A stretch of DNA of 64,000 nucleotides. Origin: Candidatus Binatia bacterium. Lineage in GTDB: Bacteria; Desulfobacterota; Binatia; UBA12015. Made by a program: the position numbers and the translations under genes. Each line of letters opens with the position of its first letter. Within the stretch, counting starts at the first letter, position 1. Location: contig JAQWJE010000014.1 in NCBI GenBank assembly GCA_029248525.1, positions 139,561 to 203,560 on the forward strand, written 5' to 3'. Below the pieces are notes generated by a model. It was not told the origin of the DNA, made no database searches, and saw nothing but the letters and a program-made list of their open reading frames with translations. Shown here piece by piece: positions 1-64,000 of the stretch.

Positions 1-75
1 CCCGACAGCAGTTGCGAGGATGTAATGGGAGGATCTACAGTTTCAAAAGCAACTCCGGCGCGCCTCTCGAATGGA

Positions 76-2703
76 TCACTGTTCCAACTCGAAAGGCCCG
101 AGATCGACTCCTCCACCCTGAGGCCGCACAACGTGATCGAAATCCGCCGACGGGGCCGATGCGGCGTTGCCCGTATCGATCAAGTCCGAGGCGCTCCTCA
201 GCAGATGAAAATCCAATGCGTAGGTCTGCACCAGGGCGTCGATATTGGCCGGCGCGAACTCTCCGCTGGTCGCATGCGGATCGGGACGAGCAACGCTGAT
301 ATCGAATACATTCTCAAAAAGGTCCCCCAATGCGTCGGCTTGGGAGAAGGCGATGAACTCGTTGTCCTGCGCCGTCCCGAACTGCGACAAACCCACTACG
401 TAGTTGTTGGTGGTGAGCACGTTGGAAGCATTGCCGTTGTTTTTCAGTCCGTAGTCATTGCCGTCTCGCGCCCATATGACGTTGTTGGCAATCAACAGAT
501 CGTCGGCGGTATTCACCGTCATGCCGGTATAATTCGATGTGCCCGGGTAGGCACCGTTTTGAAAAACCAGATTATTGACCAGTTCGCCCCGATCGGTCTT
601 GTGGTACACCACCCCGCCAAAACCGTTATTAAACGCGATATTGTTCTCGAATCGCATACGACCGTATTGGTAGGTGGTGTTGTTTCGGGTCACGTAGAGC
701 CCTTGGCCGTCGATAATGCCGCCAGTGTAATAATCGCAGTTGCCATACGCGTCTGCGGTGCTGCTCTCCAAAGGCGAACTGCAGAACTCCATGAAGTTCC
801 AATTATTGTATACGACGTTCCCCGAATACAGGAATTTGACCGCATCTTCGGTGTCGATACTCAGCGCTGTGGCAATGACGATCGCACTCTCCGCGCTGGT
901 CGACCACCATGTTGTGTTGGAAACGGTATTTCCCTGCACGAGGATGTAGTCCGCCTTGTTGAATCGGATGCCCGAAGCTGGCGTGTGGTGAACGTCACAG
1001 TTTTCGATCACAATATGGTGCACCGGCCCCCAGCTATAGATACCGCGGCCCGTATAGAAGTTCTCCTTGGACCAACGGTGCTCGTGGGCCCATTCGTATT
1101 TGATTTCCTGGTTTGGCCCCTGGATTTCGAGGCCTTCGATCCGAACGTAGTTGGCCCCACTGCCGATTTGAATGCCGCCAAGCCCGTCGAATTGCAGCAG
1201 CGGACGAACATCGTTTCCATCCGGATAGGCCGCGATCGTGATCCAGTTGTCGGCGGTTCCCGATGCCGTCAGCCGCGCCACCAGTCCGTTGTTGACGCTC
1301 ACATTCCCGTCAATCCCATGCGCCTCCGCGAAGCCCGTATTCCTGTAGACTCCATCCTTGATGTAAAGCGTGTCCCCGGCCGTGAGCTGGGAAACCGCGT
1401 AGCCTATCGTCGCGAAGGGTGACGCCTCGTCGCCAAGATTACCGTCATCACCGTTTCCATCGACAAAGTAGACCGCACCGAGCGAGGGGCCGTACTCCAC
1501 AACGCTCAGCGTCGCGGAATCGCCATCGACCTCAAAACCGGAAGCCGCCTCCAGAGAAAAGACGATACTCTCCTCCCCCTCCAATGCCGGAGTCCTCAGG
1601 GGATCGACCTCGATATCCACGCTTTGTACACCGGCAGGAATGATCAGAGGGTTGGTCAGGAGCGTTCCGCCCGCAAGCAGTTCGTAGTCGACGCCGATCC
1701 CGGCGCTGCCACCCAGCGTGAACGTAATCTCGGTATCACGCGGCTGCACCGCCGAAAGCGAGACACGCAAAAGACCCGACTCGAGCCCGCCCTCATGGAG
1801 ACTGGCGTCGACGGCGACCACCGAGGCGGACAAGATAGAGCACCTGCCCACTTGACCGAGCGCCGCCGCCCCCGCCCCGCAGGTCGGGCAGCTATCGTTC
1901 GCAGCCCCATCGTCAAAAACCTCGCAGTCCGCCTGCAGGCCGTGAGCCTCGTTCGCAGAGAGACAGAGCTGACAGCGAGATCCGGCGCTCAGGCAACTGA
2001 CGAGGTCCGACGACCGGCTGCACAATCCCGGGAACAGTATCTCCGTCTCGAAACCGAGGCATTTCCTGTCGAGAACTTTGCGGACCTTTGCCTCCAACTT
2101 GGCGAGCTTCAATCTGGGATCGTCAACCACTGCCTGCAGGCACTCCGACTCGATATCGCCAACATCGGAGAGCGTACCGGCCTTCAACTCATTCTTGAGG
2201 CACGTACCGAAAAGCTTGGCCGTCGCAGCAGAAAGCTTCTGTGCCATCCGCAGGACGAGGTGCTGACATTTGCCCTCCTCATCGGCCCGCAAGGATCCCG
2301 CCAGATCGGAGCCGAAGAGCTCGAGAATCAGATTGCGGCCCAGTCGCGTCGCGGCCTGATTGATCTCATCTCCGGTGGCGACACCGAACGTGGGCACGAC
2401 CGGGCAAGTTTCCACCTCGGTCTCGAGAGTTTTCCGAGTGGCCTTGGCAATCTTGCCCCTGTTGTCCCTCACCGCACAGCCCAGAGGGTCCAGTTCAACG
2501 CCCTTGATCGCCGACGAAACACATTTCGCGAGTTCACCGGCCACGGTATGGCTGACCTTCTGCCCGTCCCGAACCAGTCCATTAATGCACTTCTGGGCCG
2601 CCTTGTCGGGTGCGGTCGCCCACGACCGAGCAGGCGCGCTCAGGATCAATACAAGGAAGAGCAGGACAATTGTGGCAGGATCGAGGCGGTTGGCTTGAAA
2701 CAT
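76..2703 (-). CDS. Secreted right-handed parallel beta-helix (pectate-lyase-fold/NosD-like) protein; N-terminal signal peptide and a ~250-aa cysteine-rich (Myxococcus-type Cys repeat) region
   Basis: 875-aa ORF. The N-terminus MFQANRLDPATIVLLFLVLILSAPARSWA looks like a signal peptide. Many regularly spaced Cys residues follow (C..LG.E..FPG.C pattern). The C-terminal half has parallel beta-helix repeat signatures (GNVVYNNWNF, NNIAFNNGFGG, NNLVFQNG, IANNVIW, NNYVVG). Confidence 0.6.
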   Translation of the reverse strand: MFQANRLDPATIVLLFLVLILSAPARSWATAPDKAAQKCINGLVRDGQKVSHTVAGELAKCVSSAIKGVELDPLGCAVRDNRGKIAKATRKTLETEVETCPVVPTFGVATGDEINQAATRLGRNLILELFGSDLAGSLRADEEGKCQHLVLRMAQKLSAATAKLFGTCLKNELKAGTLSDVGDIESECLQAVVDDPRLKLAKLEAKVRKVLDRKCLGFETEILFPGLCSRSSDLVSCLSAGSRCQLCLSANEAHGLQADCEVFDDGAANDSCPTCGAGAAALGQVGRCSILSASVVAVDASLHEGGLESGLLRVSLSAVQPRDTEITFTLGGSAGIGVDYELLAGGTLLTNPLIIPAGVQSVDIEVDPLRTPALEGEESIVFSLEAASGFEVDGDSATLSVVEYGPSLGAVYFVDGNGDDGNLGDEASPFATIGYAVSQLTAGDTLYIKDGVYRNTGFAEAHGIDGNVSVNNGLVARLTASGTADNWITIAAYPDGNDVRPLLQFDGLGGIQIGSGANYVRIEGLEIQGPNQEIKYEWAHEHRWSKENFYTGRGIYSWGPVHHIVIENCDVHHTPASGIRFNKADYILVQGNTVSNTTWWSTSAESAIVIATALSIDTEDAVKFLYSGNVVYNNWNFMEFCSSPLESSTADAYGNCDYYTGGIIDGQGLYVTRNNTTYQYGRMRFENNIAFNNGFGGVVYHKTDRGELVNNLVFQNGAYPGTSNYTGMTVNTADDLLIANNVIWARDGNDYGLKNNGNASNVLTTNNYVVGLSQFGTAQDNEFIAFSQADALGDLFENVFDISVARPDPHATSGEFAPANIDALVQTYALDFHLLRSASDLIDTGNAASAPSADFDHVVRPQGGGVDLGPFELEQ

Positions 2704-2934
2704 CGAGGGACTCCTCAGGTCTATTCAGAAGACCGGACATCCTGAGTGTTCCAGATGAAACACCCGAGGTCCATATCGCCAATCACCGTTTCGGATCCGG
2801 AGCCTTGGGTCCGATGCCCGCACCCTGAGAAACCCGAACTCCCGGAGCACCTGAAGCACCGTGCCGGCCTGCAGGCCAGTTGATCCCGTGGGTACCGCTC
2901 CAACCCCTTGGTTACGGGCGACCCCCAGGCGGAG

Positions 2935-2968
2935 CGGGGCTGAGAGGATCAGGATCCCCTCAGCCCCG
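2935..2968 (-). terminator. GC-rich hairpin (11-bp perfect stem gcggggctgag/ctcagccccgc, 9-nt loop) downstream of the CBM2 gene; possible terminator, no U-tract
   Basis: Inverted repeat read directly from the sequence. It lies 40-75 bp past the stop of the minus-strand gene ending at 3010. Confidence 0.35.
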
Positions 2969-3009
2969 CCAAATGCTCTACTTGAGCGGTTGAAGCCCTC
3001 CGGCAGAGG

Positions 3010-4383
3010 CTAGGGTGCCAGGGGCGTGGAGGAAGATTCCAGATTGAACCCGACAGGATCCCCAAGAGAAACCATACTCTGGAAATACTCGATCACTCCG
3101 GAGTCCGAGACATCCAGCGCCGGCCACTGTGGCCAATCAAAGGTGTCGTTCATGAACGGCTCCATCTGATCCCAACCGAGCACCGTCAGGTGGTTCACGT
3201 CGTGATTGATCGCCACCCCTTCCAATGATCGGAAGCCATGGGTCCGCCCATGCATCCATCCTCCATAATGCGGCTCCATCTTCAGCGTATGGATGAAGGT
3301 ATCCACGATCTCGTACTCCTCCAGGTACGCCGCGTAGCCCGCGTGACCATAGGACTCGACCATCTCCATCACTTGAGCTCTCATCGCTTCCTGGTTGGCA
3401 ACGGTGCGCGCCGTGCGTTGGATATCCGCAAGGATTTGCGGATCGTACCGCTCGTCCGCAATCCATCCAACCTTGGCACCCTGCATTGCGTACCAGAGTC
3501 CCACACCGAGCAGATCATTGCCCCAGGCCTGACTGTTATTGGTCAGAGATTCCGCGAACGCCCACGTGCCGACATCCTCGATTGCTGCGGCGGGAAGACC
3601 GAAGAAGGCTCGCAGGTGATTGTAGGCCTCAACCGCTTCGGTCGTGATCGCCGTGCGACCGCCCACCAACTCATCATGTTCGGAGTTGTGGTTCGAGCCG
3701 TGGAAAGTGCCCCAGGTGGTTATATCCACGTAGTCACCGGTGCTGGCCGGCGGAGGCATATGGTCATGTCCGCCGTCATCGTGGCCATCGTGACCGTCCG
3801 GCTCCGCAGGGTCAGCTGGCGGCGAATTCGTCGGCGACGGCGTTGGCGACCAGGGTGTCGGTGTCGGAGAGGCCGGTGATGGTGTCGGCTCTACTGTCGG
3901 CGCCGGAGGAGGTGTGCTGGACGGCTCGCCGGGCGGGAGCGCGTCAGAGTCCGGCCCCGGAGCGGTATTGGCCGAGCATGCTCTGCCGTTCAATCTAAAG
4001 GCCGCCGGGTCCAGCGGCGGATCGCCTTCGTAATCGGCGTAGAATCCGAAGCTGACGGAATCTCCGGCAGGTATCACTCGGTTCCATCCGACATTCTTGA
4101 CGCGAAATCCCGATGCGTCTTCCTGAATGATGCCGTCCCATAACTCCACAATCTCCTGTCGTTCCGGAACTTCGAATGCGAAGTGCCATCCGTTTTCGAG
4201 ATCGAGGTCGCGCTCACCTTCGTTGTAAATCTCCACGTTTGCAATGAAGCCGCCGGTCCATGCCTGAGTCACTTCGTACTCCACATGACACGGTCGTTGT
4301 GTTTTGCAGGCTGAGCCAAATGCAAAGCACAGAGCGATCATTCCATAACGAGAGAAAGAGCTTCCGTGTTTTTCTTGCCACAT
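3010..4383 (-). CDS. Secreted multidomain protein: signal peptide, N-terminal CBM2-like carbohydrate-binding module, Pro/Thr/Ser-rich linker, His/Asp-rich stretch, C-terminal ~280-aa domain of unknown function
   Basis: The start was moved to the internal Met (MWQEKHGSSFSRYGMIALCFAFGSA), which gives a signal peptide. The N-terminal ~100 aa have a CBM2-like Trp/Gly pattern (TQAWTGGF..V.I.N, WN..IPAGDSVSFGF). The linker is PTVEPTPSPASPTPTPWSPTPSPT, followed by HDGHDDGGHDHM. Confidence 0.55.
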   Translation of the reverse strand: MWQEKHGSSFSRYGMIALCFAFGSACKTQRPCHVEYEVTQAWTGGFIANVEIYNEGERDLDLENGWHFAFEVPERQEIVELWDGIIQEDASGFRVKNVGWNRVIPAGDSVSFGFYADYEGDPPLDPAAFRLNGRACSANTAPGPDSDALPPGEPSSTPPPAPTVEPTPSPASPTPTPWSPTPSPTNSPPADPAEPDGHDGHDDGGHDHMPPPASTGDYVDITTWGTFHGSNHNSEHDELVGGRTAITTEAVEAYNHLRAFFGLPAAAIEDVGTWAFAESLTNNSQAWGNDLLGVGLWYAMQGAKVGWIADERYDPQILADIQRTARTVANQEAMRAQVMEMVESYGHAGYAAYLEEYEIVDTFIHTLKMEPHYGGWMHGRTHGFRSLEGVAINHDVNHLTVLGWDQMEPFMNDTFDWPQWPALDVSDSGVIEYFQSMVSLGDPVGFNLESSSTPLAP

Positions 4384-4968
4384 ATCAAATCCCCTTATCG
4401 TTGGTTGTTCCGTGTCCGCTGAGAACATGGGGAAGCAGCGCTGGAATCGGTACAGCGGAAACACCATTCGAGCCGATTTTCGCGCTTAAGAAAAGATGCC
4501 GGAATCCCCTACGCAACGCGCAATCGAGATGCGAGGTCATTTGAAGTGGGCGTTGGGCAGGCAGGCCGAAAACCCCTGGGCATCAAGCTCTGCGGAGAGA
4601 CGTCCTGACAGGAGAAACTTTGCGTATCGGTGCGCACAAAAAATTCACGGAAACTCAGCGCATGCGATGGACCGACTTCGGAATACTCTACGAAGAGTCT
4701 CGCCGAGCCGCCCCCTCGAGGGTCCAGCCGCGCGCCCCGACATGAAAACTTCAACTCTCCGCAGCAGACGCAGAATCATAAAACGAAGTCGTCGGAAGAT
4801 CCGCCAAAAGTGAGAAGGCTGATTGCGGAACGAGAGCGAACAGTATTTCACACCCCGCGGGATGAAGCCGGACAGATTTCGGTCGATAGCGTGAGATCCA
4901 TGAAGCTGCCGTTGCCGCGGCATCAAATGCCTGCCCGTCAAGCTGGCACTGCAGCCCGCTCGCAGTCG

Positions 4969-5973
4969 CTATGCAACCCCGGTTGTGGCCTGAATCTCCG
5001 CAACGGACTCCCGCAATGCCTGCTCAAGAGGTCGATATTCCATGCCGAGTTCGCGCACAGCTCGGCTGCCATCAAAAAGCAGCGAGCCCGCCTGGGTAGT
5101 CTTGAGGATGTCCACCGGGAGCGCAGGACGTTGACCGGTGATCGATGCAAGCCATTCGAGGGCATACGCTACCGGAAGCAGAAGAGCTTCGGGGAGGTTG
5201 AGCGATGGTGCCGAAACCCCGGCAAGTCGCCCGATGATTTCGAAATACTCACGCGTCGTTGCCCGCTCCGTGCCCACCAGGTAAGCACGCCCCGTCGATT
5301 CATCCGAAAACAGGGCCCGCACGATTGCTTCGGCCGCATCCCGAACATGAACGTAGGTATAAACAGTATCGGCCCCGACCAGTGCAGGCAGATTCCCCGT
5401 CACGGCGCGCCCGACCTCCATTGTAGGTCGAGGGTCACCCGCGCCGATCACAGCCGCGAGGTGGACGACTGTAAGCGGAAGTTGCTGCTCGCGGTAGAGA
5501 TCCCAAGCCGCTCGATCACCAAGGTGCTTACTGCGGGCATAGTCACTCGGATGAGGACCCGCTGGTTCGTCCTCGTCAAAAGGAATCCTTGCGGGCACGC
5601 CGAAGGCTAGCGGCGTGCTGACTTGTACTGCCTTTCCCACCCCGGCCCGCACAGCTGCACGAAAGACATTCTCGGCACCTCGCTGGTTGAGGTCGTAATA
5701 CGCCACACGGCTCGGGCTCCAAAAGTCGCGGTTTCCGGCAAGGTTGATGACACCCCAGACACCGTCGAGCAATTGCTCAAGGCCGGCGGATGTGACGACG
5801 TCGCCCTCGACATAGCGGACTCGTCCATCGGCTTCTCCGCCCTCGGCCGCATCCCGCGCCGACCGACTCAAGCAGCGAAGCTCGATGTCGGGCTCGCTCA
5901 GCAAGCGCTCGACCACGTGGCGCCCAACAAATCCGGTGGCCCCGGTAATCGCGACAATACGTTTATCCGACAT
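4969..5973 (-). CDS. NAD(P)-dependent epimerase/dehydratase family protein (extended SDR)
   Basis: N-terminal Rossmann motif VAITGATGFVGRHVVERLL. 334 aa. Confidence 0.7.
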   Translation of the reverse strand: MSDKRIVAITGATGFVGRHVVERLLSEPDIELRCLSRSARDAAEGGEADGRVRYVEGDVVTSAGLEQLLDGVWGVINLAGNRDFWSPSRVAYYDLNQRGAENVFRAAVRAGVGKAVQVSTPLAFGVPARIPFDEDEPAGPHPSDYARSKHLGDRAAWDLYREQQLPLTVVHLAAVIGAGDPRPTMEVGRAVTGNLPALVGADTVYTYVHVRDAAEAIVRALFSDESTGRAYLVGTERATTREYFEIIGRLAGVSAPSLNLPEALLLPVAYALEWLASITGQRPALPVDILKTTQAGSLLFDGSRAVRELGMEYRPLEQALRESVAEIQATTGVA

Positions 5974-6161
5974 CGACCTTATTAAAGCTCGCTTTGCGCC
6001 TTCTGCAACCTCGCCTGTCGCGATCGAGCGGCGACCCGGCGATCAGCCACACGTCAAAGGGCCATCTCGACAAGAGTCATTTCGAAACCTTGATGAACCT
6101 GCACTGCGGTCCGCATCGGCCTGGATGGAACGTCCACGATTCCCGTGCAAGCGAGCCTGCG

Positions 6162-7235
6162 TCAGGCACCTCGACAGAAGTCAGCGATGCTGCGTGCCGT
6201 TTCACGGCTGATTTCGGGGCAAAGAATAGGCATCGTGTCAGACCCGTGAGCGGTACCCATCAATTGGCGACATTGGGCGGGCACGCCGGCTTCGAGAAGA
6301 AGTCGATAGAATGCGATACCCTCGTCGCGCAGCGGGTCACATTCGTTCACGCTGATCACAGTTGGCGGCAGACCTTTGAGATCTTCGGCCTTCGCGAAAC
6401 CGGGCCACGCCAGCGGGTTCCTCTTCTCGAGTTCTTCGATTCCATACGACATCGCCCCCTGATTATTATGAAGGTCCAACAGGATGCCGTTGTTCTCGGT
6501 TGACGATGGATTCTCCGGCAGCGGCCATATCCCGGCGATATAAGGACAGAGCGCGTATAGTCCGGCGATCAAAGCCGTATTGCCGTCCTCAAGCAGTCGC
6601 ATCCCTGTCGCCAGAGTTAAATTCCCACCACCGCTCTCTCCGGCCACTATGATCCGCGCTGGATCGATACCGAGACTTTGGTGTTCCTCGGCTACCCAGG
6701 AAAGACCCGAGACACAGTCGTTCAAGCCCGCCGGGAAGGGTGCGACTTCCGGAGCCGACGAAGGCAACACCGAGTTGCGAAAGTCGACCATGGCCACCGC
6801 CACTCTTTGCTGGGCCATCATCCGGCCCCAAGCCCGATAGTTCCCGTCAAAGCAAGACATCATCATCATGCCTCCCCCATGGATATAGTAGACGCAGGGA
6901 ACAACCGCGTCATCGTCGGGCCGGATGAACTGGATCTTGATCTGATTCCCATCCGGTTGCGAGGTGAATTCGAGCGTTTCGATCCGGAGCCCCGACGAGG
7001 GCGAAATCTCCTCGGTATCGCACATCGCCGCGAAGGTCTCGAAAGCCTTGCGAGCCTCCTGAGATTCAGGAGTCGCCTGGTCCGCCAGCAACGCTTCTCG
7101 ACTATCGACGTCCCGCATCTCGGGGTCTGGAAATAGAGCAAGCATGGTCCTGATACGTGGATCCATGCGCCGATCGGTCTTGATATCAAATTTGGGCAAG
7201 AGAGGGCTCCTTGAGTTCTGGGCAGGCCGCATCAT
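6162..7235 (-). CDS. Alpha/beta hydrolase fold-3 esterase/lipase (HSL family)
   Basis: HGGG oxyanion-hole motif (YYIHGGGMMM) and nucleophile elbow GESGGG. 357 aa. Confidence 0.7.
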   Translation of the reverse strand: MMRPAQNSRSPLLPKFDIKTDRRMDPRIRTMLALFPDPEMRDVDSREALLADQATPESQEARKAFETFAAMCDTEEISPSSGLRIETLEFTSQPDGNQIKIQFIRPDDDAVVPCVYYIHGGGMMMMSCFDGNYRAWGRMMAQQRVAVAMVDFRNSVLPSSAPEVAPFPAGLNDCVSGLSWVAEEHQSLGIDPARIIVAGESGGGNLTLATGMRLLEDGNTALIAGLYALCPYIAGIWPLPENPSSTENNGILLDLHNNQGAMSYGIEELEKRNPLAWPGFAKAEDLKGLPPTVISVNECDPLRDEGIAFYRLLLEAGVPAQCRQLMGTAHGSDTMPILCPEISRETARSIADFCRGA

Positions 7236-7305
7236 GGCCCCCGGTTTTCTTTTTCGCCAAAGCGGATGCCTTGGTCAAATCGAACCCCGGACCGACATTC
7301 AGCCC

Positions 7306-8892
7306 TCAATCATCCTCTGCTCCGGCGAGAATCCATTCTCGCACCTTCGCGACCAGAACCGGCTCAAGCAGGGTCGGTGCGTTCCCCGGCATATGCGCAA
7401 ATTCGGTCCCTTCATCATCGAGGGGCTCACAACGCGAAATCAACCGATAGAGCCAACTCCCGTCGGGATCGCCGGGGGCAATCAGCGGCATCTCGGTTCG
7501 AGCCGTCACGACCGGGGCACCGACCAGCGCGGCCAGATCTCCAGTCTCAAGGTCAAGCCCAGCGGCTGGAGTCACGCTGCCATGGCACGCCGAGTAGTTA
7601 CAAGATGGGGCAAAGATCGTCTCTCTGATACTCGAGAAGGTGGGCGGAGCCTCTGCCGATGCATCGTTCGGGGTGTCTACACATACGGGCCTTGCCGGCA
7701 GGTCGATATCTTCCGGTGCCACTTCGGGAACGTAAAGGTCGGCATTGATCTCGTCTGCTGTGGGCGGACCCTGAGCCGGATTACGCGGAACTGCCAGAAT
7801 CGAGCACGGCCCCGTACCCAAAGGAACACCGCGGTCTTCGCCCGCGCTATCTGTCGTTTCACTGACTTGCAGATCCATCATGATTTCCGTCTCGGCAAGC
7901 CCCAGCATAACGCACATCTCCTGGTCACCGATGCCCCATCCAATGCTCTCGTCTCTGGGGTTGCGAAAGCCGCAGACCACGCGCAAACCAGTCGCATCGC
8001 CGAGATCAAGAGGCGGCTCGAGCGCCAGTCCATTCGCATCACCGTTGAACGTATTCAACTCATGCAGGACACGACCGTCGTTCTCACCACCGACAACTTC
8101 GACTCGAAAATGATTTCCAAGCTCATGCGTGTGCGGCAAGACCCAGTGCAGCTTCATATCGAAGGGCCGATCCGCCGCCCCTGCAAAAGCGCTCGCCATA
8201 TCGCATTCAATGGCATAGCGCTGTTCGCTCTCCGGTGGAATATCGAGAGCGTAATAGCTGAAGCGAAAAGGCGAGAGAATCGCCTCGACGTCGCGAGGAT
8301 GAATCAGTTCGAGCGACATTTGCAGGCCCGTGCGCAGCTCTCGCGCAGAGAGGTTCAGGAAATGCACGCCGGCAACCACCTTGTGGCGAGGGGGAATCTT
8401 CACGACCGCACCGGGCCGAAAACCCTGGACCTCGAAAAGTGATTGCGTCGATTGCGCAAAGATTACCGTGCCAGCGACAGCCGCGCCGATCTCGCTGAAC
8501 TCTCGATCTCCACAATCAAAATAACCGTCGGGCCCGGCGTAGAGGTCGTCGGGAACCACAAACCAATTTGAATGGTGCGAAGCACCCGGGTTGCTGAGAG
8601 TCACAGACTGCACGTAGAGTGCCGATTCGTTGCCAAGCGTCCACGCAACACATTGGGACGCTATTTCTTCCCCCGGGCCGAGAACCAGCTCTCCCAGGAA
8701 ATGTGTCAGTCGCGCAGCCTCGAGATCAGGAGTCGGCTCCGGCATCGGATCGGGCGTTGGCTCCGGTACCGGCGATGCGTCAGGCGTTGGACCCGACGGC
8801 GTATCTCCAACGTTTCCGGTCTCGGTGCCGGACCCACCACATGCAGCGCCGAGAAGCGCCGCGAAAACCATCGTCGGTAAAACCCATCTCAT
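7306..8892 (-). CDS. Secreted protein: PHM/DBH-like two-copper monooxygenase-like domain fused to a C-terminal cytochrome c-like (Planctomycete PSCyt1-type) domain
   Basis: The start was moved to MRWVLPTMVFAALLGAACGG (signal/lipoprotein-like), followed by a Pro-rich linker. Candidate copper ligands are HH (ASHHSNW), H (GVHFLN), HxH (LPHTHELG) and Met (DQEMCVM), spaced about 70/77/72 residues apart. PHM spacing is 64/70/70. The C-terminus SCNYSACHG...GLDLETGDLAALVGAPVV...SWLYRLI...MP...L...V..WILAGA resembles the PSCyt1 consensus. Confidence 0.5.
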   Translation of the reverse strand: MRWVLPTMVFAALLGAACGGSGTETGNVGDTPSGPTPDASPVPEPTPDPMPEPTPDLEAARLTHFLGELVLGPGEEIASQCVAWTLGNESALYVQSVTLSNPGASHHSNWFVVPDDLYAGPDGYFDCGDREFSEIGAAVAGTVIFAQSTQSLFEVQGFRPGAVVKIPPRHKVVAGVHFLNLSARELRTGLQMSLELIHPRDVEAILSPFRFSYYALDIPPESEQRYAIECDMASAFAGAADRPFDMKLHWVLPHTHELGNHFRVEVVGGENDGRVLHELNTFNGDANGLALEPPLDLGDATGLRVVCGFRNPRDESIGWGIGDQEMCVMLGLAETEIMMDLQVSETTDSAGEDRGVPLGTGPCSILAVPRNPAQGPPTADEINADLYVPEVAPEDIDLPARPVCVDTPNDASAEAPPTFSSIRETIFAPSCNYSACHGSVTPAAGLDLETGDLAALVGAPVVTARTEMPLIAPGDPDGSWLYRLISRCEPLDDEGTEFAHMPGNAPTLLEPVLVAKVREWILAGAEDD

Positions 8893-8982
8893 GCTTGATC
8901 CAATCGCAAGAAGTGGGTCGGAGGCAAGCTCTCGCTCAAAAGAATCTACCAAACTCAAGCTGGAGGCCGGTTGCGCCTCTCC

Positions 8983-10260
8983 TTATTGGCCCGTGCGCCA
9001 TGAGTAGTAATCATCCGGAACGACAGCGCCAAGATGGCACATCCGACAGATCTGGGTCTGCTCAAAGGGACCGTAGGGCTGACGTATTTGCGAACCCAGC
9101 AGGCCGCGCGGCGTCTGCCATATTTCGATCAGGCCATCTGTCCCGAGCAATTCTACACGCGTTGCATCGATCCACCCATCGTAGCCCGCCGGAGCATTCT
9201 TTCCGACCAGCCATTGTTCGATCCGCCCGTAGCGCGCCTCGGAGGCTTCCCGCTGGTCGAGTGCCGCGTACGCCTCCGCGAGGTTGATCTCGGCACCGAC
9301 CTGCTTGAAGGGAGCTAGCGATGTTGTGCGCACGACGCTCCAGTTCTCACCGTCGTTGAACCCGTCGATCCCGAACTGGATCGGATCCTCCGGCGAGTTC
9401 AGAAGGCTGGTATGCCCCGACAGCCCCACATAGCGCAGTTCCGAACCGTAACCGACATTATATTTCGGCGAGGGTCGACCGAAGAGCAACGCGACCTTGA
9501 GCATTTTATCGAGTACACCCTCCCCGTCGAGTCGCGACGATTCGACCCGCGACTCCAGCAGAAACTCGGCAAGCGAGAGGTAATAGAGCCCCATGGCAAG
9601 CGCATTGGGGTTGTAGACGTTCAGACGAATTGAGCGCACGATGTCGCTTGCACCACTCACGATATAGCGGATTCCCGCGGGGTCGCCCGGAGCGTATGCG
9701 GTATAGACCATGGTATTGCCAAAAGCCGCGAGCTTGAAGATCCGTGCCCGGTAGGTGCTCTCGCTGGCCGTTGCGTAGGCAACCGAATCCTGCGCCCACG
9801 ATTTCATTTCTTCAACCGCAGTATTTTGCACGATTGCCCAGAATTTCCTCTCCATCGCGAGCTCGAGATTCGAATCCTGCTCGCAGGGCGTGGAGGAATC
9901 TCCATCCGTACAGTCCGCTGGATACTCCACATTGGGGATCGTTGGCGTCAGCGGGATGCCGGCGGGCCATGCCGCCGGCTGCGGCGGGGCCGCTACGACC
10001 GGCAGAACACTCATCGGGCGAGCCAGGCCATCATCACCGGACGCTATCCTTGCTGCGGATTCCTCCTCGGCAAGCTCCACTGTGTCCTCCAGAACATCGA
10101 GCAGCTGATCTCGAGAAACCCTCAAATCCGCAAGGGCTCCTTCCAACCCCTGATTTTGGCCTCCGGGCGAAGAACCCGAATCGCCGCAAGCACTCAAGAC
10201 CATCGCGGTCGCCAAAACCGAACAAGAAGAAACGAGAGAACGAAAAAAGACAGAGGACAT
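8983..10260 (-). CDS. Lipoprotein of unknown function with C-terminal CXXCH heme-binding-type motif
   Basis: N-terminus MSSVFFRSLVSSCSVLATAMVLSACGDSG has a lipobox-like LSAC. The C-terminus ...TQICRMCHLGAVVPDDYYSW carries a CXXCH motif. It sits 90 bp upstream of the Cu-monooxygenase-like gene on the same strand. Confidence 0.5.
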   Translation of the reverse strand: MSSVFFRSLVSSCSVLATAMVLSACGDSGSSPGGQNQGLEGALADLRVSRDQLLDVLEDTVELAEEESAARIASGDDGLARPMSVLPVVAAPPQPAAWPAGIPLTPTIPNVEYPADCTDGDSSTPCEQDSNLELAMERKFWAIVQNTAVEEMKSWAQDSVAYATASESTYRARIFKLAAFGNTMVYTAYAPGDPAGIRYIVSGASDIVRSIRLNVYNPNALAMGLYYLSLAEFLLESRVESSRLDGEGVLDKMLKVALLFGRPSPKYNVGYGSELRYVGLSGHTSLLNSPEDPIQFGIDGFNDGENWSVVRTTSLAPFKQVGAEINLAEAYAALDQREASEARYGRIEQWLVGKNAPAGYDGWIDATRVELLGTDGLIEIWQTPRGLLGSQIRQPYGPFEQTQICRMCHLGAVVPDDYYSWRTGQ

Positions 10261-10361
10261 GAACGCCCTTTTGCCTCAAGAAGTCTCCTTCGGTCAAACC
10301 GGAAAATCTGGAACTATTCTCCGCTAAACCAAATCGGAAGCCGCGGAGGACTCACATACCC

Positions 10362-10393
10362 TTGCGACATACCGGCCATACCGGCCATACCGG
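10362..10393. repeat. Short tandem direct repeat (9-mer cataccggc x3) in the intergenic/promoter region upstream of the lipoprotein gene
   Basis: Read from the sequence: gacataccggccataccggccataccgg. Confidence 0.4.
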
Positions 10394-10434
10394 TTGTGCC
10401 GAGGGTACCGGAGACCATGATCCGGGACGCCGCT

Positions 10435-11271
10435 TCACGTCAAGGTTTTCTCCAAGGCCCGGCCGGTCGCTCTTTGATAAAAAACGCCGAGTGCATCTGA
10501 AAACCTCTGCGGGAAGAGCCGCGACAAGATATCGATCACGACGGCATCGAAGCCGACCAATTGGCGCTTTCGGTTCTTCAACATCCCTCGGATAATGATG
10601 CTCGCCGCCTTTTCGGCGGAAGTACCTGCGATCTGATCAAAACGTGTGATTTTCTCTTCATGGAGGTCGTCGGACTCGTAGCTTCGGGCATTGCGAGCGA
10701 TATCCGTCTTGACGCCGCCGGGATGCACAGAGGTGATATGAACCGAGGTTCCATTCAATTCTTGTTGAAGAGTTTGATTCAAGGCTTTCACCGCGTGCTT
10801 CGCACACGCATAGGGGCCGTTCATCGGGGTCGATACAAAGCCGTTGACGCTGGAAATATTCACGATGTGAGCATCGGGTCGTTTTTTCAGATGCGGCAAG
10901 AATGCTTTGGTGCCGTAGAGGACTCCGTAGAAAACGATTCGAAACACCCAATCAAAATCTTCGTAGGAGATCTCTTCCACGGTCGCGATGGAGGCGACGC
11001 CCGCGTTGTTGATGATGCCGTCCACATGCCCGTGAACCTTGATTGTCTCTTCTGCCCAGGCGTAGACCTGATCGCGATCGGCCACGTCGACCAAATGCGT
11101 GGTGACCTTGACCTCCTTTGATACGAGATCCTCAGTCGTGCGCAGACCTGCCTGGTCGACATCCGAGAGCGAGAGATGGCTTCCCTGATCGGCCAATTGA
11201 ATCGCCAGACACCGACCGATCCCAGACCCGGCACCGGTGATGGCAATCACTTTTCCGTGCAAATTTTTCAT
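10435..11271 (-). CDS. Short-chain dehydrogenase/reductase (SDR) family oxidoreductase
   Basis: The start was moved to the internal ATG (MKNLHGKVIAITGAGSGIGR), giving the TGxxxGxG Rossmann motif at the N-terminus. The catalytic region YACAKHAVKAL matches YxxxK. Confidence 0.75.
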   Translation of the reverse strand: MKNLHGKVIAITGAGSGIGRCLAIQLADQGSHLSLSDVDQAGLRTTEDLVSKEVKVTTHLVDVADRDQVYAWAEETIKVHGHVDGIINNAGVASIATVEEISYEDFDWVFRIVFYGVLYGTKAFLPHLKKRPDAHIVNISSVNGFVSTPMNGPYACAKHAVKALNQTLQQELNGTSVHITSVHPGGVKTDIARNARSYESDDLHEEKITRFDQIAGTSAEKAASIIIRGMLKNRKRQLVGFDAVVIDILSRLFPQRFSDALGVFYQRATGRALEKTLT

Positions 11272-11513
11272 GATCAATTCCTCTGGTTCGATTGAGCAGT
11301 ATGAGGCCTCTGGTGCGGAGCAAACCTGAACTCCCGTTTTGTAGCAAGAGAACTCAGGCGCCCCGACCGGGCTCGCCGCAGTTCGGACCGCGGCCCGAAC
11401 CATATACCCGTTGCACATGCGGGATGCGCCAAGTATTCGACTGCATACCGCCGGCCAAGCGGTCCCCCCACCGTAAGCTGATTTTCCAGCAGCAATACGG
11501 ATTGAAAAACTCG

Positions 11514-12683
11514 ATGCCAAACTTTCTCAGCAACGCAGACTGGAGCTTCCCCGTACCGATTCGATACGGCCCGGGCCGGCTCTCCGAGATCGGGGTCGCC
11601 TGCAAGGAGCATCGTCTTGCGAATCCGTTGATTGTGACCGACCGCGGCAGTCGCGATTTGCCGTTTATCGAATTGGTCAGCAGAGCCTGTCATTCCGCAG
11701 GCGTGCAAAGTTCGGTATTCAGTGATGTCTCGCCAAACCCTACCGACCGGAACATCGCGCTGGGGAAAGCCGCGTTCAACAAAGGTCGGCATGACGGGAT
11801 CATTGCCATCGGCGGTGGCAGTGGCATGGATGCGGGAAAGGCAATCAGCCTCGTCAGCCGGAGCAATACGGATCTATGGGCATTTGATTACGACCAGTCG
11901 GAGGCTCCGGACCTGAGTTTCGAGGCATTCGCACCGCTTGTGTGCGTCCCGACAACCGCTGGTACCGGTGCGGAGACCGAAAGTACGGCGATGCTCACCG
12001 ATACCGCGGTCGGCACGAAACGTTGTGTTTGGCATCGCCACCAGAAGCCTCTTCTGGCCATCCTCGATCCGGAACTCACCGTCAAATTACCGCCCGACCT
12101 TACCGCCTGGACTGGTTGTGATGCTCTCGTTCACGCGATCGAAGCACTCTCGGTGCCTGACCTGAACCCTCTCTGCGATGGGCTGGCGCTTGAATCCATT
12201 CGGCTCATCACTGGTTCGCTGGAAAAGGCCGTGGCGCATGGCGACGACCTCGAGGCCCGCGGCGCGATGCTGGTCGGTTCGTGCCTTGCAGGGATCTCGT
12301 TTCTCAAGGGCTTGGGGCTGGTCCATGCCATGAGTCATATGGTTGGCGCGGTCTGTGATACCCATCATGGCTTGACCAACGCCGTGCTGCTGCCTCCGGT
12401 CCTGCTCTTCAACAGGGCGGCATTGGAGGAAAAAGCCCCTCTGATCAGCGACGCCATGGGCTTGGGGACAGAGGATTTTGACTCGATGTATGCCGGTATC
12501 GTTGGGCTGTTGGACGAGCTGAAAATTCCCCGTGGTCTCGCGGACCTTCAGGTTCCCGAAGAGGCGCTCGACGCCATCGCGGAAAAAGCTATCACCGATT
12601 CGGCGCGAGCGACCAATCCGGTCCCGTCGACAGTCCGGGATATTCGCGCACTCCTCGGCAGATCCTTCGTGAATGCGCGCTGA
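11514..12683 (+). CDS. Iron-containing (group III) alcohol dehydrogenase
   Basis: The start was moved to MPNFLSNADWSFPVPIRYGPGRLSEIG. It has a GGGSxMD-type motif (IAIGGGSGMDAGKA) and a His-rich metal site (HAMSHMVGAVCDTHHG). Confidence 0.75.
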   Translation: MPNFLSNADWSFPVPIRYGPGRLSEIGVACKEHRLANPLIVTDRGSRDLPFIELVSRACHSAGVQSSVFSDVSPNPTDRNIALGKAAFNKGRHDGIIAIGGGSGMDAGKAISLVSRSNTDLWAFDYDQSEAPDLSFEAFAPLVCVPTTAGTGAETESTAMLTDTAVGTKRCVWHRHQKPLLAILDPELTVKLPPDLTAWTGCDALVHAIEALSVPDLNPLCDGLALESIRLITGSLEKAVAHGDDLEARGAMLVGSCLAGISFLKGLGLVHAMSHMVGAVCDTHHGLTNAVLLPPVLLFNRAALEEKAPLISDAMGLGTEDFDSMYAGIVGLLDELKIPRGLADLQVPEEALDAIAEKAITDSARATNPVPSTVRDIRALLGRSFVNAR

Positions 12684-12739
12684 GGCAGGCGCCCCGTGCG
12701 CCTCCCCCCGCTATTCAGCCTCGGCCACACCTGTTAGGA

Positions 12740-13465
12740 GTGGCTGCCATGACGATGCCTACCAGCGACGAGAAGCTCTTCGAGATCATGTACAGCTGCC
12801 GCGCCATGCGGCGACTCAAACCCGACCCGGTCCCCGAAGAGACCCTGCTGCAGCTGGTCGACGCGGGCCTTCACGGCCCCAGCGGCAGCAATGCGCAAAA
12901 CTGGAAATTCATCATCGTCCGCGAGACGGCCACCAAGGAGAAAATGCACGCGCTCTGGAAGCAGACGTGGGGCTTCTACATGGACACCTTCGCCGTCGCA
13001 GATCCTCGGCCTGGCGAGGACGTGGCCGCCCGTGATCGGATTACCAAGGCGGCTACCTGGCAACTCGACCACTTCGTCGAGATTCCCGCATTCATCTGCG
13101 TCTGCGTCGCGCGCGACGAAGCCATGGCCAAAGCCCTCGCATCACCGTCCACGTTAACGAGCGCTGTGCGCCATCTCGGATTGGGAGGCGCGCTGCGGCT
13201 GGCGACAAGCGGCGGACGGACGGCCGGGATCGCCGACGGCGCCACCGCCTTTCCGGCGGTGCAGAACATCCTGCTCGCAGCCCGCGCCCTTGGGCTCGGT
13301 GCCGTACTCACCACCCAGCATTTTTTCGTGCCGGGAGAGTTCGAGAAAATCCTGGGCATGCCGTCCACAAGCACGCTGGCCGCGATCATTCCGGTAGGTT
13401 GGCCGACCGGCAAATTCGGTTCCGTCAAGCGTCCCAACCCGGCCGACGTCGTAAGTTGGGTTTGA
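12740..13465 (+). CDS. Nitroreductase family protein
   Basis: Nitroreductase signature region LHGPSGSNAQNWKFIIVRE. 241 aa. Confidence 0.7.
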   Translation: MAAMTMPTSDEKLFEIMYSCRAMRRLKPDPVPEETLLQLVDAGLHGPSGSNAQNWKFIIVRETATKEKMHALWKQTWGFYMDTFAVADPRPGEDVAARDRITKAATWQLDHFVEIPAFICVCVARDEAMAKALASPSTLTSAVRHLGLGGALRLATSGGRTAGIADGATAFPAVQNILLAARALGLGAVLTTQHFFVPGEFEKILGMPSTSTLAAIIPVGWPTGKFGSVKRPNPADVVSWV

Positions 13466-13534
13466 GCCTCGATCCGACGCCCGACCGGTGCGGGTTACGG
13501 AGCAGAGAGCGAAGTCGGAACGGAGTGTGGCCGA

Positions 13535-14551
13535 TTGAAAAAGGTTCTGAAATACGGCGCGGTCCTGCTTGCTCTGTTGGTCTTGAGCGGTGCGGTATAC
13601 CAAGGGGTCCGGAGCGCGGCTGACCGAACGGCCTACCCGGTACCGGGCGAAATGGTAATGGTCGACGGGTTGGATCTTCACCTGGACTGCCGAGGGTCGG
13701 GGCATCCTGTCGTGCTGTTGGAGGCAGGGCTTACCACAGGCTCCACCAGCTGGGCGCTGGTACAGGACGAAATCGCCTCCTTCACGCGCGTATGCGCCTA
13801 CGACCGCCCCGGGATCGACTGGAGTGAACCCATTGACGGAACGGCCGGCCCGGTGGAGGTGGCGCAGCGACTACACCGACTGATCGAAGTGGCCGAAGTC
13901 GACGGCCCGTGGATCCTCGTGGGGATGTCCGCCGGAGGCGTCTACGCACGAGAGTATTTTGACGCCTACCCCGAAGGCGTGGTCGGGATGGTGCTGGTGG
14001 ATTCCTCACACGAGGAACAAGGGCTCAGGCTTCCGAGCGAGGATGGGAGCCTGCTGGATTTGGCACAGCCGCTCGCCATCTGCAGCTACTTGCAGCCACT
14101 GGGTCTGATTCGTGCGCTCGGGATTGTGGACGAGTCCATCGAGATGTTCTGGCAGGTGGACATCCCTCCGTCAGCCGAAGGTGCGATCAAGTCCAATGCC
14201 AATCAATCGCACGCATGCGGAGCGCTCTACTACGAGATGGTGAGCTTCGACGAAACACTGGCGCAGCCCCGTGCGCCCCGCTCGCTTGGAGATCTGCCCT
14301 TGATTGTCCTCTCTCAGGGGGTCGAGCCCTACGCGGTCGAAGAATTGGGTGTCTCCCTTGAGTCAGCCCGAGCGCAGCGAGCCGCCTGGGATGAATTGCA
14401 GGAAGAACTGGCCCGACTCTCCACGCGGGGAGAGCGGCGAGTCGCCAAGCAGAGCGGTCACCTGATCCAGATAGAGCAGCCCGAAATCGTCATCGAGGCG
14501 ATTCGTGACATGGTCGTGGCCCAGCGTCAGGTCGCGGCCCCAAGCGGCTGA
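13535..14551 (+). CDS. Secreted alpha/beta hydrolase
   Basis: Signal peptide MKKVLKYGAVLLALLVLSGAVYQG. HPVVLLEAGL plus nucleophile elbow GMSAGG. Confidence 0.65.
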   Translation: MKKVLKYGAVLLALLVLSGAVYQGVRSAADRTAYPVPGEMVMVDGLDLHLDCRGSGHPVVLLEAGLTTGSTSWALVQDEIASFTRVCAYDRPGIDWSEPIDGTAGPVEVAQRLHRLIEVAEVDGPWILVGMSAGGVYAREYFDAYPEGVVGMVLVDSSHEEQGLRLPSEDGSLLDLAQPLAICSYLQPLGLIRALGIVDESIEMFWQVDIPPSAEGAIKSNANQSHACGALYYEMVSFDETLAQPRAPRSLGDLPLIVLSQGVEPYAVEELGVSLESARAQRAAWDELQEELARLSTRGERRVAKQSGHLIQIEQPEIVIEAIRDMVVAQRQVAAPSG

Positions 14552-14676
14552 ATCCGTCCGCCCTGCCGAGCGGCAGAAACCCTACCTGCAGCCGCAACTA
14601 TCGATGACCTTTCCTCGCGGAGAGCCAGGACGCGTCCCCGATGAGTTGGACCGTACTTCTGCTCGAGATGCTTCGC

Positions 14677-16341
14677 CTAGGCGACCGAGAGGAGACGATG
14701 CGCCCCGACCAGCCGTTCCTGAATCGGGATCCCTACCGGGCAAGATCCGGCACAGGGAGCGGGACAACTCGCACAGGCGGATGCGTCATGAGACAGCTTC
14801 GCGTAGGCCTCGATCCCCGATCGCTCGGCGCGGTAGTCCTCGAAGTACATGCGATGCCGCAGAACATCGGGGATAGCGACATCATTCGGACAGGAATCGA
14901 GGCAATCACCGCAATGAGGACCACAATAGGTGCCGCGGATCTGCTGGTCGTAGCGTGCGAGTCGCGCCATATCGGTGCCCTCCGGACGACCACCCGATGC
15001 GTAGAGGTACTCGTCGAGATGCTGCAGCTCGAAAAACGAAATGATCGAGCAGGAAACATCCGGATTCGAATTCACCCATTTCAGTGCCGACTGGGCATAG
15101 GAACTCGCATCGTCCTGGAAGCCCTCGAGCCCATGGTGCTTGGCCCCCTTGAGGGTCTTCATGGCAACGACACCCATATCCTGTTCCCGGCGCGCCTTGG
15201 CGATCAAGCGATTCAGTTCCGGCCAGATGCCGTGATGGTAGGCGACCATCATCACATCAAATTTACCCGAGTCGATCGCCGCATCAGCGACCTCGGTCAG
15301 CTTTGGCGTGTGGGAGGAAAAGCCGAGAAATCGCGCCTTGCCCTCTTCTCGCAACTCGGCAAACGCCTGGTGCATATTGGGGTCCATCAACCGGTCGACG
15401 TCATCGCAGGAGTGCACATGAATCAGGTCGACATAGTCTGTCCCGAGCCGACCAAGGCTCGCATAGATGACCTCCTTGTACTCCGAGACCGATGTCCCTG
15501 CGGGCAGATGCCCGATCGGCGTACAGAATTTGGTCGCTAGAAAAAGTTCCTCGCGGGGGCGATCCTGAATCGCAAGACCGACCGCCTCCTCGGAGCCTGC
15601 AGCGGAATAGTCCGGTGCGGTGTCGATGTAGTTCACCCCTCGGTCGAGAGCGAGCTTGACGACCTCCGTGCCCTTGTCTCCCCGGATCTGGCCGGCTCCA
15701 AGGACGATATCTGACACCGGCCAGTCCGTCCGACCCAATCGGCCGTACGACTGCACGCGACTACCTCGCCACGGCGCTTCGAGGGTGGGATGCGTTTTCA
15801 CAACGTCACCACCAAAGACCTCGCCCACAGGCCGTTGCCAGCCCGGCCCGCCGGTCCCCCAGCCCAAAAAGGTGCGCCCGACCATTGTACCACCGCCGGC
15901 AACAATGGCTCCCGCACCCGTCGCCATGCTGGCGAGCAGCGTGCGCCTTGCCGAAGCCGGTGCGGCCCCGGCGCCAACCTCCTCGGCACCGCGAGCACGC
16001 AGAACCTGTCGCATTCCGAAAAAGGCAAAAACGCCAAGCAGAAAAATAAGGACAAAGGCCGAGATCATCCCGCCAACAGCCTTCGTGGCCTCCGGCATCA
16101 CGGTCATCACGGCAGATTGGAGTCTCTCACCTCCCGGAAAGGCCGAGGAATCCAGACCGACAAGAGAGTCGTAGAGCAAAGGGCCAGCGACGAAAAGGCC
16201 GATAGCAGCACTCGTTCCCAAGGCGGCCAGAGCAACGGTTGTGGGACGCATGAGAGATTCCTCCAATCGCAGGAAACCTGCGCAGCCAGCCTCGGAAATG
16301 AAGCCTTGACCAAGACTAGCCCAGCTACCTCGTTTTCCCAA
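14677..16341 (-). CDS. Aldo/keto reductase fused to a C-terminal Cys-rich Fe-S (ferredoxin-like) region, with N-terminal hydrophobic/membrane segments
   Basis: AKR core (GRLGRTDWPVSDIVLGAGQ...GVNYIDTAPDYSAAGSEEAVG...LFLATKF). The C-terminus has CGPHCGDCLDSCP...CASCPAPCAGSCP. The N-terminal ~120 aa are hydrophobic. The true start may be internal (for example MRPTT). Confidence 0.6.
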   Translation of the reverse strand: MGKRGSWASLGQGFISEAGCAGFLRLEESLMRPTTVALAALGTSAAIGLFVAGPLLYDSLVGLDSSAFPGGERLQSAVMTVMPEATKAVGGMISAFVLIFLLGVFAFFGMRQVLRARGAEEVGAGAAPASARRTLLASMATGAGAIVAGGGTMVGRTFLGWGTGGPGWQRPVGEVFGGDVVKTHPTLEAPWRGSRVQSYGRLGRTDWPVSDIVLGAGQIRGDKGTEVVKLALDRGVNYIDTAPDYSAAGSEEAVGLAIQDRPREELFLATKFCTPIGHLPAGTSVSEYKEVIYASLGRLGTDYVDLIHVHSCDDVDRLMDPNMHQAFAELREEGKARFLGFSSHTPKLTEVADAAIDSGKFDVMMVAYHHGIWPELNRLIAKARREQDMGVVAMKTLKGAKHHGLEGFQDDASSYAQSALKWVNSNPDVSCSIISFFELQHLDEYLYASGGRPEGTDMARLARYDQQIRGTYCGPHCGDCLDSCPNDVAIPDVLRHRMYFEDYRAERSGIEAYAKLSHDASACASCPAPCAGSCPVGIPIQERLVGAHRLLSVA

Positions 16342-16691
16342 CAGGTCATTTCGCGGCTGCCGAGGGGTGCACCTTCCGGATGCCCCTCAGTCCGGCACCA
16401 AAGGTCACCCACACGTGCATCCCGGAACGACGCGGCCAGCACCTGGCCGAGAAAAGGCTCGTAATCACAACGGCAATCCGACGGCTCCCGCGTGACTCGA
16501 ACGCGCAATCCAAAGATCAAAAATCGGATCAAACACAACCCGCCGAAGCTCCACCCGACGCGGGTGAGGAGTCCCGACTCGACTGAAGTACCCTCCCCGC
16601 GAAATAGGTTTCGGGTTCGCACTGACCGACGCGTTACAACTCGAGTGTTTTTTCATGGAAGGCTTCACCCCCGTTGCGCCGCTTCCCGGAT

Positions 16692-18341
16692 TCAGTAGAT
16701 GCAGCTGCAGGCGCCTTGAGACGAGCACAGGCCACCGCAGATCGAGCAACTTTCGCCACTGGCACAGGCCCCCGGGGTGCATATCCCATCCGTGCAGATG
16801 TCAGAGCGGGTACAAAGTGTGCCATCGCAGCTCGCCGGCCCGTTTGGTTTGAACTGACAGTCCGCCCCACAGCACGACGTCGCTTTGCCGTTCTTCGAGC
16901 CCTCGTCGCATTGCTCACCTGCATCGACCGACTCATTCCCGCACAACTGCAGATCAACGAGAGCTTCCTCGCAATCGAGTCGAGGGAAGGACAACCCATT
17001 GCTTGCATCGGTAACCAGCACCGAGGAGCTCTTGAGTGCATTCTCGATCGACTCGGGGGTGCGCGACGGATCGTCTTCGATCAGCAGAGCGGCGCAAGAC
17101 GCAGCGATCGGGGCAGCCTGCGAGGTCCCGGCGTAGGTGGAAGCACCACCTCCCATCCCGGTAGATGTCATCCAGGCCCCCGGCGCGAAGAGGTCCGTGG
17201 TGGAGCTGCTATTGCTGAAGCACGTGACTTGGTCCGCAGTCGTTCCCGACTCCGAGCAGCCCAATACACTGGGCGAACCTTCCGCCGCATCCCACACGGC
17301 TCCAACCGAGATGGCATTCCCGACACAGGCAGGGACCTGCATATCGACTCCCGAGCCGTTGTTGCCGGTCGAGACAAAAGTCATCACTCCGTTCGCCCGA
17401 AGGGTATCGATGGCCGCAGCAAAGCCCATGGTATAGCTGGTCGCGCTGTCACAATTACCGGGGAATCGAGCCTCGGTGCCCAGGCTCATATTCACGACGC
17501 GCACCTCGGGATGGTTGTTGATCAGGTACTCAAGCCCGGCGATCACATCCGATGCGCAGCAGAAAGAGTTATTATCGTCGAGAACCTTGATGGCGATGAT
17601 TTTTGCGGCCGGCGCACCCCCTGTCGGGGCCTCGGTGCCCGCGAATCCGTTTGCTGCGGCACCGGAGGTAATCACCCCCGTCACATTGGTGCCATGGCCG
17701 TGGTCATCCTCGGCCGCGCCAGTTCCGCTCTCTGCCGTTCCTCCGCCCGGACAGCAACCCCCGCCACCGCTGCAGAAGCAGGCCTCACCCGCGAGATCGC
17801 CAGCCAAGTCGGGATGGTCCGAGTCGTAGCCGCTGTCGAGGACCGCAACGCTGATCCCTGCACCTGTCAGCCCGTCGTTCAGGCGAAGGCTGTCCATCTT
17901 TGTCAGGGGCAGAGCCTCGGTCAAATTTCCGCGGCCCGGAGCATCGATGTCCACACGCAGAACCTCGGGGTGATTGACCAGTTCCAGAACTCCATTGGCC
18001 GTGACCCGCCCGGCCAACGCACCGATTGTCTCAAAGCGGTGCCGTAATTCGAATTGGCCCGGTTTGAGACGACCGAGAATGGACTCGCCAGTACTGGCGA
18101 TCAGGGACCGATTCCGGCTGAGCATCTTTCCTCTCGCCTGCGTCTGCTTTTCCCCGGGGGCCCGAAAAGCAATCATGACCCGGACGAAGCCCTTCGAACG
18201 GAGCCCATCGATGACTCCCTCCGAGACAATTCCCGACGCTCGAATCCGCTGCTCCGCATCACTCGAAAACGCCCAGACCCCCTCTGCGATGGCGAGAGCT
18301 CCAGCGCCCAACAACAGAAGCAGCAATTTCACCCTCGTCAT
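16692..18341 (-). CDS. Secreted subtilisin-like serine protease (S8) with C-terminal Myxococcus-type cysteine-rich repeat
   Basis: The start was moved to MTRVKLLLLLLGAGALAIAEGVWA (signal peptide). The catalytic triad context is D (VAVLDSGYD), H (HGHGTNVTG) and S (GTSQAAPIAAS). The C-terminal repeat is CGNESVDAGEQCDEGSKNG...C..C. Confidence 0.75.
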   Translation of the reverse strand: MTRVKLLLLLLGAGALAIAEGVWAFSSDAEQRIRASGIVSEGVIDGLRSKGFVRVMIAFRAPGEKQTQARGKMLSRNRSLIASTGESILGRLKPGQFELRHRFETIGALAGRVTANGVLELVNHPEVLRVDIDAPGRGNLTEALPLTKMDSLRLNDGLTGAGISVAVLDSGYDSDHPDLAGDLAGEACFCSGGGGCCPGGGTAESGTGAAEDDHGHGTNVTGVITSGAAANGFAGTEAPTGGAPAAKIIAIKVLDDNNSFCCASDVIAGLEYLINNHPEVRVVNMSLGTEARFPGNCDSATSYTMGFAAAIDTLRANGVMTFVSTGNNGSGVDMQVPACVGNAISVGAVWDAAEGSPSVLGCSESGTTADQVTCFSNSSSTTDLFAPGAWMTSTGMGGGASTYAGTSQAAPIAASCAALLIEDDPSRTPESIENALKSSSVLVTDASNGLSFPRLDCEEALVDLQLCGNESVDAGEQCDEGSKNGKATSCCGADCQFKPNGPASCDGTLCTRSDICTDGICTPGACASGESCSICGGLCSSQGACSCIY

Positions 18342-18614
18342 GCGAATGCGATCGTTCCCCCAAGAAGCCCCGCTCATTGATTCGGTCAATCCGATCTCCG
18401 GCATCGAGTAAAGGTTGATGCCATGGTCGTCAGGTTGCCTCGGGCGCAGGCCACTACGCAACACGAAAGAAATCTTTTCCTAGCCGGCGCCCTATCGGTC
18501 AATCCTGCGTTTGTCCGATTCTCGTTTTTGCGCGGCCGGCACGTTGAAAATGGGACAGAACCACATCCACAAGGCACAGCCGCGAAAAGCTCGCGACTGC
18601 AGAACCAATCCAAC

Positions 18615-18688
18615 TGCCCCCGGCGTGACTCGAACACGCGACCTACAGATTAGGAATCTGGCGCTCTATCCACCTGAGCTACGGGGGC
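18615..18688 (-). tRNA. tRNA-Arg (anticodon CCT)
   Basis: The reverse complement reads GCCCCCGTAGCTCAGGTGGATAGAGCGCCAGATTCCTAATCTGTAGGTCGCGTGTTCGAGTCACGCCGGGGGCA. It has a 7-bp acceptor stem, a TPsiC arm GTTCGAGTC and an anticodon loop TTCCTAA. No CCA is encoded. Confidence 0.75.
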
Positions 18689-18800
18689 TTTGGATTGGCT
18701 GGAAGTGTCTTTCCTAACGCAGGCGGCGGTCGCCTGCATCAACGGCCATCGCCCGGACCCGCAGAAGTCAGGGTCGGCGCAGGCCGGCATCAGGTTCGGG

Positions 18801-20030
18801 TCAGTCAGCGGCCTCCCTTGAGGCTGAGGAAGTGGCTGAGGACGAGGCCGCCGCCGGGATCGGACCGGTCACCGAGGCCAGTGGGATCGACACCATCCGG
18901 TCTCCTTTGGCGGTGCCCAGATAGAGCTTCTCGCCCACAGGCAGAGCGACTGTTGCAAAGCCCATCGGCGGGCCTTCATGCGCGAACACGGCCCCGCCCT
19001 CCATGGTTTCGGCATCCGCGCGGACCACAGAATAGGCAAGCGGGCATGGCCCCTCCGCGTCGAGACAACTCGTATTACCGATGAAATGATGATGGCCGAC
19101 AATCCAGATCCGCCCCGCATCATCCACGGTCACATTATCCGGCTGCTCGACCGCCACCTCCCCGAGATAGGCACCGGTCGTGGCGTCGCGACGAACAGAA
19201 CGGTTCTCCATATAATTATTGATATACAGTGTCTTGCCGTCGCGAGACGAAGCAATCCCGTTGGGCATCACAGCCTCCGACTCCGGCAGACGCGAAAATC
19301 CGGTCGCCGGGGACCAGATCCAGACCCAACCCGTATGGACCCCGAGTAAAAGCTTGCCCGCCGTGACGATCGTCCAGGTATCCTTGTCCCACATATGAGT
19401 GACGGCAATCTTTCCGTCCGGCAAGGCCGCTACGTCATTGAGGAGCGGGTCGCCCGCCGGCGCGACACAACCACGCCAGGAGATCGACCATTCGCCAGGT
19501 TTGCCCACCAACTCAAAGAACTCCACCGACTCCCGTCCCCCGTGGTTCACGACATAGAAACCGCGACGCCCGTCCTCGCGGCTGCGCAGATCGATGCCGT
19601 GCGGGCTGAACAAGCCGGGATCGGGTGCCGGACATTTGCGATCGGCCCAATTCTCGCCGTTGCCGTTCCAGTCAATCGGTAATTCGCGTCGCGAAGCGCC
19701 TTCGATCTCAAAAATCGCCAAACTGCCGGGCGTCCCTTTGAGGAAATTGCCCATCTCGCTCACGAATAATTCCTGACCGCCCGGTGCCGCGACCAGATCT
19801 TCGGGATTGGTGAAACCGCAATACGAGGTGATGCCGTCAGCCACCACACAGGAGTCCGTTGCCTCTGCCGCTTCCCCCGCAGCCGACGCGGAGGATGCCG
19901 GGGAAGCGGCAGACGTGCCACCGACCGTCCTGGTGGCAGCATTGGTGCACCCATTAGCCAGAAGAAACGGGGCAAGAACCACCCAAAGGGCAAAGAACCT
20001 GCGATTCGAAAGACGCTCGCTCATGGGCAT
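18801..20030 (-). CDS. Beta-propeller lipoprotein (SMP-30/gluconolactonase/arylesterase-like fold, function unknown)
   Basis: The start was moved to MPMSERLSNRRFFALWVVLAPFLLANGC (lipoprotein signal). Repetitive beta-strand-rich sequence (DGKIAVTHMW, GKTLYINNY, GRIWIVGHHHF) is consistent with a propeller. The functional call is weak. Confidence 0.45.
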   Translation of the reverse strand: MPMSERLSNRRFFALWVVLAPFLLANGCTNAATRTVGGTSAASPASSASAAGEAAEATDSCVVADGITSYCGFTNPEDLVAAPGGQELFVSEMGNFLKGTPGSLAIFEIEGASRRELPIDWNGNGENWADRKCPAPDPGLFSPHGIDLRSREDGRRGFYVVNHGGRESVEFFELVGKPGEWSISWRGCVAPAGDPLLNDVAALPDGKIAVTHMWDKDTWTIVTAGKLLLGVHTGWVWIWSPATGFSRLPESEAVMPNGIASSRDGKTLYINNYMENRSVRRDATTGAYLGEVAVEQPDNVTVDDAGRIWIVGHHHFIGNTSCLDAEGPCPLAYSVVRADAETMEGGAVFAHEGPPMGFATVALPVGEKLYLGTAKGDRMVSIPLASVTGPIPAAASSSATSSASREAAD

Positions 20031-20100
20031 TGACGCTATCACCCGAGGCACGGATCGCCGAACGCTTGCCTCCGATACGAAAACCTTGCACCGTGGTGCG

Positions 20101-21084
20101 ATGATAGAATTGATGCCCACGTGCGCTGCTCTTCGCCCCCTCCCGCAGGCCTTCCTGCGCGCCACATCTGCCTGCATGATACTGCTCGGGTTGGCCGCTT
20201 GCTCGGGCAGTTCTGCGGCGCCGCCGGACCCGGCGGCACCACAGGCTTTCAACGCCGAGGGTTGCACACCGGTAGACTACGAGACAGGACAGACCACAGT
20301 CGTCGACATCGAATTCGACGGCCTGGACCGCTCCTACCGCCTCTTCCTACCGACCGGCTACGATAGCGCCGCACCAACGCCACTCACCCTCAACTGGCAC
20401 GGCCTCACCTCAACGTCCAGCCAGCAAGAGGCCTATACCGGGACGGCCATCGCAGAAGAACGTGGCTATATTCTGGCGTTCCCCATGGGCATCGGGAACG
20501 CGTTCAACGGCGGTGGTTGCTGCAGTCAATTCGGCAATCCCCCGCATAGCGAAGATGACGTGGGCTTCGCCCGGGCCATCGTGGACGATATCGCCAGCCA
20601 ATTCTGCGTCGACCGGCGTCGCATCTATTCGACCGGGATGTCCAACGGAGGTTATATGTCCGAGCGATTGGCGTGTAACGCCAGTGACCTTTTTGCCGCC
20701 GTCGCTCCGGTCTCGGCACTTGGGTATCCGGTACCGAACTGCGAACCTGGCCGCCCGGTGCCGCTGCTCGCCTTCAACGGCACCGAAGACCCCTTGGTGA
20801 GCTACGACGGCTCCACCCAGAGCGCCCAGATTTGGGCTGCCCGCAACGGCTGCGACCCGGAGCCGGTTCGCGCGGCGCGCGACGGGGATTATTGCGAGCG
20901 TTGGCTCTCGTGCACCGATGGAGCTGAGGTCGAGCACTGTACCATTGTCGGGATGGAGCATTGCTGGCCGAGCGACACGCAGGACATCGTCCTGCCCGGA
21001 TTCTGCGCAACCGGGGGACTGGGCCCGATCGATGCCAACAACGATATGTACGACTTCTTCGCAGCGCATCCGATGGTCGACTAG
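20101..21084 (+). CDS. Secreted esterase, PHB-depolymerase/LpqC-like alpha/beta hydrolase family
   Basis: The start was moved to MIELMPTC...MILLGLAACSG. Nucleophile motif GMSNGG. GGCCSQFGNPP and the overall layout are typical of the PHB depolymerase/feruloyl-esterase family. Confidence 0.6.
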   Translation: MIELMPTCAALRPLPQAFLRATSACMILLGLAACSGSSAAPPDPAAPQAFNAEGCTPVDYETGQTTVVDIEFDGLDRSYRLFLPTGYDSAAPTPLTLNWHGLTSTSSQQEAYTGTAIAEERGYILAFPMGIGNAFNGGGCCSQFGNPPHSEDDVGFARAIVDDIASQFCVDRRRIYSTGMSNGGYMSERLACNASDLFAAVAPVSALGYPVPNCEPGRPVPLLAFNGTEDPLVSYDGSTQSAQIWAARNGCDPEPVRAARDGDYCERWLSCTDGAEVEHCTIVGMEHCWPSDTQDIVLPGFCATGGLGPIDANNDMYDFFAAHPMVD

Positions 21085-21118
21085 AGATCAGCGGTTCAGG
21101 CCAAGGGTCAGAGGTCGG

Positions 21119-22852
21119 TCAGAGGTCGGGCCGAACCGAGAAGATCAGGACGCCAGGGAGTTTCTGCTCCAGGCGCATGCCAAATTCATGCGGCACCTTG
21201 CTCGCGTCGACCCATTTCTTGCGGGGCGGACCGTTCAGCTTGAACAGAAGCACGACAATCGTCGTCAAATCGGTACTCTCCTGTAACCGCCGCAGAGCGG
21301 CCAGGTCCGGCAGAGCCTGCGCGTCGGCCAGCCGCTCGGCAAATCCCGCTGGCCAATAACCGTTGTAACCGTTGAGGACCGGGCGACGATGGTAGATCGA
21401 GCGATACATGGCATTGACCTGCCCTACCGGATCGAGAACACCGCGCCGATTCAACAGGGCGGGAAGTTCCAGAACCGGGCCCGAGCCCTCGGCCAACGCC
21501 GCCGCCACGATATCGTCAGGTGCCGGAGGCTGCAGCAGAGGGTATCGAGGTGGTACGACGCGGGGCCTCGCATAGCGGTCGGGTCCGACCCCCACCGCAC
21601 TTTCGTAATAAACCAGGCCCGCCCCCAGCACGACCACAACCCAACCAACGACAGCACCCGCACCCATTCGTCGGAGCGCGCCCGATACCGCCACGCCACA
21701 ACCTACCGACAGCCCGATCAAGGCGACAATTGCGAGTCGGTGTGGTTCGCGCACGACGTCGTAGACGCCGAGCCATTGCCCCAGCCACGCATGCGGGAGG
21801 CGGATCATCCCGCTCTCCAACCGCGCCACAGGCGTGAAGGAAACCAAAACTCCGACGCATACCCAGAAAAGAGCCATGCGAATCCCTGCAGCCTCGAGCC
21901 GTGGGGCATTGCGGCGGACACCCGGGAGCAAGCATATCCCGAGCAGAAGCAATGCGGACAATCCGACTCCGGTCGGCATCCGGGCATCGAGCGGCCCCCA
22001 CGGGAGACGCGTGAGCTGCATGACACCGCGCCATACGCTCTGGGACGCCAGATCAGGGTTTTCTACGCGAGTCAGTAAATAGGGGGCAAAGGCGAGGACG
22101 AGCGGTACGGCCGCCAAAGCCATGGCCCCCAACACCCGCCATCCCTCGGCTCGGCGCTGCGGCGAAAGCAATCGCAGCAGGCAGACCGCTCCCACCACGA
22201 GGTAGGTAGCAACGGCCAGGTACACAGTCGCCAAGCCCTGCAGAGTCAACAAGAAGGCCAGCACCAACAACCGGCGATTGCTCGACACTCCGGCAACAAG
22301 GAAAAGGAAAATCCAGGGCAAATAAAAGAGCATTGCGTAGTTCGGTGCGCACGGTGCCCATTGCCACCATAGCCAGCGGGAACTGAGCAACATCACAACC
22401 CCCGCAAGGCCCGCGGCGTGACGGCCCGTCAGCCGACGAACCACCAAATGTACACTGCCGGCGGTTGCGACCAGTCCGAAGAAAAACACCAGATTCAGTG
22501 CCAGTGTCGGGTTTCCCGACAAGGCAAAAACCGGCAGGAAAAGCGGCAACGCGCCGAAGGCGGCCTCTCCCAGAAGGATCGTCCGAGCCGCCGGGTAAAA
22601 GGCGCCTCCATCCAGCCATCGTCCCGGCGAAAAAAGCAGGGCATCAGATTGGTGGGCCAGTGCCCAGCCTACGAGCTGGCTATCGAAACGACACGCTTTT
22701 CCGCTCAGCGGCAAACCCGCCGCGAGCTGTGTGACCAAGGGCCAGGTCAGCCAAGCGGCGAGCAGGCCATAGGCAGCAAAGACCGCAAATATCTCAAAAC
22801 CCCGCAGGCGATCCGCCTCCGAAAGTCTGTACCCCCGATCAGGAGACGCCAC
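21119..22852 (-). CDS. Polytopic membrane protein, GT-C-like (putative polyprenyl-phosphate-sugar-dependent glycosyltransferase); paralog of 23734-25944
   Basis: 577 aa with more than 10 hydrophobic segments. The N-terminal region (DSQLVGWALAHQ...SGNPTLALNLVFFFGLVATAGSVHLVVRRL) aligns with the N-terminus of the 736-aa protein. It overlaps the GT2 gene by 14 nt. Confidence 0.5.
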   Translation of the reverse strand: MASPDRGYRLSEADRLRGFEIFAVFAAYGLLAAWLTWPLVTQLAAGLPLSGKACRFDSQLVGWALAHQSDALLFSPGRWLDGGAFYPAARTILLGEAAFGALPLFLPVFALSGNPTLALNLVFFFGLVATAGSVHLVVRRLTGRHAAGLAGVVMLLSSRWLWWQWAPCAPNYAMLFYLPWIFLFLVAGVSSNRRLLVLAFLLTLQGLATVYLAVATYLVVGAVCLLRLLSPQRRAEGWRVLGAMALAAVPLVLAFAPYLLTRVENPDLASQSVWRGVMQLTRLPWGPLDARMPTGVGLSALLLLGICLLPGVRRNAPRLEAAGIRMALFWVCVGVLVSFTPVARLESGMIRLPHAWLGQWLGVYDVVREPHRLAIVALIGLSVGCGVAVSGALRRMGAGAVVGWVVVVLGAGLVYYESAVGVGPDRYARPRVVPPRYPLLQPPAPDDIVAAALAEGSGPVLELPALLNRRGVLDPVGQVNAMYRSIYHRRPVLNGYNGYWPAGFAERLADAQALPDLAALRRLQESTDLTTIVVLLFKLNGPPRKKWVDASKVPHEFGMRLEQKLPGVLIFSVRPDL

Positions 22853-23573
22853 GAGCCGAACCCGAAAAAGGCTCCGAGGACATCAACCCCCATCGGGCCA
22901 ATCGGAATTTCAGGGCTGTTCCGAGGCAACCAAATCCATATTGGACGCTGCGGACAAAATTAATCGAGCTGGCATCGGTTGCGTAACGCGTGGGGCAACT
23001 CACCTCACCGATCGCCTCGTCGAGCCATAAAATCTGGGCCAGCATCTGATTATCAAATACGAAATCGTCCGAATTCGAATCCAGAGGCAGCCGGCGCAGC
23101 AGCTCCGCAGAGAACGCTCGATAGCCGGTATGGTATTCGGAAAGTTGCGCTCCCATCAAAATATTTGCGAACAGAGTCAAGAAGCGATTGGCGACAAACC
23201 GCCACCAGGGCATGCCCCCGCGCAAAGCATGGCCGCCCAAAATCCGGGAACCGAGCACGCAAGGGTAGAGACCATTGCCGATCAATCCGCTCATCGCCGG
23301 AATCAACTTGGGCGTATATTGATAGTCCGGGTGGACCATAATGACGATATCGCCGCCCTGCTCGAGCGCCAATCGGTAGCAACTCTTCTGATTGCCGCCA
23401 TAGCCTCGATTCCCATCGTGGCGATGCACCAGAGTGTTGGGCAGCGTCGCCGCCAGCGCCACGGTCTGATCGCTGCTGCAGTCGTCCACCACAATCACGA
23501 GGTCCACGACTCCCTGAGCCATCACCTCATCGTAGGTCTTCTGCAAGGTTGCCTCCGCATTATAGGCAGGCAT
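22839..23573 (-). CDS. Family 2 glycosyltransferase (polyprenyl-phosphate sugar synthase/DPM1-like)
   Basis: MPAYNAEATL...DLVIVVDDCSSDQT...VHRHDGNRGYGGN. This is the classical GT2 DxD/DDxSxD context. 244 aa. Confidence 0.7.
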   Translation of the reverse strand: MPAYNAEATLQKTYDEVMAQGVVDLVIVVDDCSSDQTVALAATLPNTLVHRHDGNRGYGGNQKSCYRLALEQGGDIVIMVHPDYQYTPKLIPAMSGLIGNGLYPCVLGSRILGGHALRGGMPWWRFVANRFLTLFANILMGAQLSEYHTGYRAFSAELLRRLPLDSNSDDFVFDNQMLAQILWLDEAIGEVSCPTRYATDASSINFVRSVQYGFGCLGTALKFRLARWGLMSSEPFSGSARGVS

Positions 23574-23733
23574 GACGACGACGACTCTCTGATCCTTGAA
23601 AATTAGCGCATCTCCTTACTGCTGCAGCAGAGAACCCGTCAGGCGCCCGCCTCGCAGCCTCCTTAAATCCTGATCGAGGGCGCAGCACAAGCAACGCTTT
23701 TACGCGAGCGAAGATTGCGATATCCGGTAGACC

Positions 23734-25944
23734 TTGAAGACCGCGCGCGCATCATACCTGTTCTGGACGATCGCGTTTCTGCTCCTCTCGCTACCGATTC
23801 TCCCGCTCCTGACCGATCATCTGGCCGACAACCCCAACCGGAACGATGCACGTCTGATCGTCTGGATTCTGGACTGGGTCTGGTACTCTCTCCTCCACGC
23901 CCCCGACATGATCGCCGAGGGGCCAATCAACTTTCCTGCCCCAGCCCAGCTCACCAGTTCCGATTGGTTCTATAGTGCGCAGACCGTTTTCGGTCCGATC
24001 CATGTCTGGACCGGAAATCCGGTACTCGCGGCGAACCTGACTGCGTGGCTGACCTATCCGCTGGCTGCATTCTGCATGGAACGTCTCGCCCGACGACTGG
24101 GCAGCGATCCGCTTCCCGCCATCACAGCGGGCCTCTTTTTCGCCCTCGCCTCGCGTCGGGTACCTTTCAATATCCACATTCTCCAGAACGCCAATTTTCT
24201 TCTGCCGCTGGTCGCATTGGCCGTCTTGAGCCTCTTTGACCGACCGGACCTTCGACGGACGTTGGCAGCGACTGCCGCGTTCCTGCTGGCCTGCCTGAGT
24301 GCACTCTATGGAGCCTTCTTTGCCGCTGTGACCGGGGCGATCGCCCTTGCGGCAGCATGGTGTCGGCCGACCGCCTCGCGCGGCCGTGCGACGGTCTACG
24401 CTTTGCTGGCAGCCGGAATCGCCGGTGGCATCGCGGCGATCACGCTGCGACCCTGGCTGGCGCGAGCCACTGACGAGCTTCGGCCCCTCGCCATCGCCGA
24501 CGCAAACCTCGCCAACTACGGCTCGGCACTGCTCGGTATCAGCCGGGTAGATCCGGTCTCGGCCATCAATTTCGCTTTGCCTGTGGTCTTCCTCGGCGCG
24601 CTTCTTGCGGCCGTCGCGCAACGAGGCGTGCGGGTCGGCGTAGCCTTCGGCGTCAGTATGTGGCTGCTGGGAGCCCTGCTGAGCCCCGGCTACCCCAAAG
24701 CGCTGGAATCCGTTCTGGCAGGGTCCCCTCTCTCTTTTCTCGCCTACCCCGACCGGCAACAAATTGTGGCCGATGTGGGTCGCGCCATACTTCTATCGCT
24801 TGCTTTGACCGGGCTGCGCAGTCTGCCATTCCGCAGTCTGCCACTCCGAGGTCTTCAGACATCAGCCTGCGGCCTTGTCGCGATCCTGCTTCTGTTGGTG
24901 CGCGGAACAGCTCTGGTCGACGGCAATTTCAGCCGTCCGCTTGCCTTCGGCAGTGACCGCCCTGCCTACCTCGCCCTGCAGGCTGCCCTGCAACCAGCTC
25001 CGGGCTCATCCGCACGGGTTACCTCCGGTCCCCTCCTTGAACTGCCGCTGCGACGACCGAACCCAAATGGAAGGGCAAAGGGAACTCCGGTCGCGCCCGA
25101 TGCCATGCTCGGGCAAACAATCCATCGGATTCCCCTCGTCGATGGCTATACGGGCTATCACCCTCCGCATCGCGCATTTCTGCTCGACGCAATCGGACGG
25201 CTGCCTTCCGGCCTCGCCCTCGCCGACCTGCAGCGAGCAACAGGTCTGGAATGGATCCTCCTGCGACCAGAAGCCGAGTGGCAGGGATATCCCACCAAGC
25301 GCGCCAGCGTCATCGACCTTCTCCGGAAATCCCCCGAGGTCGAGGAGATATCCGATCTCGGCGGATGGACATTGGCTCACCTCCGAGCCCCTTCTTCCTC
25401 GGATTGGCGCCAGGCCATAGCCGCGGGAACGGGCCGCAACCAGACAGCTCTCGGGTACCCGGCGGTTCCATTGACGGCGGCATCGACATCGGGCGAACTG
25501 AACGTGCAGGCAAGCCCCAGCGCAGGCCGCGCCAACCAGTATCTCCCGTTAGATGTGACACTCACCAATACGGGCGAGACACCGTGGCCAGGATCGCTCC
25601 AACCCCGGCGCTCCTGGATGCTCGACTTCGGTACCACCCGACCAAGAGGCCGCTTTCAGGAGGGCGTCCTGCAACGGCCGACGCCCTTCCCGGCTGAAAA
25701 ATCCGTCGTTCTGGCGATCAGGTGGAAGCCGCTCGATGAGGGAGCGAAGGCTCAGCCTGCGCAATTGGTGCCGCTACCACGCGACTTGCCCAACGGAGAG
25801 AGCGTCAGGTTTCCGGTGTTGCTGCGCTACCCGAAAGGATCCGGTTCCTATTCGTTCTCTCTGCAGCCCAGCCAGATCCTCGAGGGCAAACCGGTTGCCC
25901 TGCCAGTGGCCGCAGCAACTCGAAGGGTTCAGGTCACGCCGTAA
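23734..25944 (+). CDS. Large polytopic membrane protein, GT-C-like paralog with C-terminal periplasmic domain
   Basis: 736 aa. The N-terminus LADNPNRNDARLIVWILDWVWYSLL...TGNPVLAANLTAWLTYPLAAFCMERLARRL is paralogous to 21119-22852. It has a ~350-aa hydrophilic C-terminal domain. Confidence 0.5.
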   Translation: MKTARASYLFWTIAFLLLSLPILPLLTDHLADNPNRNDARLIVWILDWVWYSLLHAPDMIAEGPINFPAPAQLTSSDWFYSAQTVFGPIHVWTGNPVLAANLTAWLTYPLAAFCMERLARRLGSDPLPAITAGLFFALASRRVPFNIHILQNANFLLPLVALAVLSLFDRPDLRRTLAATAAFLLACLSALYGAFFAAVTGAIALAAAWCRPTASRGRATVYALLAAGIAGGIAAITLRPWLARATDELRPLAIADANLANYGSALLGISRVDPVSAINFALPVVFLGALLAAVAQRGVRVGVAFGVSMWLLGALLSPGYPKALESVLAGSPLSFLAYPDRQQIVADVGRAILLSLALTGLRSLPFRSLPLRGLQTSACGLVAILLLLVRGTALVDGNFSRPLAFGSDRPAYLALQAALQPAPGSSARVTSGPLLELPLRRPNPNGRAKGTPVAPDAMLGQTIHRIPLVDGYTGYHPPHRAFLLDAIGRLPSGLALADLQRATGLEWILLRPEAEWQGYPTKRASVIDLLRKSPEVEEISDLGGWTLAHLRAPSSSDWRQAIAAGTGRNQTALGYPAVPLTAASTSGELNVQASPSAGRANQYLPLDVTLTNTGETPWPGSLQPRRSWMLDFGTTRPRGRFQEGVLQRPTPFPAEKSVVLAIRWKPLDEGAKAQPAQLVPLPRDLPNGESVRFPVLLRYPKGSGSYSFSLQPSQILEGKPVALPVAAATRRVQVTP

Positions 25945-26038
25945 ACATTCGGGCCAAAAGGGGCCCAGTGGGAATTCGAGGCAGTTGAGGCAGTTGGCAA
26001 GGCGGCATCGTGCCGAGCCCCGACTGGGCGAGCCGTTG

Positions 26039-26242
26039 TCAGCCTTCGAGTCGTTCGGGCCGAATATTTCCATACTCGACCAGCGCCTGCCCGGCGCGCT
26101 CGGCTCGGTCGATTGTGTGGATCACTTCCTCCCAGGCGGGATCCATGCGGATCGCGGGATTCTCTACGGTCGCGAGAACCTCCTGAGCTTGGCGAACAAT
26201 GGAAAGAACCTTTTCGGCGACCTCTATGGGTTTGGCACTCAT
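26039..26242 (-). CDS. Small hypothetical protein (68 aa)
   Basis: ATG at 26242 is preceded by GGAGG (ctggaggaattcgATG) and lies 17 bp downstream of the LLM gene stop. There is no recognizable domain. Confidence 0.35.
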   Translation of the reverse strand: MSAKPIEVAEKVLSIVRQAQEVLATVENPAIRMDPAWEEVIHTIDRAERAGQALVEYGNIRPERLEG

Positions 26243-26258
26243 CGAATTCCTCCAGATC

Positions 26259-27131
26259 TCAACCGCGAAACTTTGCGATAATATCGTTGGCGTATTGCTC
26301 GATCGGCTGCAGCTTCTCCTCGTAGGAAACGTCGCCCCCACGATAGAAGTCACGGAAACCGATGATCACATCGGTAATGCCGCGGTCCTCGAGTCGCTTC
26401 AAACCATCGACGGAATATCCGTCCATCGAGATCGCATGGACCTCGAAGGGTTCCTTCTCTCGACCCGCCTCGACACGAAGCTCGTGTAACCGCGCCAGAT
26501 AGGTATCCAACTCGGCGGGATCGCCACCCGCATGCATCCAACCATCTCCCAGACGCGCGGCTCTCTTCAGGGCCGGCTCGGAGTGGCCGCCGATTAAAAT
26601 AGGAATTGGCTGGGTCACGCCCGGGCATATCTTCGCACTCTGGAGGTCGTAGAACTCGCCCTTGTAGGAAAAGTACTCGCCCGCCTCCAGGCCGCGGATG
26701 ATCTCGATCATCTCGTTCATCCGCTTGCCGCGTCGTTTCCAGGACTGGTTGCAGATATCGAAATCTTCCGGCCAGGGACTGAGACCAACCCCGAGTGCGA
26801 GCCTGTTTCCGGAGAGGACAGCAACCGACGTCGCTTGCTTGGCCACCAGTACCGGTTCGCGAATCGGCAGTTTCACCACGAAGGTCGCGAAACGCAGTCG
26901 AGTGGTGACGGCCGCCATTGCCGGGATGAGAGAAAACGGCTCGATGAAAGGCTTGCCATCGAGAAAACTACGATCGCCATCATCTGTATAGGGATATTTA
27001 CTATCCGAGAATTGCGGGTAGCAAATGCTGTCCGGAACCACGGCCGTGTCCCAACCGCAGGCTTCTGCGGCCTGCGCCAACGGCAAATAATGGGTGGGAT
27101 CACCCATCGACTCTGCGTAGGAAAATCTCAT
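26259..27131 (-). CDS. Luciferase-like monooxygenase (LLM) family flavin/F420-dependent oxidoreductase
   Basis: 290 aa. MRFSYAESMG...AAEACGWDTAVVPD...LGVGLSPWPEDF...IPILIGGHSEPALKRAARLGDGWM is a typical LLM/TIGR03619-like architecture. Confidence 0.7.
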   Translation of the reverse strand: MRFSYAESMGDPTHYLPLAQAAEACGWDTAVVPDSICYPQFSDSKYPYTDDGDRSFLDGKPFIEPFSLIPAMAAVTTRLRFATFVVKLPIREPVLVAKQATSVAVLSGNRLALGVGLSPWPEDFDICNQSWKRRGKRMNEMIEIIRGLEAGEYFSYKGEFYDLQSAKICPGVTQPIPILIGGHSEPALKRAARLGDGWMHAGGDPAELDTYLARLHELRVEAGREKEPFEVHAISMDGYSVDGLKRLEDRGITDVIIGFRDFYRGGDVSYEEKLQPIEQYANDIIAKFRG

Positions 27132-27150
27132 GGTTCTGTCCTATCGGGCT

Positions 27151-28116
27151 CTAGTTGCCCAGCTTGGATCGATCGGACCAGAAGAGCACCACCGGTGCCG
27201 CGATATAGATCGAAGAATATGTGCCCGTGATGAAACCGATCACCAACGTGAAGGCGAATGGTTCCAGCCCCTTGCCGCCGAGGAAGAACAAGGCGAAAAG
27301 CACAAAAAGTGCCGTTCCTGTCGTCAGCAGCGTTCGCGACAGAGTGTCATTGATACTGCGATTGATGATATCTCCAAGTTTGCCCTTGGGGTTTCGCTTC
27401 AGGTTCTCGCGAACGCGGTCGGACACGATAATCGTGTCGTGCACCGAGAAGCCAATCACCGTCAGCAAGCCGGCCAAAGTCGTCAAATCAAATGTATATT
27501 GGGTCAACATCAATGCCCCGGTGGTAATCAGCACGTCGTGGATCAAGGCGATGACCGCCCCCAAGCCGAAACTCGTTTCGAAACGGGCAGTAATATAGAG
27601 CCCCATGAAAACGGTCGCGAAGAGAATTGCCATGAAGCCCTGGCGCCGCAGATCTGCCCCGACTTTGGGACCGACACTCTCGACGCTGAGAATCTCGACG
27701 CCTCCCTCCCCACCGGTCGCGGCGAATAGCTGCTTGAGCGTGCGCGAGATGGAGTTCATTTCCTCGCCTTCAGTGATTTCAAAGCGCAGGAGGAATTCGC
27801 TTCCCTGGACACCGAAGTCCTGCACCGTCAAATCGCGCAGATCGAGAGGCACCAGTTCAGCCCGGACCGCATTGGCATCCGTAGGCGCTGCAAAGCGGAC
27901 TCGCATCGAAGTTCCACCCGTAAAATCGACGCCGTAGTTCAGAGGGCGAGCGAAAAAGAGGACGATGGCCAGAACGTTGAGAATCGTCGAAATGATCAAA
28001 AAGAACTTGCGGCGGCCGACGAAATCGATCGCCAGGCCTTCCGGGAGGAGGCTACGAAAATTGAGATCAGCAGAGGCTTTTCGCCCCGCGACCTTTGCAC
28101 CTTTGTCCATATCCAC
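27151..28116 (-). CDS. secF: Protein translocase subunit SecF
   Basis: GVDFTGGT signature. Six-TM layout. 321 aa. Confidence 0.8.
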   Translation of the reverse strand: MDMDKGAKVAGRKASADLNFRSLLPEGLAIDFVGRRKFFLIISTILNVLAIVLFFARPLNYGVDFTGGTSMRVRFAAPTDANAVRAELVPLDLRDLTVQDFGVQGSEFLLRFEITEGEEMNSISRTLKQLFAATGGEGGVEILSVESVGPKVGADLRRQGFMAILFATVFMGLYITARFETSFGLGAVIALIHDVLITTGALMLTQYTFDLTTLAGLLTVIGFSVHDTIIVSDRVRENLKRNPKGKLGDIINRSINDTLSRTLLTTGTALFVLFALFFLGGKGLEPFAFTLVIGFITGTYSSIYIAAPVVLFWSDRSKLGN

Positions 28117-28186
28117 CTCGACTCCGAATTCTACTGAAAACCCGTGCTTTTACTAGCAACACGGAGCCCCGCGCTCAACCGGAGGC

Positions 28187-28792
28187 CTACATATCGCGTC
28201 GACCCGAAAGCGAGCGGGACAGCGTCATGGCGTCGCTGTACTCGACATCGCCTCCCATGGGCAGCCCCATGGCAATACGCGTGACCCGAATATCGGCCTC
28301 GGATTTGAGCTGTCGGGAGATCCACAAGGCCGTCGCTTCCCCTTCCGCGCTCGGATTTGTGGCGACGATGACCTCCCGGATTTCGCCGGAGCGGGCTCGC
28401 TCGATCAGCTCCGCACAGCGCAGATGCTCCGGCCCAACGCCTTCGAGGGGAGAAAGGGCTCCCCCCAGAACGTGATAGAGGCCTCGATATTCCCGGGCTC
28501 TCTCGAACGCCATCATATCGGCCGGCTCCTCAACCACGCAAACCTCATGCTTATCCCTCCGCGGGTCCGCGCAAACGCCGCACGGGTCGGTCTCGGTCAA
28601 ACCGAAGCACATCGAGCAAAAGCGACTTTGTTCCTTCACGTCGAGCAAGGCCGCTGCCAAACTCGCCGCAAACCCATGCTCCTCACGAAGGGTAAAAAAA
28701 GCGAGACGCGTCGCCGTCTTTTCACCGACGCCGGGAAGCTTCTTGAGCTCTTCGACCAGCCTCTGCATCGAGGGGGTTAGCGCAGACGACAT
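28187..28792 (-). CDS. recR: Recombination protein RecR
   Basis: Helix-hairpin-helix LPGVGEKTATRLAFF. C4 zinc finger CSMC...CGVC. Toprim domain. Confidence 0.85.
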   Translation of the reverse strand: MSSALTPSMQRLVEELKKLPGVGEKTATRLAFFTLREEHGFAASLAAALLDVKEQSRFCSMCFGLTETDPCGVCADPRRDKHEVCVVEEPADMMAFERAREYRGLYHVLGGALSPLEGVGPEHLRCAELIERARSGEIREVIVATNPSAEGEATALWISRQLKSEADIRVTRIAMGLPMGGDVEYSDAMTLSRSLSGRRDM

Positions 28793-28808
28793 CGAACCCG
28801 ATTCCTGC

Positions 28809-29138
28809 TCAACCGAACCCCGGCAGTGAAATTCCGCCAGTCAGTTGCGTCATTTCGTCGGCCATCATCTTCTGGGCCTTGCGAATCGCATCGTTCACGC
28901 CCGCAGCTACAAGATCCTGCAGCATCTCGCGATCGTCGTCCGCGTATACGCTATCTTCGATCGTGATCCTGCGGATCTCCAACTTTCCGGAAACCTCTAC
29001 CCGCACCATGCCACCGCCTGCGGTACCCTCAACCGTGCGCGCACCCACCTCTTCCTGCATTGCCTGCAAGCGATCCTGCATGGTCCGCGCCTGCTCGAGA
29101 ATATTTCCCATCCCGCCCAGATCAAAAGGTTTGGCCAT
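28809..29138 (-). CDS. ybaB: Nucleoid-associated protein YbaB/EbfC
   Basis: 109 aa. MGNILEQARTMQDRLQAMQEEV. It sits between dnaX and recR, the conserved operon position. Confidence 0.85.
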   Translation of the reverse strand: MAKPFDLGGMGNILEQARTMQDRLQAMQEEVGARTVEGTAGGGMVRVEVSGKLEIRRITIEDSVYADDDREMLQDLVAAGVNDAIRKAQKMMADEMTQLTGGISLPGFG

Positions 29139-29144
29139 CGCTCC

Positions 29145-31094
29145 CTACTCCCCGCGTTTCTCTCGAGGCAATACAGCCTCGATTTTTCCGTCCAGCAATT
29201 CCAGTCCCAACTTCACGACCGGATCTTGCCGAGCTTCCTTTTCCAGATCGGCCACACGCGGCACTGCCCCCGATTCTTCAAGGACGACCGGCGAAAATCG
29301 GAGAGACTTCCCGAAAGCGTTGGCAATCGCCTTCTCGATATCGGCGCGGACTTCCGGGTTGGTCAGTGCCGTCACCGCATCCTGTCCGGTAACTCCGACT
29401 TTCAATTCACCCTCGGCCACCTCAAGAAGGCGGCTGTAGGATAGCCGGAAAAAGCGCGAAGCCTTTTCCTTCTGGAGCGAATCCACCACACCCTTCCAGC
29501 GAGGTTGCTCGGGCGAAGCCTTTGCTGCCTCCGGAGGCGAACCCGAAGCTCGCGCGTTCGGCGCCTGAGACGCCCGCGAAGCCGCGCCCGTCTGAGGCGG
29601 CGTTCCGGCAGACGGCGGCGGCGCTTTGGCTACCGTGGCGCCATTGCCACTGCCCGTGGGTTTGCCGCTCTGCGCAGGCTCGGTCCTCGCGGCTGTTCCA
29701 CCGGAACCCGTCGGAGATGCGGTCCTCGTTCCAGCAGAACGATTCGACGGCCGGTCCGCATCGGCCCGGCCGTCGCCGGCGACAGCACCGCGACCGCCCG
29801 CGCTCGCTTTAGCGCGTCCGCCAGCCTGACCGCTCCCACCAATTTGGCCACCGCCACCAGAGGCAAGTTTTTCAAGCCGTGCGACAAGCTCATCGACCGG
29901 AACCATCTCGGCCAGAGTCGCCATCTCCACAAGCGCCATCTCAAGAACCAGTCGGGGCGCAGCTGTTCGACCCAATTCCTCCTGCCCACGCAGCAAGATG
30001 CGGAACCACCGCTGGAGATCGTCCGCCGGGATTTCCCTCGCCATCTCCTCCAGTGCCGCGATTTCCGGCGGACTGAGGTCCACAAGAGTCGCCGCCGAGG
30101 CAACTTTGAGCACGGTCAGATGGCGAAGCTCCTCGAGCAAGTCGAGAGCGAACCGCGCCAGATCCGCGCCTTGACCGACCAGATCATCCACCACCCCAAG
30201 GACCGTCGCCGCATCACGCGACTGCAGGGCGGCCACCACCGCTCGCAACGCTTCCCGATCCGGGATTCCGAGGGCGGCATGAACCATCGAGGGATCGATA
30301 TGACCGGCGCCATAGGCCAGAACCTGTTCCAGAAGAGACGTCGCATCGCGCAAGCTACCCCCGGACTCTCGGGCGAGGATCGCCAGAGCCGATTCATCCG
30401 CACTCTTCCCTTCACCTTCGACCATTGCCGCCAACGCACCGATAACCTCGACAACCGAAACCGAGCGAAAATCGTAACGCTGACAGCGCGAGAGGATCGT
30501 GGAGGTGAGCTTTTGCGGTGCCGTCGTCGCCAGAATGAATTTGGCATGCGGCGGTGGCTCCTCGAGGGTCTTGAGGAACGCGTCCACTGCCTGTCGGGAC
30601 AAGCCATGCGCTTCGTCAATGATATAGACACGGAAGCGCCCCGCGGCTGGCTGGTACTTGACGGTTTCCAGAAGTTCGCGAGTGGCATCGATGCCGGTCT
30701 GCGAAGCTGCATCCACCTCGAAGACATCCAGCGAACGCCCCTCGGTGATCTCCACGCAATGCTCGCAGATATTGCAGGGTGTCGAGGTCGGCCCTTCGGC
30801 GCAATTCAAAGCCTTCGCGAGGATCCGGGCCGTGGTCGTCTTGCCAACACCGCGCATTCCGCTGAAGACAAAGGCGTGGCCCAACCGGCCTCCGTCGACG
30901 GCATTCGCCAGAGTTTGGGTCACATGATCTTGCCCCACCACCTCGGCGAAGAGCTGGGGGCGAGACCGTCTGGCCAGAACCTCATAGGGCTCTGCTGCGG
31001 AGGAAACCGCCTTTCCGGTCTTGCCCGGACTTCGCTTGGAACCTCCAGCGGACCTTTCGAGAACGTCAGTGATAGCTAGGCACCCCCGCGGCAC
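29145..31094 (-). CDS. dnaX: DNA polymerase III subunits gamma/tau
   Basis: YEVLARRSRPQLFAEVVGQDHV and the Walker A motif GMRGVGKTT. The end of the ORF track is a GTG at 31094 that lies inside the predicted ffs hairpin. The true start is probably downstream but no canonical start codon is available (see findings). Confidence 0.8.
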   Translation of the reverse strand: MPRGCLAITDVLERSAGGSKRSPGKTGKAVSSAAEPYEVLARRSRPQLFAEVVGQDHVTQTLANAVDGGRLGHAFVFSGMRGVGKTTTARILAKALNCAEGPTSTPCNICEHCVEITEGRSLDVFEVDAASQTGIDATRELLETVKYQPAAGRFRVYIIDEAHGLSRQAVDAFLKTLEEPPPHAKFILATTAPQKLTSTILSRCQRYDFRSVSVVEVIGALAAMVEGEGKSADESALAILARESGGSLRDATSLLEQVLAYGAGHIDPSMVHAALGIPDREALRAVVAALQSRDAATVLGVVDDLVGQGADLARFALDLLEELRHLTVLKVASAATLVDLSPPEIAALEEMAREIPADDLQRWFRILLRGQEELGRTAAPRLVLEMALVEMATLAEMVPVDELVARLEKLASGGGGQIGGSGQAGGRAKASAGGRGAVAGDGRADADRPSNRSAGTRTASPTGSGGTAARTEPAQSGKPTGSGNGATVAKAPPPSAGTPPQTGAASRASQAPNARASGSPPEAAKASPEQPRWKGVVDSLQKEKASRFFRLSYSRLLEVAEGELKVGVTGQDAVTALTNPEVRADIEKAIANAFGKSLRFSPVVLEESGAVPRVADLEKEARQDPVVKLGLELLDGKIEAVLPREKRGE

Positions 31095-31176
31095 AGAGAA
31101 ATTATCGGTACCGTTGCTCCCTTCCGGGCCTGGCGGAATTCGCGATCCTCTCTTGCGCAGGACCTAGCTATCACTG
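31067..31176 (-). ncRNA. ffs: Signal recognition particle RNA (4.5S RNA, small type)
   Basis: A 14-bp perfect terminal stem (cagtgatagctagg / cctagctatcactg) closes a ~110-nt hairpin. On the minus strand the apical region reads CCAGGCCCGGAAGGGAGCAACGG, matching the conserved SRP domain IV motif (E. coli CAGGUCCGGAAGGAAGCAGC). The position immediately upstream of dnaX is the classical one. Confidence 0.65.
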
Positions 31177-31241
31177 GCGTGCCCGACCTTGCATCGGCCA
31201 TGAGTACCGTACTACCGACGCTCCAACCGCCGCGCAACCGC

Positions 31242-31850
31242 TCAACCATCTGCATCACGAAGAGCCTGCCATTTTCGGAAAAAACGTACGTGATACGCGA
31301 CCCCGGACCAAACAGCCAAAATCATCGCGATCCAGAGAAAGCACATCCCGGCAGCGAAAAAATCGAGTGGACCATAGGTGTAGTGAACCATCAAGCTGAA
31401 CAGCGCCACGACCTCCATGACCGTCTTGGCCTTGCCCAGAGACTCCGCCTCGAGAACGACACCTTCCTCGCGCGCGATTGCGCGCAAACCGGTCACCGCA
31501 ACCTCGCGTGACGCGATGACCGCCACCATCCACGCGGGTACCGCGAGGTCCCGAGGCATCGCTGCCAACATGATATAGCCGCTCACAATCAGGATTTTGT
31601 CTGCCAGCGGGTCCAGAAATTTTCCGAGGTTGGTGATAATCCCGTCTCGGCGCGCAAGATACCCATCCAGCCAATCGCTCAGACAAGCGAGAAAAAAGAG
31701 AATGGCCACCACCGCGGACACTGTTGGGCCCGGAAAAGTCAGCAACCAGATCATCAGCGGGGTGAACGCAACTCGGCCCAGAGAGAGCAAATTAGGCGTG
31801 CTCCACAAGTCGTTAGCCAGGCTTGAGCTGTCTTTTGTCGGGTCGGACAT
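31242..31850 (-). CDS. pgsA: CDP-diacylglycerol--glycerol-3-phosphate 3-phosphatidyltransferase
   Basis: CDP-alcohol phosphatidyltransferase motif DGYLARRDGIITNLGKFLDPLADK. 202 aa. Confidence 0.8.
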   Translation of the reverse strand: MSDPTKDSSSLANDLWSTPNLLSLGRVAFTPLMIWLLTFPGPTVSAVVAILFFLACLSDWLDGYLARRDGIITNLGKFLDPLADKILIVSGYIMLAAMPRDLAVPAWMVAVIASREVAVTGLRAIAREEGVVLEAESLGKAKTVMEVVALFSLMVHYTYGPLDFFAAGMCFLWIAMILAVWSGVAYHVRFFRKWQALRDADG

Positions 31851-31859
31851 GGTTCTCTT

Positions 31860-32618
31860 TCAGGATTCCGGAATCTTCCGCTTTTCTACCATATGGGGAA
31901 GCTTTTCGCGCGAACGCAGGTATTCCTGCCGGTAGGCGCCAACCCGCTCGACATAGGAGCGGGTCTCCGGAAAAGGCGGAATCCCTCCGTGCTTCTCGAC
32001 CGCGGTCGGCCCGGCATTAAACGCCGCCAACGCCAGAGTCGCGTCCCCGCCGAAGCGATGCAGGAGGCGGCGGAAATAAAGCGCTCCACCCTCCAGGTTC
32101 TGCTTTGGATGAAAGACGTCCCGGACGCCGAGCGAACGTGCGGTCTCCGGCATCAACTGCATCAGCCCTTTCGCTCCTGCGCGAGAGACAGCCTGCGGAT
32201 CGTACCCTGACTCGGCTCGCACGATTGCCGTGAGGAGCGCCATTTCGATGCGGTAACGAATCGCAGTTTCCTCAATCATGCGAACGAGAGTGGGAGGCGG
32301 CACTGCCACAGCACGGACCCTGCCGCGCTTCGCCACGTCCCCGCGGCTGGGACCATTTACCCTCGCCCTCGCCTCGGGAGAAGAACCGTTCCGGGGCGGC
32401 GGGGAGGCCGTCACCCCCAAGTCGGTGCCTGAGTCGTTCCCCGAATCTTCCGGAAGACGCTCTCCCGGCCGGACTCGATTGAACCGATGGTCGGTGGGGG
32501 CATTCGAAAAATGGAGCACGCCATTGGGATCGCGGTAGCGAAAGATCTCGCCGGCCAGAGCCTCAAGCGATGGAGCCGCTCCTACCCATACCGCCCCGCA
32601 AAAAACGAGGCGGAGCAT
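31860..32618 (-). CDS. Lytic transglycosylase (SLT domain) with signal peptide
   Basis: The start was moved to MLRLVFCGAVWVGAAPSLEA so that it does not overlap nadB. SLT catalytic region AIVRAESGYDPQAVSRAGAKGLMQLMPETA. Confidence 0.65.
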   Translation of the reverse strand: MLRLVFCGAVWVGAAPSLEALAGEIFRYRDPNGVLHFSNAPTDHRFNRVRPGERLPEDSGNDSGTDLGVTASPPPRNGSSPEARARVNGPSRGDVAKRGRVRAVAVPPPTLVRMIEETAIRYRIEMALLTAIVRAESGYDPQAVSRAGAKGLMQLMPETARSLGVRDVFHPKQNLEGGALYFRRLLHRFGGDATLALAAFNAGPTAVEKHGGIPPFPETRSYVERVGAYRQEYLRSREKLPHMVEKRKIPES

Positions 32619-32740
32619 ATTTCTACCGAGCCGAGACACAGCCCTGACACCACCTCCTCCGGAAGGCTTTGTCAAAGGCTGGATAGAGTCCGCCACATTC
32701 GGTCCTTGCGAGCAGCTATTTCTGCACCTAGGCTTTTGGC

Positions 32741-34405
32741 ATGGGAGAGGAGCAATCAGGCCCCGGGTCTGAAACCCGGCGAGATTTTGACTTTCTCGTG
32801 ATTGGCAGCGGGATCGCGGGATTGAGCTTCGCATTGACCGCAGCGGAGCGCGGTGAGGTTGCTGTCGTCACAAAGGCCAATCTGCCCGAAGGTTCCTCGC
32901 AATACGCTCAGGGAGGCGTGGCTTCCGTCTGGAGCCCTGACGACTCCTACGACGAGCATGCGCGAGATACCGCCGGAGCGGGTGCGGGACTTTGCCACGG
33001 CGATATCGTCGATATCGTCGTCAGGGAGGGCCCGGATCGAGTTCGTGAAATGATCGCCTACGGCACTCGATTTGATCTTCGCCCTGACGCCGAAAACGAG
33101 TTCGATGTGGATCTGAGCCTGGAGGGCGGACACTCCCGACGCCGCATCCTCCACGCCGTGGACGCCACCGGTCAGGAAATGATGCGTGCGCTTGTCGAAC
33201 GCGTCCTCGCTCATCCGAGAATCCAGATCTTCGAGCAGACCCTCGCCATCGACCTTCTTATGTCGAGCAAATTCAAGATCGAGGGACCGGAGCGCTGTCT
33301 GGGCGCGTACGTGCTCGATACCTCCTCCGGATCGATTCATACCTATACGGCCGGCGCTACACTGATCGCGACAGGTGGCGCAGGCAAAGCCTATCTCTAC
33401 ACCAGTAACCCCGACGTCGCGACAGGCGATGGCATCGCCATGGCCTACCGAGCAGGCGTGCCGATCGGGAACATGGAGTTCATCCAGTTTCATCCGACCT
33501 GCCTTTTTCATCCGCAAGCCAAGTCCTTTCTCATCAGCGAAACAGTGCGAGGTGAAGGCGGTGTGTTGGTCCGCCCGGATGGCTCCTCCTTCATGACCGA
33601 CTACGACAAGCGGGGCGAACTCGCGCCGCGCGACATTGTTGCACGCGCGATCGACAGTGAAATGAAGGCGCACGGCTTCGACAACGTCTTCCTCGACATC
33701 ACGTCGTGTTCCGAAGCCTACCTCCTCGAACGCTTTCCGACGATCGTCAACCGCTGCCGCTCTTTCGGCATCGACCCGGCCACCGAACCGATACCGGTGG
33801 TCCCCGCGGCCCATTATACCTGTGGCGGAATCCTGACCAACGACGTCGGCGCGACCTCCTTGCAGGGACTCTATGCCGCGGGCGAAGCTGCCATGACGGG
33901 ACTTCATGGTGCCAATCGGCTTGCTTCGAACTCGCTCCTCGAGGGGCTCGTCTTCGGCCACCGCGCGGCAACCGATGCCGCGGAGGCCAGCGCCGCGACG
34001 CCGACTCGAAATCTTCCGATTCCGGACTGGAATCCCGGGGGCTCCCACCCACGCGACGAAGAAGTTCTGGTCAGCCAGACATGGGACGAGATTCGGCGTC
34101 TGATGTGGAACTACGTCGGAATCGTCAGAAGTAATCGCCGTCTGGCGCGCGCCCGCGCGCGAATGGACCTGGCCCTCGCAGAGATTCGTTCGGATTATTG
34201 GTCATTTCACCCGACCGCCGGATCCATCGAGCTCCGTAATCTCGCCATGGTGGCCGACCTGATTATCGCCTCGGCGGCTCTGCGTCGCGAAAGTCGAGGC
34301 CTGCACTTCAACACCGATTTCCCGCATCGCGACGACGCGGTTTGGGCTCGTGATTCGATTTTGGTTCGGAGTCCATCCACCCATCGCCCTGTACCCAGCA
34401 CCTGA
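32741..34405 (+). CDS. nadB: L-aspartate oxidase
   Basis: FAD-binding N-terminus DFLVIGSGIAGLSFAL. RHSL-type active-site region HGANRLASNSLLEGLVFG. 554 aa. Confidence 0.85.
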   Translation: MGEEQSGPGSETRRDFDFLVIGSGIAGLSFALTAAERGEVAVVTKANLPEGSSQYAQGGVASVWSPDDSYDEHARDTAGAGAGLCHGDIVDIVVREGPDRVREMIAYGTRFDLRPDAENEFDVDLSLEGGHSRRRILHAVDATGQEMMRALVERVLAHPRIQIFEQTLAIDLLMSSKFKIEGPERCLGAYVLDTSSGSIHTYTAGATLIATGGAGKAYLYTSNPDVATGDGIAMAYRAGVPIGNMEFIQFHPTCLFHPQAKSFLISETVRGEGGVLVRPDGSSFMTDYDKRGELAPRDIVARAIDSEMKAHGFDNVFLDITSCSEAYLLERFPTIVNRCRSFGIDPATEPIPVVPAAHYTCGGILTNDVGATSLQGLYAAGEAAMTGLHGANRLASNSLLEGLVFGHRAATDAAEASAATPTRNLPIPDWNPGGSHPRDEEVLVSQTWDEIRRLMWNYVGIVRSNRRLARARARMDLALAEIRSDYWSFHPTAGSIELRNLAMVADLIIASAALRRESRGLHFNTDFPHRDDAVWARDSILVRSPSTHRPVPST

Positions 34406-34453
34406 GCTACGTCGGCTCTTTACCGCGAGCGCGGTACCGCATACAGGAGGAGC

Positions 34454-35674
34454 GTGACTTCCAGCGACGAGCTCTACTTCGACCCCTTCACTGACGAGAA
34501 CCTGCAGGACCCGCATCCGATCTACCAGCGGCTGCGCGCGGAAGATCCGATCCACTGGAGCCCGAAGCTGCGAGCCTGGCTGGTCACCCGCCACGAAGAC
34601 GCCCGTCGTTTTTTCCAGGACGATGCCTGCCTGAGTGCCGACAGAGGCAAAGTCAGTCGCAAGCAGGCGACCAGCGTGGAGATGAAACCGGGCACAAAAA
34701 TTCGTACCATCTCGCTCGACCCGCCCGAACAACTGCCGATGCGGGCGATGATGACCTCTGCGCTGACGCCGGCCATGCGGGCGATGCCTCCGCAAATTGA
34801 GCAGCTCATCGAACTTCTTCTCGAGCGCATAGAAACCGCGACGACGACCGCCGCCGAACGTCTGGAAACCGACAACCCTGTCGACCTAGTGACGGAACTG
34901 GCCTACCCCTTGCCTATCGGCATCATCACGGAGCTTTTCGGAATTCCGGAAAAGGACCGTAACGAATTTCGAGCGGTCGCCGATGAAATCGCTCGGGGAA
35001 TGGATCAGTTCTTCTCGAGCAAGACAGTCGGCGAGAAGCTTCGGGAAATCGGTGGCTATATCGGTGGTCTGGTCGCGGAGAGACGAGCGCATTGTGAAAC
35101 CGATCTGATCTCCCGGCTTTGCGAAGTTGAGCACGATGGGGATTCGCTGGACGATATCGAGATCATTGCGATGGCGACAGCTCTGGTTTTCGGCGGCTAT
35201 GAGACAACCGCGAATCTGATCTCAAATGGAATGCTGGCCCTGCTGGAGCATCCGGAGCAACGAGCCCTGCTTGAGGAGGACTACTCCAGAGCGCCCGCCG
35301 CGATCGAGGAAATGTTGCGTTTCGACACGCCGCCTCAAGCCATCTCGCGCACCGCAGCCAAGGACTTTATCTGGCACGGCAAGTCGATCGCCCGGGGCGA
35401 CCTTGTCCTCGGATGCCTCGGCGCAGCGAACCGCGATACAGCGATCTTCCGCGACCCCGACACCTTCGACATCCGGCGCGAACCCAACCCGCATATCGCC
35501 TTCGGACTCGGCGCTCATTTCTGCCCGGGTGCACAACTCAGCCGCCTCGAAGGGCGCGCCGCAATTCCGGCTCTTCTGCAACGCTTCCCCGGCCTCCAGC
35601 TTGCCGGCGCGCCTACGCGACGCCGCACTTTCGTATTGCGCGGGTTGGAGCATTTACCCGTGCGCCTGCGCTAG
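34454..35674 (+). CDS. Cytochrome P450
   Basis: Heme-binding loop FGLGAHFCPGAQL, EXXR motif (EEMLRFD) and I-helix region (ALVFGGYETTA). Confidence 0.8.
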   Translation: MTSSDELYFDPFTDENLQDPHPIYQRLRAEDPIHWSPKLRAWLVTRHEDARRFFQDDACLSADRGKVSRKQATSVEMKPGTKIRTISLDPPEQLPMRAMMTSALTPAMRAMPPQIEQLIELLLERIETATTTAAERLETDNPVDLVTELAYPLPIGIITELFGIPEKDRNEFRAVADEIARGMDQFFSSKTVGEKLREIGGYIGGLVAERRAHCETDLISRLCEVEHDGDSLDDIEIIAMATALVFGGYETTANLISNGMLALLEHPEQRALLEEDYSRAPAAIEEMLRFDTPPQAISRTAAKDFIWHGKSIARGDLVLGCLGAANRDTAIFRDPDTFDIRREPNPHIAFGLGAHFCPGAQLSRLEGRAAIPALLQRFPGLQLAGAPTRRRTFVLRGLEHLPVRLR

Positions 35675-35717
35675 CGATCCCGGGCACTCAACTCGAACCC
35701 GGACGCAGACACAAAAC

Positions 35718-37160
35718 TCAAGGCGTGCGAATTGCCGCGGCGTCGAAGAGGCCAAGTTGCCGAGTCTCGGCGGACTCGTCAACGGCAACCGGGTAACGGT
35801 TCGTGAAGCAGGCATCGCAATATGTCGATTTATTCTCGGGCTGATCTTCGAAGGCGTAAAGACCCTCGTCCGACAGATAGGACAGCGTGTCCGCACCGAT
35901 TGCCTGGCGAATCTCCTCGACCGACTTCGACGCACCAACGAGCTCCGACGTCGTCGGTGTATCTACCCCGTAGTAACAAGGTCGGATGGTCGGTGGAGAG
36001 CAGATCCGCATATGCACCTCAGCTGCACCCGCGTTCCGCATCATGGTCACGATCTTCTTGCTCGTCGTTCCCCGCACCAGAGAATCATCCACTACGACGA
36101 CTCGCTTGCCGCGCAAAACCTCGGAGACCGCATTCAGTTTCACGCGGACGCCGAAGTGACGGATGGAATCGGACGGCTCGATAAAGGTGCGTCCCACATA
36201 GTGATTCCGAATCAAACCCAGTTCGTAAGGAATCCCTGATTGCTGAGCGTAGCCCAACGCGGCAGGCACCCCCGAGTCAGGAACTGGCGTGACGACATCC
36301 GCGTCGACCAGACTTTCACGAGCGAGTTGCCGCCCCAATTCGCGTCGCACATTATAGACCGTCCGACCAAAAACCTGACTGTCCGGGCGTGCGAAGTAGA
36401 CGTATTCAAAAACACAGCGACGTGGTTCGACAACTTCGAGCGGCTTCATCGAGCGCATCCCCGAATCGTCGATCACGATCACCTCTCCTGGCTCGACCTC
36501 GCGAACATACTCGGCGTTGATCAAGTCCAGCGCGCAAGTTTCAGAGACCACAACATAGGTGCCCTTGTCGCGGATCCGACCGAGAACCAGGGGCCGGAAC
36601 CCATAAGGGTCTCGCACCGCAATCAGCTGGTCCCGCGCCAGAAAGACGATCGAGTAGGCGCCGCGGACGTGTTTCAGAGCGTCCACCACGCGATCGAGGA
36701 GAGGTCCTTTTTCACTCTGCGCGATCAGGTGAATCACGACTTCCGTGTCGGAGTTGGATTGAAAGATCGATCCGCGCCGCTCCAGTTCCGCACGCAGCTC
36801 GACGGCGTTGACGAGATTTCCATTATGAGCCACCGCGAGTGGCCCTCCGGCATACTCGACCACCAGCGGCTGGGCGTTTTTAAGAACAGTTTCGCCATGG
36901 GTGGCGTAGCGATTGTGTCCAATCGCCGATGTCCCCTCGAGGCGCCGAATCATCTCCGGGTGGAAAATATCAGCGACCAGGCCGAGACCTCGATGCGAGA
37001 TCAAAGCGTCGCCGCGCGACGAGACGATTCCGGCCGACTCCTGCCCCCGGTGTTGCAGGGCATAGAGGGCCAAATAGGCGAGGTTTGCGGCCTCCGGATG
37101 ACCGAAAACGCCTACAACGCCGCATTCTTCGTGAAAGCGATCTTCATCCGATGCGAACAT
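35718..37160 (-). CDS. purF: Amidophosphoribosyltransferase
   Basis: N-terminal Ntn nucleophile context MF...ECGVVGVFG. PRTase domain. 480 aa. Confidence 0.9.
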
Positions 37161-37171
37161 GATTCTCCGTT

Positions 37172-39115
37172 TCAGGCTGCTCCGTCACTGCTTCCATGCC
37201 ACGCCCGACGCAACGATTCCAGCGCGAGACGCAATTGGCCTTCGATTTCGAGTCGATCACCGCCAATTTCTCCGATGACACGCAGTGGAACCTCCGCGCG
37301 GAGAGCTCTCTCCTTGAACAAGGGGAGGTCCTCGGAGGCTACGCTCGCAAGAATTCGGGAGGGACTTTCGCCGAAAAGCCATGCCTCCGGCCGCAGAGAC
37401 TCCTCAGCCTGGCCCCGGAGTCCGAAAAGCGGCCCCGTGGCCTCATCGACACCGCAGGCATGCAGAACGCCCCTCATCAGTCCCCCGGCATTTAAACTGA
37501 GGGCACTTTGCAGCAGACCAGCTTCGCCCGATTTCCGGACCATATCCTGAAGCCGACGCTCCGAGCCGAGATCCACCCACGGCGGCACACCGTGGGAGCC
37601 TCCTCGAAAATGGACGTCATGGAGGCTCCCCCCCATTTCCTCGCGGGTCTGGCCCAAAAGGACCGCGAGATGACCATCCTGCCGGAAGCCCGACGGGACC
37701 AAATGGGTTGCCGTTGGCCGCCCGAGCGCCACCACCGCCGGCACTGACGCCCCAGCGCCTGCGGCCGTGGCCATTTCTATTGTGGTGCCCAGCGCGTCGG
37801 CGGCATGTCGGAGCCCCTCGTATACGAGATCGGCACCCGGTTCCTTCTCCCCCGGAAGGGTCAGCAAAAGCCCAAGAGGCTCAGCGCCCGCTGCTGCCAG
37901 TCCGCGAGTGACCCGACAAACGGCGAGACACGCGCCGATATAGGGGTCGAGGGAGCTGAAAGGCTGCGCCGAACCAACCGCCAGTGCGAGGAGGTCACGT
38001 CGTGCGCCGAGACGAAGCACGGCGACATCTCCGGCGAGATCGGGCAGTCCCTCAGATGCGCTCCCTCGCGAAGCTCTTCCCCGGGGTGACACTTCTCGGA
38101 AATCAGTCATCAACTCGAGGAGTGCGGCCTCCTGATCTTCGAATATCTCCGCCACCGGGGGCTGCCCGTGCTGCGGCAATACAAACTCGGGAGGTTTCTG
38201 GTCGCGACGGATCTCCTCGGGCCTCAGTCGCAGGGTCGCTCCCTCGGGCATGGGCAGGTCCAGCAGACGTTCGCCGCTGATGGCTCCGACCTCCCCCACC
38301 GTGACCTCTCCCGGCAGGGCCTCGACGAGACTCGTCTCCCCGCGGGCCGACACAAGAAAATCACCGGGCGCCTCACGCAACAAGGAGGAAATATCGGTCC
38401 GACCAGCGAAAAGCCGCAATCCAAGACCGGTGGTTTCCAACCAATCTGCCGCGGCCAGCAAACTTCCGTTTCGGCACGAACCGAACCAGGAAAGAATCTC
38501 CTGATCGACGGCATTACGAAGAGCCTGTCCCAGCGTGAGAATCCTCTCCGCATAGGATTCCGCCGAAACCTCAGGCAGCGAAATTCGAAAAACGGAATCA
38601 CCCACTCGGCCTCGACTCTCGTGATCTCGCCTCGGGACACGTGGTAGAACCCCCACGACGACAAGAACAAGCGTATCTTGTGGCGCGGGACTGCGCCCAC
38701 ACTCCCCGCCGCAAACCTCCAGGCCCAACTCTTCGGCGTGACGGGCGATCGACCCGCGCAACGCTCCGGCCTGACCAGAATCGGTCTGATTCTCGCTCCC
38801 CGCCGCCAATTGAACGCTATCCATCAGGGCGACAGGCTCCGCGCCGCGCGCCCTCAGCTCCAGACTTAACGAGCCGAGCAAGGCGGCGACCCCCGAACCC
38901 TCTGCCGGCAGAACCAACGCCCCCTGCGCCACCAGAACACGGCCACCCTGATCAAGACGAAACCCGCTCTCCGTGAACGAACCCCGTGCCTCACAACTCG
39001 CATTCTCCATCCACTGACGTCGACCGCGGGCGACCAGACAGTCTCGGTAGAGAAGTTCCTTGGTCGGGGCCTCCCCGTCGTTCGCCCGCTCCGGCTCAAT
39101 ATCGAGCGAGCTCAA
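37172..39115 (-). CDS. PurM-superfamily two-repeat protein, PurL-like (possible divergent/degenerate FGAM synthase subunit)
   Basis: 647 aa, directly upstream of purF. It has two AIR-synthase-related repeats (for example [31 protein letters not shown]). The canonical PurL motifs (SHNHPS, GGATGRDGIHGA) were not recognized. The corresponding positions read [15 protein letters not shown]. Confidence 0.45.
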
Positions 39116-39609
39116 TCCGGAATCCGATCCGTCTTTCGTCCGGTATGACCGAAGCCGCCCGCACCCCGTTCCGTGGTCTCTCCAATCGGAAGATCATCCG
39201 CCCCGGTTCGCAAAAGGTCCCAGACGACCTGCACAACGGGAGTCACCACCAACTGTGCGATCCGCTCCAGAGGCTCGATCATCACCGACTCGCCACCAAG
39301 ATTGACAAGCGCGACGCGCAATTCGCCCCGATAATCGCTGTCGATGGTTCCGGGACTATTGAGCACGGTAATCCCCGAGCGCACCGCAAGACCGCTCCGC
39401 GGGCGAACCTGTCCCTCGAAGCCCGGAGGCACCGCTACCCCGAGTCCCGTCGAAACCAGAACGCGTTCTCGGGGCGAAATCTCGAGGGGTTGGGCGATGG
39501 CCGCACAAAGATCTACGCCCGCGGCACCGGAGGTCATATATTCCGGCAAGGGCGCCTCAATCTTTCCGATGCGCCAGATACCCGTTCGCAGAGAGCCCGC
39601 CATCCCCAT
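39112..39609 (-). CDS. dut: dUTP diphosphatase
   Basis: dUTPase motifs GAAGVDL, RSGLAVRSGI and GTIDSDYRGE. Confidence 0.85.
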   Translation of the reverse strand: MGMAGSLRTGIWRIGKIEAPLPEYMTSGAAGVDLCAAIAQPLEISPRERVLVSTGLGVAVPPGFEGQVRPRSGLAVRSGITVLNSPGTIDSDYRGELRVALVNLGGESVMIEPLERIAQLVVTPVVQVVWDLLRTGADDLPIGETTERGAGGFGHTGRKTDRIPD

Positions 39610-39615
39610 CCCTCA

Positions 39616-40890
39616 CTAGGTCAGGCGCATCGACGCGTCAGTCACGGAGCCTGCCGGCACCTTACCCAGCAGGGACACAAGAAGATCCTGCTTTCCGAAG
39701 AGCTCGGCTGCGAGCTCGCGGATATCGTCTTGAGTGACCGCATCAATGCGCTCGCTGATCTCATCAATTGGCACGCTTCGTCCCAATTGGATTTCGTTGA
39801 CCGCGATTCGCCGCATTCGGCTGACGCAACTTTCCAGGTTCAGCAGGATACTGCCCTTGATCTGACTTTTTGCCCGCGCGAACTCTCCGGCATCCAAGCC
39901 CTTCTCCCGAAGAGAAACCATTTCGTCCCGCACCAGCCCGACAACTTCCCCCACCGATTCAGCTCCCAGGGCTGCGTACACACCGACGCTGCCCGCATTC
40001 AGAGTGGAATCGAGAAACGAATAAATACTGTAGGCTTTGCCTCGCTTCTCGCGAACTTCCTGGAACAATCGCGAGCTCATTCCTTCGCCAAATGCGGTAT
40101 TGAGGACGAACGCGGCGAAACGTCGATCATCGAGGCTGGAAAGGCCGGGCACGCCGAGCAACATCTGAACCTGCTCGAGATCTCGTTGATGCACGTGCAG
40201 ACCCGTCGCGGTATCAGGCACCGTCAAAGCCGGCGGCTCCGTCACACCGGACAAATCCTCGAAAGCCTCCGAGGCCCAGGCCACCAAAGCTTCGTGATTC
40301 ACACAACCCGCTGCGGCAATGACGATTCGATCGGCACGATACCGTTCGCCGATAAATTGGATGAAGTCCTCACGATGCATCCCGGTCACCGTGTCCGGTG
40401 TGCCGCAGATCGGACGCGACAGGGCGTGATCTGGCCATAGCGCCGTATCAAAGAGCTGCTGGGCCTGCTGATCGGGGGAGTCCTCGCTCTCGGCGATTTC
40501 CGACAGGATCACGGTTCGCTCACGTTCGATCTCATCGGCAGGAAAAACAGCCTGACAAAAGACATCGCCCAGAACATCGAGTGCGAGAGGGAGATCGGTC
40601 CCGAGAACTCTTGCGTAATAGCAGGTCAGTTCCCGCCCGGTGAATGCGTTGAGCACGCCTCCGACAGCCTCGATCTCCTCGGCGATCTTTCGGGCGCTCC
40701 GCTTCTCGGTACCCTTGAAAAAAATATGCTCCAGGAAATGGGAAATACCATTTTCTGGAGCAGTCTCGTATCGAGAACCGTTCTCCACCCATATGCCGAC
40801 GGTGGCCGAACGGAACTGATCAATTTCCTCGGAGAGGACGCGGACACCGTTCCGAAGAACGGTGTCCTGCACCTCACCCCTGGTTTTCAA
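39616..40890 (-). CDS. M16 family zinc peptidase (pitrilysin-like)
   Basis: Inverted zinc motif HFLEH (GISHFLEHIFFKGT). 424 aa. It lies downstream of pnp. Confidence 0.8.
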   Translation of the reverse strand: MKTRGEVQDTVLRNGVRVLSEEIDQFRSATVGIWVENGSRYETAPENGISHFLEHIFFKGTEKRSARKIAEEIEAVGGVLNAFTGRELTCYYARVLGTDLPLALDVLGDVFCQAVFPADEIERERTVILSEIAESEDSPDQQAQQLFDTALWPDHALSRPICGTPDTVTGMHREDFIQFIGERYRADRIVIAAAGCVNHEALVAWASEAFEDLSGVTEPPALTVPDTATGLHVHQRDLEQVQMLLGVPGLSSLDDRRFAAFVLNTAFGEGMSSRLFQEVREKRGKAYSIYSFLDSTLNAGSVGVYAALGAESVGEVVGLVRDEMVSLREKGLDAGEFARAKSQIKGSILLNLESCVSRMRRIAVNEIQLGRSVPIDEISERIDAVTQDDIRELAAELFGKQDLLVSLLGKVPAGSVTDASMRLT

Positions 40891-43028
40891 TCGCTGCTTT
40901 CCTCGGAATCCTCGAAGTCTGCTTCCTTCTTCGACAGACGAATCTTGCCGTTCCGGTCCACTTCGAGCACCTTGACCCGCACAACGTCCCCCTCACTCAG
41001 AACATCGGTCACCTTGGCGACACGCTCATTCGAGATTTGTGAGATATGGAGCAGACCGTCACGACCCGGCAGCACTTCCACGAACGCACCGAAGTCCTTG
41101 ATCGAACGAACCGTGCCTTCATAAATCGTGCCCACCTCGGGCTCCGCGGTGATTTCCTTGACCCGACGAATCGCATGCTGGAGAGCAGGACCATCCGCCG
41201 AGGCGATCTGAACGGTGCCATCGTCCGACACGTCGATCGAACAACCGGTCTCTTCGACCAAACCGCGGATCACCTTGCCACCTGGGCCGATGATATCGCG
41301 GATCTTGTCCGTCGGGATCTTCACTGCCTCAATTCGAGGCGCGAAGGGCGACATTTCCGTCCGTGCGCTTGTCAGCTCCTTGGCCATCTCGCCAAGGATA
41401 TGAAGCCGACCGTCGCGGGCCTGCTCAATCGCCTTCTGCATCACGGCCTGAGTCACACCGGCAATCTTGATATCCATCTGAAGGGCCGTGATCCCCTCAG
41501 CGGTACCCGCAACCTTGAAGTCCATGTCGCCAAGGTGATCTTCGTCGCCCAGGATATCACTCAGAACAGCGATATCATCGCCTTCCTTGATCATTCCCAT
41601 CGCGATTCCAGCCACCGGCGCTTTGGTCGGCACACCCGCATCGTTCAATGCGAGAGAACCACCACAAACCGTTGCCATCGAAGACGAGCCATTCGACTCG
41701 AGAATCTCCGACACGATTCGCGCCACATACGGGAACTCCTCTTCCGTCGGAAGCACCGGCGTGAGAGCGCGCTCAGCGAGAGCTCCGTGACCGGTATCCC
41801 GACGACTCGGACCGCGCATGAACTTGACCTCGCCAACACTGAAGGGAGGGAAGTTGTAGTGCAACATGAAACGCTTCTTGACGTCGCCAAGCAGCCCATC
41901 GATTCGCTGGGTATCCCCGGAGGTACCGAGGGTTGCCGTCACGAGCGCCTGTGTTTCGCCGCGCGTAAACAGCGCCGAGCCATGTGTACGGGGAAGAACC
42001 GTCGTCTCACATGCAATCGGTCGGACCGTCGTCAGGTCACGTCCATCGAGACGCTTGCCTTCCTTCACGACCATCGAGCGGACAGCGTTGTATTTCAAGG
42101 TGCTGAACGCATCCGAAAGCTCGCCACCACGATCAGGGTACTCCTCAGCCAATGCTTCTTTGACTTGCGCCTTGGCTGCATCAAATTTTGCGTAACGCTC
42201 GAGTTTGGCCGGTTCGTTCATGGCGCCCTGGATCAGCGGCGTTCCAACTTCCGCGACTCGCGCGACCAGAGCCTCGTCGACATGCACTTCGGGTTTCGGG
42301 CGCTTGGGCTTGCCCGCGAGCTCAACCAGCTCTTCCTGAAGATCAAGAATCGGCTGCAAGCCGTCGTGCGCGAAGAACAACGCCTCCAGCATCTCGGCAT
42401 CGGGGACAACGTCGCCGCCGCCTTCGACCATCACGATCGCATCGCGGCTACCCGCAACGGTGAGGTTGATATCGCCATTGGCGAGATCGTCGGCACCAGG
42501 GTTGAGGATCAACTTGCCGTCGACACGGCCGACTCGGACCGCTGCGATGGGTCCGTCAAACGGAATATCCGAGATCGAGAGCGCCGCCGAGGCGCCGCAC
42601 ACCGAAAGAATATCCGGGTCGCAATCCTTCTCCGCCGAGAGCACCGTCGTGATGACCTGCGTCTCGCAACGCCATCCATCCGGGAACAGAGGACGAATGG
42701 GTCGATCCGTGACCCGACAGGTCAGGATTTCCTTTTCCGTCGGACGGCCTTCCCGCTTGAAAAAGCCTCCCGGGATTTTACCCGCTGCGTAGGTCTTTTC
42801 CTGATACTCGACCGTCAGCGGCATGAAATCCATACCCTCACGAGGCTTCGGCTGTGCCGTTGCCGTGACCAAAAGGACGGTGTCGCCATAACGCACGATA
42901 ACCGCACCGCCGGCCTGCTTGGCCATCCGTCCGGTTTCCATGGAAAGCGTACGACCGCCTACTTCAACTTCAACTACCTTCTTTTGCATAGTCCTCTCCC
43001 GTCGTGCCGCATCTTTTGCGACGGGCAC
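40887..43028 (-). CDS. pnp: Polyribonucleotide nucleotidyltransferase (PNPase)
   Basis: 713 aa. Two RNase PH domains plus KH and S1 (GAFVEVLPGRDGLLHISQI). It follows rpsO as usual. Confidence 0.9.
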   Translation of the reverse strand: MPVAKDAARRERTMQKKVVEVEVGGRTLSMETGRMAKQAGGAVIVRYGDTVLLVTATAQPKPREGMDFMPLTVEYQEKTYAAGKIPGGFFKREGRPTEKEILTCRVTDRPIRPLFPDGWRCETQVITTVLSAEKDCDPDILSVCGASAALSISDIPFDGPIAAVRVGRVDGKLILNPGADDLANGDINLTVAGSRDAIVMVEGGGDVVPDAEMLEALFFAHDGLQPILDLQEELVELAGKPKRPKPEVHVDEALVARVAEVGTPLIQGAMNEPAKLERYAKFDAAKAQVKEALAEEYPDRGGELSDAFSTLKYNAVRSMVVKEGKRLDGRDLTTVRPIACETTVLPRTHGSALFTRGETQALVTATLGTSGDTQRIDGLLGDVKKRFMLHYNFPPFSVGEVKFMRGPSRRDTGHGALAERALTPVLPTEEEFPYVARIVSEILESNGSSSMATVCGGSLALNDAGVPTKAPVAGIAMGMIKEGDDIAVLSDILGDEDHLGDMDFKVAGTAEGITALQMDIKIAGVTQAVMQKAIEQARDGRLHILGEMAKELTSARTEMSPFAPRIEAVKIPTDKIRDIIGPGGKVIRGLVEETGCSIDVSDDGTVQIASADGPALQHAIRRVKEITAEPEVGTIYEGTVRSIKDFGAFVEVLPGRDGLLHISQISNERVAKVTDVLSEGDVVRVKVLEVDRNGKIRLSKKEADFEDSEESSD

Positions 43029-43059
43029 GAGCCCAGGGGAAGGGCGTCGATGGCAGAGA

Positions 43060-43377
43060 TTAGCGGCGGATGCCGAGACGCTCGATAAGCGTCTTGTACC
43101 GCGCCAGATCTTTGCGCTTCAGGTAGTCGAGAAGACTCCTGCGCTGGCTGACCAATGTGATCAACCCGCGACGCGAATGATGATCTTTCGCGTGGGTCTT
43201 GAAATGCTCAGTCAGACCTTTGATGCGCTCCGTAAGGAGTGCGATCTGAACTTCCGGTGAACCGGTATCTTTCTCGTGCGCACGGTAACTCTCGACGAGT
43301 TCCGCTATTTGCGCTGAAGCCAACGCCACTTCGCTGATTTCCTTTCTTTTCTGCCTTGTCTGTTCTGTGGCTAACAT
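43060..43377 (-). CDS. rpsO: 30S ribosomal protein S15
   Basis: 105 aa. [39 protein letters not shown]. Confidence 0.9.
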
Positions 43378-44291
43378 CGGGCCGTTGGCCTGTAAAGGTC
43401 CACGGCATCAGGATAAAGCACACGGCGTAATTGCCACGAACCACCGGGATCGCAGTCCACGATCGCCAGAAGCTCTCCGGCGGGCTCCACAAGAGCGACT
43501 CTCGAGGCCCCTGCGGGGAGAGAGAGCCCGGAAAGACAGCCTTTCCCACCCACAGCGACCTGATAGGCTCGGGGCCCATCAACAGTAACCTGCGGTACGC
43601 CACGGAGCGCTTCCAGGCAGCTCAAAACAGGGATTTTTTCCGACGCGCACCCTTGAATAGCGTGCAGCTCATGGCACTCGGAGACCCCGAACGGTCCGAA
43701 GCGGGTCCGCCGCAGACTCGCCAATGTGGCCGGGCAGCCCAGCGCCGCCCCCACCTCCTCGGCCAAAACCCGAACGTAGGTTCCCTTCGAACATTCCACG
43801 GCAAAGCGAATCCGATCAAGCTCGCTGGTCAATTCGAGAGAAAACTGATCGATGCGGATGGGCCGCGGCTGACGCTCCACCTCGATCCCCGCTCGAGCCA
43901 TCTTGTAGAGCTGCTTTCCCTTGATTTTGACCGCCGAGTACATCGGTGGAATTTGCTCGCGGTGACCCAAAAATTTGGAAGCCACGCTTTCAAGAAGCTC
44001 GCTGGAGAGACCTGGCACCTCGCCTCGGGCAGTCTCCTGCCCCGTAATGTCGGCGGTGTCGGTCGCCAGACCGAGCAGAATTTCGCCGCTATAGCCCTTG
44101 TCTGCCGCGTCGAGAAACTGCGCAATTCGCGTTCCCCCATCCAGGCAGAGAGGCAAAACGCCCGTCGCCATCGGATCCAAGGTACCAAGGTGTCCGATCT
44201 TTCTGGGATGCAGTGTCCGCTTCAGAATCCTGATAATGCCCGCCGAAGTTTCCCCGCCCGGCTTGTCCACCAGAAGGACGCCATCAGGCAT
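43371..44291 (-). CDS. truB: tRNA pseudouridine(55) synthase
   Basis: The start was moved to the [11 protein letters not shown] context. Catalytic Asp motif [14 protein letters not shown]. Confidence 0.85.
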
Positions 44292-44724
44292 CGAAATCGT
44301 CCTCCGGATCGACAGCTGATCCGTCCTGCGGACCGATTTTCGTATCACGAATCAAGCTATCAATTCGACGCGCATGCTCGAGTTCGTCATCGTAGAAAAA
44401 CCGAAACGCCGGCGTATAGCGCAGCTGCATCTTGTCCGCGACATACTTGCGGAAGAACGGTGCTGCCCTCTCGAGTCCCCGGAGTGCCTCTTCGCGCGAG
44501 GCCTGCTCCTCTGACAGCAGGAGGAAATACACTGTCGCCAGCTTTAAATCAGGCGTCAGGCGAATGCGTGTCAGATTCACCTGACTGAGGCGCGGATCAC
44601 GGGCGTGATGCAGCAGAGCCTCAGCCAGGCACCGTTGCACCTCGCCGCCGACTCGATCCGAGCGCCGAACCTCATAACCACCGGCCGCTGGGTCCAGCGA
44701 AGGACGCTTACGTCTGCGAGCCAC
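44284..44724 (-). CDS. rbfA: Ribosome-binding factor A
   Basis: DPRLSQVNLTRIRLTPDLKLATVYF. It sits between infB and truB. Confidence 0.8.
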   Translation of the reverse strand: MARRRKRPSLDPAAGGYEVRRSDRVGGEVQRCLAEALLHHARDPRLSQVNLTRIRLTPDLKLATVYFLLLSEEQASREEALRGLERAAPFFRKYVADKMQLRYTPAFRFFYDDELEHARRIDSLIRDTKIGPQDGSAVDPEDDFDA

Positions 44725-44748
44725 GAGAGAGAGTGCCGCAATCCAGCC

Positions 44749-47604
44749 TTAGGAGGCCGCGTCCGAGACCTGAGACGGGCCTGCAACCTGTGAGGGCTCG
44801 ATCTTGCGAGCCACCTCTTCGACCTCGTAGACCTCGACCACGTCCCCGGGTTTCACATCCGAGAAACCTTCGATGCCGATACCGCACTCATAACCATGAG
44901 TAACCTCGCGAACATCGTCCTTGAATCGGCGCAAACTCCCGATCTTGCCCTCGTGGACGACCGCATGGTCGCGCAACAAGCGCGCCAGCGAACCGCGCAG
45001 AATCTTGCCGTCGGTCACGGTCGAGCCGGCGATCACGCCCGCTCCGCGAACGCCGAAGATCTCGCGGACCTCGGCGCGACCCACGTTCCTCTCGCGCAAC
45101 GATGGTGCGAGCATCCCTTCGAGGGCCTCGCGGACCTCGCGAATGGCGTCGTAGATAATCGTATAGAGGCGAAGGTCGACTCCCTCGGCTTCCGCCAGAG
45201 AGGCTGCCTTGTCGAGGGGACGGACATTGAAACCGATGATGACCGCATTGGAAGCCGAGGCCAAAAGCACGTCAGACTCGGTGATCCCGCCGACCGAAGC
45301 ATGGATCGTCTTGACCTGAACCTCGTCGTTGGAAACCCGAGAAAAAGCCTCGCGCAACGCGTCGACCGAGCCCTGGACATCGACCTTCAAGACGACGTTC
45401 AGTTCCTTGACCTTGGCTTTCTCAAGCTGCGAATAAAGGTCATCGAGCGAAACTTTCGAGCTGCGAGCCAGTTCCGTCTCGCGCTGCTTCTGCTGGCGAT
45501 GTTCGGCAATCTGCTTGGACTTCGCTTCATCTTGGACCACCGCAAAGGCGTCGCCCGCTGCGGGAACCCCGTCGAGGCCAAGGATTTCCACAGGCACCGA
45601 AGGGCCTGCTTTCTTGATTCGGTTGCCCTGCGAGTCGAGCATCGCGCGCAGCTTGCCATGCTGCAGCCCGACCACGAACGATTGTCCGGGCTCAAGAGTT
45701 CCCTCCTGCACCAGAACGGTAGCCACCGGACCGCGACCTCGGTCGAGCTTGGACTCGACAACGGTCCCTCGCGCCCGAACTTCCGGATTGGCCTTCAACT
45801 CGAGCAGTTCTGCCTGCAGAAGCACCATCTCGAGAAGATTGTCCAGCCCCTCACGGGTCTTGGCGGAAACCGGGCAGAAAATGGTGTCTCCGCCCCACTC
45901 CTCGGGAGCCAGACCGTGCTCGGCCAACTGGCCCTTCACTTTTTCGATATCTGCTTCGGCGCGATCGATCTTGTTCAGCGCCACAATCATCGGCACTTTC
46001 GCGGCACGAGAGTGGTTGATCGCCTCAATGGTCTGCGGCATTGGCCCATCATCGGCCGCCACGACCAGGATCACGATATCGGTCACCTGCGCGCCGCGGG
46101 CGCGCATCGAGGTGAACGCGGCGTGACCCGGCGTATCGATGAAGGTAATATTACGTTCGCCTACAGGCACGGAATAGGCACCAATATGCTGGGTGATACC
46201 GCCGGCTTCGCCGTCAGCGACCGTGGTACTGCGGATCTGATCCAGAACCGAAGTCTTGCCGTGATCGACATGGCCCATCACTGTGACGACGGGATCACGA
46301 GGGAGCGGTTCACCAACAGCCTCTTCGGCCTCGGTGCCATCGATCTCCTTGTCGGCATCAAAAGCAACGTTCTCGACCGTGTATTCGAATTCGCCGGCCA
46401 CCAAGGTTGCATGGTCCACGTCGAGCGACTGGTTAACCGTCGCCATCACGCCCATTTCCATGAGCTTCTTCAAGACTTCACCAGCCTTGAGCCCCATGGA
46501 TTTGGCCAACTCTCCCACCGAGATCACTTCGTGCATGCGAACGATCCGCTTGCGGGCCGAGGGCACGGTGATTTGAGTCGCCTGCTGCTCCTTGCCCGGA
46601 GTCGCCCGACGTTTCTGAGGACGCCTGCCGCGAGGTCGGTCGCCACCGCTGAACGGGTCCATCTGGGAACCGCGCCGGATGACTTTCTTGCCCTTCTTGC
46701 GTCGTCCTTCGGTCGCGGGAGGAGCATCGGTCCCGGGGCCTGGCTTGCCGCCTGCGGGCGCGGGTGCCGGCGCTGTCTTGAGTTCGATCTTCCCGAGCAC
46801 CTGAACGCGACGCATACCATCATCGAGAGCGGGGGTATCGTCCGCCATCAGAGCAGCCGGGCGCAGCGTCGAAGTTCGCTGGGGGACTTCGGGGGTGGGC
46901 GCGGGCGGTTCGGGAGCCACTGGCTCGGAGGGAGATTCATCGACCTTCGAACCGGCCGCGGCGGGTTCGCTTGGCTGGGGCTCAACCGTCGCGGGTTCAG
47001 GTGGAGCCGTAGTCTCAGCCGAGGCTTCCGCTGCTGTCCCGGAGGCCGTTTCCTTGGTGGTCGCCGCGGTATCCGCCGCGGGGACCTCATCTACAGCCGG
47101 TGCTTCGGTAGTGGGCGCGGGCTCGGTGGTAAAGTTTTCAATGCCCACATCGGATGGAGGCAGGTCGGGAATCAACCCGGAAGGCTCGGCCGATCCGGTC
47201 GAGCTATCCGAAGAGCTTCCCATATCCGGAAAATCGATCAGAGAGCCGTCATTACTTCCGCCAACATCACTCGGGGCGGTATCCTTGCGGCCCACCTCGA
47301 CGCGACGCCGACGGCGACGAATCACGTTCGGACGGACTCGAGCTTCGACCGTGGACTCACGGGAGGTGACTTCACCTTGTCCGTCTTTTTCGGTGACCAT
47401 ACGCTCACCGACCACCCGTTCGGTACCAACCGTGGGTTCTGCCGAGGGACCGCGTCCGAGTTGCAGAGCAAGACGCTCAACTTCAGGTTCCTGCAGGCTG
47501 CTCTGTGAGCGCTTGCCGGAGATCCCGAGAGTTTCGAGGCTGGCGAGCAGTTCCTTCGATTGAAGGTTCCATTCTTTCGCCAATTCGTGAATGCGCTTCG
47601 GCAT
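44749..47604 (-). CDS. infB: Translation initiation factor IF-2
   Basis: 951 aa. G-domain [28 protein letters not shown]. Pro/Ala-rich N-terminal region. Confidence 0.9.
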
Positions 47605-47608
47605 GCCT

Positions 47609-47959
47609 TTAGTCCTTCTTCCCTGCTGTCGATCGGATCGTGCTTCGTTCGGCCATCAACGCCGACCTTGCTGCGGTCGTCGGTCGAAAACGTAGTCCGG
47701 CGAGTGATTTTCGCCCCTGCAAGAACAAGTCTTCGCAAACCTGCGCTGCGTGAAGGTACGTACCGCGCCCACCTTCATTACGCCACTCCAGCCGGTCGCT
47801 GGCTCCGACTCGGGCCATTCGAGCCATTCGCGACTGGAGATCAGATTCACCGCAGCCCGCACAAATGCGGCGACTCGCAAAAGCCGGACGTTTCCCCGAT
47901 GGCCAGGGAAGGCTCGGGGCGCTCGTGCGTCCCCTGTCGATGCGGCGATTTCGCCTCAA
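47609..47959 (-). CDS. ylxR: YlxR/DUF448 family RNA-binding protein (nusA-infB operon member)
   Basis: RRICAGCGES...GRGTYLH...C motif region typical of DUF448. It overlaps the nusA stop by 4 nt and ends 5 nt before infB. Confidence 0.6.
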   Translation of the reverse strand: MRRNRRIDRGRTSAPSLPWPSGKRPAFASRRICAGCGESDLQSRMARMARVGASDRLEWRNEGGRGTYLHAAQVCEDLFLQGRKSLAGLRFRPTTAARSALMAERSTIRSTAGKKD

Positions 47960-49356
47960 ACCTGAGGCTCCTCCGGAAGATCAATCAGGCCGTCGCCGGC
48001 CGGCGCAGCGTCGCCCTCGGCCGCCGAGAGTCCCGCGGCTTCCGCCTCCGCGGCCGCTGCTGCAGCAACTGCCGCGGCCTCCGCGGCCGCTTCGGCTGCG
48101 GCTGCTTCCTCGACCTTCTGTTCAGCGGCGCGGGTGATCGCTGCCTCCACGATGACGTATGCTCTCTCAGGACCAATGCCCTCGACCTCGGCAACTTCCG
48201 CAGCCTCCGTCTCGGCCACTTCCTGCACGGTCTTGAATCCGTGCTGCATCAACAGTTCGGCGGTCACGTCGCTCACGCCCTCGATCTGCATGAGAGCAGC
48301 CCGCGATTGCCGCACTTCCTCGTCAGCCTCGGACTCCCCGCGGACATCCAGACGCCAACTCGTCAGTCGCGACGCGAGGGTGACATTTTGCCCGCGCTTG
48401 CCGATAGCCAGCGAAAGCTGATCGTCCGGCACGATCACCTCCATGGAATGCTCGTCCTCATCCATGATGATCTTGGCTACCTTGGCCGGGGCGATCGCTC
48501 GGCAAACAAATTCCGCGGGGTCTGCCGTCCAGTGGACGATATCGATTTTCTCGCCACGCAGCTCCTGAACCACTGCCTGCACGCGTGTTCCGCGCATCCC
48601 CACACAAGCACCCACGGGGTCGACATCGCGATCGTGTGAGACGACCGCGATTTTGGCTCGGCCACCAGGTTCGCGGACGGCGGCCTTCACCTCCACGATC
48701 CCCTCGTAGATCTCGGGCACTTCCTGCCGGAACAACTCGATCAAAAGGTTCGGATGGGTGCGGCTGAGGACGATCTGCGGCCCCTTTGCCGTCAGGTCCA
48801 CATCGTAAATATAGGCGCGAATTCGATCGCTTTGCCGATAACGCTCCCTCGGGATCTGCTCGCGCTCCGGAAGGATGGCATCCGTCCGGCCGAGGTTGAC
48901 GATAATATTTCGGCGCTCGAACCGCTGCACGATACCCGAGAAGAGTTCGCCCTTCCGGTCCTTGAATTCGTTGTAGATAATTTCGCGCTCGGCGTCCCGG
49001 ACCTTCTGAATGATCGCCTGCTTGGCCGCCTGAGCCCCGATCCGACCAAACTCCTTCTGCGGCAGCTTCCCGAGGAATTCATCGCCGATTTCGGCTTCCG
49101 GGTCGTAGTCCGCGCGGGCCTGCTCGAGGGTAATTTCACTTTCGGGATCAGCGACGACGTCCACGACGCGCTTGATCTCGAACAGTTCAACTTCGCCGAT
49201 CTCGGCGTTGAACTGCGCCTCGATCTGCCGCTCGGCACCCAGCAACCGATGTGCAGCCTGAACCATGGCCTCTTCGATCGCGCCTACAATGACTTCGCGC
49301 TCGATCTGTTTTTCTCGGCTGACCTGATCGATGACCCGACTAAGCTGAAATTCCAT
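47956..49356 (-). CDS. nusA: Transcription termination/antitermination factor NusA
   Basis: The start was moved to MEFQLSRVIDQVSREK. S1/KH domains. The acidic Ala/Glu-rich C-terminal tail is AAAEAAAEAAAV. Confidence 0.9.
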   Translation of the reverse strand: MEFQLSRVIDQVSREKQIEREVIVGAIEEAMVQAAHRLLGAERQIEAQFNAEIGEVELFEIKRVVDVVADPESEITLEQARADYDPEAEIGDEFLGKLPQKEFGRIGAQAAKQAIIQKVRDAEREIIYNEFKDRKGELFSGIVQRFERRNIIVNLGRTDAILPEREQIPRERYRQSDRIRAYIYDVDLTAKGPQIVLSRTHPNLLIELFRQEVPEIYEGIVEVKAAVREPGGRAKIAVVSHDRDVDPVGACVGMRGTRVQAVVQELRGEKIDIVHWTADPAEFVCRAIAPAKVAKIIMDEDEHSMEVIVPDDQLSLAIGKRGQNVTLASRLTSWRLDVRGESEADEEVRQSRAALMQIEGVSDVTAELLMQHGFKTVQEVAETEAAEVAEVEGIGPERAYVIVEAAITRAAEQKVEEAAAAEAAAEAAAVAAAAAAEAEAAGLSAAEGDAAPAGDGLIDLPEEPQV

Positions 49357-49369
49357 TCTGCTTTCCCCC

Positions 49370-49882
49370 TCACGCCTCGTGGGCGTGCCTCTCCCGCAAA
49401 TCTCGATCGAAATCGTGCTCGTAATTCGCTTTTTCAATCGCCGTCAACGGGATGCGTACCGCCGGTCCCTTCGGGACAGCCAGCTCGAGACCATCCTGTC
49501 CCACCGCAACCAGCTCTCCGCGAAAGTTCCGCGAACCGTCGATGGGCTCGACCGTGCGCAAACGAATATTCATGCCCACATGAGCCTCAAAATCTGCCTG
49601 CCCCTTGAGCCTTCGATTCACGCCTGGCGACGAACATTCGAGCGAATAAACCCCCGGAACATCGTCGTGGGCATCCAGAACGGCTTCGATTTCATGACTC
49701 GCCCGAGCCAGCTCCTCGAGACCAATCCCACCGTCTCGATCGAGAAAAATCCTCAAGACAGAATGCTTTCCGGCGGATGCGAACTCCAAATCCACGAGAC
49801 GCAGCCCGAGATCTCCGGCGACCGGCTCGATCCTTTGCGTCATTCGGTTGATAAATTCGCTTTTGCTCATCTTCTTTTCCAC
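49370..49882 (-). CDS. rimP: Ribosome maturation factor RimP
   Basis: IEPVAGDLGLRLVDLEF...VLRIFLD. It lies upstream of nusA. Confidence 0.8.
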   Translation of the reverse strand: MEKKMSKSEFINRMTQRIEPVAGDLGLRLVDLEFASAGKHSVLRIFLDRDGGIGLEELARASHEIEAVLDAHDDVPGVYSLECSSPGVNRRLKGQADFEAHVGMNIRLRTVEPIDGSRNFRGELVAVGQDGLELAVPKGPAVRIPLTAIEKANYEHDFDRDLRERHAHEA

Positions 49883-49946
49883 GGGAGTTGCGACCCTTCC
49901 GGTCGCTCAACTTAGCCCTGACGGGACTTTTTCGTCCGTCGCGGAG

Positions 49947-49975
49947 AAAAAAAAAGTGGGCGAAGGCCCACTTTT
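49947..49975 (-). terminator. Intrinsic terminator hairpin (GTGGGC-gaag-GCCCAC) flanked by A9 and T4 runs; terminates greA, possibly bidirectional
   Basis: aaaaaaaaagtgggcgaaggcccactttt, read directly from the sequence. It is 80 bp past the greA stop. Confidence 0.55.
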
Positions 49976-50056
49976 CCCCGAATCCGGCCGATGTTGAAGA
50001 AAAACCTTCTAGCATGGGCCATTTTCACTCGCAATCCGGCGAGAACTTTGAAGAAA

Positions 50057-50533
50057 TTACTCGTCGACGAGTTCGTGATAGGTCGTCAATTCGAGAATTT
50101 CGAATTCCCGCTTGCCATCGGGAATATTCACCTTCACCTCATCGCCAACCTCGTGATTCAGCAAGGCCCGTCCAATCGGCGAACCGATCGAGATCTGCCC
50201 CTCGCTCCCATCCACTTCTTCGGGAAATACCACGCGAAATTCGACTTCGTCGCCCGAGCCTAGATCCTCGCATCGCACGATGCTGCCGTAGGAAACGCGC
50301 TCCCGCGGAAGTCGAGAAAGGGAATAGGCCGAAAGCTCGCTGACCCGGGCCTGAAGAGCTCCCAGGCGAGCTCGAACAATACCCTGACGGTCTTTCGCCG
50401 CGTCGTATTCCGCATTTTCCCGCAGGTCCCCATGCGCGCGCGCCTCTTCAAGGCGCTTCGGCAGGTCGTGGTTCATTTCGCGCTGCAATCCCGCAAGTTC
50501 CACTTTGAGCTTCGCCACGATTGGCAGTTCCAT
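50057..50533 (-). CDS. greA: Transcription elongation factor GreA
   Basis: 158 aa. N-terminal coiled coil. GDLRENAEYDAAKDRQ. Confidence 0.85.
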   Translation of the reverse strand: MELPIVAKLKVELAGLQREMNHDLPKRLEEARAHGDLRENAEYDAAKDRQGIVRARLGALQARVSELSAYSLSRLPRERVSYGSIVRCEDLGSGDEVEFRVVFPEEVDGSEGQISIGSPIGRALLNHEVGDEVKVNIPDGKREFEILELTTYHELVDE

Positions 50534-50843
50534 AATTAATCCAGCCCTGTTTTCTTCCTTGAAATGCGATCCCGAATCATCCGCCGGGCCACAAACCCTA
50601 CCGCGCGAGGTTATTCCCGCAGGCGGCTACTATAGGAGCTGGCCTCGTTCGAAAGCCACCGAAAGGAGTCCTCCGACCAGGGAAGCTCCCCCGTGAGATA
50701 CCAGTACATCAACATGGCCCCACAACCGACACCGAGAAGAAATCGTAGCATGATTCATTAATGTTCCGCAGAAATTGCTTCCACCACAATTGCGGAACCG
50801 ACCTCCCTTGCCCGACCGCACCGACGCGGCAAAATTCGCCCGA

Positions 50844-51563
50844 ATGATCCTGAACCTAGACGTTTTGACGCGGCTTCTCTACCCTTGCGCCTGCTACCTC
50901 TGTCGACGCCCCTTCCACGCCTCCCGAACACCCGATCTCTGCGGGGAATGCCGCAGCGGGTTGCGCGTTCGCCAAAACACCTGCTTCCATTGCGCGCGGC
51001 CAGCGGCGGCCGCCTCTTGCCACGAGTGCTTGGCCAACGCCCCCTCCTTCCAGCGGACCTATGCACTATGCCTCTACGGGGCCGGCCAACCCGGCCAAAT
51101 GGCCCTGAGACGCTGGAAAATCGGGGGCGAAATCAATCTGGGCCGGGCACTCGGTCGGGCCCTGGGCCGGCCGTTACGCCAGCAACTGGGCCCGATCGAC
51201 GGAATCGTCCCGATACCGGGCCGCCGAATCGCCTCGGCCTGGCGAGGCTTCGACACAGCGAATCTTCTGGCCGAGACTCTGTCACAGGTGCTACCGGAGT
51301 CTCCACCCGTCTTCCGCAATTTCGTCCGCCGGGTGCCCCATTGGCACTGGGGAGGAGCCGCGCGACGGCGACGCGCCCGAGGCCAGATGCGAAGTAGCCT
51401 TTATCGACCGGGACGCGGGAAAATCCCACAAGGCGCGCGACTTCTGCTGGTCGATGACATCATGACGACTCAGGCCAGCGCCCGTCGCTGCAGTGATTTG
51501 TTGCTCGAAGGCGGGGCGGCACGGGTCGAGGTCGCCGTCATCGGCAGGACGGCAAACTCCTGA
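50844..51563 (+). CDS. ComF/GntX family phosphoribosyltransferase-domain protein
   Basis: The start was moved to MILNLDVLTRLLYPCAC. N-terminal Cys4 (C.C...C..C) and C-terminal PRTase motif LLLVDDIMTTQAS. Confidence 0.65.
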   Translation: MILNLDVLTRLLYPCACYLCRRPFHASRTPDLCGECRSGLRVRQNTCFHCARPAAAASCHECLANAPSFQRTYALCLYGAGQPGQMALRRWKIGGEINLGRALGRALGRPLRQQLGPIDGIVPIPGRRIASAWRGFDTANLLAETLSQVLPESPPVFRNFVRRVPHWHWGGAARRRRARGQMRSSLYRPGRGKIPQGARLLLVDDIMTTQASARRCSDLLLEGGAARVEVAVIGRTANS

Positions 51564-51758
51564 ACTCGGGCCACCGCAACGTGCCATTGCGCCGGCCGAG
51601 TCCATCCCCAGGCCCGCGGAAAGGCTTCGGAAGCCATGTCTCCGAACGAGAATAAACCACGAAAATAGGCTCGAAGTCTTGAGTTTCTTCGGACGAGAAG
51701 AGAGAACATAGAGCCTGTCTCTGCCCCCGCAAAGGGCAAAGGCAACGCCACAGACCAA

Positions 51759-52364
51759 ATGAAACTCGGGGTACTCATATCCGGACGAGGTTCCAACCTT
51801 CGTTCCATCATCGACGCCGTACAGAAAGATCGGCTGAACGCGGAGATTGTAGCCGTACTGAGCAACCGATCCGACGTCGAAGGGCTCTCGCATGCAGCAG
51901 CCGCGGGTATTCCCTGCGCGGTATTCCCGCACGGCGACTTCCCCAATCGACAGACCTTTGAATCCGCGATCGTTGCGCACCTCAAGGATGCCGGTGCGGA
52001 TACGATTGCCCTCGCGGGCTTCGATCGTATCGTCACCTCCACGCTGCTGCGGGCGTTCCCCAATCGCGTGGTCAATATCCACCCGGCCCTCCTGCCAGCA
52101 TTCAAGGGACTCCACGCGCAAAAGCAGGCGCTGGAGCACGGCAACAAGATCACCGGGGTAACGGTGCATTTCGTCGACGAAGAAATGGACCACGGTCCCA
52201 TCATTGCGCAGGCTGCTGTTGCCATCGAGGACGGCGACACGGAATCGACGCTGGCCGCGCGAATCCTGCGCGAGGAACACCGCCTCTATCCGGAAGCTTT
52301 ACAGGCACTCGCCTCCGGGCAACTGCGCCTCGACGGCCGGACGGTACACGGAGGACCACAGTAG
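51759..52364 (+). CDS. purN: Phosphoribosylglycinamide formyltransferase
   Basis: MKLGVLISGRGSNL. Formyltransferase core with His/Asp (NIHPALLPAFKG). Confidence 0.85.
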   Translation: MKLGVLISGRGSNLRSIIDAVQKDRLNAEIVAVLSNRSDVEGLSHAAAAGIPCAVFPHGDFPNRQTFESAIVAHLKDAGADTIALAGFDRIVTSTLLRAFPNRVVNIHPALLPAFKGLHAQKQALEHGNKITGVTVHFVDEEMDHGPIIAQAAVAIEDGDTESTLAARILREEHRLYPEALQALASGQLRLDGRTVHGGPQ

Positions 52365-53849
52365 GTGAGCGCCTCCCCCGCAGATTCTGCCGCCAAACAG
52401 GCCCGGAGGCTTCGAGAAACCGGCTCGGTTCAAAAGCTGTTGGAGACCTACGGCTCGATCAAGTCGCCAGACGCCGCCTGGTCCGACCACGAATTGGTTC
52501 TCGAAGTCGCCCGCGCACATTCTCTGGCCGGCAACGAAAAAGAGGTCGAGCGGTTCTTTGCGCGCTGCGTGGAACTGAATCCCCGCAGGGCCGCCCTGTA
52601 CCACTGCCAGGTCGGATGGTTCTACCAACGCAGGAAACGCTGGGCGCGAGCCATTGATTGGTACGACTCCTCCCTCAAGACTTTCGGGAACTATCATTTA
52701 TGCCTCTTCCGACGCGGCTATTGTCTGGAAAGACTCCACCGGCCACAGGATGCAGCCGAATCCCTGCAGAGCGCGGTCTCCACTTACGAGAACAGTTCGC
52801 CCGAGCAGCAACAGCGCTCACGAGGCATCCAGATTCAGGCACTCTTTCATCTATCCCGCAATCTGCGCGAGATCGACAACCTCGACGGGGCCCGCAACGC
52901 GCTCGAGAGCTGCAGCAACCTCGACAATGGACCTGATATCATTATTCGCCACGAGCACCGCCTTGCGAGTCGCGCCGAAATCTCGATTTCCGAAGGCTTG
53001 CCCGAGGAAGCCTTGCGCGATCTGCACGCCGCCTGCGAACTCGATGGGAAGTCCCCGGTCATCTGGGAAAGACTTGGGCGGACCTACGCGGCGCTGGGAA
53101 ATACGGAGAGCGCCGAGGAAGCCCTCGTCCGCGCAACGAGCCTCCCCCGGGGCGCGGTCGCTCTTGTCACCTTGGCAAGATATTACCGACATGAACATCG
53201 CTACCTCGAGAGCGCCGAGAAGCTCGTCCTCGCGCTGCGGGAACACCCGCGAGGGGAGTTGCAAATCCGACTCGAAATGGCTCGTCTGCACCTCGACCTC
53301 GAGCGCCCCCAAGCCGCCCTCAACATCCTGAAGCGCCTGGCCGACGGCCGGGTGCCGCCCAAATCGACAATCGCCACCACCGTCCGAACAACGATGGCTG
53401 AAATCCACGCGGCTTCGGGCAGGCGAACTGCGGCCATCGAAGAGCTTCGCCTAGTCGTCGAGCAAAACCTCACCAACCAAAAACTGCAGGATAAATTCGA
53501 CGCACTGGTTTCTCTTCATGCCTCTGAGGGTGACGAACCTGCGGTCGAGGACGACGCTCCCCTGCCCAGCCGGGTAGAAGATATTCTCAAGGACAGCACT
53601 CCACGGAAGTTCGGAGAAGTCCTCTCCTACTTTCCCGATCGTGGATTCGGCTTTATCGCGCATGGACCCACCAAGGAAACCGTCTTTTTCCACGTCAGCC
53701 AATGCCCCGAGATGGAAGGCACATTGCCGGTACCCGGGATGAAGGTTTCCTTCACCATCGCCTCGAACCATCGCACCGGTAAGGAACAGGCGCAGGACGT
53801 CCTCCAAACAGAGGAACTTCTCGCCAACGCAGCTACCGTGAGCGGGTAG
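52365..53849 (+). CDS. TPR-repeat protein with C-terminal cold-shock (CSD) nucleic-acid-binding domain
   Basis: A GTG start immediately follows the purN stop (cagTAGgtg). The C-terminal FGEVLSYFPDRGFGFIAHGPTKETVFFHVSQ carries the CSD RNP1/RNP2 motifs. The N-terminal ~400 aa are helical and TPR-like. Confidence 0.6.
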   Translation: MSASPADSAAKQARRLRETGSVQKLLETYGSIKSPDAAWSDHELVLEVARAHSLAGNEKEVERFFARCVELNPRRAALYHCQVGWFYQRRKRWARAIDWYDSSLKTFGNYHLCLFRRGYCLERLHRPQDAAESLQSAVSTYENSSPEQQQRSRGIQIQALFHLSRNLREIDNLDGARNALESCSNLDNGPDIIIRHEHRLASRAEISISEGLPEEALRDLHAACELDGKSPVIWERLGRTYAALGNTESAEEALVRATSLPRGAVALVTLARYYRHEHRYLESAEKLVLALREHPRGELQIRLEMARLHLDLERPQAALNILKRLADGRVPPKSTIATTVRTTMAEIHAASGRRTAAIEELRLVVEQNLTNQKLQDKFDALVSLHASEGDEPAVEDDAPLPSRVEDILKDSTPRKFGEVLSYFPDRGFGFIAHGPTKETVFFHVSQCPEMEGTLPVPGMKVSFTIASNHRTGKEQAQDVLQTEELLANAATVSG

Positions 53850-53882
53850 CCCCGCCTGAACTCGCGCAGGAATCTCCGAGGC

Positions 53883-54614
53883 TTAGCGACCCCGAGCGTA
53901 GATTGCAGCGAGCCGGCCGGGCGACACGCCAATGGCATAGCCCAGCCGCAAGGCCCACATCAGAAGGATCGTCCGGAAGACGCCATTGCTCTCCCAGCGC
54001 CGAGAAGATGTCACAACACGCGACCGAAGGGCGGCACATTTCCCCTCGCGGCGAAGGCGGATCGATAGATCGACATCCTCCATCAAGGGCATCTCTCGAA
54101 AGCCGCGTATTTCCATGAACACCGACCGTCTTACAAAAATTGCCTGGTCGCCCGTCGAAATCCCGGTCAGACGCGAACGCCAATTCATCAGAAACTCGAC
54201 GAGTCGCAAGCGAGAATCTTCGCCGGAAAGGCGCACATCAAAACGGCCCCACGCCACTCGAGTGTCCTGCAGTGATTCACGAATCTGCGTTGCGAAGTTT
54301 TCCGGCAAGACGGTATCGGCATGAAGGAAGAGCAAGACCTCACCAGCCGTGGTGAAAGCACCCTCGTTCATTTGGCGCGCCCGCCCCGGCTGGGAGGAGA
54401 GCACTCGTGCCCCTGCTGCAGCGGCGATATCCCTTGTCGCATCCAGGCTCCCGCCATCAACCAGGACCAGTTCTCGTACCGCCGGGTCGGCAGCACTATG
54501 GATGGCAGGCGCCACCGAGCTTTTCTCATTCAATGCGGGGAGAATCACATCGAGAAACGGACCTCCCGGCAACTCTGCGATCGAGGCCGCCGAAGCTCCG
54601 GGCGAGCGACTCAA
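53883..54614 (-). CDS. Family 2 glycosyltransferase
   Basis: ILPALNE...LVLVDGGSLD...LFLHADTV. 243 aa. It overlaps pyrD by 4 nt. Confidence 0.65.
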   Translation of the reverse strand: MSRSPGASAASIAELPGGPFLDVILPALNEKSSVAPAIHSAADPAVRELVLVDGGSLDATRDIAAAAGARVLSSQPGRARQMNEGAFTTAGEVLLFLHADTVLPENFATQIRESLQDTRVAWGRFDVRLSGEDSRLRLVEFLMNWRSRLTGISTGDQAIFVRRSVFMEIRGFREMPLMEDVDLSIRLRREGKCAALRSRVVTSSRRWESNGVFRTILLMWALRLGYAIGVSPGRLAAIYARGR

Positions 54615-55708
54615 GGTGACTCGGGCTCCGCCTGCAGCGCCTGTCGCAGGCCGTCGAAATCACGCAACCCGCGAGATTCAATCTCCTGCAACAATCCGCG
54701 GTTGAGATCCGCTGCCAACAAGGGACCTTCGTAAATCAGCCCGCTGTACAAGGAGACCAGATCCGCACCTGCGGCGATTCGGGACAGAACGTCCTGAGTC
54801 GAGGAGAGACCTCCCACGCCGATAATCGGGACGTCAGGGCCGACGGCCGCCCGCAAAAGACGTACACATACATCGGCTCGCTGGCGCAGAGGAGCGCCAG
54901 AGAGGCCGCCCCCCTCCTGCCCGGCAGTGCCACGCAGACCCGGGCGCTCAATCGTTGTATTGGTAGCGATCAAACCACCAGCCCCCGCACCCAACGCGGC
55001 TTGCGCGATCGAGGCGAATTGATCATCGGGCAGATCAGGAGCCAACTTTACAAAAACAGGCGGCGCCGCCTGCTGTTCGCTCGCAGCCGTCATTACGGCA
55101 GCCACCAGCCGCGACAAACGCTCGGGGGCCTGTAGATCTCGCAGGCCTGGCGTATTGGGTGAACTCACATTGACCGCAATATAATCTGCGAAGCGTACGA
55201 GACAGCGCACCGAATGGGCAACGTCTTCGAGCTCGGCTGCCTCATCGCCCATCACCTTGCGGGAACAACCCACATTCATACCCAGAGGCGTCGGCCCGGG
55301 AGAAGCGAGGACGTCGGCAAGGCGAGCCGCCACGGCATCCGCACCTTCGTTATTGAAACCCAACCGATTAATCAGAGCCTTGGCCTCGGGGACACGAAAC
55401 ATTCGTGGCTTGGCGTTCCCGGATTGAGGGTGCGCGGTTACCGTTCCCATCTCTGCAAAACCGAAACCCAATGCGCCCCAGAGGTGCGGTGCAATTGCGT
55501 TCTTGTCGAACCCGGCGGCCAGACCAATCGGTCCGGGGAACCGCACCCCGAGAACCTCGCTCGAGAGTCGCGGGTCGATGGCCGGGCTCCCCGACGTGCG
55601 CAAAACACATTGCGCGGCGCGCGCCGCACCCAATGCGAGGTGATGCGCCCGCTCTTCGTCCACCAGAAAGAAGAGCGAGCGCAGGTAATCGTAACCAGGC
55701 AGACTCAA
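54611..55708 (-). CDS. pyrD: Dihydroorotate dehydrogenase (quinone), class 2
   Basis: N-terminal membrane-association helix, then FGFAEMGTVTAHPQSGN and the TIM-barrel core. 365 aa. Confidence 0.85.
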   Translation of the reverse strand: MSLPGYDYLRSLFFLVDEERAHHLALGAARAAQCVLRTSGSPAIDPRLSSEVLGVRFPGPIGLAAGFDKNAIAPHLWGALGFGFAEMGTVTAHPQSGNAKPRMFRVPEAKALINRLGFNNEGADAVAARLADVLASPGPTPLGMNVGCSRKVMGDEAAELEDVAHSVRCLVRFADYIAVNVSSPNTPGLRDLQAPERLSRLVAAVMTAASEQQAAPPVFVKLAPDLPDDQFASIAQAALGAGAGGLIATNTTIERPGLRGTAGQEGGGLSGAPLRQRADVCVRLLRAAVGPDVPIIGVGGLSSTQDVLSRIAAGADLVSLYSGLIYEGPLLAADLNRGLLQEIESRGLRDFDGLRQALQAEPESP

Positions 55709-55971
55709 GTCTTCTCCAACAAGGGATCCAACTCGCCGGCGCGCTCCAGTGCGGCCAATTCGTCGTAACCACCGATGGGGATTCCGGAGATGAAAATCTG
55801 CGGCACGGTCGAACGCCCCTCCGCCCTCGTGCGAAGCAACGCACGTTCACCCGGCTTGCCGGTGACGTCCACTTCCGTGAAAGAAACTCCTTTATCTGCC
55901 AAAAGATCCTTTGCAGCGTGGCAATAAGGGCAATAACCAGTCACGTATACGATCACTTCCGCCATCCCCAT
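55705..55971 (-). CDS. grxC: Glutaredoxin
   Basis: CPYC active site (VTGYCPYCHAAK). TVPQIF...GG motif. 88 aa. Confidence 0.8.
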   Translation of the reverse strand: MGMAEVIVYVTGYCPYCHAAKDLLADKGVSFTEVDVTGKPGERALLRTRAEGRSTVPQIFISGIPIGGYDELAALERAGELDPLLEKT

Positions 55972-56017
55972 TCGAGTAATGATTCAGGGGCCCGGCAGCA
56001 AATGGAGATAACCGGAC

Positions 56018-56827
56018 GTGCAGGCATTCGATGAATTAGTTCAACTTCTGGCGACCCTCCGTGCCCCCGGGGGCTGCCCTTGGGACCGCGAGCAGACCCA
56101 TCAAACGATTCGGCGCTACGCAATCGAGGAAGCCTTTGAGGTGGCCGAGGCAATCGACTCCGGCAATCCCGAGGAACTTCGGCTTGAGCTGGGAGATCTC
56201 CTGCTTCAGGTGGTTTTCCACGCCCAGATTGGCTCCGAATCCGGAAACTTTGATATCGAAAGCATTTGTCGGGGTGTGATCGAGAAGATGGAGCGGCGGC
56301 ATCCGCATGTTTTTGGCGACGTCGAGGTCGCCGATGCCGCTGCCGTTGCCCGAAATTGGGAGGAAATCAAAGCGGTGGAGCGCGGGAAATCGTCCTCCGT
56401 GCTCGATGGAGTGCCACGTGCACTGCCGGCGCTGCAGAGAGCCGAGCGAATCTCCGAGAAGGCCGCCAAGGGAGGCTATGATTGGAATCAGGCCGAGGAG
56501 GTTCTGCCCAAAATCGCCGAAGAAGCCTCGGAACTGACGGCCGCGATGGCGGCCGAGAATCCGGAGGAAATGTCTGCAGAATTTGGCGATTTGCTCTTTT
56601 CTCTGGTGAACTATGGGCGAAAGCTGGGCATCGACCCCGAGGAAGCCCTGACTCAAACCGTGCGGCGATTCGAGAGCCGATTCCGATTTGCCGAAGCCAG
56701 CGCTCGAGACTCCGGGACGAATCTGGGCGATCTGAGCGACCAGGAACGTGACGAACTTTGGGAATCGGCAAAACGCTCCACCACAACTACGCCTGGCACC
56801 ATTGACCCCAAAGCCCCTGAAGGCTAG
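56018..56827 (+). CDS. mazG: Nucleoside triphosphate pyrophosphohydrolase MazG
   Basis: CPWDREQTH...EEAFEVAEAI. Two MazG EExxE repeats. Confidence 0.8.
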   Translation: MQAFDELVQLLATLRAPGGCPWDREQTHQTIRRYAIEEAFEVAEAIDSGNPEELRLELGDLLLQVVFHAQIGSESGNFDIESICRGVIEKMERRHPHVFGDVEVADAAAVARNWEEIKAVERGKSSSVLDGVPRALPALQRAERISEKAAKGGYDWNQAEEVLPKIAEEASELTAAMAAENPEEMSAEFGDLLFSLVNYGRKLGIDPEEALTQTVRRFESRFRFAEASARDSGTNLGDLSDQERDELWESAKRSTTTTPGTIDPKAPEG

Positions 56828-56838
56828 GCATTTCCCCC

Positions 56839-57102
56839 ATGGCGAACCATCCTTCAGCCCTCAAGCGGCATCGGCAGTCCTTGAAGCGCGCAGACCGCAA
56901 CACAGCGATCCGCACCAATATGCGCAACTCAATCAAAAAGCTCCGGAGTCTCGTGGAAGCTGGCGACAAGCCCGCCGCCCAACTCCAGCTTCGAGAAGTC
57001 GAGAAAAAGCTCCAAAAGGCAGCGACCAAGGGTGTTCTTCACGCCAACGCAGCTTCCCGCCGCGTGTCCCGATTGACCCGCGCCGTGGGCGGTCTGGACT
57101 AG
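56839..57102 (+). CDS. rpsT: 30S ribosomal protein S20
   Basis: MANHPSALKRHRQSLKRADRN. 87 aa. Confidence 0.9.
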   Translation: MANHPSALKRHRQSLKRADRNTAIRTNMRNSIKKLRSLVEAGDKPAAQLQLREVEKKLQKAATKGVLHANAASRRVSRLTRAVGGLD

Positions 57103-57162
57103 GCAGAGTCGACCCTGCGGCGCCGCGCCCTCGGCTTCGCGCCCCGACTTCAGCTCCCGACT

Positions 57163-58173
57163 TCAGCTCCCGGATTCAGCTAGCAGCTTCCGCTGGCCGA
57201 TCGTGAGAAAAAGGTATTCAAGCGGCGGCGAGGCCGGTATCCCTCTTTTCGATCGAACATCGATCCGAGAGAGCTCCTGCAGAATTCGCTGCAACTCCAG
57301 TGACCGGTAGTTCCTGGCCTTGGGAACTACGAAAAAGCCCCGCCCCCCGCCGAAAGCTTTTTTTGCCTCGGCCTCCGAAAGGCCCTGATCCAAAAGAGCG
57401 CGCGCTCGCAACAGCGCCCGGACCTCTCCGGCTAACTCCCCGATCACCACCTCGGTCGCAACGCCCTGCGCCAGGGCGGTTCGGAGTTCCACCAGAGCCC
57501 GACCCATCCGTCGGTCTCGGAGGGCTCCGGAAAGTGCGAATGCCGTGCGCGCCTTGTCTCCGCCCAGGGATAGCAAGGCCTGCTCATGGGTGACCGGCTG
57601 GTCGCCGAAGCGCAAAGAGAGCTTTTCCAGCTCATTCGCGAGCCGGCCAGTATCGCCGATGACATGACCAAGCACCGCCTCTGCGGCCTCCGGTTCGAGA
57701 CGCAAGGATTTCTCCTTGCAAAGCTTCCGCAACAGATCTTTCCATTCCGGGAGGGCCTTTCGCATATCCTTTTGTTGCGGCCCGACTGTCTCGATACAAT
57801 TTGCCTTTTTCAAGGCCGCAAAAAGGCTGCGTCGCAAATCGGGTGCCTGAGCCAACAACAGCAAACGCGTGTCCTCCGAGATTGTGCCGCAAAGCTCCAG
57901 AACATCCCGCTGCAGATCGTCCTTCATGCGATCGGCCATCCGCAAGACGATCAACCGGCGACCCGTCATCGAGACGGTACGAATCGCCGTCGAGATTTCC
58001 TCGATATCCACCTTGTCTCCATAGAGAACATCGAGAGCACCAAACATCGGGGTCTTGCCGAGCCATTCGTTCTGAATCTTCTCGAGCTGGCCATCCACCA
58101 GAGCCGGATCCCCGAGCAGCAATCTGACCCGCTCCGGGTCCGGCGGGCTGGGCTTGGGGGCGGCTTTACCCAT
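57163..58173 (-). CDS. holA: DNA polymerase III subunit delta
   Basis: 336 aa. It is placed leuS-lptE-holA. N-terminal Rossmann-like plus C-terminal helical domain. Confidence 0.75.
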   Translation of the reverse strand: MGKAAPKPSPPDPERVRLLLGDPALVDGQLEKIQNEWLGKTPMFGALDVLYGDKVDIEEISTAIRTVSMTGRRLIVLRMADRMKDDLQRDVLELCGTISEDTRLLLLAQAPDLRRSLFAALKKANCIETVGPQQKDMRKALPEWKDLLRKLCKEKSLRLEPEAAEAVLGHVIGDTGRLANELEKLSLRFGDQPVTHEQALLSLGGDKARTAFALSGALRDRRMGRALVELRTALAQGVATEVVIGELAGEVRALLRARALLDQGLSEAEAKKAFGGGRGFFVVPKARNYRSLELQRILQELSRIDVRSKRGIPASPPLEYLFLTIGQRKLLAESGS

Positions 58174-58766
58174 CAGAAGTTGTCGACCATCGAGTTGTAG
58201 AGTTCGCGAGCCAGATTCTCCGAAACCTTCCGCAACGCATCACCCTGCTGCGATTCGGCGACCTGCACATCCGACAAACGCAGAAGGTCAGCCTCATTCA
58301 GTGTCGAACTCTCCTGAAACTCGGAAGACTGCGCAATCACGGTTGTCGCCGCCGCACCGTAGGAATCACTCTGCTGGAGTCCGTCAACCCGCCACACGAC
58401 CTGCCCGGTTTTCGGATTCGTGAGTCGCGCACTGATGCGAACAATTGTTTCGTACTGCAAAGCTTCGTCGCTGCGGGAAAACCCGACCGGCCGAACGTCC
58501 AGGCTCTGGACCACACCCGACAGGACCACATCGGCGCGCCCTGCCGAGGTTTGCTCAAAACTGCCTCGCTTGGCGACCTCCAACGAAAATGCTTCCTGAA
58601 TTCCGGTCACCAGGCCGGGCTCCTCGGTCGCATTTGCAAAAGGCTCGAGCGCGATCTTTGTGCCTCCGCCGGGCAACGCGGTCGCCACACCGGGAAAGTT
58701 GTACCCGCAGGAAGTCAGAAGGATCGCGGAGAAGACGACCGGCAAAATGCCTCGGAAGCTCTTCAT
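58173..58766 (-). CDS. lptE: LPS-assembly lipoprotein LptE
   Basis: Lipoprotein signal [22 protein letters not shown]. 197 aa. It is in the conserved position between leuS and holA. Confidence 0.6.
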
Positions 58767-61498
58767 CCGATCACCACATTCACCAGGCGACCCGGAACGA
58801 CGATGATCTTGCGAACTTCCTTACCTTCCAAAGCGGCCTGGACCTTCTCATTCTCGACGGCAATACCCTCGAGAGCCTCCTTCGAAACATCAGCTGCGAC
58901 GGAAAAACGCCCCCGCACCTTACCGTTGATTTGCAAAACAATCTCGAAGGAATCCTCAACGAGCGCCTCCCCGGAGTACGATGGCCACCCACCGTCGAAG
59001 ATACTCTCTCCATGCCCGAGCCAGGAATGGAGTTCCTCAGCCAGATGTGGCGCAAAGGGCGCCAATAGCCGCAGAAATACTCCAATGGTTGCAACATAGG
59101 TGGGAGAAAGATCAGCGTGCGCCGCTCGATGCTTTTGTAATTGATTCAGCATCTCCATCAACGCTGCGATCGAAGTATTGAAGGCGAGCTTTTCGAGATC
59201 CTCGGAAACCTTCTTCACGCTCGCGTGAAGAAGGCGCAGGAGATCACGATCCCCTTCACCTTCGACCCGACCTGCTTCGGCGGCAGCGATCTCGGCCGCT
59301 GCACTCGCCCGCAGAGCCGTGAGTGCCTCGCGATCCTTGCCAACAAGTGTCGTGATGCGAGTGAGAAAGCGCTCCGCCCCCGCGACCCCCTCATCACTCC
59401 ATTCCATATTGTTCTCCGCAGGTGCGGAGAACAGAATGGTAATCCGAGCAACATCCGAGCCGTGCTCCCGGATAAAGGGCCCCATCGGAACCCCGTTACC
59501 CGCGCTCTTGCTCATCTTCTCTGGGCCACTCCGAGCAAAGAAGAGTCCGTCTTTTTCCACCAAATCATGGCTGGCCGCCCGCAGAGCGGTCTGCATTTCG
59601 GATTGGGGAAGTGATCGGGCTTCGATGCCGATAGACTTGCAGAGAGACTCCGGCGCGAGCAGTTGGCCATCTTCGCTCAAGCTCAGCGGCGTTTGTACAC
59701 GGCGTTGCACCATACCCTGCGTGAACAGCGCACGGAAAGGCTCGCTCTCCGGCACAAGGCCCTCGTCAAAAAGAACTTTCGTGATAAACCGCGAATAGAG
59801 CAGATGGAGGATCGCGTGCTCCACGCCACCGATGTACTGATCCACGGGTAGCCAACGCTCCATAGCTGCCTTCGACCAAATTTCTTCGGTATTCGTAGCG
59901 TCGGCATAGCGCAGGAAATACCAGGAGGAGTCGACAAAGGTATCCATCGTATCCGTATCCCGAAACGCGACACCGCCGGTTTCCGGATCCACCGCGTTCA
60001 CAAATTCCTCGTTCGCCGCCAACGGCGAGCGACCGCGGGGTTTGTAATCCTCAATCACCGGCAACACGACCGGTAGATCCTTGTCCGGTACGGGAACAAT
60101 TGTGCCGTCAGGGCGGTGCAACATGGGGATTGGCGTCCCCCAATACCTCTGCCGACTCACCAACCAATCCCGCAAACGGTAGGTGACCTTGGCTCCCCCT
60201 TGTGACGCGGCCTCGAGCCGCGTCACAATTCCTTCGCCTGCCTCCCGATTGGGAACTCCATCCCAATCGCCCGAATTCACCAGAACGCCCTCCCCAATAT
60301 AGGCGGCATCCGGCTCGGCGGTCGGGGGCGTTTCGCCCTCGGGGACAATCACCGTCCTGCGCGAGATTTCGAATTTTTCGGCAAATGCAAAATCTCGCTC
60401 ATCGTGGGCCGGCACCGCCATGATCGCGCCTGTTCCGTATCCCGTCAGAACATAATCAGCGACCCAAACCGGAACCGATTCTCCGTTGACCGGGTTTTCC
60501 GCATAGCTGCCGGTAAATACGCCGGTCTTTTCGCGGTCGAGATTTTGCCGCTCGACATCGCTACGACGCGAGGCTGCGGCGACGTAGTCGTCCATCGCTT
60601 CGCGCTGATCGACCGTGGTCAGAGTGTCCACCAGGGCATGTTCCGGTGCAAGAACCAGAAACGTGGCTCCGAAAAGGGTGTCGGGCCGGGTCGTAAACAC
60701 CGAAATCGAATCTCCCGCGGCGCCAACGGCGAATTCGACCTGCGCACCCTCGCTGCGACCGATCCAATTGCGCTGCATGGCCTTGACCTTTTCAGGCCAT
60801 CCCGACAGTTCGTCCAGATCCTCCAAAAGACGCTCGGCATAGTCGGTGATCCGAAAAAACCATTGGTCCAGATCGCGCTTCTCGACCAGTGCGCCGCTGC
60901 GCCAACTTCGACCTTGTGCATCTACCTGCTCGTTAGCGAGCACTGTCTGATCGACAGGGTCCCAGTTGACCGTCGCCTTGGCGCGGTACGCCAGACCCCG
61001 ACGGTAGAGCAATTGAAAGAGCCATTGCGTCCATCGGTAGTAATCTGGTTTGCAGGTGGTGACCTCGCAATCCCAGTCGTAGATAATCCCTGCAGCTTCC
61101 AGCGACCCCTTGGACTCCGCGATATTCTGCAAGGTCCACTCACCCGGCGGGCGTCCGGTCTTGATCGCCGCGTTCTCGGCGGGAAGGCCGAAAGCATCCC
61201 AACCAAACGGATGGAGGACGTCATAGCCCTGCATCACGTAATACCGCGTCAGCGAGTCGCCGATATAGTAATTCTTGCCGTGGCCCATATGAAGATCGCC
61301 ACTTGGATAGGGGAACATTTCGAGCACATAGCGGCGTTCGGCATCAGGACGACGTCCCGCTTTAAAAATCCCTCGGGACTTCCAAATTTCCTGCCAACGC
61401 CCCTCGATTCGAGGATCAAACCGGAACCGGTCCTTGTCTGTTGCCTCCACGCTAACCCTCTCCGCTTCACCCGCATTGGGGACTTTGTCTTCCAACAT
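58763..61498 (-). CDS. leuS: Leucine--tRNA ligase
   Basis: HMGH ([15 protein letters not shown]) and KMSKS motifs, editing domain, ~910 aa core. The first candidate start, at 61498, is in frame with upstream nusB and no stop codon separates the two (see findings). Confidence 0.9.
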
Positions 61499-61978
61499 CG
61501 TGCGCGCCACGGCATCCAGAACACCGTTCACAAACTGCGGCGACTCATCCCCACAAAAATCACGTGCCAGACGAATGGCCTCATCGATCACAACCGCAAT
61601 CGGCGGGGCATCCGGACCCGTCATCTCGGCTACGGCCAGTCGGAGCACTTGCGCGTCCATCCGAGCCATTCTCTCCAACCGCCAACGAGCGCCGGCGCCG
61701 TCGATCTTCTCGTCAATCGCCGCGCGATGATGCCCGACTTGAAGAGCCAACCGGAGGGCTAACGCGGCCTCGGGAGGAGCATCCACCCTCGCCTCTGAAG
61801 AGACATCTGAAGGCAGCTCTTCGCTTCCGCTCCCGGCCGCAGAGTCGTCGCTCTCGACAACCAGCAGGGCCGAATCAATAGCTTCCTCTGCGGAGGCCCC
61901 GGCCAATTCCATCTGATAAAGCGCCTGCACCGCCAACCGTCGGGCGCGGCGCCGCTCTTCCACATCGGCTGCCACCAA
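61499..61978 (-). CDS. nusB: Transcription antitermination factor NusB (reads through in frame into leuS; no stop codon)
   Basis: [17 protein letters not shown] and [27 protein letters not shown] match E. coli NusB closely (RRRARECAVQALYSWQL / [28 protein letters not shown]). A TTG start is directly adjacent to the ribH stop. Confidence 0.8.
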
Positions 61979-62458
61979 TCAGCTCCGACGGGCAATCTCG
62001 GCAAGGACGCTCACCATCTCGAGCGCGGTCACCGCAGCTTCGTAGCCCTTGTTACCGTGCCCGTCACCAGACCGGGCCAATGCTTGATCCATCGTATCGG
62101 TTGTGAGAACCCCGAATGCAACCGCGATCGAATGGCGCAATCCAATTTCATTTACGCCGCGACTCACTTCCTGCGAAATGAAATCGAAATGAGGAGTTTC
62201 GCCACGAACGATTGCCCCGAGACAAAGGATTGCCTTGTAGGATCCCGTTCGCGCGCAGGCGTCGGCCGCTGCCGTAATCTCGAAAGCGCCAGGGACGTGA
62301 AAGACATCGATCGCCTCCCGCTTCGCACCATATTCGAGCAATCCAGCGATCGCCCCGTCCAGAAGCGACCGCGTCACAGCGCGATTGAATCGAGAAACCA
62401 CGATCGCATAGCGACCACCACTGGCGTCGAGCGAGCCTGTGAACTCCTGTGTCATCAA
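61979..62458 (-). CDS. ribH: 6,7-dimethyl-8-ribityllumazine synthase
   Basis: RYAIVVSRFN...HVPGAFE...GAIVRGETPHFDF. 159 aa. Confidence 0.9.
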   Translation of the reverse strand: MMTQEFTGSLDASGGRYAIVVSRFNRAVTRSLLDGAIAGLLEYGAKREAIDVFHVPGAFEITAAADACARTGSYKAILCLGAIVRGETPHFDFISQEVSRGVNEIGLRHSIAVAFGVLTTDTMDQALARSGDGHGNKGYEAAVTALEMVSVLAEIARRS

Positions 62459-63687
62459 TCCCCACCGCCCTCGCCGGAAAGCCCGCTGAGCAAATGACCC
62501 AGCTTCCTCTTTTTGGTTCGGAGATATTCGATATTGCCATCGTGCGGATCCACTTCGAGAGCCACTCGTTCGGCGACATCGATCCCGTGCTGAGAGAGTC
62601 CCTTTATCTTGCGTTCATTATTCGTCAGCAGACGGACCGACCGGATCCCCAGATCGCGCAGAATCTGCGCCGAAATCCCGTAATCGCGAGCGTCTTCCTG
62701 AAAACCGAGCTCAAGGTTCGCCTCGACCGTATCCCGTCCCTGGTCCTGCAGAGCATACGCTCGAATCTTGTTCGCCAATCCAATTCCACGGCCCTCTTGA
62801 TGAAGGTAGACGACAACACCCTCGCCAGCTTCGTCAATCCGGTGCATTGCCGCTTCGAGCTGCTCGCCGCAATCACAACGCCGCGAACCCAGGACATCCC
62901 CAGTAAGACACTGTGAATGCACCCGAACCAACGGGGCCCGGTCGGCCTGCAAACTGCCTCGTACCACGGCGAGGTGCTCCGTATCGTCAATCTTGTTGCG
63001 GTAGGCCACAGCTCGATAGGTGCCACCGAAGGACGATTCGAGATTCGACTCCTCCAACCGTTCGACAAGGAGTTCATGGCGCAGTCGATGCGCCACCACA
63101 TCCCCCACAGCCACGACCGGCAAACCATGCGTTTCGGCGAAACCCAACAAGGTGTCCCCAGCGGCCAACTCACCTGCCTCATCCAACACGGCGCAGGTCG
63201 CTGCGGCAGGCCGCAGCGAGGCCAGACGCGCGAGGTCAATGGCGGCTTCCGTTGGTCCGGGCTTTTCCAATACCCCGCCCTCGGCGGCCTGAATGGGAAG
63301 CACATGCCCGGGCATCACGATATCCGCCGAGTTGCTTCGCGCATCGACAGCCACGCGAATCGTGGCAGCGCGATCAGCTGCCGAAATCCCCGTCGTGACT
63401 CCCCGACGAGCCTCAAAGGATGTCCCGTAGGCAATAGCGGCATCGGTGGAACGATCCGCTGCGATCAGCGGAATCCCCAGACGCTCCATGGAGGCCGGCA
63501 GCAGAGGCATGCAGACCAAGCCCTTCGCGTGAACCGCCATGAAGCTCACATGATCGTCGAGAACCATCTCCGCGGCCACGCAAAGATCCCCCGCTGTAGG
63601 TTGGTTCAGATCATCCACAACCAGAATCATCTTCCCCTCGCGCAGCGCCGTGAGCGCCGGCTCCAGATTGCTTTCTTCCATCCTCAA
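62455..63687 (-). CDS. ribBA: Bifunctional 3,4-dihydroxy-2-butanone-4-phosphate synthase / GTP cyclohydrolase II
   Basis: 410 aa. The DHBP synthase N-half (ILVVDD...NQPTAGDL) and the GCHII C-half with a Cys cluster (CLTGDVLGSRRCDCG). Confidence 0.9.
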   Translation of the reverse strand: MRMEESNLEPALTALREGKMILVVDDLNQPTAGDLCVAAEMVLDDHVSFMAVHAKGLVCMPLLPASMERLGIPLIAADRSTDAAIAYGTSFEARRGVTTGISAADRAATIRVAVDARSNSADIVMPGHVLPIQAAEGGVLEKPGPTEAAIDLARLASLRPAAATCAVLDEAGELAAGDTLLGFAETHGLPVVAVGDVVAHRLRHELLVERLEESNLESSFGGTYRAVAYRNKIDDTEHLAVVRGSLQADRAPLVRVHSQCLTGDVLGSRRCDCGEQLEAAMHRIDEAGEGVVVYLHQEGRGIGLANKIRAYALQDQGRDTVEANLELGFQEDARDYGISAQILRDLGIRSVRLLTNNERKIKGLSQHGIDVAERVALEVDPHDGNIEYLRTKKRKLGHLLSGLSGEGGGD

Positions 63688-64000
63688 CTATTTCCTTCCC
63701 GCTCGTATTGGTCGGCCGGAATGCAGAATATCGCGCCCAACCATCGCTATCTCATGCGCCTCAAGTCGAATACCCTTTCCGGGGTCTTCGATTCCCAGCG
63801 GGCCGAGCATGCTTGTCCCGTCACCTCCGATGAAAACAGGCGCCTGAAAAAGTGCCACCTCATCGACATATCCGTGACGCATCAGGGAACCGGCCAGAGC
63901 CGCTCCCCCTTCAACCAGTACCGAAAGAATGTCCAATTTGCCCAGATGGCGTAGAAGGCTTTGTGGATCCACCCGGCCCGCACGACTCCCGACCCGCACG
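63688..64000 (-). CDS. ribD: Riboflavin biosynthesis protein RibD, C-terminal reductase domain (partial; N-terminus lies beyond the window end)
   Basis: LSVLVEGGAALAGSLMRHGYVDEVALFQAPVFIGG is the typical RibD/RibG reductase C-terminus. The gene runs off the window edge. Confidence 0.6.
   Translation of the reverse strand, partial: VRVGSRAGRVDPQSLLRHLGKLDILSVLVEGGAALAGSLMRHGYVDEVALFQAPVFIGGDGTSMLGPLGIEDPGKGIRLEAHEIAMVGRDILHSGRPIRAGRK

Follow-up and report, generated by a model that had tools for sequence, protein, structure and literature searches.

Several aminoacyl-tRNA synthetases are known to carry appended RNA-binding domains, and internal initiation is known to generate in-frame pairs of isoforms, as in the E. 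coli IF2 alpha/beta, CheA-L/S and ClpB-95/80 pairs. The RsmB/Sun 16S rRNA methyltransferase has an N-terminal NusB-like domain that belongs to the same Pfam family (PF01029) as NusB itself. Fusions of aminoacyl-tRNA synthetases have been reviewed, and the MetRS of M. penetrans carries N-terminal ancillary domains (PMC13215547). No description of a NusB-LeuRS fusion was found in the literature searched. Such an arrangement is present in the 64-kb stretch of Candidatus Binatia DNA analysed here, designated the window.

Architecture of the nusB::leuS reading frame

Positions 58763..61978 of the minus strand, on which all of the features described below are encoded, form a single ORF of 1071 codons, counted from a TTG at 61978 and terminated by a TGA at 58765-58763, and no stop codon interrupts the frame from the NusB to the LeuRS sequence. 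The ORF is continuous at the DNA level and both domains are found by Pfam and NCBIfam, in agreement with the first-pass annotation, which had reported that nusB reads through into leuS in the same frame. The GTG at 61975 is the likely nusB start, in preference to the TTG at 61978, as it matches the deposited 1070-aa proteins; MDG1957712.1 (Candidatus Binatia) is identical to the window product except for the start residue. The layout is a complete NusB, a disordered linker of ~24 residues and then a complete bacterial LeuRS. The stop codon of ribH (lumazine synthase; 61979..62458) abuts the nusB start. On the other side, the start of lptE (58173..58766; assigned by Pfam LptE matches at syntenic loci) overlaps the leuS stop (ATGA), and lptE shares its last nucleotide with holA (DNA polymerase III delta; 57163..58173). 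Rfam and promoter/terminator scans of the operon returned nothing relevant on the coding strand.

The NusB domain (aa 8-160; 61499..61957) is supported by TIGR01951, the PDB match, pLDDT and dN/dS. Pfam places NusB (PF01029) at aa 10-159 (E 2.9e-24), and the NCBIfam nusB model TIGR01951 is matched with 115.2 bits (cutoff 88.35) over positions 1-130 of 131. There are sequence matches to the solved NusB structures 1EYV, 1TZT and 3D3B, the best PDB match being M. tuberculosis NusB 1EYV (E 4e-15). The AF2 model has seven helices within aa 2-164, with pLDDT of 84-96 outside a low-complexity insertion, consistent with the all-helical NusB fold. This acidic, Ser-rich insertion (aa 42-68; 61775..61855) has pLDDT <50 at aa 48-65 and, when aligned, differs in length and sequence among relatives. 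The Arg-rich N-terminal motif and the C-terminal motif with FVNGVLD are both retained. It is in architecture, and not in domain family membership, that the domain departs from a stand-alone NusB, which would be ~140-160 aa long and end at a stop codon of its own. No second NusB is encoded within the window and, apart from fragments truncated by contig ends, no close stand-alone NusB was found among 5.8 billion proteins.

The LeuRS region (aa 185-1071; 58766..61426), identified by Pfam and NCBIfam and modelled mostly with pLDDT >80, matches TIGR00396 leuS_bact with 1035 bits (cutoff 548) over positions 5-842 of 843. It is complete, with catalytic, CP1 editing, leucine-specific and anticodon-binding/C-terminal domains. 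Motif searches located the HIGH motif (HMGH, aa 230-233; 61280-61291) and the KMSKS motif (aa 821-825; 59504-59518). The CP1 editing domain (60215-60772; PF13603, E 1.4e-65) has the TTRPDT and AVPAHD motifs, and Pfam places the anticodon-binding domain at 58880-59251.

Distribution, ancestry and selection

Seventeen protein clusters, with 58-99% identity, from NCBI, ENA, JGI and Logan assemblies have the fused architecture, and one relative's fused cluster is present on 41 contigs. There are also at least nine full-length strain variants of the fused protein, identical or near-identical, from independent assemblies generated by different pipelines. The fusion was confirmed at the DNA level for L081-L087, L091, L092 and L094, and the fused loci have the gene order ribD-ribBA-ribH-[nusB::leuS]-lptE-holA in common. 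As expected of a conserved gene fusion, the architecture recurs in independent assemblies and diverged relatives, and separate orthologues exist in other genomes. Considered together, these sequences make it highly probable that nusB::leuS is a genuine in-frame fusion maintained during the evolution of a subset of Candidatus Binatia. The first-pass annotation had held that a separate nusB in all relatives would argue against a fusion; separate genes were found, but only in more distant Binatia clades and not in the fused relatives. One protein within a fused clade, P0017, resembled a reversion to a 906-aa solo LeuS, and was rejected as such when its DNA was found to contain a 1127-aa fused ORF.

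In the unfused Binatia (L088, L089, L090 and L093), a separate nusB of 155-159 aa lies directly upstream of leuS. Its stop codon either overlaps the start of leuS or lies immediately next to it (ATGA/GTGA), and the leuS ribosome-binding site is located within the last nusB codons. In the clade B fusions, the GTGA is still present at the internal start. Given the stop-start overlap in the unfused relatives, the fusion appears to have arisen from a translationally coupled gene pair, and the arrangement in the distant unfused clades is, on this comparison of sequences, the ancestral state. In the fused lineages, nusB has come into the reading frame of leuS and its stop has been lost, probably through small indels at the overlapping junction. 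In a neighbour-joining tree, the fused forms constitute three clades interleaved with unfused clades, and are monophyletic in 0/200 bootstraps, with no unfused members nested within the fused clades. Support for the nodes at which fused and unfused clades interleave is only moderate (70-80%), which leaves it uncertain how many fusion and fission events occurred and in which direction.

The NusB dN/dS is 0.10 for the window versus L081 and 0.20 for L085 versus L091, the LeuRS dN/dS is 0.04-0.15, and the median dN(NusB)/dN(LeuRS) is 2.12 for fused pairs versus 2.16 for unfused pairs. Purifying selection on the two domains is the same as in the unfused relatives, and the fusion has been kept through saturating synonymous divergence. 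The modules are predicted to function independently of each other, NusB in rRNA antitermination with S10/boxA, in line with its motif conservation and purifying selection, and LeuRS in leucylation and editing, in line with its low dN/dS. A search of a representative library with aa 1-260 gave no full-length fused representative from any other lineage, although this says little about the wider distribution as fused proteins are hidden within 50%-identity LeuRS clusters. Two proteins in this search, P0396 and P0389, have other N-terminal extensions.

The junction and its predicted products

Based on comparison with the tails of unfused relatives, the linker (aa 161-184; 61427..61498) consists of the former NusB C-terminal tail and former LeuRS N-terminal residues. 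In the AF2 model of the fused protein (pTM 0.67), two confident domains flank this low-confidence region, with pLDDT <50 at aa 165-176. The linker has a dN/dS of 0.4 to >1 and the segment from FVNGVLD to RFDP ranges from 30 to 98 aa among relatives, with at least 10 length changes, every one of which is in frame. The absence of stop codons from the linker was considered as evidence of selection and rejected, being not significant in GC-rich sequence, in which the probability of no stop is 0.17-0.47 per locus.

A Shine-Dalgarno-like sequence, GGAGAGGG (61456..61463), is positioned 5 nt upstream of an in-frame GTG at codon 177 (61448..61450), a candidate start for a stand-alone LeuRS. Of the two internal codons proposed earlier for such a start, the ATG at 61498 is present but the codon at 61438 is GAC, not GTG; the relevant GTG is at 61450-61448, and it is this codon for which conservation lends support to the proposal. 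A strong SD with a GTG or TTG just upstream of LeuRS is present in 8/8 fused loci examined, and the junction SD and NTG rank 5, 2, 2, 1, 2, 2, 1 and 1, respectively, among the 49-93 in-frame NTG codons at these loci, in Gly/Glu/Arg-rich sequence that favours GGAG by composition. The NCBI annotation of L091 begins LeuS at the internal GTG. With the SD and internal start conserved, two products are indicated, a NusB-LeuRS fusion and a free LeuRS, and we lean towards the ancestral leuS ribosome-binding site (SD and GTG 61450) still being in use.

As the nusB stop is lost, every ribosome that initiates at nusB would continue into leuS. The full-length product would be a polypeptide of ~118 kDa, in which a disordered, rapidly evolving linker joins an intact NusB to a complete LeuRS, and free NusB would be absent unless the linker is cleaved. 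Internal initiation at GTG 61450 would add a free LeuRS of ~99 kDa, as in the isoform pairs encoded by a gene within a gene. The effect of the fusion is probably neutral or, by fixing stoichiometry, mildly beneficial, rather than a new biochemical activity.

Rival readings and relation to known systems

It is also conceivable, but unlikely, that the fusion is adaptive. With ~3 independent origins in the Binatia, it would couple LeuRS to NusB/S10/boxA, with NusB tethering the synthetase to the rRNA antitermination complex or nascent rRNA, or would simply append an RNA-binding module; all NusB would be in the 118 kDa fused form, with extra free LeuRS from the internal start. The presence of the fused state in three clades that never group together, its retention despite saturated synonymous sites and repeated in-frame changes in linker length, and the precedents of RsmB and of synthetases with RNA-binding domains are consistent with such coupling which, if true, would be a previously undescribed link from ribosome biogenesis to tRNA charging. 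However, the linker is free to vary in both length and sequence, neither the pTM nor the low-confidence linker suggests a fixed inter-domain arrangement, the constraint on NusB is unchanged by fusion and sister clades do well without it. The recurrence is explained by simple indel toggling at the overlapping junction.

There is only a slight chance that the ORF is fused and free NusB is nevertheless made, either by proteolysis of the linker or because translation terminates or undergoes programmed frameshifting close to the junction. A linker with pLDDT <50 is presumably disordered and therefore protease-accessible, but it has no conserved sequence that could be used as a cleavage site. The window and L081 have a TGA in the -1 frame just upstream of the SD, but L083, L085 and L087 do not share this stop, no slippery site or RNA element was detected, and Rfam returned nothing. 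A programmed -1 frameshift onto this TGA (~61470) was rejected, as conservation of the out-of-frame stop does not extend beyond the closest relatives.

Conservation of the internal SD and GTG, and the one NCBI annotation that treats the locus in this way, could also be taken to mean that the NusB sequence has become a decaying relic or is just a translated leader, with the real NusB encoded elsewhere and only the internally started LeuRS of importance. This is very improbable given that the NusB dN/dS is 0.1-0.2, with a rate relative to LeuRS equal to that in unfused relatives, that the full TIGR01951 model is matched above its equivalog cutoff at the canonical ribH-nusB position, and that the protein search revealed no closely related stand-alone NusB except at contig ends. 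An artificial read-through ORF, resulting from a base or stop missed at the nusB 3′-end, was the alternative that the first-pass annotation had set against a genuine stop-loss and, although the out-of-frame TGA in the linker just before the SD (GGGTGAA, ~61470) means that a single-base error could mimic a fusion, such an error is effectively excluded by repetition of the junction across assemblies, both in the nine or more strain-level assemblies of the window population and in 8 further loci with 58-86% identity and linkers that differ in sequence and length.

With the genuine fusion as the preferred reading, a synthetase that is essential and a conserved factor for transcription and ribosome biogenesis would be encoded as one polypeptide across a group of uncultured bacteria. 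The loci would also show, step by step, how a gene fusion develops from overlapping stop/start junctions (ATGA/GTGA), with the old ribosome-binding site surviving inside the new ORF. If NusB functions only when fused, then a C-terminal cargo of 100 kDa must be compatible with antitermination complexes. In the databases, the fused proteins are labelled only as "leucine--tRNA ligase" and, with LeuS called from the internal GTG, NusB is missing from the annotation of L091, so that at least one deposited genome is affected. Inventories based on names would wrongly score nusB as absent from genomes that carry the fusion.

The window NusB resembles the canonical NusB of E. coli and M. tuberculosis (TIGR01951) in its full-length equivalog match, Arg-rich N-terminus, FVNGVLD motif and position after ribH, but lacks its own stop, has a C-terminal tail covalently joined to LeuRS and contains the low-complexity insertion of ~27 aa. 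The LeuRS has all of the domains of the bacterial enzyme (TIGR00396), with HIGH and KMSKS motifs and with lptE and holA downstream, as in the leuS-lptE-holA cluster. It differs in having a ~180-aa N-terminal extension, the whole of NusB, and an in-frame GTG (Val) in place of the start Met. In RsmB/Sun, a NusB fold is likewise N-terminal to an enzyme that acts on RNA, but as a diverged paralogue, whereas the window domain is, by equivalog score and synteny, an orthologous NusB, with a synthetase as partner in an evolutionarily recent fusion. As in eukaryotic GluProRS, M. penetrans MetRS and the IleRS with a GNAT domain (NCBIfam NF040702), a housekeeping synthetase has acquired an extra domain by fusion; here, however, that domain is a transcription antitermination factor, and the fusion is traceable to a translationally coupled neighbouring gene. 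As in the IF2 alpha/beta, CheA-L/S and ClpB-95/80 pairs, a long ORF has an internal SD and start and, as predicted here, a shorter C-terminal product, but the candidate internal start in the window would be the retained original start of a once-separate gene.

The NusB-LeuRS ORF and its recurrence

A single ORF of 1071 codons occupies window positions 58763..61978 (-), and codon-by-codon inspection bears out the first-pass annotation in that the NusB part runs in frame into the LeuRS part without a stop. Pfam matches run from NusB (aa 10-159; E 2.9e-24) through the class I synthetase core and the LeuRS editing domain (E 1.4e-65) to the anticodon-binding domain. Scored separately after division of the ORF at codon 177, the first 176 aa reach 115 bits against the NCBIfam equivalog TIGR01951 (nusB; cutoff 88; model positions 1-130 of 131), and the C-terminal 895 aa score 1035 bits against TIGR00396 (leuS_bact; cutoff 548; model positions 5-842 of 843). 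HIGH (HMGH, aa 230-233), KMSKS (aa 821-825) and editing-site motifs are present in the LeuRS. Translation of nusB probably initiates at GTG 61975, as this is the start used by the deposited proteins. A low-complexity, acidic/Ser-rich insertion (61775..61855 (-), aa 42-68) separates NusB helices 2 and 3, and its length varies across Binatia NusB, fused and unfused alike. An AlphaFold2 model based on a 92-sequence alignment (mean pLDDT 83.4, pTM 0.67) has a confident, all-helical NusB domain (pLDDT 84-96) and a likewise confident LeuRS, with pLDDT <50 at aa 48-65, within this insertion, and at aa 165-176, within the linker. The prediction fits two independently folded modules joined by a flexible tether.

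With the entire ORF as query, a search of 5.8 billion proteins identified 15 clusters that share the NusB plus LeuRS Pfam architecture (1044-1129 aa, 58-99% identity), with sources in NCBI, ENA, JGI and Logan assemblies. MDG1957712.1, labelled "leucine--tRNA ligase [Candidatus Binatia bacterium]", is the window protein except for the start residue. The 90% cluster of the window protein has at least 9 full-length strain variants, 1-10 substitutions apart with none in the linker, and in a related cluster a single member occurs on 41 contigs. The continuous frame is also seen in the DNA of related loci L081/L082, L083/L084, L085/L086, L087, L092 and L094. The same fusion being present in strain variants, diverged clusters and the DNA of further loci, the sequencing or assembly error originally offered as an alternative is ruled out. 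At a further fused locus, L091 (GCA_046082765.1, JBJTYI010000756.1), the NCBI gene call is a 906-aa LeuS only, from an internal GTG at 3001, so that 2330-3000 (670 bp, all of nusB) has no called gene and NusB is absent from that genome's annotation. The protein concerned, P0017, was considered as an unfused "906-aa" LeuS nested among the fusions and rejected, the DNA being a 1127-codon fused ORF (L091 2338..5721). The LeuRS N-terminal segment aligns with P0396 (418 aa) only from residue 242 and with P0389 (288 aa) only from residue 135; these two database proteins may have a different N-terminal extension ahead of LeuRS, or may be gene-call artefacts.

Unfused relatives, phylogeny and the linker

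A stand-alone LeuRS (890-897 aa, 66-69% identical) occurs in four Binatia relatives, in an identical gene context and in each case with a separate nusB (155-159 aa) directly upstream of leuS. Comparison of the nusB 3'-end among relatives, as had been proposed, gave a divided answer, with a separate stop in these four, from more distant clades, and none in the fused relatives. The stop of nusB and the start of leuS overlap in L088 (ATGA), L090 (GTGA) and L093 (GTGA); in L089 the stop lies 2 nt ahead of the start (TAGCGATG). The last nusB codons contain a Shine-Dalgarno (SD) sequence in 4/4. From this arrangement, the fusion appears to go back to two adjacent genes that were translationally coupled. 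An ancestral unfused state is suggested by the exact overlap of stop and start throughout the unfused clades.

In a distance-based, neighbour-joining tree of the LeuRS domain (62 sequences, 200 bootstrap replicates), the fusions split into clade A (window, P0001-6; 200/200), clade B (P0007, 8, 11, 12, 17, 19; 161/200) and clade C (P0009, 10, 15, 45; 200/200). Each adjoins clades with at least one verified unfused locus, the groupings of A and of C with their sister solos being recovered in 144/200 and 141/200 replicates, respectively, and no unfused member is nested within any fused clade. Given three fused clades and monophyly of all fusions in 0/200 replicates, several fusion and/or fission events have occurred, their number and direction being left uncommitted as the deeper nodes of this tree are only moderately supported.

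The window linker consists of 21 aa after the NusB FVNGVLD motif and 9 aa before the LeuRS RFDP motif; in the unfused relatives, 14-19 and 3-11 aa occupy these positions. It barely exceeds the former NusB tail plus the former LeuRS N-terminus. Linker lengths (FVNGVLD to RFDP) are 30-38, 48-98 and 44-66 aa in clades A, B and C, so that length must have changed, in net terms, at least 10 times, in each case by a multiple of three. Short in-frame tandem repeats, GDAGDAGDAGDAGD in L091 (about 2830-2880) and AAEAKAAEAKAAE in L094 (about codons 163-175 of the ORF), suggest expansion by repeat slippage. A stop-free linker was rejected as evidence by itself, composition alone giving P(no stop) of 0.17-0.47 per locus.

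Gene context and a candidate internal start

All fused loci have the order fabD-fabG-acpP-glyA-nrdR-ribD-ribBA-ribH-[nusB::leuS]-lptE-holA, followed on the opposite strand by rpsT and mazG; the window covers ribD to rpsT with an identical arrangement. The genes from ribBA to holA overlap or abut, consistent with one operon. Within the window this dense run of junctions (57163..63687 (-)) includes TGATG at ribBA/ribH, the ribH TGA immediately before the nusB start, ATGA at leuS/lptE (58763-58766 (-)) and base 58173 shared by lptE and holA. The leuS/lptE overlap is the same kind of junction as that from which the fusion would have arisen. Rfam had no match within 56500-64000, a promoter scan gave no candidate site for the coding strand, and a terminator scan gave no terminator-like site near the nusB-leuS junction. 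Very long ORFs antisense to leuS in the window (60404..61762 (+), 452 aa) and in L091 (2266..5487 (-), 1073 aa) match no known family, and high GC content is their most likely cause.

The codon at 61438, previously listed as an internal GTG, is GAC; the actual GTG is at 61450-61448 (codon 177), within GGAGAGGG-TTAGC-GTG (61463-61448 (-)). An in-frame GTG (TTG in L094) is present 7-22 codons upstream of RFDP in 8/8 fused loci with DNA, in every case with a strong SD-like motif 5-9 nt before it, and clade B fusions retain GTGA at this site with its TGA now out of frame. When the in-frame NTG codons of each ORF are all ranked by anti-SD duplex energy, the junction site comes 5/71, 2/93, 2/69, 1/58, 2/65, 2/59, 1/58 and 1/49; the chance of a top-2 site in a given 25-codon window is ~0.05 per independent clade. 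A caveat is that Gly, Glu and Arg codons abound in the linkers, a composition that favours GGAG. The internal SD and start are the counterpart of the leuS ribosome-binding site in unfused relatives, and we infer that this start is still used, giving free LeuRS besides the fusion.

Constraint on NusB and interpretation

The evidence best supports a genuine bifunctional polypeptide that joins NusB to LeuRS, together with free LeuRS translated from the internal start that has been retained. Release of NusB from the fusion by cleavage or recoding has less support, as does the NusB domain being a relic with a functional copy elsewhere. There is no second NusB within the 64-kb window, and a NusB-domain query found no stand-alone NusB >50% identical except for two fragments truncated by contig ends, one of them with LeuRS domains. 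Within fused clades, NusB dN/dS is 0.10 (window versus L081) and 0.20 (L085 versus L091). LeuRS values are 0.04-0.15 for these and other comparisons with the window or L081, and as high as 0.37 in other pairs, in which dS is depressed by strong GC3 codon bias; linker values range from 0.4 to >1. As median dN(NusB)/dN(LeuRS) is alike in fused-fused (2.12), unfused-unfused (2.16) and mixed (2.18) pairs, constraint on NusB has not been relaxed by fusion.

Small indels at the overlapping gene junction probably produced the fused ORF, which has since been retained either because it does no harm or brings a slight benefit, or because breaking the frame ahead of the leuS ribosome-binding site is deleterious; adaptive functional coupling has less support. 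Literature searches turned up no account of a fusion between NusB and LeuRS. Gene fusions that involve synthetases are, in general, well documented (PMC13215547), and a dedicated NCBIfam model already exists for an IleRS-GNAT fusion.
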